Shown: positions 1 to 64,000 of the stretch, piece by piece
How the letters are laid out: the number at the start of each line of letters is the position of its first letter
Position numbering within the stretch: the first letter of the stretch is position 1
Position numbers and translations under genes: made by a program
Notes under the pieces: model-generated
Database searches by the model: none
What the model saw: the letters and a program-made list of their open reading frames with translations, nothing else
What the model was told of the DNA's origin: nothing
Source: an uncultured Pseudomonadota bacterium
Lineage (GTDB): Bacteria > Babelota > Babeliae > Babelales > Vermiphilaceae
Assembly: GCA_964495945.1 (NCBI GenBank)
Contig: CAZBWL010000001.1
Coordinates: 181,584-245,583, forward strand
DNA length: 64,000 bases
Reading direction: 5' to 3'

Positions 1-34
1 CTCAGTGAGTATAGTTTAAAATGCGTAGGAAACC

Positions 35-586
35 ATGGAAGAATGCCGAGAATCTCGTCTTGTTTGGATTGATCTTGAAATGACAGGTTTGGATCCACAA
101 AAGGATCACATTTTAGAGATTGCTACCTGTGTTACTGATAATATGCTACAGCTCATTGAAGAAGGGCCTTCGCTTGTAATTCATGCAGATGAGGGGGTAC
201 TAAGGGGGATGTCTACCCAAGTGAAGGATATTTTTTCCAAATCCGACCTTTTGGAGCGAGTGAAACGTTCAGACGTTTCGATACAAGAGGCCGAATCCCA
301 AACTCTCGACTTTATAAAAAGGCATTGCCCTGCCGGAACATCGCCGCTTTGTGGTAATTCGGTATACGTAGATCGGGGTTTTTTGGCCCGACATATGCCA
401 AAAGTTGATAAATTTCTGCATTACCGCATAATTGATGTGAGTACTATCAAGGAGCTTGTTATGCGCTGGTATCCAAAAGATCCAGATGCTGAGTTTACAA
501 AAGGGAAGGTTCATCGTGCCATGGCTGATATACGGGAGTCGATAGCGGAGCTTAAGCATTATCGCCGTTATTTTTTTCGTTCATAA
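35..586 (+). CDS. orn: oligoribonuclease (DEDDh 3'-5' exoribonuclease)
   Basis: 183-aa ORF. Exo motif I is LVWIDLEMTGLDP and the C-terminal H-x4-D is HRAMADIRESI. Length is typical of Orn. Confidence 0.85.
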   Translation: MEECRESRLVWIDLEMTGLDPQKDHILEIATCVTDNMLQLIEEGPSLVIHADEGVLRGMSTQVKDIFSKSDLLERVKRSDVSIQEAESQTLDFIKRHCPAGTSPLCGNSVYVDRGFLARHMPKVDKFLHYRIIDVSTIKELVMRWYPKDPDAEFTKGKVHRAMADIRESIAELKHYRRYFFRS

Positions 587-813
587 CAATTAAGTTGAAA
601 AATAACTATCTATAAGGTGTATTTGGACATGTATGAAGAAAAAATGGATAAAAACGGTTTGGGCATTATGTGTGCAAATGGAGCGTTAAAGAATAGCCAT
701 TCTCATGAAAGATCAGAAATTATCGTCGAAATATAACGTAAAATTTTCATTGTTATTAAGAAGAAGTGTGCAGTTTGTTTCACTAAACATAATATGACAG
801 ATATAAGTTAAAT

Positions 814-2559
814 ATGAGTTCGAAACAACCAATTCAATTGCTTTCAATTAATTTTTCAAAACCGTGGTGGCATATCATTACCCAACAAAGAGGGCTTATA
901 CTTTCTTTGGTTGTATCAACACTTATTCGGGATGTCTTTTGGACATTTGAACCGATTCTTGTTACAGCCGTGTTGGAGCAGCATACATGGAGCATGTTTT
1001 TAGTAGCATGTTTTATTTGGGGATCGTCACATTTAAACTATATTTTTATGCCTCACATTAGTATTAAATTGCGATTGCAGATTATCCACAGCATTTTTCA
1101 TAACGCACATAAAACGCTTTTGAATGTTGAATCAAATAGTCAGCTGACAAAGGCCCAGGGAACAATGTTCTCCAAGATTGAACGTACTGCCCGTGGATAT
1201 GAAGAGATGGTTGATCAGGTCATTTATTCATTTGCACCATTAGCGACAAGTATCGTAACGCTTTTTGTTATACTCATGAGCTATTCGGTTCTTCTTGCCT
1301 GTATCGTTTTTGGGATGCTTTTGTTTATGATCGGGTATGGATATTACTTGGCAAAATATAGTTGTGCAAAATGGGAAAATAACTTTATTCGAACTGATGA
1401 TGAGTTTAAGGAGATAGCTTCTGAAAGTATATCTCAAATGAGCTTAATACGAAATACATTCTCAACAGCCACGATTCAGCAAAAGCTATCTGATAGTATT
1501 CTCGTCAATAGTAATATGGAGCGAGATTTGTGGCTTTCCTATTCTATGATGTCCAAATTTTTAAGCATGATGTACGTATTTTCGGTACTGACGCTTGTTG
1601 GTTTTTTTATGTATGGATTGCAGAATGGGGCAGTGTCGCTTGCATTTGCGATAGGAGTTGTGCTTGCGTATATTCAGTGTACAGCGCAAGTGATAGAAAT
1701 TATTGCGCCTTTTCGCCGATATATTCGTGCAGTCGCGACAATTAAAGATTTTTTTGAATATATGGGCAAGATAAAACACGATGAAATAAAAGAGACAAGC
1801 AACGATTTTGCGATGCAAGAATCCTTAAATACCGTTATTCAGATTAAAGATCTAGTATTTGGCTACGGTGGGCTTAATATTTTTGAAAACCATTCGTTTG
1901 ATCTTGATGTTCCTCTTTTTCAAAAAAATAAGCTGTATGGTATTGTCGGACCATCTGGGGTGGGTAAAAGTACGTTTATATCGATTATAGGAGGCCAGCT
2001 TAGGCCTATCGGCGGTACTGTTATGATAAACGGAATGAATATTTATTTAGCTTCGGATTCACTCAGAAGAAAGCTGGTGGCGATTCAAAGCCAGGTTGCG
2101 ACAAATTTAAAAGGAACGGTTCGATATAATCTGCTCTTTGGTTTACCAGCTGATCATGGATATTCGGATCAGTTTTTATATGAAATCTTGGCTCGCGTGG
2201 GCCTCACAGATCTTTTTGATAAGCATGAAAAGCTGGATACGATTCTTTCTGATGCAACGCTTAATTTATCGGGTGGGCAAAAGCAGCGTCTTAATTTTGC
2301 TAGTTTGTATGTTCGAGCGCTTTTTTATAAGCCAGCCGTAATTCTTATTGATGAGCCAACAAGTAGTCTGGATGCTCAAAGTGAGATTGCTATTGCCAAT
2401 ATGATTGCGGAGCTTGCGCAAATGTCTGTGACGCTTGTTATTGCGCATAGCTTAAAAACATTAAAACGCCGTGTGGGAACAATTGATTTCTCTTCTCTTA
2501 AGAACAAATCTTTATCTGTAATGCCTCATCGCATAAAACAAAAAACCATGGAGCATTGA
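814..2559 (+). CDS. ABC transporter, fused permease/ATP-binding protein (exporter type)
   Basis: 581 aa. The N-terminal ~300 aa has multiple hydrophobic helices. The NBD has Walker A GPSGVGKST, signature LSGGQKQR and Walker B VILIDEPTSSLD. Confidence 0.85.
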   Translation: MSSKQPIQLLSINFSKPWWHIITQQRGLILSLVVSTLIRDVFWTFEPILVTAVLEQHTWSMFLVACFIWGSSHLNYIFMPHISIKLRLQIIHSIFHNAHKTLLNVESNSQLTKAQGTMFSKIERTARGYEEMVDQVIYSFAPLATSIVTLFVILMSYSVLLACIVFGMLLFMIGYGYYLAKYSCAKWENNFIRTDDEFKEIASESISQMSLIRNTFSTATIQQKLSDSILVNSNMERDLWLSYSMMSKFLSMMYVFSVLTLVGFFMYGLQNGAVSLAFAIGVVLAYIQCTAQVIEIIAPFRRYIRAVATIKDFFEYMGKIKHDEIKETSNDFAMQESLNTVIQIKDLVFGYGGLNIFENHSFDLDVPLFQKNKLYGIVGPSGVGKSTFISIIGGQLRPIGGTVMINGMNIYLASDSLRRKLVAIQSQVATNLKGTVRYNLLFGLPADHGYSDQFLYEILARVGLTDLFDKHEKLDTILSDATLNLSGGQKQRLNFASLYVRALFYKPAVILIDEPTSSLDAQSEIAIANMIAELAQMSVTLVIAHSLKTLKRRVGTIDFSSLKNKSLSVMPHRIKQKTMEH

Positions 2560-2628
2560 TTTCTTTTTATTTGAGTGATACAGTACAGGCCGCATAGAAT
2601 GTTATATAAAAATAAGAAAGGGGATCAT

Positions 2629-3141
2629 ATGAAATATGCACTGTTACTTTTTTCAGCATTAGCATGTAGTGTGTATGCAGATGATGAAATGGATTTTTCG
2701 GCTACGGCAGATGACGTAAAAATTATTCAATATACGGTTACGCTTTACAAAGATTCATCCAAAGATGAAGCTCAATGGCGTGTAGTGCGAGATAAAGCCA
2801 TTGATACGGTTCAGCGAGGGCATGCGGGCGAGCGCGATATTGTATTAGATTCTGTAATACAAAGTTTACAAGCGCTTATGATTGATGGAGCGAACGTCCA
2901 TGGAGATATAACGGTAGCCCTTTCTTCGGGAGAATGCGATCGATCAATATGTGGAGATACGTGCGGATGCGCAGAGAAATATCGTGGATTGTGCCCTTGC
3001 AGCTTGGAAGTCAAAAAAGGGAATGTGTGCTGCGGGAATGCTGTGTTAGATAATGACTCGCAGCTCATATCAGAAAATTCCTCAAGTAGTATTGCAAAAG
3101 AAGATAGCATAGGAACATGCCATTCTGCGTGCAATTCGTAA
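2629..3141 (+). CDS. hypothetical secreted Cys-rich protein
   Basis: The ORF 2575..3141 begins at a GTG. The internal ATG at 2629 gives a clean signal peptide, MKYALLLFSALACSVYA. The C-terminal third holds about 13 Cys (CDRSICGDTCGCAEKYRGLCPCS...CCG). No family recognised. Confidence 0.5.
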   Translation: MKYALLLFSALACSVYADDEMDFSATADDVKIIQYTVTLYKDSSKDEAQWRVVRDKAIDTVQRGHAGERDIVLDSVIQSLQALMIDGANVHGDITVALSSGECDRSICGDTCGCAEKYRGLCPCSLEVKKGNVCCGNAVLDNDSQLISENSSSSIAKEDSIGTCHSACNS

Positions 3142-3162
3142 TAATATAATTTTGTACTCATT

Positions 3163-3191
3163 AAAAAGGCAGGCTTAGCTTGCCTTTTTTT
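3163..3191 (+). terminator. rho-independent terminator
   Basis: aaaaaggcaggc-tta-gcttgccttttttt hairpin followed by a T-run, just after the stop at 3141. Confidence 0.6.
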
Positions 3192-3256
3192 AGGTTTAAT
3201 GTTGATTTTTAATGGGTAAGATTGTGGTAATGAGGTGAGTATAAAAAAGGAATTGT

Positions 3257-3694
3257 ATGAAGCAATATAGTGCGATTATTATGAGCATAACCATTGTTTG
3301 CGAGCTAATGCCGACATGTTTTTCGTATTTTGATCCAGAAAAAAAAGAATGGGTTATAAAAACAGTAAAACATGAAAATGATGCATATCAAAAAAAGCTG
3401 GATGCTATACATGAAGTGAGGGCTCTCAGGAAAAAATATCCAAATGCACTCAAAAAGTGGCCACAGAACTACTTTGGTAAATATTATATAGAAGAATTTT
3501 ATACAACGGGGTTTATTGAGCAGATTGTAGATATTTCGACCTATATTTTGAGGTTGCATACGTGGTGCAAAAAAAATCAAAATAAAGGATATTGTTGGAA
3601 CATGTTGCCAAAAAAGAGTATCCTTAAAGATTCTCAATGTATTGAAGATATATATATAATTTTACTACATCATCATATTTTTAAAATAGAATGA
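3257..3694 (+). CDS. hypothetical protein
   Basis: 145-aa ORF with a hydrophobic N-terminus. Its stop overlaps the next start (ATGA). No recognised domain. Confidence 0.4.
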   Translation: MKQYSAIIMSITIVCELMPTCFSYFDPEKKEWVIKTVKHENDAYQKKLDAIHEVRALRKKYPNALKKWPQNYFGKYYIEEFYTTGFIEQIVDISTYILRLHTWCKKNQNKGYCWNMLPKKSILKDSQCIEDIYIILLHHHIFKIE

Positions 3695-3960
3695 TTTTTA
3701 ATGGGTTTATTATGCGATTTTTTTTTGTATTGCTTCTAGGAATTGTGTCTGGAGCTAGTGGAATGAATTCATTAGAAGAAAAACATTCTCATTTTGATCT
3801 TGAAAGAAAAGAGTTTCGGATTGTTCGTATTACTTGGAATCAAGAGACTTACGAAGAACTCGATGAAAAACTTAACGAAGTAGAATCGAGGCGTCAATAT
3901 AAAAAATATTTACAATTACTACAGCTATGGATTAAAAAAGATCTTAATTTAAAGGATTAG
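3691..3960 (+). CDS. hypothetical small secreted protein
   Basis: 89-aa ORF with a signal-like segment MRFFFVLLLGIVSGASG (alternative start at 3712). Translationally coupled to the upstream ORF. Confidence 0.4.
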   Translation: MIFNGFIMRFFFVLLLGIVSGASGMNSLEEKHSHFDLERKEFRIVRITWNQETYEELDEKLNEVESRRQYKKYLQLLQLWIKKDLNLKD

Positions 3961-5905
3961 GATTGAATGAGATAAGGCTTGTAGCGTGAAGCTTGCATGC
4001 ATACTGATAAAGCTCAATAAGCGTTGTAATATTATCTTCTTTTAAAAAAATAGTTCGAAAATACCAATTTTTTATTTTATGAACGGGTGGCTTTGCGGGC
4101 CCTAAAAGTTTTGTCGTCAAACTCTTTTTTTTGATGTGTGCATAAAGCTCTGTTGCAATCCGTTCGGCATCCTGATGGAGTGTCGCTTCATTGGTATGCT
4201 TTAATTCTATCTCAGCAAGACGTTGCAATGGAGGATACGATAGCAGCGTTCTATTTTTAATCTCTGCTTCGTAAAAACTCAGATATCGCTCTTCCTGAAG
4301 ATACTCGTAAATACGGTGATCATCCATCGTTTGAACGATTACTGTGCTTTCGTTTGATTGCCTCCCCGCTCTTCCGGCGACTTGAACAAGCTGTTGCAAT
4401 GTGCACTCGGCTGCATTATAGCGTGGAAAATGTAAATTTAAATCAGCCCATATAATCCCTACAAGCGTAACTTTCGGAAAATGATATCCCTTTGTAATCG
4501 TTTGAGTTCCGATCAAAATATCAATATTTCCTGCTTGCATATCGGCGACGCTCTTTTCCCACTCTTTCTTTTGTTTTGTGCTATCCAAGTCTGCTCGAGC
4601 TATTCGTGCATGTGGAAAAAGCTTTTGTATAATTCCGACGAGCTGCTGAGTGCCAATTCCTTTTTTGAGAAACTCCGTTTCTTTGCAAGCGTAACAAACT
4701 TTTGGCATTGCTGCTTCATACTCGCAGTAATGACAGCGCATAATGCTATCACCATGCAGTGTTAAACTAACTGAGCAATGAGGGCATTCGCATACATTGG
4801 TACAATTTTTACATTGCACAAAGAAACTATGGCCTCTGCGATTGAGAAAAAGGATAGTTTGTTCCTGTTTTGAAAGGCGGTCTGCTATTGCAGTATAAAG
4901 CTGATTACTGATCCAGAAATTTTTGCGCTGTTTTTTATCTGTAAGCGATACGATATCTACTTTTGGAAAAGCTCCCGCAAAGCGTTCTTTAAGCTGGTAA
5001 AATTTCCAGTTCCGTTTTTTGACGTTATAGAGTGATGTGATGGATGGCGTCGCTGAGCCAAGAATGATTGGTATATTATACTGCTTTGCTCGCATTAATG
5101 CGGCTTCTTTGCTATTAATTTTTGGGTGTTTTTTTTCCTGATATCCAGTCTCGTGTTCTTCGTCAATCAGTAATAATCCGAGATTTGAAATAGGAAGAAG
5201 AATGGGCAAATGAACGCCTACAATCACAATCGGTTTATTTTCAAGCAGATATTTCCATAAAAGGCGCTTTTGCTTGACGCTTGTAGCAGAATGAAAGCCG
5301 ATAATAGGAATATCGGGAAGTTCTGCGGCAAGCCGTCGTTCAAATGTTAAAGAGAGTGTCACTTCAGGCAGGAGAAGGATAGTGCTTTTATGTCCATGGA
5401 TCGCTTCCTGTATCCACGCTTTATAAAGTTCAGTTTTTCCCGAACCAGTAACGCCATGGATGAGTGCGGGTGCAAAATGGGGTTGTCTAATTGTTGGAAT
5501 AATATCATCGACTATTTTTTGCTGAGCAGATGTGAGCTTTATGATGCGAGATGTTTGCTTAAGATTTACGAGCGACTGATCAATGGATACTTCTTTTTGA
5601 AATAAGAACTGTTTAATTCGTCTGATTAATGAGATGTGCGGGATTTGATAGTACTGAGCCAATGAGCTTATAAATTGATAATAGTGTGGATCTTTTGGTA
5701 CAGCTTCAAGCGATGTAGCGCATCGCAGTGCGAATGGAACTTCAGGCTTATGGGATTGTTTTGCAAGAATAAGAGCTGGTACTTGCTGGGTGCGCAGTGG
5801 AACCTTGACGATGCTGCCAATGAGCTGGGTTATATTCCAGTCTGCTGGGCATTCATACCAGAGCAGCTCTTTATATCCCGTTAATAGTTGGACATGAATA
5901 TACAT
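3944..5905 (-). CDS. priA: primosomal protein N' (replication restart helicase PriA)
   Basis: Walker A GVTGSGKTE, DEEH box LLIDEEHE, and zinc-binding Cys clusters CKNCTNVCECPHCSVSLTLH..CHYCEY..CYACK. I moved the start to the ATG at 5905 (MYIHVQLL) because the 6058 start runs into the divergent gene at 6006. Confidence 0.85.
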   Translation of the reverse strand: MYIHVQLLTGYKELLWYECPADWNITQLIGSIVKVPLRTQQVPALILAKQSHKPEVPFALRCATSLEAVPKDPHYYQFISSLAQYYQIPHISLIRRIKQFLFQKEVSIDQSLVNLKQTSRIIKLTSAQQKIVDDIIPTIRQPHFAPALIHGVTGSGKTELYKAWIQEAIHGHKSTILLLPEVTLSLTFERRLAAELPDIPIIGFHSATSVKQKRLLWKYLLENKPIVIVGVHLPILLPISNLGLLLIDEEHETGYQEKKHPKINSKEAALMRAKQYNIPIILGSATPSITSLYNVKKRNWKFYQLKERFAGAFPKVDIVSLTDKKQRKNFWISNQLYTAIADRLSKQEQTILFLNRRGHSFFVQCKNCTNVCECPHCSVSLTLHGDSIMRCHYCEYEAAMPKVCYACKETEFLKKGIGTQQLVGIIQKLFPHARIARADLDSTKQKKEWEKSVADMQAGNIDILIGTQTITKGYHFPKVTLVGIIWADLNLHFPRYNAAECTLQQLVQVAGRAGRQSNESTVIVQTMDDHRIYEYLQEERYLSFYEAEIKNRTLLSYPPLQRLAEIELKHTNEATLHQDAERIATELYAHIKKKSLTTKLLGPAKPPVHKIKNWYFRTIFLKEDNITTLIELYQYACKLHATSLISFNPNPLN

Positions 5906-6005
5906 GTTTTTTGCACCACGAAAAAAATATGCAGTTTTTACAGATTCCTTTTTATGGTAGAATGTTTTTCCATACTCTTCAATAGAAATCGCAATAGGAG
6001 TTTTT

Positions 6006-7253
6006 ATGAAAAAGCATTTCGTTTTAATTTTGACGGTGTTTGCATTTTGTAGTGACACATATTCGCAAGCAAAACGGCATCAGCAGGTATCATATTGGAA
6101 TGTGCTTCAAAAAAGAGTATCAAAGATTTTTTCTTCTTCAGTAAAAACAACAAACGTTACTAAAAAAGTAGCTCATGATTCCGTTGATCAAAATATTGGC
6201 TTTGCCTTAGCGAGTCGTAATGCAAAAAAAGATAAGAACGTATTAGAACCATTGTATAAGGCTATGCAATCAGGTGCATCAGCAGTGTACGAATATATCA
6301 AAACTTCTGATGGCCAGCGAAATATTTTACTCGCGGGAATAGTGCTTGGAGTCGGTAAGGTAATACACGGGCAACAGCATCAATTGAGAACAATGGAAGA
6401 GTACAATGAAAAAGTGAATACGCAGGTAAGTGCGTTGGAGTTAGGTATCTTAAAAAAAATAAAAGAAATGGAAAATGCGTTACATCAAATAAATCACAAC
6501 ATGAACATTGAGATACAAAAGCTTGATGCTCAACTGCGCAACGATCTCCATGAACTAAAAAACCGGCCAGAGCTTAACAAGCAGGATGTTGAACAGAGTA
6601 TTCGTAAGCAGCTTCTTGAGTTTAGAAATCGACTGGATGCTTTAAGTGGAAATGTGGGCAAGCACAATGTTGGCATTGATATGCTACAAAAAGATATAAA
6701 AGGATATAGTGATCAGGCTGTAGAAACAGCGCAAGCTTTGGAAAAACAGATTGGACTTTCAAAGGCACAGCATGATGCTATCAATAAGCTATGGATTGAT
6801 TATGAAAAAACAATTAATGAAATACGAGAAAAGAAAGGTTTAATTGGAGATATTCGCCCTGATGTAAACGATACATCTTCTGCGTATACCGAATTTAAAA
6901 ATGCTTTGATGCATAAAGAAATTTCAATAGGTAGGCCGGAGCATTTACAAGTAAGCTTTATTGAGCAGCGCGGTGCACTACAGTTGCCTCAGGGATTTTC
7001 GGTTGATCGCGCTCAGTGGTGGTTGAATGAGGGCAAAGAGTATAAGTGCGTCGCTCTAACATTGAAAAATACTGGTAAAATTTTCTCTGATGATTTAAGT
7101 CAAAAGTGGCTTGATAATAAAGAGTCTGTCGAAAGTAGATTGAAAAGTGCATTGCGCATTGATGATAAAACGAGTTTTCTCGTTCTTGTGGCGCTGGATA
7201 TGAAAGGTGAGCCTCTTAATTGCAGCGATTATTTATCGTTGAAGGCAGAATAA
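6006..7253 (+). CDS. hypothetical secreted coiled-coil protein
   Basis: 415 aa with signal peptide MKKHFVLILTVFAFCSDTYS. The long central region is rich in heptad-like K/E/Q/L. No recognised domain. Confidence 0.5.
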   Translation: MKKHFVLILTVFAFCSDTYSQAKRHQQVSYWNVLQKRVSKIFSSSVKTTNVTKKVAHDSVDQNIGFALASRNAKKDKNVLEPLYKAMQSGASAVYEYIKTSDGQRNILLAGIVLGVGKVIHGQQHQLRTMEEYNEKVNTQVSALELGILKKIKEMENALHQINHNMNIEIQKLDAQLRNDLHELKNRPELNKQDVEQSIRKQLLEFRNRLDALSGNVGKHNVGIDMLQKDIKGYSDQAVETAQALEKQIGLSKAQHDAINKLWIDYEKTINEIREKKGLIGDIRPDVNDTSSAYTEFKNALMHKEISIGRPEHLQVSFIEQRGALQLPQGFSVDRAQWWLNEGKEYKCVALTLKNTGKIFSDDLSQKWLDNKESVESRLKSALRIDDKTSFLVLVALDMKGEPLNCSDYLSLKAE

Positions 7254-7335
7254 AGAGAAATATTATCAAACGTTATATTCCTTGGTATGCTACAATTATA
7301 TCGTTCAAATGATAATATTAAAGGTATTGCAGCGC

Positions 7336-10053
7336 ATGAAACTTGATCCAAAATCGGTTGTTTTTTTAATTGATGGCTCATCATTTTTGTATCGAGCATA
7401 CTATGGTACGCGGCCGTTGCATACAAGCTATGGAGAGCCGGTTAATGCGGTGTATAGCTTTTGCCGTATGATTAAAATTTTGACTGAACGATTTAATCCT
7501 TCATGTATTGTATTGGTGTGGGATAGCAAGGGCTCTACGACTCGACATGAAATGTTTGAGGGATACAAGGCTACACGTGAGGCTCCCCCATCGGATCTAT
7601 TTGATCAAAAAAAACGAATTCAAGAGTTTGCTGATTTGATAGGGCTTTGCCAGCTTTCTCGTTCTGGATATGAAGCTGATGACCTTATGTATTCTCTTGC
7701 GCAGGAGCAGGAAAAGCTTGGTAAAAAAGTCGTATACGTTACTTCCGATAAGGATATGGCACAAGCACTGACTTCTGATGCGAGCATGTATGATTATTTT
7801 AAAGATACGCTTTTTTCAAAAGAGGCGATGGAAGAAAAGCTTGGATTTCCGACAGAAAAAATTTCATTCTTTTTTGCATTGCTGGGCGATAGCTCTGATA
7901 ATATTCCGGGAGTGCGAGGTATTGGCAAAAAGGGAGCTCAGGAGCTTGCACTTCAATTTGATTCACTTGAAGATATGTATGCGCGAATTGATGAAATCGC
8001 AAAACCAAGAATGCGTACGATTTTACAAGAAGGAAAAGAGAATGCTTTTTTAAGCCGCAAACTCTTTCTTCTTCAATATGTGCCAACGAATATTACACAA
8101 AATGACATAGCATTTGATGCTGCCAATTGGGTCAAAGCGCAGCCGCTTTTTAAGCAGCTAGAATTCAAAAGTCTTCTCGCAGATTTTGGTGCCACAAAAG
8201 AGCAGCGAGCAGTGCTGTTTGAAGATAAAGTGGCTCAACTGAAAAAAAAGGGATTTCGGTGTATCACGACTCCTATTGAACTTGCATCGGTGGTATATGA
8301 AATTGAAAAGGCAGGCTTTTGTGCGCTTGATACAGAGGGAGATGGAGTGGATCCTCTGCGCATGAATATGGTTGGCCTTTCAATCTGTACGAATGATAAA
8401 ACTGCCTATTATATTCCATTTGGACATCGCGTTGAGATGCCACAGCTTTCATATGATCAGGTAAAAATGGCGCTCAAGCCGATTCTTGAAAATCCTCGTA
8501 TTGAAGTTTATTTTCATCATGCAAAATTTGATCTTCATGTTCTTCATGCGCATGGTATCGATGTCGCGAATCCTGCTTTTGATACGATTATAGCAGCATC
8601 GCTCGTTACAAAAGATTGGCAGCGAGTTGGACTTAAGCAGCTCGCTGCGTTTTATGGGGATGAGCAGATGCTTACGTTTGAAGAAGTCGTCAAAGATCGC
8701 AAACTTCCAAGTTTTCCCTTTGTGGATCTTGCGCTTGCTACGCTGTATGCTGCAAATGATGCCTATCAAACATTGCGCCTAAAATATATTTTTGAAAAAG
8801 AGCTTGAGCATGAGGGGATGGTAAACCTTTTTTATGATATTGAAATGCCTCTCATGAAGATTCTGACTCGCATGGAGCAGGAAGGCATTTTGGTTGATAA
8901 GAATATTCTCAAGGAGCTTGATGAGCAGGTAAGCCGCGCGCTTTCTGTAATCGAAGCAGAAATCCGGGCTTTGATTCCTGAATATAGAGAAGCAATCAAC
9001 TTAAATTCGCCTCGCCAGATTGAGCAGCTTCTTTTTTATGAGCTCAAATTGCCGCCCCAAAAAAAGAGTTCAAAGCGAACTGGATATTCCACAGATCAGG
9101 AAGTGTTGGAAGCGCTTTCAAAGTTGCATCTTGTTCCTGCGCTTATTTTAAAGTATCGAGAATTATTTAAGTTAAAAAGTACCTATATAGACGCATTGCC
9201 ATCATATATTAATCCAAAAGATGCAAAAATTCATACGTCGTTCAGTCAAACGCGCGTTGCTACGGGAAGGCTTTCAAGTTCTGATCCCAATGTGCAAAAT
9301 ATACCGGTTTCTGGGCCAGGGCTTGCTATTCGTTCAGCGTTTGTACCCGAAGAAGGGCGTATATTTATTTCATGCGATTATTCTCAAATAGAGCTTCGCG
9401 TACTTGCATATCTTTCTCAAGATAAAGCTCTAATTGACGCATTTCAAAATGGGCATGATATTCATAGTCAAACTGCGAGCAAGTTATTTAATGTTTCATT
9501 TGAGCAGATAACAACGGCACAGCGGCAAGTAGGTAAGCGTATTAATTTTAGTATTTTATATGGGCTGACTCCCTATGGGTTATCTAAAGATTTAGATATA
9601 CCATTTGGCCAAGCAAAGCAGTATATCGATACCTATTTCGCACAGTATCCCGGAGTACGAGCATGGATGAGTGATATTATAGAAAAAACAGAGCACACGG
9701 GGTACGTTACTACGTTGTGGGGACGACGCCGTTATATACCAACCATACATGAAAAAAATAGGGTATTGTATCAGGAGGCAACGCGTATTACTATCAATAC
9801 AGTTGCCCAGGGAACTGCAGCTGAAATTATGAAAAAAGGTATGATAGCGCTTTCAAATCGTTACAAAGAAGAAATGATGGATGCGAGTCTATTGCTTCAG
9901 ATTCATGACGAATTAATTATTTCTGCACATTCTCATCAAATTCATGATGTTATGACGCTTTCACAGCAAACGCTTGAGCGTGTGGTCGATTGGAATGTAC
10001 CATTACTGGTAACCACGCGAAGCGGAGCTAATTGGGCTGAAGTCAGTAAATAG
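7336..10053 (+). CDS. polA: DNA polymerase I
   Basis: 5'-nuclease N-terminus FLIDGSSFLYRAYY, 3'-5' exo motif ALDTEGDG, pol motif A DYSQIELRVLA, motif B RQVGKRINFSILYG and motif C QIHDELI. Start set at the ATG at 7336 (MKLDPKS). Confidence 0.9.
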   Translation: MKLDPKSVVFLIDGSSFLYRAYYGTRPLHTSYGEPVNAVYSFCRMIKILTERFNPSCIVLVWDSKGSTTRHEMFEGYKATREAPPSDLFDQKKRIQEFADLIGLCQLSRSGYEADDLMYSLAQEQEKLGKKVVYVTSDKDMAQALTSDASMYDYFKDTLFSKEAMEEKLGFPTEKISFFFALLGDSSDNIPGVRGIGKKGAQELALQFDSLEDMYARIDEIAKPRMRTILQEGKENAFLSRKLFLLQYVPTNITQNDIAFDAANWVKAQPLFKQLEFKSLLADFGATKEQRAVLFEDKVAQLKKKGFRCITTPIELASVVYEIEKAGFCALDTEGDGVDPLRMNMVGLSICTNDKTAYYIPFGHRVEMPQLSYDQVKMALKPILENPRIEVYFHHAKFDLHVLHAHGIDVANPAFDTIIAASLVTKDWQRVGLKQLAAFYGDEQMLTFEEVVKDRKLPSFPFVDLALATLYAANDAYQTLRLKYIFEKELEHEGMVNLFYDIEMPLMKILTRMEQEGILVDKNILKELDEQVSRALSVIEAEIRALIPEYREAINLNSPRQIEQLLFYELKLPPQKKSSKRTGYSTDQEVLEALSKLHLVPALILKYRELFKLKSTYIDALPSYINPKDAKIHTSFSQTRVATGRLSSSDPNVQNIPVSGPGLAIRSAFVPEEGRIFISCDYSQIELRVLAYLSQDKALIDAFQNGHDIHSQTASKLFNVSFEQITTAQRQVGKRINFSILYGLTPYGLSKDLDIPFGQAKQYIDTYFAQYPGVRAWMSDIIEKTEHTGYVTTLWGRRRYIPTIHEKNRVLYQEATRITINTVAQGTAAEIMKKGMIALSNRYKEEMMDASLLLQIHDELIISAHSHQIHDVMTLSQQTLERVVDWNVPLLVTTRSGANWAEVSK

Positions 10054-10106
10054 CGAGCATATAAACCCACATGCTCCCATTTTTAGCAATCGCATGGGAG
10101 CATGTT

Positions 10107-11630
10107 ATGAAAAGACGAGTAGTTATATATCTGTCTATAAGTGCCTTTTTTTGGAATGTAACAGGTACGTTTATATGCAAGCAGAGCTATGAAAGTAATA
10201 TTCCTTATTTTCAGAAAGATCCGAATGGCTTTGTTGTCTCGTCCTGCTTTTTAAAAGGGGTCGCTTATTCAACGTATCAGAATGGTGGGCATCGCTACTG
10301 GTCTTCTCTTGGATATATACCAAAAAGTAATTGGAGTTGGTTTGAAACAGAATGTAGGCAGCGATTTCGTATAGATCGAATAAAAAAATATAAAACAAGA
10401 TTTTTATCAAAAGCTTCTCCTATTGATTACGAGCATACAGTGGGCCTTTCTGCAGCGGGTTGGGACCATTTATTTGAAGACATAGCCTTGATGAAAGCGT
10501 TAGGGGTTAATGCATTGCGATTTGATCTTCCTTGGGCCGACTTAAATCCTGAGGAACATTGCTGGAATGAAGAGGCATTTGCGCTGTATGATCGCTATAT
10601 TGATGCATTGCTCGCGCAGGGAATAACACCATTAGTGACGCTTTATCATTGGGTTCATCCTCTTTGGTTTCACGAGCGTGGAGGATGGGAGGAGGCTGAT
10701 AATATTAAATATTTCATACGATTTTGTAAGAGAGTTTTTCGTCGCTATGGGGATCGTATTCGTTTGTGGTGCACCATAAACGAGCCAACAGTTATTAGCG
10801 CATGTGGGTATATTATGGGTTCCCATGCGCCCGGTATAAAAAATAGAAGATATCGGGCAGGACGAGTTCTTTTGAATTTATGCCGGGCCCATGTAGAAGT
10901 CTATTATGCAATTAAAAAATTACCGTATGGAGATCAGTGTAAAGTTTGCCTGGTTCATCAAATTGCCAAATTTGAGCCTCGCCAAGGGCATCCGTTACGT
11001 CCCTTAAATTCCATCAACAAGATCCTTGCTAAAACGTTTAATAAAAATTTTGCTCATGATGTAATTCTTGATTTTTTTAAAACTGGCGACTTTTCATATC
11101 ACGTTGTTGGAAATAAGTATATTGAGGCTCGAGATGAACGAGCGCCTCATTCACTTGATTTTATAGGACTTAATTTTTATGCGTCTGTAACCTTGGGCCC
11201 TTGGCCAACGTGTCATTACGGAGAAACTATGACCGATATGGTCTGGGCCATCCGCCCCCATAGTATGTATGAGGGAATTAAAGATGTCGCACGGCTTGGT
11301 GTTCCGATTGTTATTACAGAAAATGGTATTCCGGATGCTCGAGATGATCGAAGGGAACAGTGGATTGTCGGTAATTTAAATGCGGTAAAACGGGCAATGA
11401 TTGAAGGGTATGATATACGGGGATTTTTTTATTGGTCTTTTCTTGACAATTTTGAGTGGAATATGGGGCATGAAAAGAAATTTGGGCTCTATGCAGTGGA
11501 TACCCTGAGTCCCCACATGAAGGATAAGAAGCGAACTCTTCGTAAAGGATCTTTAGCGTATAGAGACTATTTTATAACCGCTTCGAATGATACAAAATCG
11601 AATAAAATTCTCATTTCACAGCGCCTATAA
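10107..11630 (+). CDS. glycoside hydrolase family 1 (beta-glucosidase-like) with N-terminal signal/anchor
   Basis: GH1 acid/base motif CTINEPTV, nucleophile motif VITENGIPD and N-terminal F..GVAYSTYQ. The ATG at 10107 is preceded by GGGAG 6 nt upstream. The hydrophobic N-terminus is MKRRVVIYLSISAFFW. Confidence 0.8.
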   Translation: MKRRVVIYLSISAFFWNVTGTFICKQSYESNIPYFQKDPNGFVVSSCFLKGVAYSTYQNGGHRYWSSLGYIPKSNWSWFETECRQRFRIDRIKKYKTRFLSKASPIDYEHTVGLSAAGWDHLFEDIALMKALGVNALRFDLPWADLNPEEHCWNEEAFALYDRYIDALLAQGITPLVTLYHWVHPLWFHERGGWEEADNIKYFIRFCKRVFRRYGDRIRLWCTINEPTVISACGYIMGSHAPGIKNRRYRAGRVLLNLCRAHVEVYYAIKKLPYGDQCKVCLVHQIAKFEPRQGHPLRPLNSINKILAKTFNKNFAHDVILDFFKTGDFSYHVVGNKYIEARDERAPHSLDFIGLNFYASVTLGPWPTCHYGETMTDMVWAIRPHSMYEGIKDVARLGVPIVITENGIPDARDDRREQWIVGNLNAVKRAMIEGYDIRGFFYWSFLDNFEWNMGHEKKFGLYAVDTLSPHMKDKKRTLRKGSLAYRDYFITASNDTKSNKILISQRL

Positions 11631-11703
11631 AAGAAGAGATAGTCCATTGTGAGTCATTTTATGTGGTTCAGGGCTAGGGAGGTGCCTCTGATATTGGGGG
11701 ATA

Positions 11704-11732
11704 TTGACTTTTTAGATGGCAGTTGTCATACT
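11704..11732 (+). promoter_or_regulatory. candidate sigma70-type promoter for rpmA
   Basis: TTGACT, a 17-nt spacer, then CATACT, about 75 nt upstream of the rpmA start. Confidence 0.3.
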
Positions 11733-11806
11733 TATTTACGTATAAAACTTATCTAAAGCATCAAATCTTATAGAAAATTATTTTCTGAGTCTTAAAGGAA
11801 ACGATA

Positions 11807-12064
11807 ATGGCAACAAGTAAATCTGGTGGAAGTACACAGAATAATCGCGATTCCCATAGTAAACGGCTTGGTGTTAAGTTGTTTGATGGTCAAGTGGTAC
11901 ATGGTGGCGAAATTATTGTTCGTCAGCGAGGCACGCGAATTCACCCTGGTGACAACGTTGGGCGTGGTGGAGATGACTCATTATTTGCAACAAGTAATGG
12001 GGTCATTAAGTTTCACTATGGCAACAAGGGCAGAAGATATGTTTCTGTGCTATCTGGCGAATAG
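11807..12064 (+). CDS. rpmA: 50S ribosomal protein L27
   Basis: 85 aa. [20 protein letters not shown]...[28 protein letters not shown] is the canonical L27 sequence pattern. Confidence 0.92.
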
Positions 12065-12167
12065 TCATCACATACAAACTGCTTGCGCATCCTATTAAAG
12101 CATGCTACAACATGCATAAAACGAATCTACAAATTTCATTCATGTATCCAGTTCGGAGAGAGAGTCC

Positions 12168-13061
12168 ATGATTAACGTTGTGAAGTACCGTTTTGTGACA
12201 GCTTTGACGTCAGTTATACTTATTTGCGCTTCTGTTGGTTTTGCAATGTACAAAAAGCAAACAACAGGTGCGATATTTAACTACAGCGTTGATTTTACGG
12301 GAGGAGCTCAGGTGTTGTTGCGTTTTGAGCAGCCTGCCGATATTCAAAAAATAAAGACGGTTTTAGACTCTGAGAGTTGGCAAGGCGCTACTGTTAGAGA
12401 GTTTGATGAACATGAAATTATGGTTCGTATAAAATTGGACCAAGTAGGCAAGGAGCTTGGTGTTATTGCCGAAAAAATGAAATCTTCTTTACAGGCCGCA
12501 ATGCCTGATCAAACGATTACTATTTTGCAAAGTGAATCTGTTGGCCCGGACGTAGGTGAATCATTACGCGGTAAATCTATGCTTGCGATAGTGTATGCTT
12601 CGCTTGCGATGCTTGTGTATATATGGTTTCGATTTTGGTCTTTTGGCTATGCAATTGGAGCTGTAATAGCATTGATTCATGATGCATTTTTAATGTTGGC
12701 GGTTTTTCTATTTACGGGTCGTGAAATATCGGTCAATGTAATTGGTGCAATTTTGACTGTCATTGGGTACTCTGTTAACGATACAATCGTGATATTTTCG
12801 CAAATACGCGATAATATGAAACGTTTGTCTCATGAATCATTAGCAAATATTGTAAATGTTAGTATTAATCAAACGTTGCGCCGTACAATGCTGACAAGTT
12901 TTTCAACCGGTATTGCAGTTTTGTCGATGCTTGTATTGGGCGGTGAAGTGTTGCGTGATTTTATGATAGCCTTGCTTGTGGGTGTTATTGTAGGAACATA
13001 TTCATCGATATATATCGCAAGTCCTATAATGATGATGTTTGCTCGTGGAAAAAGAGCATAG
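12168..13061 (+). CDS. secF: protein translocase subunit SecF
   Basis: 297 aa with an N-terminal TM, a periplasmic loop and a C-terminal TM bundle. SecF signature is GYSVNDTIVIFSQIRDN. Confidence 0.85.
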   Translation: MINVVKYRFVTALTSVILICASVGFAMYKKQTTGAIFNYSVDFTGGAQVLLRFEQPADIQKIKTVLDSESWQGATVREFDEHEIMVRIKLDQVGKELGVIAEKMKSSLQAAMPDQTITILQSESVGPDVGESLRGKSMLAIVYASLAMLVYIWFRFWSFGYAIGAVIALIHDAFLMLAVFLFTGREISVNVIGAILTVIGYSVNDTIVIFSQIRDNMKRLSHESLANIVNVSINQTLRRTMLTSFSTGIAVLSMLVLGGEVLRDFMIALLVGVIVGTYSSIYIASPIMMMFARGKRA

Positions 13062-13274
13062 TGAGCGTAGAAGGTATGTTGCGGTAGCAACAGTTATATT
13101 AGAGAGTAGTGAAGCGTATTCAAATAACGCATGGTCTTTTCTTTATCGCATCTCGTGATGGTACAGCACGGTCCTATGTGCATCTGATTGAATGCGCATC
13201 TGAATATATGCGGTCCAACGTATTAAGAGGTTTATGAATATGATTTCTATTATTCCATTCAAAGGGAGGCTTTC

Positions 13275-14954
13275 GTGAAAGAACAAAAAAATGATGAAAT
13301 AAAACAGCAGGAGGCGATGCCTTTGGAGCAAGAGGCCGATGTTGTACAAGAGCCGGTAGAAAAAAAGACAGTAGTGCGAAAAAAAGTAAAAAAAAGTTCT
13401 GTTCTTCAAGCAGATTCAGATTCTGTGGTGCCTAACTCTCAATCTAATGATACAGAGGCAACGAGCGAGCCGCGATCGGAATCAAGGCCGGAGCCAGCTT
13501 CGCAGCCTATGCCTGTAGATAAGCAGCCAGACTCAGCTCAATATAAAAATAATAACGGATCCTCTCATCACAATGGTCAAAATAGGGGCCATCATCCTCA
13601 GCAGCGTCCGCAAAGACAAGGTGATCATCGTCAGCATGGCGTCAAGCCGCGCAATGTTAATCCTCAACAGCAGCATGCACCAGCGGAAAAGCGTTCAATT
13701 GAGGATATGACGTTAGCTGAATTGAATGTGTTTGCGCGTCGATTTGGTATCATTGGTGCAGGACTGATGTCCAAGCAGGTGCTTATAGATAAAATAAAGC
13801 ATGCACAAGCATATCCTGATATGGAAATGGAAGTGCAAGGTGTTTTAGAAAAGTTACCCGATGGATTTGGTTTTTTACGATCAGCACAATATGATTATGT
13901 AAGTGGTCCTGATGATGTGTATGTATCCCCATCCCAGATTCGTCGTTTTGGCTTGAGAACGGGAGACAGCGTTAAAGGTGTTATTCGTAAGCCAAAGGAG
14001 GGTGAAAAGTATTTTGCACTGCTTAAAATACAGAGCGTGAATCAATCTGATCCATTGTCGATGAACGATCGTCCTCATTTTGATCGCCTTACGCCGCATC
14101 ACCCTGATAAAAAATTTAATCTTGAATTTGATCCAGAAGCTATTTCAACACGTATTATGGATCTATTTACCCCTATTGGTAAGGGGCAGCGTGGATTGAT
14201 TGTAGCTCCTCCAAAAGTTGGTAAAACGCTCCTTTTAAAAGAGATTACAAAGAGTATCATTGCGATGCATCCGGAAGCATATCTGATTATTCTTTTAATT
14301 GATGAGCGTCCTGAAGAAGTTGCCGATATGAAACGTACGGTAAAGGGGACTGGTGCACAAGTGATCAGTTCTACGTTTGATGAGCCAGCTGAGCGACATG
14401 TGCAGGTTGCTGAATTGATTTTGGAAAAGGCTAAGCGATTAGTTGAATCGGGACGCGATGTTGTGATTCTTTTGGATTCGATTACTCGACTTGCTCGAGC
14501 ATATAATACAACAGCGCCAGCATCAGGAAAGGTGCTCACTGGTGGTATTGATGCGAACGCTCTTCAATGGCCAAAGCGCTTCTTTGGTGCAGCTCGTGCT
14601 ACCGAAGAGGGCGGATCGCTTACCATTATTGCTACAGCAATGGTTGATACAGGCTCTCGTATGGATGAAGTCATTTACGAAGAATTTAAAGGTACGGGTA
14701 ATATGGAAATGCATATGACGCGTAAACTTTCAAATCGTCGTACGTATCCAGCATTTGATCTGCTTATTTCTGGTACCAGACGTGAAGATCTTCTCCATAA
14801 GCCTGAAGATTTGAATAAAGTATGGGTATTGCAGAAATTTTTAAGCACGATGAACACTGTAGAGGGCATGGAGTTTCTCATTGATAAGATGCGAAAGCAT
14901 AAGACAAATGAGGATTTTATTGAGTCGATTAATAAAAAGCCGACTGGCCAATAA
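13275..14954 (+). CDS. rho: transcription termination factor Rho with ~140-aa low-complexity N-terminal extension
   Basis: GTG start preceded by AGGGAGG. Rho_[14 protein letters not shown], cold-shock-like RNA-binding [14 protein letters not shown], Walker A PPKVGKT and Walker [11 protein letters not shown]. Residues 1 to ~140 are rich in Q/H/P/N/S. Confidence 0.9.
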
Positions 14955-14975
14955 AAGATAATAATATATATCAAT

Positions 14976-15006
14976 AAAAAGGCGGCTGTAATGGCCGCTT
15001 TTTTAT
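14976..15006 (+). terminator. rho-independent terminator
   Basis: aaaaaGGCGGC-tgtaatg-GCCGCtttttt hairpin after the rho stop. Confidence 0.6.
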
Positions 15007-15057
15007 TGATATGCATGTATAAATATCATAGAATTAACATGAGAATAGGGTTGAGTA

Positions 15058-15345
15058 ATGGACTCAACTTTTTATATGGGGGTGATCTTGGTGAAATATC
15101 ATCTATTGTTACATGTTGCTGCTACAATGTGTGGGTCATTACTTGTGGCAGGAGAAAAATCAGTTGAAGGAAAAACTCCTCGTGAAAAACTGTACGAGCG
15201 AATTCAAGTTTTAAACGGAGTTAGGACTTATCTGAAAAATATGGATGAAGAGTCTCGTGAAGAAATTGAAGAGCTGATAGCTAAAGATCCGAACGTAATT
15301 TCGAGCCTTATCATTGCAACTGTCTGTGGTCAAGAAAAAAAATAG
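15058..15345 (+). CDS. hypothetical small protein
   Basis: 95-aa ORF with hydrophobic segment LLLHVAATMCGSLLVAG. No recognised domain. Confidence 0.35.
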   Translation: MDSTFYMGVILVKYHLLLHVAATMCGSLLVAGEKSVEGKTPREKLYERIQVLNGVRTYLKNMDEESREEIEELIAKDPNVISSLIIATVCGQEKK

Positions 15346-15348
15346 TTA

Positions 15349-15774
15349 TTGATGTGTATTGTGGGGAATTTTGTGAATAAAAAATTGATGTTTATTGCTT
15401 TATCATTGCCTTTTTTAGTGGGAACATCGTATGCGATGGAATATCCTGATTATACCAATGAAAGAGCTGTAGATGAATTGATTAAAGCGCTTTTTGAAAA
15501 AAAGAATACTGATTCTAAAAAAAATAGTACTGTGGACAACCAAAAAAAGCGTAAACCTCTTGTTGAGCTTACAAATAAGCCGAATCAAAAGCGTGTAAAA
15601 GTTGCGTCGCCCGACTCTCCCAAGCTCAATCCTTTTACCTCTGTGCAGCCTGCAGATACAAAGCATGTTTTGACACGGACAAGTTATAAAAAGTATTATA
15701 ATTGGCGATCGCGTGAGATACGAAAACGTGCTAAACTTCGTAAAACCAATAAGCGATTGACGTATCAAAAATAA
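15349..15774 (+). CDS. hypothetical small secreted basic protein
   Basis: 141-aa ORF with signal-like KKLMFIALSLPFLVGTSYA, then K/R-rich stretches (KKRKP, KRVKV, RKRAKLRKTNKR). The exact start is uncertain (ATG 15352 or GTG 15373). Confidence 0.4.
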   Translation: MMCIVGNFVNKKLMFIALSLPFLVGTSYAMEYPDYTNERAVDELIKALFEKKNTDSKKNSTVDNQKKRKPLVELTNKPNQKRVKVASPDSPKLNPFTSVQPADTKHVLTRTSYKKYYNWRSREIRKRAKLRKTNKRLTYQK

Positions 15775-15848
15775 GAAATTGACCTATTAAAAATACATTC
15801 TTAATATCATCAAATTCATGCAACTTTAAATGGAAAAGTACAATAATC

Positions 15849-16223
15849 ATGATATATAAAAAATCTATTACGCTATTGACGATGCTATGCTGTTTTTTTG
15901 GCTTACATGCTGGGCTTACGATAGTAGAGCTACCTAAATCAGAAGTGACAAAGCCGGGCAAATGTAGAATTCAGTTTAAAACTGTTCCTAAAAAAGAAAT
16001 AATGAAAAAAAGGAATGAGCTCCTTACTATTAAGCGGGTATATACCATAGAATTCAAATCACGAGGCTTTGAACATATTTCACCTATTAAACCAACAACT
16101 AATTCTTGCGATAGCAGCCCTTTGGCTCCTGATGATATTGTAACATATTTGGACAATTTTTGTGGTGAGCCGGGCCCAAAGCAGCGAGCAAAAGATCTTT
16201 TTAAAAATACAGACAAAAACTAG
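15849..16223 (+). CDS. hypothetical small secreted protein
   Basis: 124-aa ORF with signal-like LLTMLCCFFGLHAG. No recognised domain. Confidence 0.4.
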   Translation: MIYKKSITLLTMLCCFFGLHAGLTIVELPKSEVTKPGKCRIQFKTVPKKEIMKKRNELLTIKRVYTIEFKSRGFEHISPIKPTTNSCDSSPLAPDDIVTYLDNFCGEPGPKQRAKDLFKNTDKN

Positions 16224-16337
16224 CGATAATCGCTTCTTTAACGGACTTTTCTTAGCAAATTATGGTATTTTTCATGAGATCTATGAGATACTTATATCTA
16301 TAATTGTAATACTTTCATATATAAAAGGAGGGTTTTC

Positions 16338-16598
16338 ATGAAAAGGGGTTTATTGTTGGCACTTTGCTTTAGTGGTATTTTGAACGCGATGTACTCATCT
16401 GAGTCAGATAGCTGTAGGGGTAGTAAAAGGCGAAAAATCAAAGATGGAGAAGAGCAAGTAATTTTGGAGCCATCTGATCAAAATAATATGGATTTGATAG
16501 TTACACCGTTTGATCTTGAAAAAGATCAGCCTTTAAAGAAAGAGCGTAATATTGGGAAAGTTAAACGAAAGCTTTTTTCTGATTTTGATAATGAATAA
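16338..16598 (+). CDS. hypothetical small secreted protein with basic clusters
   Basis: 86 aa with signal peptide MKRGLLLALCFSGILNA and basic clusters KRRKIK and KVKRK. An AGGAGGG RBS lies upstream. Confidence 0.45.
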   Translation: MKRGLLLALCFSGILNAMYSSESDSCRGSKRRKIKDGEEQVILEPSDQNNMDLIVTPFDLEKDQPLKKERNIGKVKRKLFSDFDNE

Positions 16599-16607
16599 TT
16601 GATTATG

Positions 16608-17630
16608 CTAAGAAAGCTCCACATCAAGCTCAAATGATGAGAATTCGCCTTGGGCTGCTTTATAATTTCCAACGAGTGCAATCATAGCGCCATTATCGAT
16701 ACAAAATTGTGGCGACGGAATATAAAGGGGCAGTGTGCGATCGTTTGCAAGCTGCTCTACTTTATGTCGAATAAATTTATTTCGAGAAACCCCTCCTACA
16801 AAGGTGATGCCTTTAATATCAGGATGAGCCTCAATTGCACGAGAGAGCTTTTCAAGAAACACATCAGTAATACATGCAAGAAATGAGCTTGCTACTTTAT
16901 CGACAAGATCTTGATCGCCAGAAAACTGCTTTGTTTTCATATCATACGCCCCCCGTTTTACAAGATCATACATGACGGCGGTTTTGAGGCCAGAATAGCT
17001 AAAATCGAGTGTCTTTGGCTTGTGGCGAGGATAGAAAAAGTAGTCTTGAAAATTGACCTTAGAAGCACGTTTTTCAATTTCTGGACCTCCGGGATAGGCA
17101 AGGCCAATAAGCTTTGCGATTTTATCAAATGCTTCGCCAGCAGCGTCATCTTGCGTTTCGCCAAGCAGTTCAAAAACGCCAAAATCACGAACCAAGAAAA
17201 TAGCGGTATGGCCGCCCGATGAGGTAAGGCATATATGGGGAAATGGGACATTAAATTCCAAAAATGGAGAAAAAACGTGGCCTTCAATATGATTGATCCC
17301 TATCAATTTTTTCTGAGTAGCCCAGGCGATAGCTTTTGCAAAACAGACCCCAACGAGCAATGAACCGGGAAGCCCAGGCCTATTGGTCACAGCAATGACA
17401 TCGATATCATCGAGCGTTTTATGGGCACGCTCAAGGGCTGTCGAGATAATGCCGTTAATGCGCTCAAGCTGGACGCGTGAGCCAATTTCGGGGATGACTC
17501 CACCGTACAATGCGTGCATTTCTTGAGAATAGAGGGCATTTGATAAAAGGCCATGTTTGGACGAAAAGACAGCTGCTCCTGTTTCATCGCATGAGGTTTC
17601 TATGCCAAGGGTGAGATAGGGCTGTTTCAT
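16608..17630 (-). CDS. tsaD: tRNA N6-adenosine threonylcarbamoyltransferase TsaD
   Basis: 340 aa. GIETSCDETGAAV N-terminus, HIEGH metal motif and the ASKHA fold pattern typical of Kae1/TsaD. Confidence 0.9.
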   Translation of the reverse strand: MKQPYLTLGIETSCDETGAAVFSSKHGLLSNALYSQEMHALYGGVIPEIGSRVQLERINGIISTALERAHKTLDDIDVIAVTNRPGLPGSLLVGVCFAKAIAWATQKKLIGINHIEGHVFSPFLEFNVPFPHICLTSSGGHTAIFLVRDFGVFELLGETQDDAAGEAFDKIAKLIGLAYPGGPEIEKRASKVNFQDYFFYPRHKPKTLDFSYSGLKTAVMYDLVKRGAYDMKTKQFSGDQDLVDKVASSFLACITDVFLEKLSRAIEAHPDIKGITFVGGVSRNKFIRHKVEQLANDRTLPLYIPSPQFCIDNGAMIALVGNYKAAQGEFSSFELDVELS

Positions 17631-17644
17631 AGTGTGTAAACTCT

Positions 17645-18364
17645 TTATGCAGTGTGATGCGCGGGTGCCGCGTATACGATAGTGGTTCCTTTGCGCTTCA
17701 TGGCTACTTCTTGCGGTTTTCCTGTAAATGGGGCAATGAACGTTGCGGCAAGGGCAATTCTATTCATTCGATCCTTGACGTGTTCTTCTGAACCCTCGAT
17801 CTGGATGAGATTGTCGTGCATGCAGACGGTTGGGAATTCAAATCCCTTGCTGCCATCGAGCTTGGCAACCCATTCTGGCGCTGAATGCATAATAAGAGCA
17901 TCATCAGGTATTTTACACTCTCCACTAAGGCGATCCTCGCTAATGCGCCAGCTATACGTAATATGAGTTCCTCTTTCTTTAGAGATTGAGGGCTCAAGAA
18001 TGATCCTGAAAAAGCGGTATGATGCGCCTTCTTTGAGCCTTTGATACTTTACGACGCCCGTATGCGGTTCATATTTTGAGCTGAGGAAAACAGGATCTAT
18101 ATTTTCAGGCTCTGTTATTAAAAGTTTGAACGCAAATTGTCGATTTTCTCGCACTATTGAATAGGTAATGTTTTTGTTGGAGGAGTCCACAGAGGTCTGG
18201 ACCTTGTCACCTTTGTAGGTGATGGGAATGGGACTGAGTTGTGTTTTCAGCGTATGAGGGAATTGTATGCACCCCATCAAAACTGTCGGTTCATGCGCAT
18301 AAATTGTTGCGGCAAAAGGCAAAATAAGCAATACTAACAATGAGCCTGAGATATTATATTTCAT
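17645..18364 (-). CDS. hypothetical secreted protein
   Basis: The 308-aa ORF is trimmed to the ATG at 18364, which gives signal peptide MKYNISGSLLVLLILPFAATIYA. No recognised domain. Confidence 0.5.
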   Translation of the reverse strand: MKYNISGSLLVLLILPFAATIYAHEPTVLMGCIQFPHTLKTQLSPIPITYKGDKVQTSVDSSNKNITYSIVRENRQFAFKLLITEPENIDPVFLSSKYEPHTGVVKYQRLKEGASYRFFRIILEPSISKERGTHITYSWRISEDRLSGECKIPDDALIMHSAPEWVAKLDGSKGFEFPTVCMHDNLIQIEGSEEHVKDRMNRIALAATFIAPFTGKPQEVAMKRKGTTIVYAAPAHHTA

Positions 18365-18482
18365 AAGCGAAACTCCCGATTTGCTACAGACTGTACAATT
18401 ATGATAATCGAAAGCTGTTGTCAGATCAAATAAGTAGGAAAAATAGGTTCGAGCTGTATGATATTGCGAAAGTACGATAAAA

Positions 18483-19049
18483 ATGCGTGCATTATTACAT
18501 AAAATTATGAACTCGCTTATGCGCCACGAACGGTGCACTCGGACGTTGGCTCTTTCAGTGTGCATGGGCATATATGTTGCCTTTTCGCCGTTTATTGGAT
18601 TGCATACTCTTATGATTTTTGCGGTTGCCTACCTTTTTTCATTAAATTGCGTAGTGATGATCGCCGTGTCTCACATCATCAATAATCCGTGGACGATGGT
18701 CCTTGTGTATGGTTCTGGGCATTATGTAGGAGATGTTTTGCTCACGTTGGGAGGCATTGCGCATTATGACTATAATCCTTCATGGATTTCAGCGTTCAAC
18801 TCGTGGGCTTTTGGCATGAACAGCTTTTCATTTTGGGGCTTTATGCTCGGTGGAAATATTGTGGGAATTTGCTTGAGCGTGGCCTTTTATCCTATAGTTA
18901 AGCGCTTAATACATGTCTTTAATGAAAAAAGCTCCGATACTGTCCAAAAGACTGTGGCACGATCTAAAGAAGTTGCCGCTCAGATGCTCGATAAGACTAC
19001 CCCTTTGATTCAAGCTTTAAAACAACGTCCCGATGAAAGACCATTATGA
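18483..19049 (+). CDS. DUF2062-like membrane protein
   Basis: 188 aa. The pattern RTLALSVCMGIYVAFSPFIGLHT...INNPWT matches my recollection of the DUF2062 family. It has 3-4 TM segments, and its stop overlaps the smpB start. Confidence 0.5.
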   Translation: MRALLHKIMNSLMRHERCTRTLALSVCMGIYVAFSPFIGLHTLMIFAVAYLFSLNCVVMIAVSHIINNPWTMVLVYGSGHYVGDVLLTLGGIAHYDYNPSWISAFNSWAFGMNSFSFWGFMLGGNIVGICLSVAFYPIVKRLIHVFNEKSSDTVQKTVARSKEVAAQMLDKTTPLIQALKQRPDERPL

Positions 19050-19498
19050 AGATAGTTTCTCAAAATAAGAAAGCTTTTCATGATTACGAAATTCTTGAAC
19101 GCATTGAGGCCGGTATCGTTTTGACGGGTGATGAAGTAAAATCGCTGCGTGCCGGAAAGGCTTCACTCATAGGCGCTTTTGCGACGATCAAAAAAGGCGA
19201 ACTCTATCTTAATAATTGTCATATCACTCCCTATGAAAAAGCATTTGGGCAAAAAGAAGAGGATCCGACGAAGGCTCGAAAACTGCTTGTCCATCGAAAA
19301 GAGCTCAATAAGCTTGTAGGGGAAATAGCCCAAAAGGGAATCACGATTGTACCGCTTAAAATCTATTTTAATAAGCGCAATATCGCAAAAGTGGACCTTG
19401 GGCTTGCAAAGCATAAAAAAGCCGCTGGCAAAAAGCAGGCGCTCCAAGAACGAGATATTCGCCGCGAAACCGAGCGCGAAGTCCGCGGCCGCTGGTAG
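19046..19498 (+). CDS. smpB: SsrA-binding protein SmpB
   Basis: 150 aa. NKKAFHDYEILERIEAGIVLTGDEVKSLR...LLVHRKEL is the canonical SmpB pattern. It lies immediately upstream of the tmRNA. Confidence 0.92.
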   Translation: MKIVSQNKKAFHDYEILERIEAGIVLTGDEVKSLRAGKASLIGAFATIKKGELYLNNCHITPYEKAFGQKEEDPTKARKLLVHRKELNKLVGEIAQKGITIVPLKIYFNKRNIAKVDLGLAKHKKAAGKKQALQERDIRRETEREVRGRW

Positions 19499-19564
19499 TA
19501 AAAGAGCAATTGATCTTGTATAATCCCTTTGGTACACTACATATATCCTTTCTTTGAAAATCGC

Positions 19565-19925
19565 GGGGGCGTATTGGCTTCGACGTATAGTTGCAAGCTT
19601 TGAGTGCATGCCGAGGTTTGATTGGGACCTCGTTAAAAAACTGGTCAAAAATAGTAAACGGCGAATCTAACTTCGCTTCAGCTCCTGCCCTAGCGTAGGA
19701 GTTGCTTGATAGTTGGGCGTGTCTATCAGTTCGATTATCACGTATTAACCAGATAGAACTTTTGGGCAAGGAATTGATGCTTTGTAGCCCGATAAGTATC
19801 ACAAGGCATTCTGATATATAAAGCTCTGTCTTTGAGGCGTATATCAGTATATTCAGAGAATGAGCATGGAGTACTTGAGGTTTGAGGCTCTGCGGACATG
19901 GGTTCGACTCCCATCGCCTCCACCA
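19565..19925 (+). ncRNA. ssrA: transfer-messenger RNA (tmRNA, ssrA)
   Basis: The 5' GGGGGCG pairs with the 3' CGCCUCC-A-CCA and includes a G3:U wobble, the alanine identity element. The T-arm is AUGGG-UUCGACU-CCCAU. An internal tag frame at 19660..19698 encodes GESNFASAPALA then a stop, preceded by AAAAAUAGUAAAC, which resembles the E. coli resume context. Confidence 0.88.
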
Positions 19926-19930
19926 ACCTA

Positions 19931-19975
19931 CGCCAAGCAGACTTTGCCAAGGCTTTGTCAGCCAGGGGCTACGGC
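19931..19975 (-). repeat. GC-rich ~45-nt repeat element, inverted copy
   Basis: The reverse complement, cgtagcccctggctg...agtctgcttggcg, matches both ends of the copies at 21485 and 21860. It starts 6 nt after the tmRNA CCA. Confidence 0.6.
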
Positions 19976-20136
19976 TTGTGCGACGTAGCTGAAAGCGTAG
20001 GCGTATTGGCAGGCCAGCTAACTAAGGATGGCCCGAAATAAATATTAATAGCAAAATCGTAGGTTGCCCTCCGTAGTAAGCGAGCAACGCGAGACACGTA
20101 GGATGGGCTGGCGGCCTACTTTTATAAGTCAAAATT

Positions 20137-28223: not shown

Positions 28224-28798
28224 CTATGTATTTGGACCTTGGCATACATAACAGTTTTTATTTGTAGAAATACGTTGCTTATGGCATTTGTCGCAGAGAA
28301 CTTCAAAGCATATCTCACAAGAAAGCGTATATAATGTTTCATTTTCAAAACACACGGAGCATTCTTGAGTTTTTTCTATAAATACTTTTTTAAGTAAGCC
28401 ATAGATAAATGAATCTTTTGCTTTTGATGTTTTGAGTATTTTTGGCCATATCTCTATTAAGGCGATTTTTTGATAGTATTCATTAAAAAATGAACGTAGC
28501 TCAGGTGGGTCTACTATGGGCGCTATTTCTGTTGAATCAAAATTTCGATAGAGCTGATAACACTGTATAAATCGAGAAACGAGGCTTATCCATTGTTCAG
28601 GATTATTATTGGGATTAGATTTTGAGTGTTCATGCGTAATCTGAGTTAGATAACGCTTTGTACGGAGCAGTTTTTTTTTTGAAACACTTCTTTAATGTAT
28701 TTGAGTGAAAATTGAGCTGGAAATAAGCACGAAAATCCCGAATGGACGCTTACAGTATGGCATAGAAGAGTAAGAAAAAATCCCGCTTTTTTATCCAT
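28224..28798 (-). pseudogene. frameshifted gene for a signal-peptide-bearing C4C4 RING-finger-like protein
   Basis: My manual translation gives MDKKAGFFLTLLCHTVSVHS...KEVFQKK up to the A10 run. One missing nt later it continues LLRTKRY...ECSVCFENETLYTLSCEICFEVLCDKCHKQRISTNKNCYVCQGPNT-stop. The span is 575 nt, i.e. 3n-1. No ORF of 60 aa or more was called here. Confidence 0.6.
28671..28680. repeat. T10/A10 homopolymer at the frameshift site
   Basis: Ten consecutive T on the + strand, in the Lys-rich stretch of the RING gene. One extra base would restore a 191-codon ORF. Confidence 0.9.
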
Positions 28799-28898
28799 TG
28801 TGATCCTTCACGATATGTTAAGACCATTTTTGTCATTCTACAATGAGTATGAGGCCTGTCAAAATCTGAGAGAAAGACATTAAAAGAACGAAATAATC

Positions 28899-29870
28899 TT
28901 AAAAAAACCACGTGGAAATATAATAGAAAAGAGGGATTCCGACTAAAATGTTAAATGGAAGCGTAATGCCAAGAGCGAGTGGCATGTATATCGCTTCTTT
29001 TGCATCTTTTGCATAAGTGCGCATTACTGCAGGAACGGCAATATATGAAGCGCTGGCAGTAAGCAGGGCAAATAGGATTGCAGATCCTTGGTACGTAACG
29101 AGATGTACAGCAATAAAAAGGCCTAGAATTCCATTGATAAGGGGTGTAACAATTCCAAATACAAATAAGGAGAGGTTGAAATGAGAAAAATGCTCCCGTT
29201 GTTGTGCAATTTTGATACCAATATCAAGCATAAAAAAAACAAGAAGGAGATTAAAGGGTGAGATAATTAAGGTGCTCAGCTTATCGAATGCCGCGACTCT
29301 GCAGAGATATCCTGTAAAGAATCCGACAAAAATCATGCTGATTTTTTTTGTTTGGATAATTGACTTGGTAATGGCATATAAAGAATCCATCAAAGATCGA
29401 TCGCTTTTTCCATTATAATATTTGATGATCAAAAGGCCGCTAAATAGAGCCGGAAGCTCCATAATTCCTGCAATGGCTGATAAAAAAGGATCGTATGGAA
29501 TGGCACGTTCTACTAAAAATGTAATTCCCGTAATGAACGTTACAATGCTGATGGAGCCATACTGGCTCGCAATCACAGCGCATGTTTTTCGATCAAGCGC
29601 TGTGCTGTATCTCAAAATTGCATAGCTTATAAATGGTTGAATGAATCCAATCAGCGTTCCAATGAAGGCAAGCGCAATGAGCGGAGGCGGACATTCCTGT
29701 GCGACTCCAAGGCATGCTCCGCCTTTAAATCCAACAATATAAATGAGATAAATTGAGATAAAATCGATCAATTTTTTGGGAAACTGAGCATGAGATACAA
29801 AGCCAACGATTCCTCCAAAAAGAAGGCTCACAATTGCGGGATTTAAAAAAAGTTGAAGCGCTGTGTTCAT
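28899..29870 (-). CDS. sodium-dependent bicarbonate transporter family (SbtA/DUF897-like) permease
   Basis: 323 aa with about 10 TM segments. The N-terminal pattern LNPAIVSLLFGG...IDFISIYLIYIVGFKGG matches my recollection of the Sbt_1 family. Confidence 0.55.
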   Translation of the reverse strand: MNTALQLFLNPAIVSLLFGGIVGFVSHAQFPKKLIDFISIYLIYIVGFKGGACLGVAQECPPPLIALAFIGTLIGFIQPFISYAILRYSTALDRKTCAVIASQYGSISIVTFITGITFLVERAIPYDPFLSAIAGIMELPALFSGLLIIKYYNGKSDRSLMDSLYAITKSIIQTKKISMIFVGFFTGYLCRVAAFDKLSTLIISPFNLLLVFFMLDIGIKIAQQREHFSHFNLSLFVFGIVTPLINGILGLFIAVHLVTYQGSAILFALLTASASYIAVPAVMRTYAKDAKEAIYMPLALGITLPFNILVGIPLFYYISTWFF

Positions 29871-29960
29871 GTAGTTTCTTACGTAATATATGAATAAGAT
29901 TATTCCGGTTAGTATACCGTAAAATGCTCAAAACTAAAAGCCGCCGCGAACATGGCGAAA

Positions 29961-30248
29961 TTAAGGAACATTTATAGCAATAAGGTCATTATCTATTTTT
30001 GATCTAAACTCTGGCTTCATAAGATTATAATCACTCAACTCTACTTCAAATGGAAGATCCGATTCTACGAGTTCTTCTTCAATGCGCGCTTGAATGGAGA
30101 GTGGAATAGGATCTTTAAAACAGAGATCTAAATCAGATAGTGGCCTATGGTTGCCCTTAACGCGAGATCCATATGCATAGAAGGTATAAGGATATTTTTT
30201 AAGAATCGTGAGCAGTATATGTTTATGCTTATTTTCAATGTATATCAT
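29961..30248 (-). CDS. nucleotidyltransferase domain protein (MNT-type, minimal)
   Basis: 95 aa. The motif YAYGSRVKGNHRPLSDLDLCF is the G-S-x(9-10)-D-x-D signature of pol-beta superfamily minimal nucleotidyltransferases. Confidence 0.7.
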   Translation of the reverse strand: MIYIENKHKHILLTILKKYPYTFYAYGSRVKGNHRPLSDLDLCFKDPIPLSIQARIEEELVESDLPFEVELSDYNLMKPEFRSKIDNDLIAINVP

Positions 30249-30290
30249 TGTTTTGATGCACCCTATTTTTGAATGAACGCAATCACTCTT

Positions 30291-30794
30291 TTAATAATAT
30301 TTATAAATAAGATAGGGAAGAGCCAAGGCTATGCATATATTTTTTATGTTTGCAAGTATTGTGCCAGCGTCAGCAATGTTAAAATTTTTCTCAAATTCCT
30401 CTGCGTGTGTGCATTCTTCAAGAGTATAAAAACAGCCCATTCCCATGACGCACCCTACTGTTCTAGAGTTTCTAGTGGCTATACTTGGGGGCTCTACTCC
30501 GGTTTGATCAGAATAGGTACACTCTATTTTTTCTACGATCAGTGGTGGTTTACTCCATGAAAAACTATTTTCATCAAAATTCCAGGCAAACGCAGTCGAT
30601 GAGCTGAAATTATCTCTCAGCTCATTAAGATATTGTCTTGTAATAAAATCGCGTGAGACATATGCCGCTCCTCCAGCTGCAGCAAGCGTCATCAAGATCC
30701 CTTTTTTAATTCGATTTTTGGCGCATTGAGAAATGCCAATAGTGTCAGTGATGATAATGCATAGCATAAGAAAAAATACATGTTTTTTAATCAT
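30291..30794 (-). CDS. hypothetical membrane/secreted protein (family with 30804..31334)
   Basis: 167 aa with an N-terminal signal/anchor, a second hydrophobic segment after a basic patch, motif EECTHAEE, then a C-terminal TM. Confidence 0.45.
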   Translation of the reverse strand: MIKKHVFFLMLCIIITDTIGISQCAKNRIKKGILMTLAAAGGAAYVSRDFITRQYLNELRDNFSSSTAFAWNFDENSFSWSKPPLIVEKIECTYSDQTGVEPPSIATRNSRTVGCVMGMGCFYTLEECTHAEEFEKNFNIADAGTILANIKNICIALALPYLIYKYY

Positions 30795-30803
30795 GATATT
30801 CCC

Positions 30804-31334
30804 CTACTTTCTGTAAATATGCTGTATTGCTTTGGCTGCGCATCCGAAATTAAGAGCGAAAGTCGGTAACAATGATCCGTAAAATGTTAATAAACATGCT
30901 TCTCTATAGGCTCGATTTGATTCATGTTCGCATTCTTTTAAAAGAATGAATGGGCTCGAAGCATTTTTAATGGAAGTAACATTGCATATTTCTTGTATTG
31001 TAGAAGAAATATTTGTGACAGGATTAATGGTATACAAGCACTGAGAATTGTCGTTATACAGGTTCATAGAGTCTTGATTATCAATAAGATGGCATGATGT
31101 GTAGTCCATATAGTTCTTTAAATTTGTAGTGCCTGCGAGCTCCATTGCTTCAGGGACTATGGCAATGCATGCCATTGCGCATATTCCTCCAATCCATTTT
31201 GCTTTACGCTTCATGCTCCATAGTATGTGAGTCGGAGTGGCTTCTGCGTCGGGAATAGGAGTCATTGCATGTATCGTGCTGCACAGCAATAGGCTGATAG
31301 CCACAGCGCATATATAATTATTGATAAGCTTCAT
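30804..31334 (-). CDS. hypothetical membrane/secreted protein
   Basis: Trimmed to MKLINNYICAVAISLLLCSTIHA. Basic patch KRKAKW followed by a TM, motif KECEHESN, then a C-terminal hydrophobic segment. Confidence 0.45.
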   Translation of the reverse strand: MKLINNYICAVAISLLLCSTIHAMTPIPDAEATPTHILWSMKRKAKWIGGICAMACIAIVPEAMELAGTTNLKNYMDYTSCHLIDNQDSMNLYNDNSQCLYTINPVTNISSTIQEICNVTSIKNASSPFILLKECEHESNRAYREACLLTFYGSLLPTFALNFGCAAKAIQHIYRK

Positions 31335-31719
31335 ACTTGTCTCTTTCAGAATCACTATTACCACGAAAGGCAATATATCCTATGCACATGGATCCCGATA
31401 TAACGATTATGTCGCGAGCAAGAGAAAAGGCTGTCCATGCCATGGCTTGATCATGATGGGAAGCATATTGAGGAGTCATGCTGCAATTAGATGATACTTG
31501 CTCCATGCCAATAAGGCCCCCGAGGGCTCCTATGTCGGGAACAAGCATACAGGTAGCTGCTGCAGTCCATAAGCATGCGGCTGCGAGTTTTTTCCCACAG
31601 CTCATTGTGCTCAAATGTTCAACTTTTCTCTCTTTGTGGGGAAGCAGGAGCTTTTTTATATCGTGTCCTGCAAAGAGAGATGTGGAGATGAAAAGAAGAA
31701 CGCTTATTTTTTTAATCAT
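31318..31719 (-). CDS. hypothetical membrane/secreted protein
   Basis: 133 aa with signal peptide MIKKISVLLFISTSLFA, a basic patch, and TM/Gly-rich segments LVPDIGALGGLIGM. It overlaps both neighbours by a few nt. Confidence 0.45.
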   Translation of the reverse strand: MIKKISVLLFISTSLFAGHDIKKLLLPHKERKVEHLSTMSCGKKLAAACLWTAAATCMLVPDIGALGGLIGMEQVSSNCSMTPQYASHHDQAMAWTAFSLARDIIVISGSMCIGYIAFRGNSDSERDKYEAYQ

Positions 31720-32326
31720 AAATTTTTGCTCCTAATTTTCGGAATAAAACTTTTAATGCGTTTTGTACGGAAGCACTATATTCTTCTGAAAGAAATGGAA
31801 TATCTTCGGGTTTTTGTTTTGAAATCATTGATTTCATTAAAGTTCTTTCTATTGTTTCCGTTACTCCGCGAATGAACGGAGTATTGAAAGAATCGCCTAC
31901 ATAAAAACAGCTTTTGCCGTTATTTATGAAAAAATAAATCATGTCATTTTCAATTTCTATAAATTTGCATCCAAGAGCTTCAAACTCCTTTGTATGGTCA
32001 ATAAAAATTTCCCACAAAGCATGCTGAGGGGAGTCTTTTTCAGGAGTTAAAGTATTTATATAAGGCTTGGATGCGAATTCTTGTATACTCGGTTTGTGAG
32101 GCAAACAGAGCTTTTTTTGTGATGAATGGGGGAGGGGCGCAGAGAGCGTACGTTCAGGTAGGGGCGTTGATGGACTACCTTCTGCAGCACGGTACGACCT
32201 CAAATTTTCTGAAGGGTTTTCTATTTCATCTTCACATTCACTCTTCGATGGCGAGGTTGGCTCTTGAGAAAAGGCACAGTGAAATGGTGCAGCGAGCAGC
32301 ATACATAAAATGTGGTTCTTCATCAC
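31712..32326 (-). CDS. hypothetical secreted protein
   Basis: 204 aa with signal peptide MMKNHILCMLLAAPFHCAFS and an acidic/Pro-Ser-rich linker. It is the first gene of a four-gene overlapping cluster. Confidence 0.45.
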   Translation of the reverse strand: MMKNHILCMLLAAPFHCAFSQEPTSPSKSECEDEIENPSENLRSYRAAEGSPSTPLPERTLSAPLPHSSQKKLCLPHKPSIQEFASKPYINTLTPEKDSPQHALWEIFIDHTKEFEALGCKFIEIENDMIYFFINNGKSCFYVGDSFNTPFIRGVTETIERTLMKSMISKQKPEDIPFLSEEYSASVQNALKVLFRKLGAKIYD

Positions 32327-32424
32327 AATCCAAAAAATACGAAAGCTTTCATGAATCCTCTCTTTTTTAAGAAATAATGGTATATCATTGTAGGATGAAA
32401 TGATTATTCATACAAGGAGAGATA

Positions 32425-33096
32425 ATGAGAGCATGGCCAGTAGTTTTACAGGCAATTATTTTTGATCATGATAACACAATTGCTGATACAGAGTCATTAT
32501 GGGTGCAAGCGGCAGATCGAATTTTGGAAGATCGGGGGATTGTACTTTCTGAGCATGAATATGATGAGCTTGCAAGAGATATGCTTGGGCTTGGAGCTGC
32601 GCTTACGACTCGAATGCTTATTAATCGATATCAATTGCCTGATAAGCCTTCGGATTTGTATGATGAAAAATGTCGTATTGTGCGGCAGCTATATCACTCG
32701 CATCTTTCGTTTATAAAAGGATTTCAGAAATTTGCGGAAAAAATTGTACAAAAAGGGCTTAAGCGAGCGATTGTGAGCAATAGTGACTCTGATTCATTGG
32801 CAATTTCGGCAGAAAAACTGCATCTTTATGAGATATTTGGAGATCATATGTACAATGTTTCTCATGTTCGCCATCCAAAGCCGGCTCCTGATCTGTATCT
32901 TTATGCGCTCAAGCAGCTAAACGTGAGGCCTGAAGATGCGATTGCGATTGAAGATTCTGCACGTGGAATAGCAGCTGCACAGGCTGCAGGAATTTTTTGC
33001 GTAGGGCTTAATAGTTCGCATGATCATTCGATTATTGAAAAAGCAGATCTTTGCATCGATCGGTATGATGAGCTAAATCTCGTTTTTCACAGCTAA
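32425..33096 (+). CDS. HAD-superfamily hydrolase (subfamily IA, beta-phosphoglucomutase-like)
   Basis: Motif I IIFDHDNTIADTE, motif II VSNS, and motif III/IV K...IEDSARGIAAAQAAG. Confidence 0.8.
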   Translation: MRAWPVVLQAIIFDHDNTIADTESLWVQAADRILEDRGIVLSEHEYDELARDMLGLGAALTTRMLINRYQLPDKPSDLYDEKCRIVRQLYHSHLSFIKGFQKFAEKIVQKGLKRAIVSNSDSDSLAISAEKLHLYEIFGDHMYNVSHVRHPKPAPDLYLYALKQLNVRPEDAIAIEDSARGIAAAQAAGIFCVGLNSSHDHSIIEKADLCIDRYDELNLVFHS

Positions 33097-33168
33097 TGAG
33101 ATTCTTTTTACATATTTCTCTATTCATTTTTTTGAGCACTATGCTACAAAAGGGCGAAGGGAGAGCGC

Positions 33169-33777
33169 ATGAAGATATGGTCTGTTGCTATTATCACTTT
33201 TTTCTATAGCTATTCAGCTGAAAAATGCGTTAATTATAACAAATGGTATGAAGATTTGGCTGTTAAAGAGCGAAGGATGTATCGCATTGAAAGAGATGGA
33301 GTGCCATACGAAAACGAACATTGTGATCTTTCTGCTATTCCGGATAAGGTTCTTTTTTGTTGGTTTTATATATACAGCTCTAAAGGTCCCTATAATTACG
33401 TAAAAGATATGGAAATCGCGCTTGAATTATGGAGTGAGTTTATTCAATATTGTCGCACGATAGAAAAATCTAAAAAATGTATGCTTTGGTCAAAATATGT
33501 CCAAATGCACAATGCGTTAACGGCTAAAAATATAATATTGTATCATAATAAGGCTGGGCGATTTTATGAAAAAGCCATGCGTGGGCTCAAAGATAAAAAT
33601 GATGATAATAAAAAGCGTATAAACATACCCTTTTTTTCAGCCTGTGGTATTCCTTTTGTGGAATGTTCTGAGGCTGAAAAAGCTCTTGATGCATTTATTA
33701 AAAAAAATGAGCGTCATGCTCCCAAGGATTATTGGACGCATAAAGAATATTTTGCGTATATGGGGATTAAAAATTAG
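33169..33777 (+). CDS. hypothetical protein
   Basis: 202 aa with a hydrophobic N-terminus. No recognised domain. Confidence 0.4.
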   Translation: MKIWSVAIITFFYSYSAEKCVNYNKWYEDLAVKERRMYRIERDGVPYENEHCDLSAIPDKVLFCWFYIYSSKGPYNYVKDMEIALELWSEFIQYCRTIEKSKKCMLWSKYVQMHNALTAKNIILYHNKAGRFYEKAMRGLKDKNDDNKKRINIPFFSACGIPFVECSEAEKALDAFIKKNERHAPKDYWTHKEYFAYMGIKN

Positions 33778-33798
33778 TTTCTCTAGGAGATTTTCATA

Positions 33799-36477
33799 AT
33801 GAATGCATACAACAAATCGATTAATCAATTAGAGCGAGAATTGTGTTCGAATAGCACGCGTGGACTTGCTGAGCAAGAGGCATTGCTACGATTGAGTAAA
33901 AATGGACCTAATAGCTTGCCAGAAGGAAGTCGAGATAGTTGGCTATTCATTTTTATTCGGCAATTTCAAAATCCCCTTATTTATGTGCTTTTAATTGCGG
34001 CTACTCTTATTTTTTTTGTTGGCAATCAAAAAATGGATGCATTTATTATTAGTGGCATTTTATTATTTAATGCTTTTATCGGTACCATTCAGGAGGGGCG
34101 CACTCGTAATATTATTGCGAGTTTAAAACAGTTTATTCAGGCAAAATCTGTTGTTGTTCGTGATGGAAAGCATCGCATTATTGATGAGCGAAATCTTGTC
34201 GTAGGGGATGTTATCGTTTTAAAAGAGGGTGAACGAGTTCCAGCTGATGCTCGTATAATACAGCAGGAGCATTTAGAAGTGGACGAAGCTATTTTGACAG
34301 GGGAATCAAGCCCAATTTATAAGCAATCAGAGCCATTAAGTGCTGAGCACGAAATTGTTGATCAAAAAAACATGGTTTTTAAAGGGACATATATTTCTTC
34401 AGGTTCGGGACTTGCTTTTGTAGTCGCAACAGGTAAGCAGACCCAGATCGGTATGTTGCAGCGATCTATTGAAGAAATCAATACTGATATCCCACTTAAA
34501 AAGGAACTCAATAGACTTTCGTACGTTATCATTTTCATTATATTTACGCTGTGCTGCTCTCTATTTTTGATAGGTCTTTTTTCGGGGCGCCCTGTCGCAG
34601 AATTGGTTACGATGTTGACGGCACTTTTCATTTGCGTTATTCCAGAAGGATTGCCCGTTGTTTTGACGCTTGTGCTTGTGACGGGGGCATATCGCATGGC
34701 AAAAAAACAAGTATTGATTAAAAATTTGCAAGGTGTCGAGGCTTTGGGACGTACCGACGTTATTGTTATTGATAAGACGGGTACACTTACTCGTAATGAA
34801 ATGATGGTTACGCGTGTTGTCACGTCTGATGCTGTTTTTAGTGTTAGTGGAGAAGGATATATTCAAAAGGGATCAGTTTTGAAAGATCATGCATTGATAA
34901 CAAAAGATGCTTATCCTGATCTTGCTCAGATGGCTAATGCCTCTGCATTGCTTAATTCCTCAACAATTTCATTTAACTCTCAATTGCAGCAGTTTGAAAT
35001 TAAGGGAGATCCGACAGAGGTTGCGTTGGGAATTTTTGCATCTAAATTAGGTATTTCAAAGGAATTATGCGAAAAAAAATATAAAAAGTTGTATGAGATT
35101 CCATTTAGCTCTAAACGAAAATTGCATGCAGGTTTTTATAGCTATAATGGAAAAGGAATAGCGTATATTATTGGCGCTCCTGAGACGCTTTTTCTTAAGG
35201 CAGACATCTGTCAAGAGCTTTGCAAGGTTGAGTGCGAAGCTCTTTTGCATGAAGGATTGCGAACCGTTGCAATAGCTATGCAAAATTTTACTATTCCAGC
35301 TGGTTTTATGACTGAGTTGGAGCGTCAAAATTATTATGAATTATTACTAGAGGCGCCGGTGAAGCTTCTTGGTATGTGCGGAATTCAAGATAGCATACGA
35401 TCAGATGTTGCGGCTGTCATTGATCAAGCTCGATCTGTTGGGCTTCGAGTCATTATGGCAACGGGCGATCACAAAGATACTGCGCTGTATGTTGCAAAAA
35501 AAGTCGGCATATATAAAAAAGGAGATGAAGTTCTTGAGGGAAAAGATTTAAAAACGATGTCAGATGAAGAACTTTCCTCTCGTCTCTTGAAAGTGACCGT
35601 ATGTGCTCGCGTATCTCCAGAGGATAAGGTTCGAATTATTAAAATGTTGCATGAACATAATAACATTGTTGCCATGACAGGAGATGGTGTGAATGATGTG
35701 CCTTCCTTACTCGCAGCAGACTTGGGTATAGCGATGGGTGGTATTGGGGTGGAAGTTACTAAGCAAGCATCAGATCTTGTGCTTCTTAATGATTCATTTA
35801 CGAGTATTATCAGTGCAATTGAGCAGGGTAGACATATTTTTTATACATTACGACGCGTTGTGTTATATTTTTTCGCAACGAATTTGGGAGAAATTTTTAT
35901 TGTTTTAGTTGCTTTGATGAGCTCACTCCCACTACCCCTTACGGCTGCTCAGATTTTATGGCTCAATTTTATAACGGATGGCTTTTTGGACGTTGGACTT
36001 TCTATGGAGCCGCAAGAAGATGATTTGCTTGCGGCACGTTGGTTGCACAGCAAGCGCCAACTTATTGACTGGAATATGATATTAAAGTCCATTTATTTTG
36101 CCATACCAATGGGACTTGCATCTTTATTGATGTTTGCACAGTGCTATACGGTGCCTGATTCTCTTGCATATGCCCGGACCATGACGCTTATTTGCATGGC
36201 GATGTTTCAATGGTTTAATGCGTGGAATTGCCGTTCCGAGTCAAAATCATTATTCACAATTGGAATAGTGAGCAATCGATGGCTGATTTTGGCAACGGGA
36301 TTTGTATTACTTTTGCAGTTTTTAGTGGTGTATGTACCGTTTTTGAGATTCATTTTTCAAACAGTTCCTTTGACGGGGTATGATTGGTTGCTCATTTTTG
36401 CAATATCATTTCCAATTGTGCTTATCGAAGAATTAAGAAAATATATTGTGCGTTTTTTTGAAAAAAGAGCGTCTTGA
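33799..36477 (+). CDS. cation-transporting P-type ATPase (type II, Ca2+/Mg2+-like)
   Basis: 892 aa. TGES actuator motif, phosphorylation site DKTGTLT, MATGDHKDTA, hinge TGDGVNDVPSL, and about 10 TM segments. Confidence 0.9.
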   Translation: MNAYNKSINQLERELCSNSTRGLAEQEALLRLSKNGPNSLPEGSRDSWLFIFIRQFQNPLIYVLLIAATLIFFVGNQKMDAFIISGILLFNAFIGTIQEGRTRNIIASLKQFIQAKSVVVRDGKHRIIDERNLVVGDVIVLKEGERVPADARIIQQEHLEVDEAILTGESSPIYKQSEPLSAEHEIVDQKNMVFKGTYISSGSGLAFVVATGKQTQIGMLQRSIEEINTDIPLKKELNRLSYVIIFIIFTLCCSLFLIGLFSGRPVAELVTMLTALFICVIPEGLPVVLTLVLVTGAYRMAKKQVLIKNLQGVEALGRTDVIVIDKTGTLTRNEMMVTRVVTSDAVFSVSGEGYIQKGSVLKDHALITKDAYPDLAQMANASALLNSSTISFNSQLQQFEIKGDPTEVALGIFASKLGISKELCEKKYKKLYEIPFSSKRKLHAGFYSYNGKGIAYIIGAPETLFLKADICQELCKVECEALLHEGLRTVAIAMQNFTIPAGFMTELERQNYYELLLEAPVKLLGMCGIQDSIRSDVAAVIDQARSVGLRVIMATGDHKDTALYVAKKVGIYKKGDEVLEGKDLKTMSDEELSSRLLKVTVCARVSPEDKVRIIKMLHEHNNIVAMTGDGVNDVPSLLAADLGIAMGGIGVEVTKQASDLVLLNDSFTSIISAIEQGRHIFYTLRRVVLYFFATNLGEIFIVLVALMSSLPLPLTAAQILWLNFITDGFLDVGLSMEPQEDDLLAARWLHSKRQLIDWNMILKSIYFAIPMGLASLLMFAQCYTVPDSLAYARTMTLICMAMFQWFNAWNCRSESKSLFTIGIVSNRWLILATGFVLLLQFLVVYVPFLRFIFQTVPLTGYDWLLIFAISFPIVLIEELRKYIVRFFEKRAS

Positions 36478-36580
36478 TGCTGCGTTTAAAGCCGAAAGCA
36501 GTTACATTCAATTTGACTTTATGCCAAGAGAACAGTACAGTACTTTTAATCTTGTAGCATTACAATAATAAGGGATTTTT

Positions 36581-37207
36581 ATGGCTAAGAAATTACTGTT
36601 GACTGTTGTTGTTTGTTCAATATCGGTACCAGGTCTTATTGGCAAAGATACTGAAGAAACAAAGTTGAATATAGTATTTGTTGATTCATTTAAAGCGATG
36701 CGCGAATGCAAGGATGGCTTGGTAGTAGGCAAAGAAATTGATACAGCGCGTGAAAATGCTTCAAAGCAGCTTCGTTCCGATGCTGAAAAGCTTGCCAAAA
36801 TGGAAGCAGAGCTGAAGAATAAAATGTCTACTTTAAAGCCACAAGAGCTTGCAAAGCAATCGAGAGATCTTGATAAAAGAAAGCGCGATTTAGAAGAAAT
36901 GCTTCGTGAAAAAGAAGAAGAAATTAAGATTACGATGCAGCAAAAAACTGAAGAACTCGCAATAAAAGTTGAAGAAGGTATTGTTGCTGTTGCAAAAGAA
37001 AAAGGTGTTGATGCGGTTATTGATAAAATGACTGGCCGTGTTATGTACACAAAAGATAATAATAAAGGCGATATTACGGTTGATGCAATTAAGTTTGTAG
37101 ATCAAAAATCAGAAAAGCTTGCGCAAGCCAGTTTGTCTGAGAAGGATCAAAAGACGGTAATCGCCCAGACGGATACTAAAGCAAAAGATGCTGCAAAAGC
37201 TGCATAA
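36581..37207 (+). CDS. skp: OmpH/Skp-like periplasmic chaperone
   Basis: 208 aa with a signal peptide, a long K/E-rich coiled-coil arm and the flanking beta segments typical of Skp (VAKEKGVDAVIDK). Confidence 0.6.
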   Translation: MAKKLLLTVVVCSISVPGLIGKDTEETKLNIVFVDSFKAMRECKDGLVVGKEIDTARENASKQLRSDAEKLAKMEAELKNKMSTLKPQELAKQSRDLDKRKRDLEEMLREKEEEIKITMQQKTEELAIKVEEGIVAVAKEKGVDAVIDKMTGRVMYTKDNNKGDITVDAIKFVDQKSEKLAQASLSEKDQKTVIAQTDTKAKDAAKAA

Positions 37208-37225
37208 TTAGCAAGCAAATTATAG

Positions 37226-37263
37226 GGTGATGCATATCGAGAGATACGCGTCACCTTTTTTTT
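37226..37263 (+). terminator. rho-independent terminator
   Basis: GGTGATGC...GCGTCACC stem containing an inner TATC/GATA stem, followed by T8. Confidence 0.6.
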
Positions 37264-37284
37264 GAACCACACTTTGGGGAACAT

Positions 37285-37818
37285 ATGCATCAAGCATCTC
37301 TTCGCGCGATAATTGGACTTGGAAATCCTGGCTCAAAATTTACCTATACCCGTCATAATGCCGGTTTTTTAGTGGTAGATCTTCTTGCTGATCGGCATGG
37401 AGGCGTCTGGCATGAAAAAGGGAATCTTTTATATGCGGATATTATGATCAATGGAAAACCGATTATTCTTATAAAGCCGCAAACATTTATGAATGATTCT
37501 GGGAAGGCGATTTCATTTTTGCAAAAAAAGGGAATTGGTCCTGATCAGACGCTTGTAGTTCATGATGAGCTTGAAAAGCCGTTCGGTTCAATTGCTTTTA
37601 AGTATGGGGGTAGCCATCGAGGCCATAATGGATTGCGTTCAATTATGGCTGTATGGGGGCCTGATTTTGAGCGATTGCGTTTTGGAATTGGTCGTCCAGA
37701 GCAAAAAGAGGACGTAGCGCAGTATGTACTTGAGCGCTTTGCATGCAGCAGTGCAGAGCTTGAGCATAAGCTGAATGAAGCGGCTGATTTTATTGAAAAG
37801 TGGTTGGCAGATAGTTGA
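37285..37818 (+). CDS. pth: peptidyl-tRNA hydrolase
   Basis: 177 aa with GLGNPGSKFTYTRHNAGF and GHNGLRS motifs. Confidence 0.9.
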   Translation: MHQASLRAIIGLGNPGSKFTYTRHNAGFLVVDLLADRHGGVWHEKGNLLYADIMINGKPIILIKPQTFMNDSGKAISFLQKKGIGPDQTLVVHDELEKPFGSIAFKYGGSHRGHNGLRSIMAVWGPDFERLRFGIGRPEQKEDVAQYVLERFACSSAELEHKLNEAADFIEKWLADS

Positions 37819-37839
37819 TTCAAAAATAATGCGTGATGT

Positions 37840-37866
37840 GCCCCATGCATTGCGTGGGGCTTTTTG
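37840..37866 (+). terminator. rho-independent terminator
   Basis: GCCCCA...TGGGGC stem followed by TTTTT. Confidence 0.5.
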
Positions 37867-37946
37867 TATCATTCTATTTTCTGGCATTGTATCGTGGTTT
37901 ATGCTATAGCTCTCATAATCTCATTTATTTAAAAAAAGGTTAGGTC

Positions 37947-38540
37947 ATGTTTGATATATTTATTCTTCTCTCTTTACTCTTTATCGTCTATACAGCGATA
38001 GAAATTATAAAAAAGCCAAATAGTTTTGTTATGCATGTGCAAGGGTTTCCCATTGTAGGATTTATGCTGTATGCCCGATTTAATGGCATGACTGATAGTG
38101 CATGGATGAACGCATTTATTATGGGTGGGCTTTTAGCTCTTATTGTGGTTCTTATGATGATTCAAAAGCGGCACCTTATGGATCGCGTGTTTTTGGGAAT
38201 TAATTTTTTTCTTATATGTGGAGCTGCAGGCTTTCTCTTTGGGATCCCTCGAATTATACAATGGTATAGCCACAGCAATGGAGCGCCATTTTTTGCATCC
38301 ATTTTTATGGTAGGGCTGCTTACCACTTTTTTTACAAAGACAGGCTTTATTGGAAAAAAAGGTGTGAGCACAGAAGCGATTCAGACAGGATCATTTTTGC
38401 TTTTGGCTGCGGCGGCGGCATGCCTTGTATGGTCTATACAAATGTCTGAATACGGCCTTCGCTATGCAGTAATCGCTCCTTTTATTCTGCTGCGGATTAT
38501 GCAGGATTGGGTTACAAAACGATGTATGGCACAAAAATAA
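37947..38540 (+). CDS. hypothetical integral membrane protein
   Basis: 197 aa with about 6 hydrophobic helices. No family recognised. Confidence 0.5.
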   Translation: MFDIFILLSLLFIVYTAIEIIKKPNSFVMHVQGFPIVGFMLYARFNGMTDSAWMNAFIMGGLLALIVVLMMIQKRHLMDRVFLGINFFLICGAAGFLFGIPRIIQWYSHSNGAPFFASIFMVGLLTTFFTKTGFIGKKGVSTEAIQTGSFLLLAAAAACLVWSIQMSEYGLRYAVIAPFILLRIMQDWVTKRCMAQK

Positions 38541-38807
38541 ATGAAGGTGAAATTTTGTGTGACGGTACTTCTTTTTGTGACATGCATGAGATCAACGGTA
38601 GATACGGGTGAAAAAAACTTGTCGAATGAAATAGTGGAATCTCATTGTTCTCTTTCTCTAGAAGAGTGCAGTCATGAATACTATAATCCCCGATGCTCTT
38701 ATTGTATTCTTCGTGAAAATTATATTCTTAGTCAAAAAGATTCTTTCGATGTCAAAACTGCCATCAGGGCTATGAAAGCCTGGCTGGGATACCGTACGCA
38801 TAAATGA
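38541..38807 (+). CDS. hypothetical small secreted protein
   Basis: 88 aa with signal-like MKVKFCVTVLLFVTCM. It starts immediately after the previous stop. Confidence 0.35.
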   Translation: MKVKFCVTVLLFVTCMRSTVDTGEKNLSNEIVESHCSLSLEECSHEYYNPRCSYCILRENYILSQKDSFDVKTAIRAMKAWLGYRTHK

Positions 38808-38925
38808 CTATGTCATTATGGGTTGTATTACGATCAGTGAATGGTATTAATAATGGATCCCTCATGAAAAAAGTGGTACAGTGGATTATGTTTTATAGTG
38901 AAATAACTATATCAAGAGAGGCATA

Positions 38926-39384
38926 ATGAAACAGTATACGATAGTATCTATTATGATGGCGCTTGTAGTAGGGGGAATATTTTTCACGAATCAGGCGCAA
39001 AAAACAACGAGGTCATCAATGCAAAATCATTCTTCTGGATTACAATCTCTTATTATAAAAGAGGCCCCTGCAGGAGCAAGGCAGGCGAAGGCTGGCACGA
39101 TAGCGACAGTTCATTATACCGGATGGCTGTATGATGCCTCAAAGCCCGATTTAAAGGGTAAAAAATTTGATAGCAGCGTAGATCGAGGGCAGCCTTTTCA
39201 GTTCAATCTTGGAGCTGGAATGGTGATACGAGGCTGGGATGAGGGGGTAGCGCTTATGAAGGTAGGGGAAACTCGTAGGCTTATAATCCCGGCAGCATTA
39301 GGGTATGGATCGCGTGGGGCTGGCGCAATTATCCCCCCAAACGCCACGCTCGTATTTGATGTAGAGCTTTTAAAGCTTCAGTAG
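38926..39384 (+). CDS. FKBP-type peptidyl-prolyl cis-trans isomerase
   Basis: VHYTGWL...[28 protein letters not shown]...[14 protein letters not shown], with an N-terminal anchor. Confidence 0.88.
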
Positions 39385-39387
39385 ATT

Positions 39388-39417
39388 AAAAAGCCTTGTT
39401 TTTCAAGGCTTTTTTTT
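39388..39417 (+). terminator. rho-independent terminator
   Basis: aaaaagccttg-ttttt-caaggcttttttt. Confidence 0.65.
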
Positions 39418-39465
39418 GGTAGGATGATTGATATAAACCATATTATTACCTTATAGGGGGATTCT

Positions 39466-39810
39466 ATGAAAAAGCTTATATCAGTGATTGTTCTTTTATG
39501 CCCACTTTTTATGATGGGCAGCTGGAAAAGCAAAGCAGAAAAGTTGATAAAAGATTTTACGGGCGGAACATATAGTTATACAACAAGTCCACAGTTAGCT
39601 TCTGCTGTAAAAAATCACCTTTTACATCCTGATACTAAAAAAAACGCGATGGATCTGTTGAATGAAGTTGACAAAAGAATTGATAAGCAAGAAGACAACA
39701 TGAAAAAATTTGGATCGGTCAAACAACGTGGTCATGGCCAAGAGTTGTATTTATCCAATTTACTTGAGGCGCAAACATGGCTTCGGCAAGGTTTGCGTAA
39801 CGCTCGCTAA
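39466..39810 (+). CDS. hypothetical small secreted protein
   Basis: 114 aa with signal peptide MKKLISVIVLLCPLFMMG. An upstream GGGGGA serves as RBS. Confidence 0.4.
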   Translation: MKKLISVIVLLCPLFMMGSWKSKAEKLIKDFTGGTYSYTTSPQLASAVKNHLLHPDTKKNAMDLLNEVDKRIDKQEDNMKKFGSVKQRGHGQELYLSNLLEAQTWLRQGLRNAR

Positions 39811-39830
39811 GTTTTCATAAAATATTTCAA

Positions 39831-39866
39831 AGGGGCCTTCTGGCGTGCGCTGGAAGGCCTTTTTTA
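39831..39866 (+). terminator. rho-independent terminator
   Basis: GGCCTTC..GAAGGCC stem with an internal bulge, followed by TTTTT. Confidence 0.5.
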
Positions 39867-39971
39867 TTACGGATGTGTGATTTTACTTGAAATGCTGCTT
39901 ATTTCAAGTATTATGAAAATATAGTAAAAAAAGGCCATAGCGGCCTTGTCTGTTTTATAGGGGGTTTTTTC

Positions 39972-40436
39972 ATGAAACAATATGTTCTCATCATTGCTAT
40001 GGTTTCTTTTGGATCTGTAGCGGGAATGCACAGTCGTAATCCGCAAAAAATTGCTATCTGGCAAGATACGAGTGAGTGGTTTAAATTAAGCACTCGCGGG
40101 ATTCGTCTTCCTCGTGTTTACAAACAATATGTTTTGTCAAAGAGTCTTGAAGGTACTATGGCTGGGGAGGATCAGACTAAATATCTTGAGAATCTACTGA
40201 AATCAGTTCCCATGGACCAATTGAATGAGTCAAATCGTCAAGCAATTGAAGAGATAAAGCGTGGTTGCACATTCGGTTCTCCAGAATGGAGACGAGCTAT
40301 GAATGCAAGCCTTTGGGTGTCTCAATCTGAGCGTATGCTTCTTGAATCTCAATATAAAAGCAAGCATGCAACATCAAAAGTAAAAGAGCATGAATTAACG
40401 CAACATCAAAAAGATGTTCTTAAAAAGATGCGCTAA
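39972..40436 (+). CDS. hypothetical secreted protein
   Basis: 154 aa with signal peptide MKQYVLIIAMVSFGSVAG. Confidence 0.4.
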   Translation: MKQYVLIIAMVSFGSVAGMHSRNPQKIAIWQDTSEWFKLSTRGIRLPRVYKQYVLSKSLEGTMAGEDQTKYLENLLKSVPMDQLNESNRQAIEEIKRGCTFGSPEWRRAMNASLWVSQSERMLLESQYKSKHATSKVKEHELTQHQKDVLKKMR

Positions 40437-40501
40437 ATAGAGAGCGATATTTTTACTCAAAAAATTTTTAATTTTTCTATTCAATATGGGGGTTTTTCAA
40501 T

Positions 40502-40765
40502 ATGAATTCAGTACGATATATGTCTTTTTTTCTTGTAGTATTCGGGTGCTGTGGTATTCAAGCAGCCGATGATGTTGCTCTTGATCTTTTGAATCGTGGA
40601 GTCGCTATTGCTCGTGGATTGCGTGGTGTCAAAAAGGACGAAAAACTACGTATTGTTTTACAAAAAAAACAAGCAGAGTTGAAAAGAAAAGAAGAAAAAC
40701 AAGCTAAAAAAAGAGCTAAAGCAGAATATGCGAGAAAAATGGCGATCTTAAGAAAGATGCGTTAA
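40502..40765 (+). CDS. hypothetical small secreted K/R-rich protein
   Basis: 87 aa with a signal peptide and a lysine-rich helical tail, KKQAELKRKEEKQAKKRAKAEYARK. Confidence 0.4.
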   Translation: MNSVRYMSFFLVVFGCCGIQAADDVALDLLNRGVAIARGLRGVKKDEKLRIVLQKKQAELKRKEEKQAKKRAKAEYARKMAILRKMR

Positions 40766-40782
40766 ATAAAAATATGTTGTTT

Positions 40783-40812
40783 AAAAAGAGAGCTTTAAGG
40801 CTCTCTTTTTTT
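40783..40812 (+). terminator. rho-independent terminator
   Basis: aaaaagagagc-loop-gctctcttttttt. Confidence 0.6.
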
Positions 40813-40822
40813 GTGGGGTATT

Positions 40823-41350
40823 ATGAAATTATATGCATTGCTTATTGGTTTGTTTTTTGATTACGGAGCCCATATTGACGGGCATTCTCCTTTTAAAGCG
40901 AAAGAATCCGCCTCAAAAAGCGTAGGTCAAGCGCTTGAATATAAAGGAATGAATGCAGGATGGATGGTTTCGATTGCTGCGGGATTTTCATATAAAAATG
41001 GGCGCATGCTCACACAAAAAGAACGAGAATGGCTTTTGAGTGAATTGAATTCATATTCTCAATTTGCTAATCGAGAAGTAGATTGTATCAAATGTTTTCC
41101 AATGTCTGAAAATGATTTTGCGCCAAACCAGTATGAGATTGGAATAAAGGTTACGCCTCAGCAGATTAGAATGGGGATGCTCAAAAACATCAATACAGAT
41201 GATTTTAAAGATAGCACATCTTTTGAGGATTATGCGCGTAAGGTTCAACACATAGTGCAGACAAAAAAAATTATTTCTATGGATGAATTATGGAAAATCT
41301 ACCATAAGAATATGAAAAGAGCTGCGGGTGAGCTCAAAAAGATCCGATAG
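40823..41350 (+). CDS. hypothetical secreted protein
   Basis: Start moved from the TTG at 40811, which lies inside the terminator T-run, to the ATG at 40823 (MKLYALLIGLFF). Confidence 0.45.
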   Translation: MKLYALLIGLFFDYGAHIDGHSPFKAKESASKSVGQALEYKGMNAGWMVSIAAGFSYKNGRMLTQKEREWLLSELNSYSQFANREVDCIKCFPMSENDFAPNQYEIGIKVTPQQIRMGMLKNINTDDFKDSTSFEDYARKVQHIVQTKKIISMDELWKIYHKNMKRAAGELKKIR

Positions 41351-41366
41351 TGCTTGACATGCAACA

Positions 41367-41394
41367 AAAAAGAGCTGTATTTGCAGCTCTTTTT
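41367..41394. terminator. bidirectional rho-independent terminator
   Basis: aaaaagagctg-tatttg-cagctcttttt, between convergent genes (the hypothetical gene and alaS). Confidence 0.6.
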
Positions 41395-41416
41395 CTTTAT
41401 TACACGAAAATTGATC

Positions 41417-44014
41417 TTATATATTTGACCTGAGCCATTGTGTAATAGCATCTTTCCATGAGACATCAAATTTGCCTCCTCCGCCCTGAAGTGAGCCGTC
41501 TTTTCCTCCGCCTCGAAGTCCGAGTGAATCTTTTGCCCATTCGCCAAAATTTTTCAAATTCAAGGCCGTTGTGCATGAAGCGTGGAGGGTTGCTAGGAAT
41601 GAGGTGCGGCTATTTCCAGTATCGCTGATAAGCATGTAAAATCCCGGGCGCTTTGATTGTAGTATTTGAGCGATTGTGCGCATATCATCATGCTCAGCAT
41701 GATTAAGTTTAATAAATCCAAAAGCTAGAGATCCGATATTCGTAATCTCTTTTTCCCATTCAGAAATATGCGCATGAAGCTGCTGTTGCTTTAACGATTT
41801 GATTTCTTTAAGTGCATTCTTGAGCTCAACAGATTGTTTTTCAACCATTTCTAGGATCTGTTCGCGTGGAACATTAAAGTGAAGGCTTAGATTTTTTGTC
41901 GTGCTGAATGTATCTTGAAAGAGATCGATTGCTTTTGGGCCAGTCAAGGCGACAATACGGCGATGCCCAGCGGAAATGGATGAAACGTCTGTGATTTTAA
42001 ATGCTCCAATATCACCGGTTCGATTAACGTGTGTTCCTCCGCACAGTTCCATCGAGAATCCCGGAACGTTTACGATGCGAACATCTTCGGGATTGTATTT
42101 TTCGCCAAAAAATGCGAGTACGCCCTGCTCAATTGCCTCTTTATACGTTTTATATTCGATAGAGACGGGAATATTTTCACGAATCTTAGCATTTACAAGA
42201 TCTTCCACTTTTTTAATATCATCAGAGCTTACATTTTGATGATAGGTAAAATCGAATCGCAAATAATCGGGGTGTACAAGTGAGCCGGATTGCTTGATCT
42301 GTTTTCCAAAAAGTTCAATAAGCGCAGCCTGCAAAAGATGCGTCGCGGTATGATTTTTCATGGCATTCGTTCGCCATGTTTTATCAACTATACTCACAAC
42401 GGCATCGCCGATTTTTAAATCGATTGGGGCTTTAATTTCAGCTGCTATGCGGCCATTGATATACCGAACATGTGAAATAGGCGTTTTTATAGTGCCAAAT
42501 TGAAGCCACCCTTGATCAGGTACTTGGCCTCCGCCCACAATGAAAAAGGGTGCTTTTTCAGATAACACATATACAGTGTCGCCTTTTGAAATGCGTTGGA
42601 CTGATGTGCCGTCTTTAATGAGGGCATTGATTCGAGAGTGTGTTTCAAGCTCGTGATATCCGGTAAAGGCTGTTTGTACTGCCTCTGGAAGATCTATATG
42701 ATCAAGCAGGTCAGCCATTTTTTTACCCGATTGCGCCTGTTGTTTTTCCATCTCAGTTTCAAAGCCCTTCATATCGACAGTATATCCCTTTTCACGAGCA
42801 CGAGCATGAACAAGCTCTACAGGAAAACCATAGGTGTCATACAATTTGAAGGCTTGGGATCCGCTTATTTTTTTTGATTGCGCATTTTCTTGAAAGTACT
42901 GTTCAAGTATTAGTTGTCCTCGATCAAGGTTGATTGAGAACTTTTCAATTTCACTCGTAAGAATTTGAACAATGAGCGCTTCATTCTCTTTCAGCTCAGG
43001 ATATATGGCTTCAAATTCTTTAATTACCACTTTTGCAAGCTCAGGAAAGATATTCTCTTTGGTAAGCTTGCGCGCAAAAAGTGCACCGCGGCGAATAATT
43101 TTTCGAAGAACATATCCGCGTCCTTCATTTGAAGGGGCGCCCCCATCGGCAATAATCATGGTCGAAGATCGAATATGATCTGCAAGTACGCGAAACGCAG
43201 CCTTTATTTCTGCTGAAGAATCGTAGTGCACGCCAGTCAAAGCTTCTGTTTTTTTAATGATGGGCATAAAGAGGTCAGTTTCATATACGGAGTCGACATT
43301 CTGCATGATCGTGGCCAATCGTTCAAGGCCCATACCTGTATCAACGCCTGTATGCTTGAGATGCTTGAGCTCACCGTTAGCTTGCTGATCGAACTGCATA
43401 AATACGAGATTCCATATTTCTAAAAAGCGATCGCAATCGCATGCTGGTCCGCATGGCTCTGCACAGCCATGCTCGGGGCCGCGATCAATAAAAATTTCTG
43501 TACATGGCCCGCATGGGCCTACATCGCCCATCTGCCAAAAATTATCTTTTTTCCCAAGGCGGTGAATTTTTTCTTTGGGAATGCCGACCTGTTTGTTCCA
43601 AATTTCAAATGATTCATCATCGGTTTCATACACGGATGTGTGGAGCTTTTCCTTGGGAAGGTTCATTGATTGTGTCACAAATTCCCATGCCCATACAATG
43701 GCCTCTTTTTTAAAGTAGTCGCCAAATGAAAAATTTCCCATCATTTCAAAAAATGTAAGGTGGCGCTTGGTAAATCCGACATTATCAAGATCATTGTGCT
43801 TGCCGCCAGCGCGTACGCATTTTTGAATGCTTACTGCCCGGGCATAACTCCGTTTTTCTTTACCTAAAAAGACGTCCTTGAATTGATTCATTCCTGCATT
43901 TGCAAAAAGGATCGTAGGATCCTGGGCGGGAATAAGCGAAGAACTTGGCACTAATGTGTGGCCCCGTTTATTAAAAAAATCAAAAAATAAGCGACGAATT
44001 TCTGATGATTTCAT
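41417..44014 (-). CDS. alaS: alanine--tRNA ligase
   Basis: 865 aa. N-terminus FFDFFNKRGHTLVPSSSLIP, class II core, editing-domain HxxxH (HTATHLL) and CGGTH motifs, and a C-terminal DHHA1-like region. Confidence 0.95.
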   Translation of the reverse strand: MKSSEIRRLFFDFFNKRGHTLVPSSSLIPAQDPTILFANAGMNQFKDVFLGKEKRSYARAVSIQKCVRAGGKHNDLDNVGFTKRHLTFFEMMGNFSFGDYFKKEAIVWAWEFVTQSMNLPKEKLHTSVYETDDESFEIWNKQVGIPKEKIHRLGKKDNFWQMGDVGPCGPCTEIFIDRGPEHGCAEPCGPACDCDRFLEIWNLVFMQFDQQANGELKHLKHTGVDTGMGLERLATIMQNVDSVYETDLFMPIIKKTEALTGVHYDSSAEIKAAFRVLADHIRSSTMIIADGGAPSNEGRGYVLRKIIRRGALFARKLTKENIFPELAKVVIKEFEAIYPELKENEALIVQILTSEIEKFSINLDRGQLILEQYFQENAQSKKISGSQAFKLYDTYGFPVELVHARAREKGYTVDMKGFETEMEKQQAQSGKKMADLLDHIDLPEAVQTAFTGYHELETHSRINALIKDGTSVQRISKGDTVYVLSEKAPFFIVGGGQVPDQGWLQFGTIKTPISHVRYINGRIAAEIKAPIDLKIGDAVVSIVDKTWRTNAMKNHTATHLLQAALIELFGKQIKQSGSLVHPDYLRFDFTYHQNVSSDDIKKVEDLVNAKIRENIPVSIEYKTYKEAIEQGVLAFFGEKYNPEDVRIVNVPGFSMELCGGTHVNRTGDIGAFKITDVSSISAGHRRIVALTGPKAIDLFQDTFSTTKNLSLHFNVPREQILEMVEKQSVELKNALKEIKSLKQQQLHAHISEWEKEITNIGSLAFGFIKLNHAEHDDMRTIAQILQSKRPGFYMLISDTGNSRTSFLATLHASCTTALNLKNFGEWAKDSLGLRGGGKDGSLQGGGGKFDVSWKDAITQWLRSNI

Positions 44015-44159
44015 GCATGTCCTTTTAGATAAAAGCTCTTTGTAAGGGTACCATTTTTTGCATATAAGTGAAATTGATTCTTATTGATATACACGAAAAA
44101 AAACCTGCACAAGGCAGGCTTTCTGCGAATCGCTTAATTTTAGATTCTCTTACTATTGA

Positions 44160-45077
44160 TCAATTTTCCAAAACCCTTTCTCTAAAAGCCTCCCATTTTT
44201 CTTGCGTGATGTCATGAGGCTCTAATTGCGGGGAAAGAGGAGGTGTGTCTTCCCCTTCTTTCATATCTTTTTTGGAGACATGAGACCTTTTCAGATTTTC
44301 AGGCTTTAATAGTACTAGTTGTATTGAAGGAAGAGAAAGTTTATTTTCTTTTAGTAAGCGTAAAGCATCTTGAACAACTGTTGTGTTTTCTGCGGGCTTT
44401 TTAAATGTTTCATTCTTGGTATCTGTAGGTAAATGTTCAATGAGTCGCTTTGCTCGTTTTACCCTCGTGTGGTATTTTTTCGGGAGGGGTTGTTTTTTGT
44501 GGACATCAACGGTTTTTTCGAGAGGAGTATCTTCATCCAGTAGGTTTTTAAATGCGTTCCAATCTTCCTTGGTGACGAAGTATGCCGGGTCTTCAAGTGG
44601 CGATAGTTCTATTGGAGAAAGGGTACTTGGTACTTGCTTTTGTATAATATCGGGAATGATAATGGGGTATTTTTCTTGCATTTCTAAAGTAGAGGCAGGT
44701 ATTGCTGAATTTTCAGGGTTAATTTCTTTATGTGCAACAGGATCAAATTTTGATCCTTTCCATTTTAATGAATGCCTGGTGTTGGTGAGTGGCTCGAGCT
44801 TAGATTGAGTCGGCTTGGTCGGTTTTCTTTTGGTTTTAGAATTAGATTTCTTTTTTAATGGAGCAAGCGCGGGTTTTTTTTCTTGATTAAACATGAATTT
44901 GACTGCAGAGGTCAATTCTTCATTTCGCTTTGTCAATTTACCATCAGGGCGCTTTTTGTATTCTTTTCGTATTGGTCTCTCGGCAAGGTTTTTTTTGAGA
45001 GGAGCATCGTTTGGATTCATTGAAAAAGATGTAGATGCTATACAAAGAAGAGTGCTAATAAGCAACTTTAAAATCAT
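44160..45077 (-). CDS. hypothetical secreted lysine/proline-rich protein
   Basis: 305 aa with a signal peptide and long basic tracts (KKKSNSKTKRKPTKPTQSK). Two internal copies of an L-P..D...E.W.AF motif are present. Confidence 0.5.
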   Translation of the reverse strand: MILKLLISTLLCIASTSFSMNPNDAPLKKNLAERPIRKEYKKRPDGKLTKRNEELTSAVKFMFNQEKKPALAPLKKKSNSKTKRKPTKPTQSKLEPLTNTRHSLKWKGSKFDPVAHKEINPENSAIPASTLEMQEKYPIIIPDIIQKQVPSTLSPIELSPLEDPAYFVTKEDWNAFKNLLDEDTPLEKTVDVHKKQPLPKKYHTRVKRAKRLIEHLPTDTKNETFKKPAENTTVVQDALRLLKENKLSLPSIQLVLLKPENLKRSHVSKKDMKEGEDTPPLSPQLEPHDITQEKWEAFRERVLEN

Positions 45078-45091
45078 AATGTCCCCTATTA

Positions 45092-45625
45092 TTAATTCTG
45101 ATTTATCTTAGCATTTTCGCTGAATGCTTTAAATGTTTGTATCAGACTGGATACATCATAATTATCATGATCTTTTTTGGGCTCTAGTATATTATTATAT
45201 TGATCTAAAACGTGCTCAGAATGCGATCTATTGGAATCTTTATGTATTTTCTCGTTGCAGCCATTAGAATCGAATGATAGATGTGTTTCGTTCCATGATG
45301 TATTAATCTTATGTTGTATCAATTCGGAAACGTGGGCATTTTTTTGTGCTAAATGTTTGCCAAATGAGGCACTATTTTGATTCTGACTATCGAGTGGGCG
45401 ATAAGCGGGAGCCTTTTTATGTTTTAGGTCTTTTTTTACGAGGGTTGATAGTTCGACATTTCTGTTAGATGTTGCGCGACCGTTTTTTTTCTTTGATGCT
45501 GTGTTTTGCGTCTTTTTTTGTTTAACGATTTTTGAGACAGGTATCGTATCGCTGGCTGATATAATTGATGAGAAAATAAGAGCGCAGGCTAAAAATAACC
45601 GTTGTGTATGCATAAGAACCTCCAT
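45092..45625 (-). CDS. hypothetical secreted basic protein
   Basis: 177 aa with a signal peptide and a basic N-terminal region, KQKKTQNTASKKKNGRATSNRNVELSTLVKK. Confidence 0.45.
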   Translation of the reverse strand: MEVLMHTQRLFLACALIFSSIISASDTIPVSKIVKQKKTQNTASKKKNGRATSNRNVELSTLVKKDLKHKKAPAYRPLDSQNQNSASFGKHLAQKNAHVSELIQHKINTSWNETHLSFDSNGCNEKIHKDSNRSHSEHVLDQYNNILEPKKDHDNYDVSSLIQTFKAFSENAKINQN

Positions 45626-45660
45626 GAAAAGATAAATGTTGGATAGTAGAGAGATAGTTG

Positions 45661-45951
45661 TTACTGATTGTCTGGGTTTACAATGTAGGGAATAGCCATT
45701 TTATCTTGGTATTGCTCAACTTTATCTTGGTATTGCTCAACAGCTTGTTGTGTTATGTCAAAAAGACTAAATTTCCATTTTACCACATCAGTAAGGGCAT
45801 CATTTTTTAGTACTGCCTTAGAGGACTTTCCCCTCTTATTGATTTTTGTTGAGCTAGTTTTTGTGGGTGATACGGTATGCGCCTTTTTGCCAGCATATGC
45901 GACAGATGAGATAGCAAAACAACACAACAGGAATAACCGATTTATAACCAT
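45661..45951 (-). CDS. hypothetical secreted basic protein
   Basis: 96 aa with signal peptide MVINRLFLLCCFAISSVAYA. It contains the VEQYQDK VEQYQDK repeat. Confidence 0.45.
   Translation of the reverse strand: MVINRLFLLCCFAISSVAYAGKKAHTVSPTKTSSTKINKRGKSSKAVLKNDALTDVVKWKFSLFDITQQAVEQYQDKVEQYQDKMAIPYIVNPDNQ
45700..45741. repeat. perfect 21-bp tandem duplication (2 copies)
   Basis: tttatcttggtattgctcaac occurs twice back to back. It is in frame within 45661..45951 and encodes the duplicated VEQYQDK. Confidence 0.9.
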
Positions 45952-46006
45952 GAAACCTCCAGAAAGATTAAAAACGTATAATAAAACAGTATATCTTTTT
46001 ACTGTT

Positions 46007-46498
46007 TTACGTCAAAAAAGAGCTGATAAATTCATCGTAGTGCTGATTATTGATCGCTTCCAATTCGGGATCGGGATCTGGTTCTAAATCGAGATATACA
46101 ATATGCTCTTGTTGAGAATTATGGGGATTGAAAAGAACAGGCTTCCTAGTGGGGGACGGGGGATTGTGAAAATCTGTTGGGTTAGAAGACATATCAGGAT
46201 CAATTTCTGGATTATGTATTGCTTTAAGGGCATGATATATATGATAATATTGCATTTCAACATCTGATATTTGATTTGGATTGTTGAATTCAAATCTACA
46301 GGCTTTTGCGATACGACTTAGCTCTTTATTGGCCTTTGTGGCTGGAGGCGTAGTGCATTGGGATGGGTCAGCTGGTTGAAAATCGTTGAAATCATGTATC
46401 AGCTTCTCTAAAGAGACATAGCTGTTTTTTTTGAAAAGTTGAGGGCTCATAGCATATGAGCTTATAGAAATAAATATGAGCAGAAAAAGTATATGCAT
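46007..46498 (-). CDS. hypothetical secreted protein
   Basis: 163 aa with signal peptide MHILFLLIFISISSYA and a Pro/Asp-rich C-terminal half. Confidence 0.45.
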   Translation of the reverse strand: MHILFLLIFISISSYAMSPQLFKKNSYVSLEKLIHDFNDFQPADPSQCTTPPATKANKELSRIAKACRFEFNNPNQISDVEMQYYHIYHALKAIHNPEIDPDMSSNPTDFHNPPSPTRKPVLFNPHNSQQEHIVYLDLEPDPDPELEAINNQHYDEFISSFLT

Positions 46499-46510
46499 AG
46501 CTGTAAACTT

Positions 46511-47263
46511 TCATGAAAGTAATGTTTGATAGAGCGCTATTGATCCTGCGATGGCAGCATTGAGGCTTTCTGTCCCGCCTGGCATTGGAAGAGTAAGAAG
46601 CTGATCGCAATCTGAAAGCCATTCGTGAGGGATACCATGCGCCTCGGATCCGATAACAATGAGCAGATTTTTTTGTACGATCTCCTGAGGTTTTTTACCT
46701 CCTGAAATCACCAGGGCTGTGAGTGCGATGCTTTTTTTATGGTCAACCAGCTCTTTCCATGAGCATTCAAAAATATGTACCATCCCGACCGTTCCTGCAG
46801 ATGCTTGTATAGCTTTTGGACTATATGGATCGGCCCCATCGATGCATACAACTGTTTTGTATCCAAGCGCTGCTGTAGTGCGAATGAGCGTTCCAACGTT
46901 TCCCGGATCTCCAACGCATGCGAGTACTATTCCCGCACCTAATCTATCCAAGGATGGCGTGGGCGGTTTTTTAAATTGACCAATCATGCCGCTCGGTTGC
47001 GCGGAGCTACTGAGCTTGAGCATTACCGAATCGGGTACGATGACAATATTATTATCTGCCACAGAGGATGGAACACTATCTTTATGATCGAGTGTCACAA
47101 AAAGATGAAGAAGATGGGCACTGTGCTCAATGAGCGTAATGCACGTACGCACCCCCTCCGCGATGTATTCCTGATGGAGATCGCGGTATTTTTTGTGCGT
47201 AAGGCTCGAAACATGTTTTATAAGTTCATTTGAGCGTGATGTAATTGTCTTCATGGCCCTCAT
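46511..47263 (-). CDS. SpoU/TrmH-family RNA 2'-O-methyltransferase
   Basis: 250 aa. DPGNVGTLIRTAAALG, LVIGSEAHGI and the LNAAIAGSIALY motifs of the SPOUT class. Confidence 0.8.
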   Translation of the reverse strand: MRAMKTITSRSNELIKHVSSLTHKKYRDLHQEYIAEGVRTCITLIEHSAHLLHLFVTLDHKDSVPSSVADNNIVIVPDSVMLKLSSSAQPSGMIGQFKKPPTPSLDRLGAGIVLACVGDPGNVGTLIRTTAALGYKTVVCIDGADPYSPKAIQASAGTVGMVHIFECSWKELVDHKKSIALTALVISGGKKPQEIVQKNLLIVIGSEAHGIPHEWLSDCDQLLTLPMPGGTESLNAAIAGSIALYQTLLS

Positions 47264-47312
47264 TATATCAAAAAAATTGCCTCAATTCTATTGTCTATTC
47301 TGAATATTTCAT

Positions 47313-47936
47313 TTATTTAAAAAGACTTTTTATTGTTTTTTGATATGCCCTAACGTTTTCATTCATGAAAGCGATATGATGCTTTATATCGCTATTATTA
47401 ATACAAGATATATGGTGCTCAACTCCTTTTTTATATGGGGTGTATTGATTTTTTGGGGTTCGAAAGCAATGGGTGTTTGTGAATGCGACGATGTGCCCAT
47501 TTTCATCAAAGCAGATAGCGACGATGTTTTCATTGGCGCATTGCTTTGTTGTGGTAGTGTTCTTTTCAAGATCAAAAAGGGTATAGTTGCCGTCTTCTCT
47601 TCCTGCCAGTATATAGTTGGGCAGCTGTGATAGGTCAATGGCTGTGATTTTTGAATGACACTCAGGATCGCTTAGGGTTTGAGTATTTTTTTTTGAAGGT
47701 TGATCTGAGGTTGAGCTGGCTTTGTTGGATGGTTTAGAGCTGTATACAATAACGCTAAATGGATCATGGGTATCCTGATCATGCAGCCTTCTGGGCCAAA
47801 ATGAGAAAGTATAATTTTTATGTGATAACGTTCCTTCATTTGGAATATAGCTGAGCGTTAATGCTTCCTCTTTCATGCCGCAAGCCATGCCTCCAGATAA
47901 TAAAATCCCTATATAGAGCCATTTTTTCATTGCCAA
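47313..47936 (-). CDS. hypothetical secreted protein
   Basis: 207 aa with a lipoprotein-like N-terminus, MKKWLYIGILLSGGMAC. Confidence 0.45.
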   Translation of the reverse strand: MAMKKWLYIGILLSGGMACGMKEEALTLSYIPNEGTLSHKNYTFSFWPRRLHDQDTHDPFSVIVYSSKPSNKASSTSDQPSKKNTQTLSDPECHSKITAIDLSQLPNYILAGREDGNYTLFDLEKNTTTTKQCANENIVAICFDENGHIVAFTNTHCFRTPKNQYTPYKKGVEHHISCINNSDIKHHIAFMNENVRAYQKTIKSLFK

Positions 47937-48012
47937 ATCCCCCGTAAGACTATTATCCTTTGTTTCTTTCTATGCTATACTCTAAAATTGTATCTGTTGA
48001 AAGGGCAATATT

Positions 48013-48933
48013 ATGGGAAAAATCCTTCTGTTTTATAAATATATATCTATTCAATATCCAAAGCGTATTTTAAAGTGGCAGCAGAAGCTGTGTGCGGATT
48101 TGGAATTGAAGGGGCGAATTCTGCTGGCAACAGAAGGAATTAATGGTACCGTTGGAGGCTCTGAAGAGTCGGTGAGCCGGTATCAGGAGATTATGCGCAA
48201 GCACGAGCTCTTTACAGATGTTGATTTTAAGATGAGCGATGGCGAATCTGACTATTTTCCTCGCATGGAAATTAAAGTAAGAGATGAGATTTGTAAGTTG
48301 GGTATCCCGGCCGATGAGCTTACGGTAGCTGATGGGGGCCAGCATCTTGAGCCAAATGAAGTGCATCAACTATTGTCCGATAATCCTGAAGATCTTGTCA
48401 TTCTTGATGCTCGCAATAATTTCGAATCGCGCATAGGGACTTTCAGAGGTTCCATTACTCCCGACATTACCAACTTTAGAGACTTACCGAAATTTATAGA
48501 TGAGCATGCCGATCTTTTTGAAAATAAGCAGGTGCTTATGCATTGCACAGGGGGGATTCGGTGTGAGCGAGCGACTGCGTATCTACAAAAAAAAGGTATT
48601 GCTAAAAAGGTGTATCAAATTAAGGGTGGAATTGTTCGTTATACGGAGCAGTATCCAGACGGGCATTTTCGGGGAAAAAATTATGTATTTGATCGCCGAG
48701 TGGCGGTGCGCGTTAATGATGATGTTTTAACGCATTGTGATCTTTGCCCAGCTTTATGCGATGATTATACCAACTGTATCAATGCAGAATGCAATAACCA
48801 CTATATTTCGTGCAAGCAGTGCTTACAAAAAACAGGCAATACGTGCAGCACTCTCTGCAGTGAACGGGTGCAGCAGGGTCTTGTCAAGACGAGGATTCCA
48901 TTTAAACGGGCACCAGAACAGCGAATTGCATAA
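48013..48933 (+). CDS. trhO: rhodanese-domain tRNA uridine(34) hydroxylase (UPF0176/YceA family)
   Basis: N-terminus ILLFYKY...GRILLATEGINGTVGG. The rhodanese active-site loop is HCTGGIRCE, and the tail is Cys-rich. Confidence 0.8.
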   Translation: MGKILLFYKYISIQYPKRILKWQQKLCADLELKGRILLATEGINGTVGGSEESVSRYQEIMRKHELFTDVDFKMSDGESDYFPRMEIKVRDEICKLGIPADELTVADGGQHLEPNEVHQLLSDNPEDLVILDARNNFESRIGTFRGSITPDITNFRDLPKFIDEHADLFENKQVLMHCTGGIRCERATAYLQKKGIAKKVYQIKGGIVRYTEQYPDGHFRGKNYVFDRRVAVRVNDDVLTHCDLCPALCDDYTNCINAECNNHYISCKQCLQKTGNTCSTLCSERVQQGLVKTRIPFKRAPEQRIA

Positions 48934-48936
48934 TAC

Positions 48937-49917
48937 ATGGACATTCAAAAAGAACAACACGTGCACAACTTTAGTAATCTCATTCAATCAAATATTTCGC
49001 TTTCGGATAAAAATTGGTTTCAGACTGGAGGGCCAGCGGAATTTTTTGCAGAGCCCACCACTGATGTGGAAATGGTTCATGCAGTAATACGTGCTCAGCA
49101 AGAGAATTTGCCTATCACTCTTTTGGGAAAAGGAGCTAATGTGCTTGTGAGCGATGAGGGAGTGGCGGGTCTGGTCATACGGCCGCATTTGAATGAACTT
49201 TCTCATGAGCTTATTACCGATCAAATAGCACATGTCAAAGCTGGTGCTGGTACCGATTTGGATGAGCTGATTACCTATTGTCTTTCTAATGAACTGCTTG
49301 GGCTTGAAGAGTTTAGCGGAATTCCAGGTACTGTGGGTGGTGCTGTATACATAAATTTGCACTACTTTGAATTCTTGTTATCACATTTTTTTGTAGGTGC
49401 GAATGTACTTGATGTTCGAACAGGTTTGATTAAAGTCGTTGATAAAGAATGGTTTAAATTTGGGTATAATACCTCGAAACTTCACGAAGGTAACTATATT
49501 CTACTTGAAGCTACGTTTCGACTTATAAAAGCGGAATGGTTTGAGCTGTATTATGCGCAGGGGCGCCGAGAAGAAATTATTCGACATCGCCGAGCAAAAT
49601 ATCCCCAAAAAAATACATGCGGAAGTTTTTTTAGAAATTTTTATGAATCGGAAGTGTCGCTTGAGCGAGATGGAAAGAGGGTTATTTGGGTGGCATATTA
49701 TCTTGATAAGATTGGCGTTAAGGGCGAGCTGAGCTATGGAGATGCTCGCGTTTCATATCAGCATGCAAATATGATTGTAAATCAGGGGAGTGCTACATCG
49801 CATGATATTATTGAACTGGCTTGTGCGATGCAAAAAAAAGTTAAAGATGCTTTTGGATTAATTCCACAGCCTGAATGCAGGCTTATTGGTTTTTCAGAAT
49901 ATCCATTGATGAGGTAA
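48937..49917 (+). CDS. murB: UDP-N-acetylenolpyruvoylglucosamine reductase
   Basis: FQTGGPAEFF, LGKGANVLVSDEG and GIPGTVGGAVYINLH FAD-binding motifs. 326 aa. Confidence 0.85.
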   Translation: MDIQKEQHVHNFSNLIQSNISLSDKNWFQTGGPAEFFAEPTTDVEMVHAVIRAQQENLPITLLGKGANVLVSDEGVAGLVIRPHLNELSHELITDQIAHVKAGAGTDLDELITYCLSNELLGLEEFSGIPGTVGGAVYINLHYFEFLLSHFFVGANVLDVRTGLIKVVDKEWFKFGYNTSKLHEGNYILLEATFRLIKAEWFELYYAQGRREEIIRHRRAKYPQKNTCGSFFRNFYESEVSLERDGKRVIWVAYYLDKIGVKGELSYGDARVSYQHANMIVNQGSATSHDIIELACAMQKKVKDAFGLIPQPECRLIGFSEYPLMR

Positions 49918-49921
49918 TGAT

Positions 49922-50605
49922 ATGCTATGGAATGAAACGATTTTATTTTCTCAGATTATTCTTGTTGCTGTGACAGCCTTTGGGGCTCTTCGATTGGGAA
50001 AAAGTGCTTTAGTTGCCTATTCCGTACTGCTTATGATTTTGGCAAATATTTTTGTACTCAAGCAAATCACATTGCTCTCTTTGCATGCTACAAGTGCTGA
50101 TATTTTCGTAGTTGGTTCGATTCTTTGCTTCAATATGCTCAATGAATTTTATGGGCCAAAGCCGGCACAGCGCATGATTATTACGACGTTTGCGCTTTCA
50201 ATTTTTTTTGCCATCATAAGCCAACTTCATATATTGTATGTACCAAGTCCATTTGATGTGACCCAAGCTCACTTTGAGAAGCTTTTTTCGGCGGTGCCGT
50301 GGCTTGTGGGGGGATCGATACTTATTTTTGGTATAACGCAGTTGCTTGATTATCTGATATATTCGTTTTTAAAGCGTTGTTGGAACAATGGACCGCTTAT
50401 TGTGAGAAATTATGCCGCTCTTTTTTGTGCGCAAACGTTCGACTCAGTAGCGTTTACGGCATATATGTATTGGCTTGGGATTATTCAGGAGCCATTGCAG
50501 ATAACTTTTGTGAGTCTTATGATAAAATATATAATTATTTTACTGTCAACTCCACTGATTTTGGTATTTGCACTTATGCATCGACGAATGGGGCATGTGG
50601 AGTAG
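49922..50605 (+). CDS. yhhQ: queuosine-precursor transporter (YhhQ/VUT family)
   Basis: 227 aa with 6 TM segments. The C-terminal pattern QTFDSVAFTAYMY is typical of the DUF165/VUT family. It lies directly upstream of tgt. Confidence 0.6.
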   Translation: MLWNETILFSQIILVAVTAFGALRLGKSALVAYSVLLMILANIFVLKQITLLSLHATSADIFVVGSILCFNMLNEFYGPKPAQRMIITTFALSIFFAIISQLHILYVPSPFDVTQAHFEKLFSAVPWLVGGSILIFGITQLLDYLIYSFLKRCWNNGPLIVRNYAALFCAQTFDSVAFTAYMYWLGIIQEPLQITFVSLMIKYIIILLSTPLILVFALMHRRMGHVE

Positions 50606-50623
50606 AAAGGTGTATTTCAAGGT

Positions 50624-51754
50624 ATGAAACCGTTTCGTTTTGAGCTTATTCATCAATCAAAAAAATCTCGTGCGCGCGTTGGCCGAATCCATACGCCACA
50701 CGGTATTATAGATACTCCTAATTTTGTGGGAGTTGGTACCAATGCGACTATGAAGGGTATTGATACTACAATGGTGAGTGATATTGGATTGCAGCTTATG
50801 TTTTGCAATACCTATCATCTTATGCTACAGCCGGGGACTGGCGTCATCAAGCAGGCGGGCGGATTACATTCCTTTATGAATCGATCTATGCCATTGATTA
50901 CCGATTCAGGAGGATTTCAAGTTTTTAGCTTGATGTATGGAACCGTTAAAGATGAGCTTAAAAGCAAGGGCCAAAAAAAAGGTGATAATGCCGTATTGAA
51001 AATCAATGAAGAGGGTGTAACGTTTCGATCATATCGAGATGGTAAAAAAATTGTACTTACGCCTGAATCATCTGTACAGGCACAAAAAGATTTGGGCGCG
51101 GATATTATTATTCCATTTGATGAGCTTCCTCCCTATCATATGGATAAACGGAAATTAATAACCTCTCTTCATCGTACGCATCGATGGGAAAAGCGATCGT
51201 TAGATGAGCATCTAAAAAATCCTCAAAATCAGGCTATGTATTCTGTGATACACGGTGGAGTTGATCCTGAACTTCGTGCGCTGAGCGCTAAAACGCTATG
51301 CGATTTGCCGTTTGATGGCCATGCGATTGGCGGGAGCCTTGGTAAAGATGTGCCTGAAATGATTGGGATGCTTTCGGCTCTTATGCCATTAATTCCTACA
51401 GATAAGCCGAATCATTTATTGGGCATCGGGGATTTACAATCATTAGAGCCTGCCATTGCCTTGGGAATAGATACGTTTGATAGTTCGCATCCAACCCGTT
51501 CTGCTCGCCATGGGACATTGTTTACGCGCCGCGGATTGCTCAAAATAAATAATGCTGCTCATAAAAATTCATTTGAGCCGATAGAGCACGATTGTACATG
51601 TTATACATGCCGCCACTATACACGCGCATACCTGCAGCATCTCTTTAAGGCAAAAGAAATGGTAGCATATTCACTGGCATCGATTCATAATCTTCACTTT
51701 ATGGTTCAACTTATGGGTCATTATCGCGAGCAAATAAAGCGTGATTTGCTTTGA
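50624..51754 (+). CDS. tgt: queuine tRNA-ribosyltransferase
   Basis: TPNFVGVGT, TDSGGFQVFSL, and the zinc site CTCYTCRHYTRAYLQHL. Confidence 0.92.
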   Translation: MKPFRFELIHQSKKSRARVGRIHTPHGIIDTPNFVGVGTNATMKGIDTTMVSDIGLQLMFCNTYHLMLQPGTGVIKQAGGLHSFMNRSMPLITDSGGFQVFSLMYGTVKDELKSKGQKKGDNAVLKINEEGVTFRSYRDGKKIVLTPESSVQAQKDLGADIIIPFDELPPYHMDKRKLITSLHRTHRWEKRSLDEHLKNPQNQAMYSVIHGGVDPELRALSAKTLCDLPFDGHAIGGSLGKDVPEMIGMLSALMPLIPTDKPNHLLGIGDLQSLEPAIALGIDTFDSSHPTRSARHGTLFTRRGLLKINNAAHKNSFEPIEHDCTCYTCRHYTRAYLQHLFKAKEMVAYSLASIHNLHFMVQLMGHYREQIKRDLL

Positions 51755-51993
51755 TGATTTCAGATAGCTATCAACGAATAATTTTGATTGTATCTAAAAT
51801 TATCTTATACAAAACTGTTGCGAACTATTTTTTTATTGTGATACAGTTGCATTACTTGAAAATTAAAACATGTATTAGTGTTTTTTAATCTGTACATTTG
51901 AGACAAAAAATGCTTGCATAAAACTGTGGCTATGCTATGAATCGTAAAAGTAATGAAACATATCTCTAACCCTTTTGTTCCGGAGGATAGTCG

Positions 51994-52608
51994 ATGAGGC
52001 AATATTTAATGGAACTCATTGGCACATTTTTTTTAACCCTAGCCGTTAGCATGACTGGAGAACCGATTGCAATTGGTTTGATGGTTATGGCTATTTATTA
52101 CATCGGAGAAGCAATCTCTGGTGGATATTACAATCCAGCGCTCGCTGTAGCGGGATGGATGCGCGGTGTATTGGCAATGGAAGAGTTGCTCATTTACACA
52201 GGGGTTCAATCAATTGGTGCGTTTTTTGGCGTGTGGCTTTTCAGAGCACTTACAAATCAAGCATTTGTGCCTGAAGTAATGGCTGATTTAACGATGGGCA
52301 TGTCTATTTTGGTTGAATTGCTCATGGTTGGTCTTGTGTGCTTAGTGCTTCTTACAGTTGCTACTTCTAAAGAATATAAAGGTAGCGTTGTAAATGGTGC
52401 TGTTATCGGCCTTTCATACGCAGCAGCTCTTTTTGTAAGCCGCAGTATTTTAAACCCTGCGATTGCAATTGGTGCATATCTTGGCCAACTTTTTGTAGAT
52501 GGTGGCCCACTTTCACGCGAAATTTTATTCGTATACATCTTTGCTCCAGTTGTAGGTGCAGTTCTTGCTGCGCTTGCATTTGATTATTTGCGCCACAAAG
52601 GCAAATAA
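51994..52608 (+). CDS. MIP-family channel (aquaporin/glycerol facilitator-like)
   Basis: 204 aa with 6 TM segments and two NPA boxes (YYNPALAV and ILNPAIAIG). Confidence 0.85.
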   Translation: MRQYLMELIGTFFLTLAVSMTGEPIAIGLMVMAIYYIGEAISGGYYNPALAVAGWMRGVLAMEELLIYTGVQSIGAFFGVWLFRALTNQAFVPEVMADLTMGMSILVELLMVGLVCLVLLTVATSKEYKGSVVNGAVIGLSYAAALFVSRSILNPAIAIGAYLGQLFVDGGPLSREILFVYIFAPVVGAVLAALAFDYLRHKGK

Positions 52609-52667
52609 CGCAAAGTATGTTTCGTAGATCTCTTTCGGAACAACGTTTATAAGCGTTCCGTAGCAAT

Positions 52668-52697
52668 AAAAAACCCCGATTTATCGGGGTTTTTTAT
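52668..52697 (+). terminator. rho-independent terminator
   Basis: aaaaaCCCCGAT-tt-ATCGGGGtttttt. Confidence 0.65.
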
Positions 52698-52813
52698 TGC
52701 TTAAATAAAGCTGTGTGCTGTTATTAAACTATTATAGGTCGCAAAACTATTGAATTAATCGAATTCAATATGCTATTTTTAAGGAGATAGGAAGGTTTTT
52801 ATGGGGAGAGTAT

Positions 52814-53311
52814 ATGAAGAAGTTTCAAGCTTTACTTTTTATTATTGTTATGTTTCCGGTCCATAATATAGAGCCAAATCAATATTGGAACAAAACGAAA
52901 GCAAAAGCTCAAGATGCGTGGCAGTGGGTCAAAAAAAATCCATATAAGGCCGGAATGATTGCTACAGGGTCAGCTCTTGCTGGTGCAGGGATAGCTTCTG
53001 GTGTGCAGGCTGGGTCTCGCTACAAAAATCTTGTTAATGCCATGCAAAAGCTTGATATAGCGTTGAGCGAATCATTGATGGAAAATGTGGATGCTGATGC
53101 AACGTTATCAACTCTACAAAGCGCGCCAGTAGACTTTAGTACAAATGCGAAGACTGGGTGGAATTTTCTTTTGGCAAATCAAAGTTCATTACAAGAAGCA
53201 GGGCAATTGGCAAAAACTATTGCGAATTATCTCAGCTCTTCAAATATTGATGAGCTGATGATTGCCCGCATAGACGCAGTGCTATCGGAAATTAGATCTT
53301 TTTATAAATAG
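52814..53311 (+). CDS. hypothetical secreted/membrane protein, distant member of the 53335/54072 family
   Basis: 165 aa. After a signal-like N-terminus comes AQDAWQWVKKNPYKAGMIATGSALAGAGIASGVQAGSRYK. This parallels ARAYQWMKAHPGAALGTALAVVAGATAVGAGMRSSK in the next two genes. Confidence 0.5.
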   Translation: MKKFQALLFIIVMFPVHNIEPNQYWNKTKAKAQDAWQWVKKNPYKAGMIATGSALAGAGIASGVQAGSRYKNLVNAMQKLDIALSESLMENVDADATLSTLQSAPVDFSTNAKTGWNFLLANQSSLQEAGQLAKTIANYLSSSNIDELMIARIDAVLSEIRSFYK

Positions 53312-53334
53312 TGAGTTTTGAATAGGAGAGGTGT

Positions 53335-53640
53335 ATGAAGAAAATGAATTATGTTGTAATGGGTATTTTTGTGAGCATGCAGATTGGAATTGATGCTGCG
53401 CAGCCATCGTATTTACAGCGAGCAGGCCAGTATGCAGGCCAGTCGTATAAGGCGAGTAGAGAGCAGCTTGCAAGGGCATATCAATGGATGAAGGCACACC
53501 CAGGAGCAGCGCTTGGCACAGCCCTTGCGGTTGTAGCAGGTGCGACTGCTGTTGGAGCCGGAATGCGTTCTAGCAAATCAGTTCCGATGCAGGGGCAGAC
53601 TATGCCGAATGAACTTCCAATAGGTGGAGCAGGAGATCAA
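53335..53640 (+). repeat. duplicated N-terminal coding module (copy 1)
   Basis: Colinear with 54072..54377 at an offset of 737 nt. In my manual alignment of 53377..53640 I count about 12 mismatches in 264 nt. Similarity stops abruptly after ...gatcaa. Confidence 0.85.
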
Positions 53641-54012
53641 ATAACTTTTTATGATTCGCCTGAAAAGCCAATTGCGCTTATTAATGAAGATTCTATCAAT
53701 AGAGCGATTCAGCAATTTTATACAAAAAATCCTAAGGTTATGAAACAAGATCTTATTGATGGAAGCATCATTGAAGCTTCTGATTTTATTCAGAGTGTTA
53801 GCAATAGGTTTCCTGGTATACGAATAAATTTTGATGTTGTAAATGATCTTGTTCAGTATGATTTTAATTCTTTTAATTCTTTTATAAAAAGGGTTGCGAC
53901 TCTTTTAGATCAATGGAAAGACGATAGCGATAAACAGATAGAAATTCAAAATCTTCTATCTAAATTAGCTGTAGTTTTAGATCGCATAGATAATATTATA
54001 AAAAATGCTTAG
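53335..54012 (+). CDS. hypothetical protein with conserved N-terminal module and unique C-terminal domain
   Basis: 225 aa with a signal-like N-terminus, a helical segment and a Gly/Ala-rich TM. The C-terminal ~120 aa is unrelated to the neighbour's. Confidence 0.55.
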   Translation: MKKMNYVVMGIFVSMQIGIDAAQPSYLQRAGQYAGQSYKASREQLARAYQWMKAHPGAALGTALAVVAGATAVGAGMRSSKSVPMQGQTMPNELPIGGAGDQITFYDSPEKPIALINEDSINRAIQQFYTKNPKVMKQDLIDGSIIEASDFIQSVSNRFPGIRINFDVVNDLVQYDFNSFNSFIKRVATLLDQWKDDSDKQIEIQNLLSKLAVVLDRIDNIIKNA

Positions 54013-54071
54013 GGCAAAAATAGTATTTTTTGTGTTTTATAGAGTGATTAATAGTTAATGAGGGAGAGTAT

Positions 54072-54377
54072 ATGAAGAAGGTCAATTATATAGTATTGAG
54101 TATTTTTGTGGGTATGCAGATTGGAATTGATGCTGCGCAGCCATCGTATTTACAGCGAGTAGGCCAGTATGCAGGGCAGGCATATAAGGCGAGTAGAGAG
54201 CAGCTTGCAAGAGCATACCAGTGGATGAAGGCACACCCAGGAGCAGCGCTTGGCACAGCCCTTGCGGTTGTAGCAGGTGCGACTGCTGTTGGAGCCGGAA
54301 TGCGTTCTAGCAAATCAGTTCCGATGCAGGGGCAGACTATGCCAAATGAAATTCCAATAGGAGGAGCTGAAGATCAA
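54072..54377 (+). repeat. duplicated N-terminal coding module (copy 2)
   Basis: See copy 1. A run of more than 130 nt is identical (tggatgaaggcacaccc...gcagactatgcc). Confidence 0.85.
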
Positions 54378-54623
54378 ACAATTCAAACAATTCAAAATTC
54401 GAATGAAGAATTTATTCAGTATTTTAAAGAAGAATATCCCGATCAAATGAAAGATTTTAACATAGAAGCCTTAGATAAAAATAAAAAATTAGATTTAATG
54501 ATGGCTATAGAATTAGCTAAAGAGGAACCTAAATTTTATGAAATCATAAACTATTATACATCTCAAGACGGTAAGCCTGATGAGTATATTGGCGCAGGAA
54601 TAGTTGATGCTTTTTATGAATAA
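54072..54623 (+). CDS. hypothetical protein with conserved N-terminal module and unique C-terminal domain
   Basis: 183 aa. The first ~100 aa are nearly identical to 53335..54012, and the C-terminal ~80 aa are unrelated. Confidence 0.55.
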   Translation: MKKVNYIVLSIFVGMQIGIDAAQPSYLQRVGQYAGQAYKASREQLARAYQWMKAHPGAALGTALAVVAGATAVGAGMRSSKSVPMQGQTMPNEIPIGGAEDQTIQTIQNSNEEFIQYFKEEYPDQMKDFNIEALDKNKKLDLMMAIELAKEEPKFYEIINYYTSQDGKPDEYIGAGIVDAFYE

Positions 54624-54644
54624 ATTGAAGCTACGTTAGCTTAT

Positions 54645-54671
54645 AAAGCCCCGCATATTGCGGGGCTTTTT
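54645..54671. terminator. bidirectional rho-independent terminator
   Basis: aaaGCCCCGC-atatt-GCGGGGCttttt, between convergent genes. Confidence 0.65.
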
Positions 54672-54672
54672 C

Positions 54673-55899
54673 TTATCTTTTGCATCGAGCAACATCGCCG
54701 CGAGATTTTTTATCGGGCCCTTTGCTAGTAGGCTTGATATCAAAATCAAATATTTCGGTTGGGATATACACAGTTGTCATGGCATTTGGGATGTCGACAA
54801 TTCCACTGATGCGGCCCTCAACTGGCGCTGTACTTAAAATCATATAGGCCTGTTCGCCCGTATATCCAAATTTTTTGAGGTATTCAATTGCATTCATGCA
54901 GGCATTTTTATATGAAATAAAAGGATCAAGATAATGTTGTTTACCTTTTTCATCGACAGAAATACCTTCGAAGGTAAGATAATCGCAATATCGAGGCTCG
55001 AGAGGGCTTGTTTGGAAAATGGGGTTGGTAGTAACGCCATATTTTTTCATGCCATCTTTAATAATGTTGACTTTAATATCAATAAAGCCAGCCATTTCAA
55101 TTGCGCCGCAGAATGAAATTTCTCCGTCTCCCTGGCTAAAATGAATATCGCCCATGGAAAGATTTCCACCTTTTACAAATACAGGAAAATAGGCGCGTGA
55201 TCCTCTCGTAAGGTTTTTGATATCGCAGTTGCCCCCATTTTCACGGCCAGGAACTGTTCGAGCGCCTTCCTTCATAATTTTTTCTGCTTTTGTACCCGTT
55301 GCTTTTCCAGCAAGTGCACCTTTTTTTTCCGGAAGATTGCAAAGAGGAGGCACTCGCTTTGGATCCGTGCGGTGTAAAGCCTTTTCTCGCTTAGTCCATT
55401 CTTCAAGAAGCTTATGAGATGGGGCAGTGCCGATTAGGCCTGAATGTATGATTCCTGCAAATCGTACGTTCTTTATATGGCGAGATACGGCATAAATGCC
55501 TTCAAAATCCCAAATTGCTTTGCATGCATTAGGAAAATGGTCAGTCAAAAATCCGCCGCCATTTTTTCGATCAAAAATACCGGTAAAGCCCCAGGGTGCA
55601 CCAGGCAGTGGCCCAAGATCAAGAATATCCACTACGAGCAAATCCCCAGGCTCAGCACCTTTAACGGCTATGGGGCCGCTTAAATAGTGAACTTGCGTTA
55701 AATCTACATCGCGCATATCATCAGCTGAATCGTTATTTTTAATTTGGCCGCCTGTCCAATCAAGGCATTCGACACGAAAATATGCTCCGGGTTCGACCAC
55801 TTTGACCGCGGGAATGTCTGGATGCCATCTATTGTGCAGAGGGATTGGTTGATCCTTGGGAGAGTTGCTCACTTCCACCGATATTAATGTTTCTGGCAT
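54673..55899 (-). CDS. formamidase/acetamidase (FmdA_AmdA family)
   Basis: PLHNRWHPDIP near the N-terminus, later GGNCDIKNL and GDIHFSQGDGE, which I recall as typical of the acetamidase/formamidase family. Start set at MPETLISVE (55899). The ORF itself extends to 55932. Confidence 0.8.
   Translation of the reverse strand: MPETLISVEVSNSPKDQPIPLHNRWHPDIPAVKVVEPGAYFRVECLDWTGGQIKNNDSADDMRDVDLTQVHYLSGPIAVKGAEPGDLLVVDILDLGPLPGAPWGFTGIFDRKNGGGFLTDHFPNACKAIWDFEGIYAVSRHIKNVRFAGIIHSGLIGTAPSHKLLEEWTKREKALHRTDPKRVPPLCNLPEKKGALAGKATGTKAEKIMKEGARTVPGRENGGNCDIKNLTRGSRAYFPVFVKGGNLSMGDIHFSQGDGEISFCGAIEMAGFIDIKVNIIKDGMKKYGVTTNPIFQTSPLEPRYCDYLTFEGISVDEKGKQHYLDPFISYKNACMNAIEYLKKFGYTGEQAYMILSTAPVEGRISGIVDIPNAMTTVYIPTEIFDFDIKPTSKGPDKKSRGDVARCKR

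Positions 55900-64000: not shown

Follow-up and report, generated by a model that had tools for sequence, protein, structure and literature searches.

We analyzed three adjacent genes, which we call A, B and C, in a stretch of 64,000 nucleotides (the window) from a small protist-dependent bacterium (Dependentiae, TM6). It is rather probable that these genes are paralogs in a widespread and unnamed family of small exported membrane proteins of the Dependentiae order to which this genome belongs. The conserved unit of these proteins opens with a signal peptide. A basic helix of some 30 residues comes next and terminates in W-x-K-x-[N/H]-P, and directly after the proline begins a Gly/Ala-zipper hydrophobic helix. 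The results support the view that a constant anchor is combined with a variable tail and that this arrangement is kept by recombination. The Dependentiae are widespread, almost uncultured parasites of protists, whose large secretomes mostly lack known relatives. Searches of full-text literature turned up no description of the W-x-K-x-[N/H]-P and glycine-zipper family, and it has no Pfam or NCBIfam model. Its short signature, which occurs in roughly half of the genomes sampled from the order, groups many small ORFans and provides an annotation handle.

Genes A (52814..53311, 165 aa), B (53335..54012) and C (54072..54623), all open reading frames placed as in an earlier note on this DNA, lie on the + strand, as do all the features given below, and are separated by 23 nt (A/B) and 59 nt (B/C). 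Upstream, a hairpin with a T-run (52666..52696, AAAACCCCGA-TTTA-TCGGGGTTTTTT) follows a gene of the MIP (aquaporin) type; it was read by eye in the sequence and is absent from the list of the consensus terminator scan. Downstream, an intrinsic-terminator-like hairpin with an 11-pair stem and a T-run (54645..54669) closes the unit between gene C and a convergent formamidase gene. Both flanking genes were assigned with Pfam. As the three genes are on one strand with such gaps, each has its own GGAG site, and the hairpins bound the unit with none inside (terminator scan), A-B-C is one terminator-bounded operon. The ribosome-binding site and first three codons of gene A (52804..52822, GGGAGAGTATATGAAGAAG) form a 19-nt sequence identical to 54062-54080 at the front of gene C (repeat family D2). 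In two relatives, the slot between the MIP and formamidase genes is occupied by ankyrin-repeat genes, one of which opens with a signal-like N-terminus. A look-up of the exact gene B in public assemblies returned no record.

The proteins are 165-225 aa long and all start with MKK and a hydrophobic stretch. In A, reading of the sequence gives a signal-like peptide (residues 1 to about 21), a helix, the motif WVKKNP (residues 38-43, nt 52925-52942) and the Gly/Ala hydrophobic helix (residues 46-67, nt 52949-53014; WVKKNP-YKAGMIATGSALAGAGIASG), which is followed by a tail of 96 aa with ordinary GC content. In B, the module shared with C (53335..53640, codons 1-102) comprises a signal peptide with a site between IDA and AQ, the helix YKASREQLARAYQ, the motif WMKAHP (nt 53485-53502), the glycine-zipper helix GAALGTALAVVAGATAVGAG (nt 53503-53565) and a linker ending in GGAGDQ. 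The module of C occupies 54072..54377 (codons 1-102), and WMKAHP-GAALGTALAVVAGATAVGAG is common to both genes. This is the succession of signal-like peptide, helix and Gly/Ala-zipper transmembrane segment that had been described in the earlier note. A hydropathy scan placed the leader at residues 1 to about 22 and a single helix at residues 54-78, about 35 residues apart. The anchor helix is followed by 96-147 residues in A, B and C, of which 81-123 lie beyond the shared linker in B and C.

If the rules for signal peptides and topology hold for these proteins, the module would carry the protein to the Sec translocon by means of a cleavable Sec-type signal peptide, and would then anchor it in the membrane, where it may pack with like helices. 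Since a cleaved signal peptide would be followed by a stop-transfer helix, the default topology has the N-terminus outside and keeps the tail within the bacterial cytoplasm instead of exposing it at the surface. B and C, with the same anchor and different tails, could co-assemble. The 19-residue Kyte-Doolittle mean of the helix (1.34 for A, 1.67 for B/C) is below that of the E. coli protein YqjD (1.92), and such a marginally hydrophobic helix may fail as a stop-transfer anchor. A position-independent sum on the Hessa scale was positive even for YqjD and was dropped as evidence against insertion.

The likeness of B and C is confined to the module. As a direct repeat, 53331-53630 and 54068-54367 are 93% identical, and a codon-by-codon comparison counted 21 mismatches over 306 nt (93.1%) and 12 over the best 264 nt (95.5%), in line with the figure of about 95% reported before. 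The longest identical stretch (53485..53606 = 54222-54343) spans the motif together with the anchor helix and extends into the linker; at 122 nt, it is shorter than the run of more than 130 nt that had been claimed. Identity begins at the ribosome-binding site, about 10 nt before the ATG, and ends as abruptly as was noted earlier, at codon 102 (GGA(G/E)DQ). The tails beyond (53641..54012 in B, 123 aa; 54378..54623 in C, 81 aa) have no relatives in anything we searched and are indeed unalignable: Smith-Waterman scores computed for tails alone do not differ from those of shuffled sequences (z between -1 and +1.3), and the tails of B and C show no DNA-level, frame-shifted or out-of-frame similarity. 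Tail motifs that look alike by eye (IQQFYTKNPKVMKQ and IQYFKEEYPDQMKD; terminal SFYK and AFYE) did not rise above shuffle level. The module of gene A is similar to that of B/C (z = 5.5-6, a score that 0 of 2000 shuffles reached), so that its description as a diverged version of the same module holds.

Composition changes at the same boundary. The module of B has a GC content of 50% and a GC3 of 0.40, and the GC of the B/C module ranks within the highest 0.5% of all 100-codon windows in the genome, whereas the tails of B (GC 28.7%, GC3 0.17) and C (GC 27.2%, GC3 0.185) are in the bottom 0.2-0.8% of the genome for both GC and GC3. The earlier remark that the module is richer in GC than its flanks is thus borne out. 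A single reading frame whose composition falls from the highest to the lowest percentile of its genome offers material for studying the origin of new protein tails in reduced genomes.

The distribution of differences within the module supports recombination, beyond selection acting by itself, as the reason why the B and C modules stay alike. Over the 31 synonymous sites of codons 51-90, dS is 0, and it is about 0.3 in the remaining module; beyond codon 102 there is no similarity, which gives three classes (dS 0, about 0.3, and saturated). An identical run of 122 nt has a probability of P = 0.0003 if the 21 differences are placed uniformly. Such nested age classes, with a dS of 0 next to values of about 0.3, indicate repeated gene conversion between the two modules; 53485-53606 would be the youngest tract. 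In another genome (G065), two independent pairs of neighbours are about 93% identical, over about 213 nt in one pair and about 120 nt in the other; in both, identity starts at the ATG and the sequences then diverge. Sharp 5' identity that ends at a different place in each of these pairs speaks for a process that recurs. We propose that B and C would have arisen by tandem duplication, and that their first 300 nt would later have been homogenised by repeated conversion, in nested tracts of differing ages. In gene families under concerted evolution, neighbouring copies are likewise partly homogenised, whereas conversion here is limited to the 5' module. As a small case, the B/C pair shows neatly how conversion can be restricted to a single functional module within a gene.

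Another history, in which a front of 300 nt was recently copied once onto a pre-existing or newly opened frame with no later exchange, seems rather unlikely to us. It would account for an identity bounded on both sides within about 320 nt, for tails without a trace of common origin, and for tail GC and GC3 near intergenic values, which fit young coding sequence; and a single partial duplication with uneven constraint could mimic part of the B/C pattern. However, three age classes are unexpected from one event, and the independent pairs of G065 with their different end points suggest recurrence. That the tails are non-functional, i.e., decaying or mis-called frames behind a short true membrane peptide, is barely credible, even if they lack relatives, are extremely AT-rich and give structure models of low confidence (AlphaFold2 on single sequences: mean pLDDT 38.5 for B, mostly helical, and 37.1 for C). 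Their frames are open over 123 and 81 codons in DNA of 27-29% GC; from composition, we estimate that this would occur by chance about 2 times in 100,000 for 123 codons at 28% GC and about once in 1,000 for 81 codons. Moreover, their frame-0 codon scores (0.24-0.25) equal those of genes (mean 0.21), and the other frames score far lower. Codon usage and frame length thus argue that the tails of B and C are real coding sequence despite their extreme AT content. The earlier note had read the locus as a polymorphic system of effectors, toxins or variable surface proteins, in which a constant delivery module is joined to exchangeable C-terminal heads. Part of this is supported: the constant anchoring or targeting module, the unrelated C-terminal parts, and recombination. 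The sharp breakpoint between module and tails fits it, as do the many relatives whose tandem arrays combine conserved fronts with variable backs, and CdiA, Rhs and MafB likewise have a constant N-terminus, abruptly unrelated C-termini between paralogs, and recombination. The logic of toxins, effectors or surface variation by cassettes is not supported, and we regard it as very unlikely. Searches of Pfam, NCBIfam, the phage and defence libraries (PHROGs, PADLOC) and PDB sequences revealed no significant toxin, enzyme or other known domain in the three tails. No ORF of the immunity type follows B or C: B is followed after 59 nt by C, and C by the terminator and the convergent formamidase gene. 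The orphan C-terminal cassettes that the earlier note proposed to look for were absent everywhere we searched: the tails of B and C have no orphan cassette, second copy or donor in their own genome (tblastn, blastn), HMMER searches with each tail in 261 genomes of the order gave only chance-level matches, and a word-based search of 5.8 billion proteins returned no relatives of the tails. The exchange of cassettes, on which that reading was staked, was thus not found by these tail searches. Finally, the proteins are small (165-225 aa), with a Sec leader as their only delivery signal, and the default topology would leave the tails inside the cell.

The preferred reading, a constant anchor with a changing tail, is broadened by the distribution of the family. 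A profile of its 48-residue core (A4), built from 22 seed sequences that include A, B and C, matched 123 of 261 genomes and 84 of 145 genera of the order at E <= 0.01; given its shortness and its partial dependence on composition, the 123 genomes may include false positives. A, B and C score 55-57 bits on it, as members of its own seed. Tail-only HMMER queries of similar length matched 0-4 of the 261 genomes, at chance level and inside large unrelated ORFs. Among the A4 matches outside the training set, 39 of 46 have a signal-like N-terminus, a feature that is not contained in the profile, against 43% of the ORFs of our genome (P = 2e-8). Independent members carry all three elements, i.e., the signal-like N-terminus, the basic helix with the motif, and the Gly/Ala-rich hydrophobic helix. 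Another profile, A3, recovered distant members, and the N-terminal parts of five members from the genus are pairwise similar (z = 3-10). The matches often lie in tandem arrays, with 3-10 members, in which the 5' ends are again near-identical. The earlier note had suggested looking for further copies of the module, and a fourth member lies in the same genome as A, B and C (C1:722421-723131). In an exhaustive search, a profile of the A/B/C module had three matches besides A, B and C among 1.84 billion representative proteins. One, a metagenome protein with three copies of the module (P0005), is probably a true match. The other two were rejected as spurious: one is eukaryote-like and repetitive, and the other is an NTPase whose helical repeats read WLKAHPE. 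An early match in another genome (L008 in G003) fell within a large Ala-rich ORF and was set aside as chance. We propose that everything after the anchor would be a lineage-specific tail whose turnover is too fast for relatives to be detectable. What looks like a fast turnover of tails may in part reflect genes that were gained and lost.

The core of the family, a proline followed by a glycine zipper, looks like a distant relative or an analogue of the tail anchor of YqjD and ElaB (DUF883). This link rests on one profile-sequence comparison, in which hhalign aligned A4 with E. coli YqjD with a probability of 89% (E = 2e-6) and W.KKNP with YVRENPW. In both, a helix, a helix-breaking proline flanked by an aromatic residue and a glycine-rich hydrophobic helix follow each other directly; in YqjD, the conserved proline stands next to the glycine-rich helix, and the transmembrane helix drives dimerisation (bioRxiv 10.1101/2024.08.16.608256). 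In contrast to DUF883 proteins, A, B and C have an N-terminal signal peptide, their tryptophan stands before and not after the proline, the terminal RR/RK is missing, and their expected orientation is opposite. The tail-anchor architecture itself is absent, as the helix ends at residue 67-77 of 165-225 and is followed by 96-147 residues. With the Pfam models DUF883_C (PF19029) and DUF883 N-terminal, A, B and C had no match at E <= 1, and their genome has no match to PF19029 at E <= 10; the best DUF883_C match among family members (E = 0.0019-0.0042, 17 bits) is below the cut-off of 27 bits.

This likeness bears on two further readings. In one, which we hold to be highly improbable, the proteins are derived ribosome-tethering (hibernation) factors of the DUF883 type at the bacterial inner membrane, like YqjD, ElaB and YgaM. 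Besides the hhalign result over the helix-proline-zipper core, this would suit three members (L022, L016 and L055) that resemble DUF883 proteins in having a long helical region before a near-C-terminal anchor. But the signal peptide would place the pre-anchor helix outside the cytoplasm, away from ribosomes, and the sub-threshold Pfam scores, the lack of DUF883_C matches in the genome, the missing RR/RK and the long stretch after the anchor argue against it. In the other, which we deem unlikely, the marginally hydrophobic glycine-zipper helix is not retained by the bacterial inner membrane, and the protein is released from the cell (e.g., in outer-membrane vesicles) and enters a host organelle membrane with its tail facing the host cytosol. 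Host-facing proteins typically have tails that evolve fast. The helix is less hydrophobic than that of YqjD, and ankyrin-repeat genes, one with a signal-like start, occupy the syntenic slot in two relatives. The tail anchors of ElaB and YqjD insert into the mitochondrial outer membrane of yeast (PMC5525287), and a cultured member of the Dependentiae replicates wrapped by a host mitochondrion and sheds vesicles (PMC6561590). Against this reading, a secretion route across the outer membrane would have to be assumed, the helix of A, B and C is not C-terminal and so is not a tail anchor, and the DUF883 link is weak. A wider speculation, to which we also give little credence, is that the W-x-K-x-[N/H]-P glycine-zipper unit would be a clade-wide, DUF883-derived membrane-insertion module of the Dependentiae secretome, which brings short tails with a rapid turnover into the membranes of host organelles, perhaps the outer membrane of mitochondria. 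Conversion would then keep the part for insertion and oligomerisation constant, while the host-facing tails could vary or originate afresh in AT-rich DNA.

The A-B-C proteins may have a role in dealing with the host. Among the nearest known systems are the Inc proteins of chlamydiae, which are defined by a bilobed hydrophobic domain (two helices and a short loop) and by type III secretion. Like A, B and C, they are membrane proteins of small size that belong to an intracellular bacterium, are specific to their lineage and evolve fast. They often occur in clusters and are recognised by a hydrophobic signature instead of by sequence, with variable tails that in Inc proteins face the host. The hydropathy scan separates them, since A, B and C have a Sec leader and a single helix about 35 residues on in place of the bilobed domain. 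A further comparison is with the tandem arrays of ORFans with Sec signals in Dependentiae (Chromulinavorax, PMC6561590; Babela, PMC4378268), where signal-bearing, tandemly expanded ORFan families likewise lie in a reduced, host-dependent genome. In Chromulinavorax destructans, 44% of the genes have signal peptides, and this subset is enriched in ORFans (PMC6561590). The module is compact enough to be offered for tests of export, anchoring, helix packing and organelle targeting; the interest would be modest if the family consisted of ordinary inner-membrane proteins. Another observation on the family concerns its neighbours: a member adjoins an SbcC-like gene both in the genome studied here and in another genome (G202), in differing orientations.

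Three neighbouring genes, A (52814-53311, 165 aa), B (53335-54012, 225 aa) and C (54072-54623, 183 aa), lie on the forward strand with gaps of 23 nt (A-B) and 59 nt (B-C), and each has a GGAG-type ribosome-binding site in front of it. Direct reading of the sequence shows a GC-rich hairpin plus T-run after the upstream gene (52666-52696), and another hairpin closes the unit 3' of C (54645-54669). There is no terminator-type hairpin between A, B and C. Because hairpins bound the genes at both ends and none separates them, the three look like a single operon.

B and C begin with nearly the same module. A repeat finder returned a direct repeat (53331-53630 versus 54068-54367, 93% identical), and a count over codons 1-102 gave 21 differences in 306 nt (93.1% identity) and 12 in the best 264 nt (95.5%), in agreement with the value of about 95% given in an earlier note made from the sequence alone. 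The longest stretch without a difference measures 122 nt (53485-53606 = 54222-54343), slightly shorter than the more than 130 nt claimed there. Identity sets in around 10 nt before the ATG and stops at codon 102, GGA(G/E)DQ, as abruptly as had been described for the GG(A/E)(G/E)DQ codons. The diverged copy attributed to gene A is also present (z = 5.5-6 against B/C, a score matched in none of 2000 shuffles), with AWQWVKKNP...G.ALA in A aligned to AYQWMKAHP...G.ALA in B/C.

A Nei-Gojobori comparison of the two modules gave an overall dS of 0.18 and a dN/dS of 0.23. These values hide a marked heterogeneity: dS is 0 in codons 51-90 (31 synonymous sites) and around 0.3 elsewhere in the module, and the probability of a 122-nt identical run, given 21 differences placed uniformly, is 0.0003. 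The proposal that recombination maintains the module is thus borne out. Purifying selection on the protein does not explain the likeness of B and C, since the synonymous sites themselves are identical in codons 51-90. With the unalignable tails, i.e., everything 3' of the module, the divergence falls into three age classes (identical, around 0.3, unalignable) within a single gene pair. This speaks against a single duplication and is the signature expected from repeated gene conversion with differing tract ends. In G065, a genome from another family of the same order, two adjacent genes share around 213 nt (around 93% identical) that begin at the ATG and end just beyond WVKKNP, where the sequences part; in another pair the common stretch, again counted from the ATG, is around 120 nt long. 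Protein alignments in two other genomes of the order (G243 and G115) show fronts conserved through the anchor and divergent tails, partly indel-ridden. We also observed that 19 nt covering the ribosome-binding site and Met-Lys-Lys (GGGAGAGTATATGAAGAAG) are identical before A (52804-52822) and C (54062-54080) and differ in B, while C matches B from codon 4 on. Either a small mosaic or plain constraint on the site could account for it, and the stretch is too short and constrained to weigh.

The C-terminal parts of B and C had been called unalignable, and they are. Smith-Waterman comparisons of the tails alone gave only shuffle-level similarity for all pairs, and blastn and tblastx found no DNA-level or out-of-frame kinship. 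Apart from the linker common to B and C, tails from the same genus show no significant likeness in any pairing; housekeeping neighbour genes are 75-80% identical. The tails are open over 123 (B) and 81 (C) codons in DNA of 27-29% GC, and their frame-0 codon scores (0.24-0.25) are like those of real genes (0.21 ± 0.10), with much lower scores in the other frames. Hence, to judge from these sequence properties, they are coding. The module was said to be more GC-rich than its flanks, and its GC in B and C is indeed in the top 0.5% of 100-codon windows of the genome; the tails rank among the lowest 0.2-0.8% in both GC and GC3. Inside a single reading frame, GC3 falls from 0.40 in the module to 0.17-0.185 in the tails (53641-54012 and 54378-54623; genome mean 0.315 ± 0.06). 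Gene A has no such jump. GC-biased gene conversion acting on the module could have caused the drop, or else the tails may be young and AT-rich by origin.

A word-based search of 5.8 billion proteins returned no relatives of these proteins beyond those of the window. A profile of the three modules, searched against 261 genomes of the order, gave weak matches to proteins that are built alike. They start with a signal peptide; a basic helix follows, which closes with W-x-K-x-[N/H]-P (sometimes -K) and leads to a hydrophobic helix rich in Gly and Ala and then to a tail that can have any length. These matches served to build a 48-residue core profile of 22 sequences, which matched 123 of the 261 genomes, spread over 84 of 145 genera (E <= 0.01 per genome), including a fourth member in the own genome (C1:722421-723131, minus strand). 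The three tails, used as queries on the same genomes, matched 4, 2 and 0 others. A signal-like N-terminus, a feature that the core profile does not include, is found in 39 of the 46 matched proteins outside the training set, versus 43% of own-genome ORFs (Fisher P = 2e-8). The arrangement of a constant anchor with a variable tail is general in this order. Members often form tandem arrays: G062 has ten, G065 eight (two clusters), G243 four, and G115, G158 and G231 three each. The largest of these (L046 55-5439, on contig C5 of G062) has ten back-to-back minus-strand genes of 111-174 aa, each encoding W.K.[NH][PK] and a hydrophobic helix behind a signal peptide. The fourth own-genome member is solitary; its signal peptide, AQAWNFAKENK and Gly/Ala helix are followed by a tail of 132 aa. 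This gene directly follows an SbcC-like gene; a member in G202 (L022 1387-1953) also adjoins an SbcC-like gene, in the opposite orientation. The closest sister genome has one member directly after tgt and another elsewhere. Some proteins of 155-193 aa have the motif-plus-helix unit twice (L013 1135-1716, L051 1432-1935, L052 1503-1970, L031 1408-1950) and are predicted to form a two-helix hairpin after the signal peptide. An exhaustive profile search of 1.84 billion representative proteins revealed a single credible relative outside the order's genomes, P0005, from a 1.7-kb metagenome contig; it has 295 aa, lacks a signal peptide, carries the unit in three tandem copies (..YKWVKRHPGKSTGLGALGVGAGYGG..) and ends in a long acidic tail. 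We found neither a Pfam or NCBIfam model for the family nor a published description in full-text literature searches, and it appears to be undescribed so far.

The helix-proline-glycine-zipper core resembles the tail anchor of DUF883 proteins (YqjD/ElaB/YgaM), for which Njenga et al. (bioRxiv 10.1101/2024.08.16.608256) describe a conserved proline, conserved glycines and dimerisation that depends on the helix. Aligned with hhalign, the family profile matches E. coli YqjD with a probability of 89% (E = 2e-6), pairing W.KKNP with YVRENPW, and sub-threshold DUF883_C matches occur in two of the 22 cores and one full-length member. However, A, B and C have no Pfam match, carry a signal peptide and an internal anchor, and lack the terminal RR, which speaks against membership; DUF883_C has no match anywhere in the own genome. 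The module would work in a similar way and is perhaps distantly related. By sequence rules, the proteins would be exported by Sec with cleavage of the signal (e.g., IDA|AQ in B and C) and held by a single membrane helix, whose GxxxGxxxAxxxG face could pack with like helices. A cleaved leader with one helix gives a default N-out/C-in topology, which would place the tails in the bacterial cytoplasm. A bolder and much less likely reading is that the proteins may be fully translocated, leave the cell and insert into host membranes. The hydrophobicity of the helix is only marginal, with Kyte-Doolittle means over 19 residues of 1.34 (A) and 1.67 (B/C) versus 1.92 in YqjD, leaving room for full translocation. 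Also in its favour, ElaB and YqjD anchors enter the yeast mitochondrial outer membrane (PMC5525287), and a cultured member of the Dependentiae, the group of this bacterium, replicates wrapped in a host mitochondrion, sheds vesicles and has signal peptides on 44% of its genes, a subset enriched in ORFans (PMC6561590). As for the analogy with polymorphic toxins or cassette-driven surface variation, it failed every defining test that we ran: A, B and C have no tail cassettes, toxin domains or immunity genes, and the orphan C-terminal cassettes proposed as a check were not found in the own genome, the 261 genomes of the order or the 5.8 billion proteins. What stands of the earlier interpretation is the constant anchor, the variable tails and the recombination. 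We regard the family as a variation on known themes, namely the glycine-zipper anchor and the concerted evolution of tandemly arrayed secretome families in Dependentiae.

In the own genome (1.12 Mb, 9 contigs, 38.9% GC), Pfam identifies a Vut_1 transporter, a queuine tRNA-ribosyltransferase and a MIP channel upstream of A-B-C and a convergent acetamidase/formamidase gene downstream. Two relatives have ankyrin-repeat genes in place of A-B-C between the MIP and formamidase genes, one on the plus strand with a signal-like N-terminus (L010 6762-7343) and one on the minus strand (L012 6729-7961). To judge from these gene orders, this position is apparently a hot spot for exported proteins that are specific to individual lineages.
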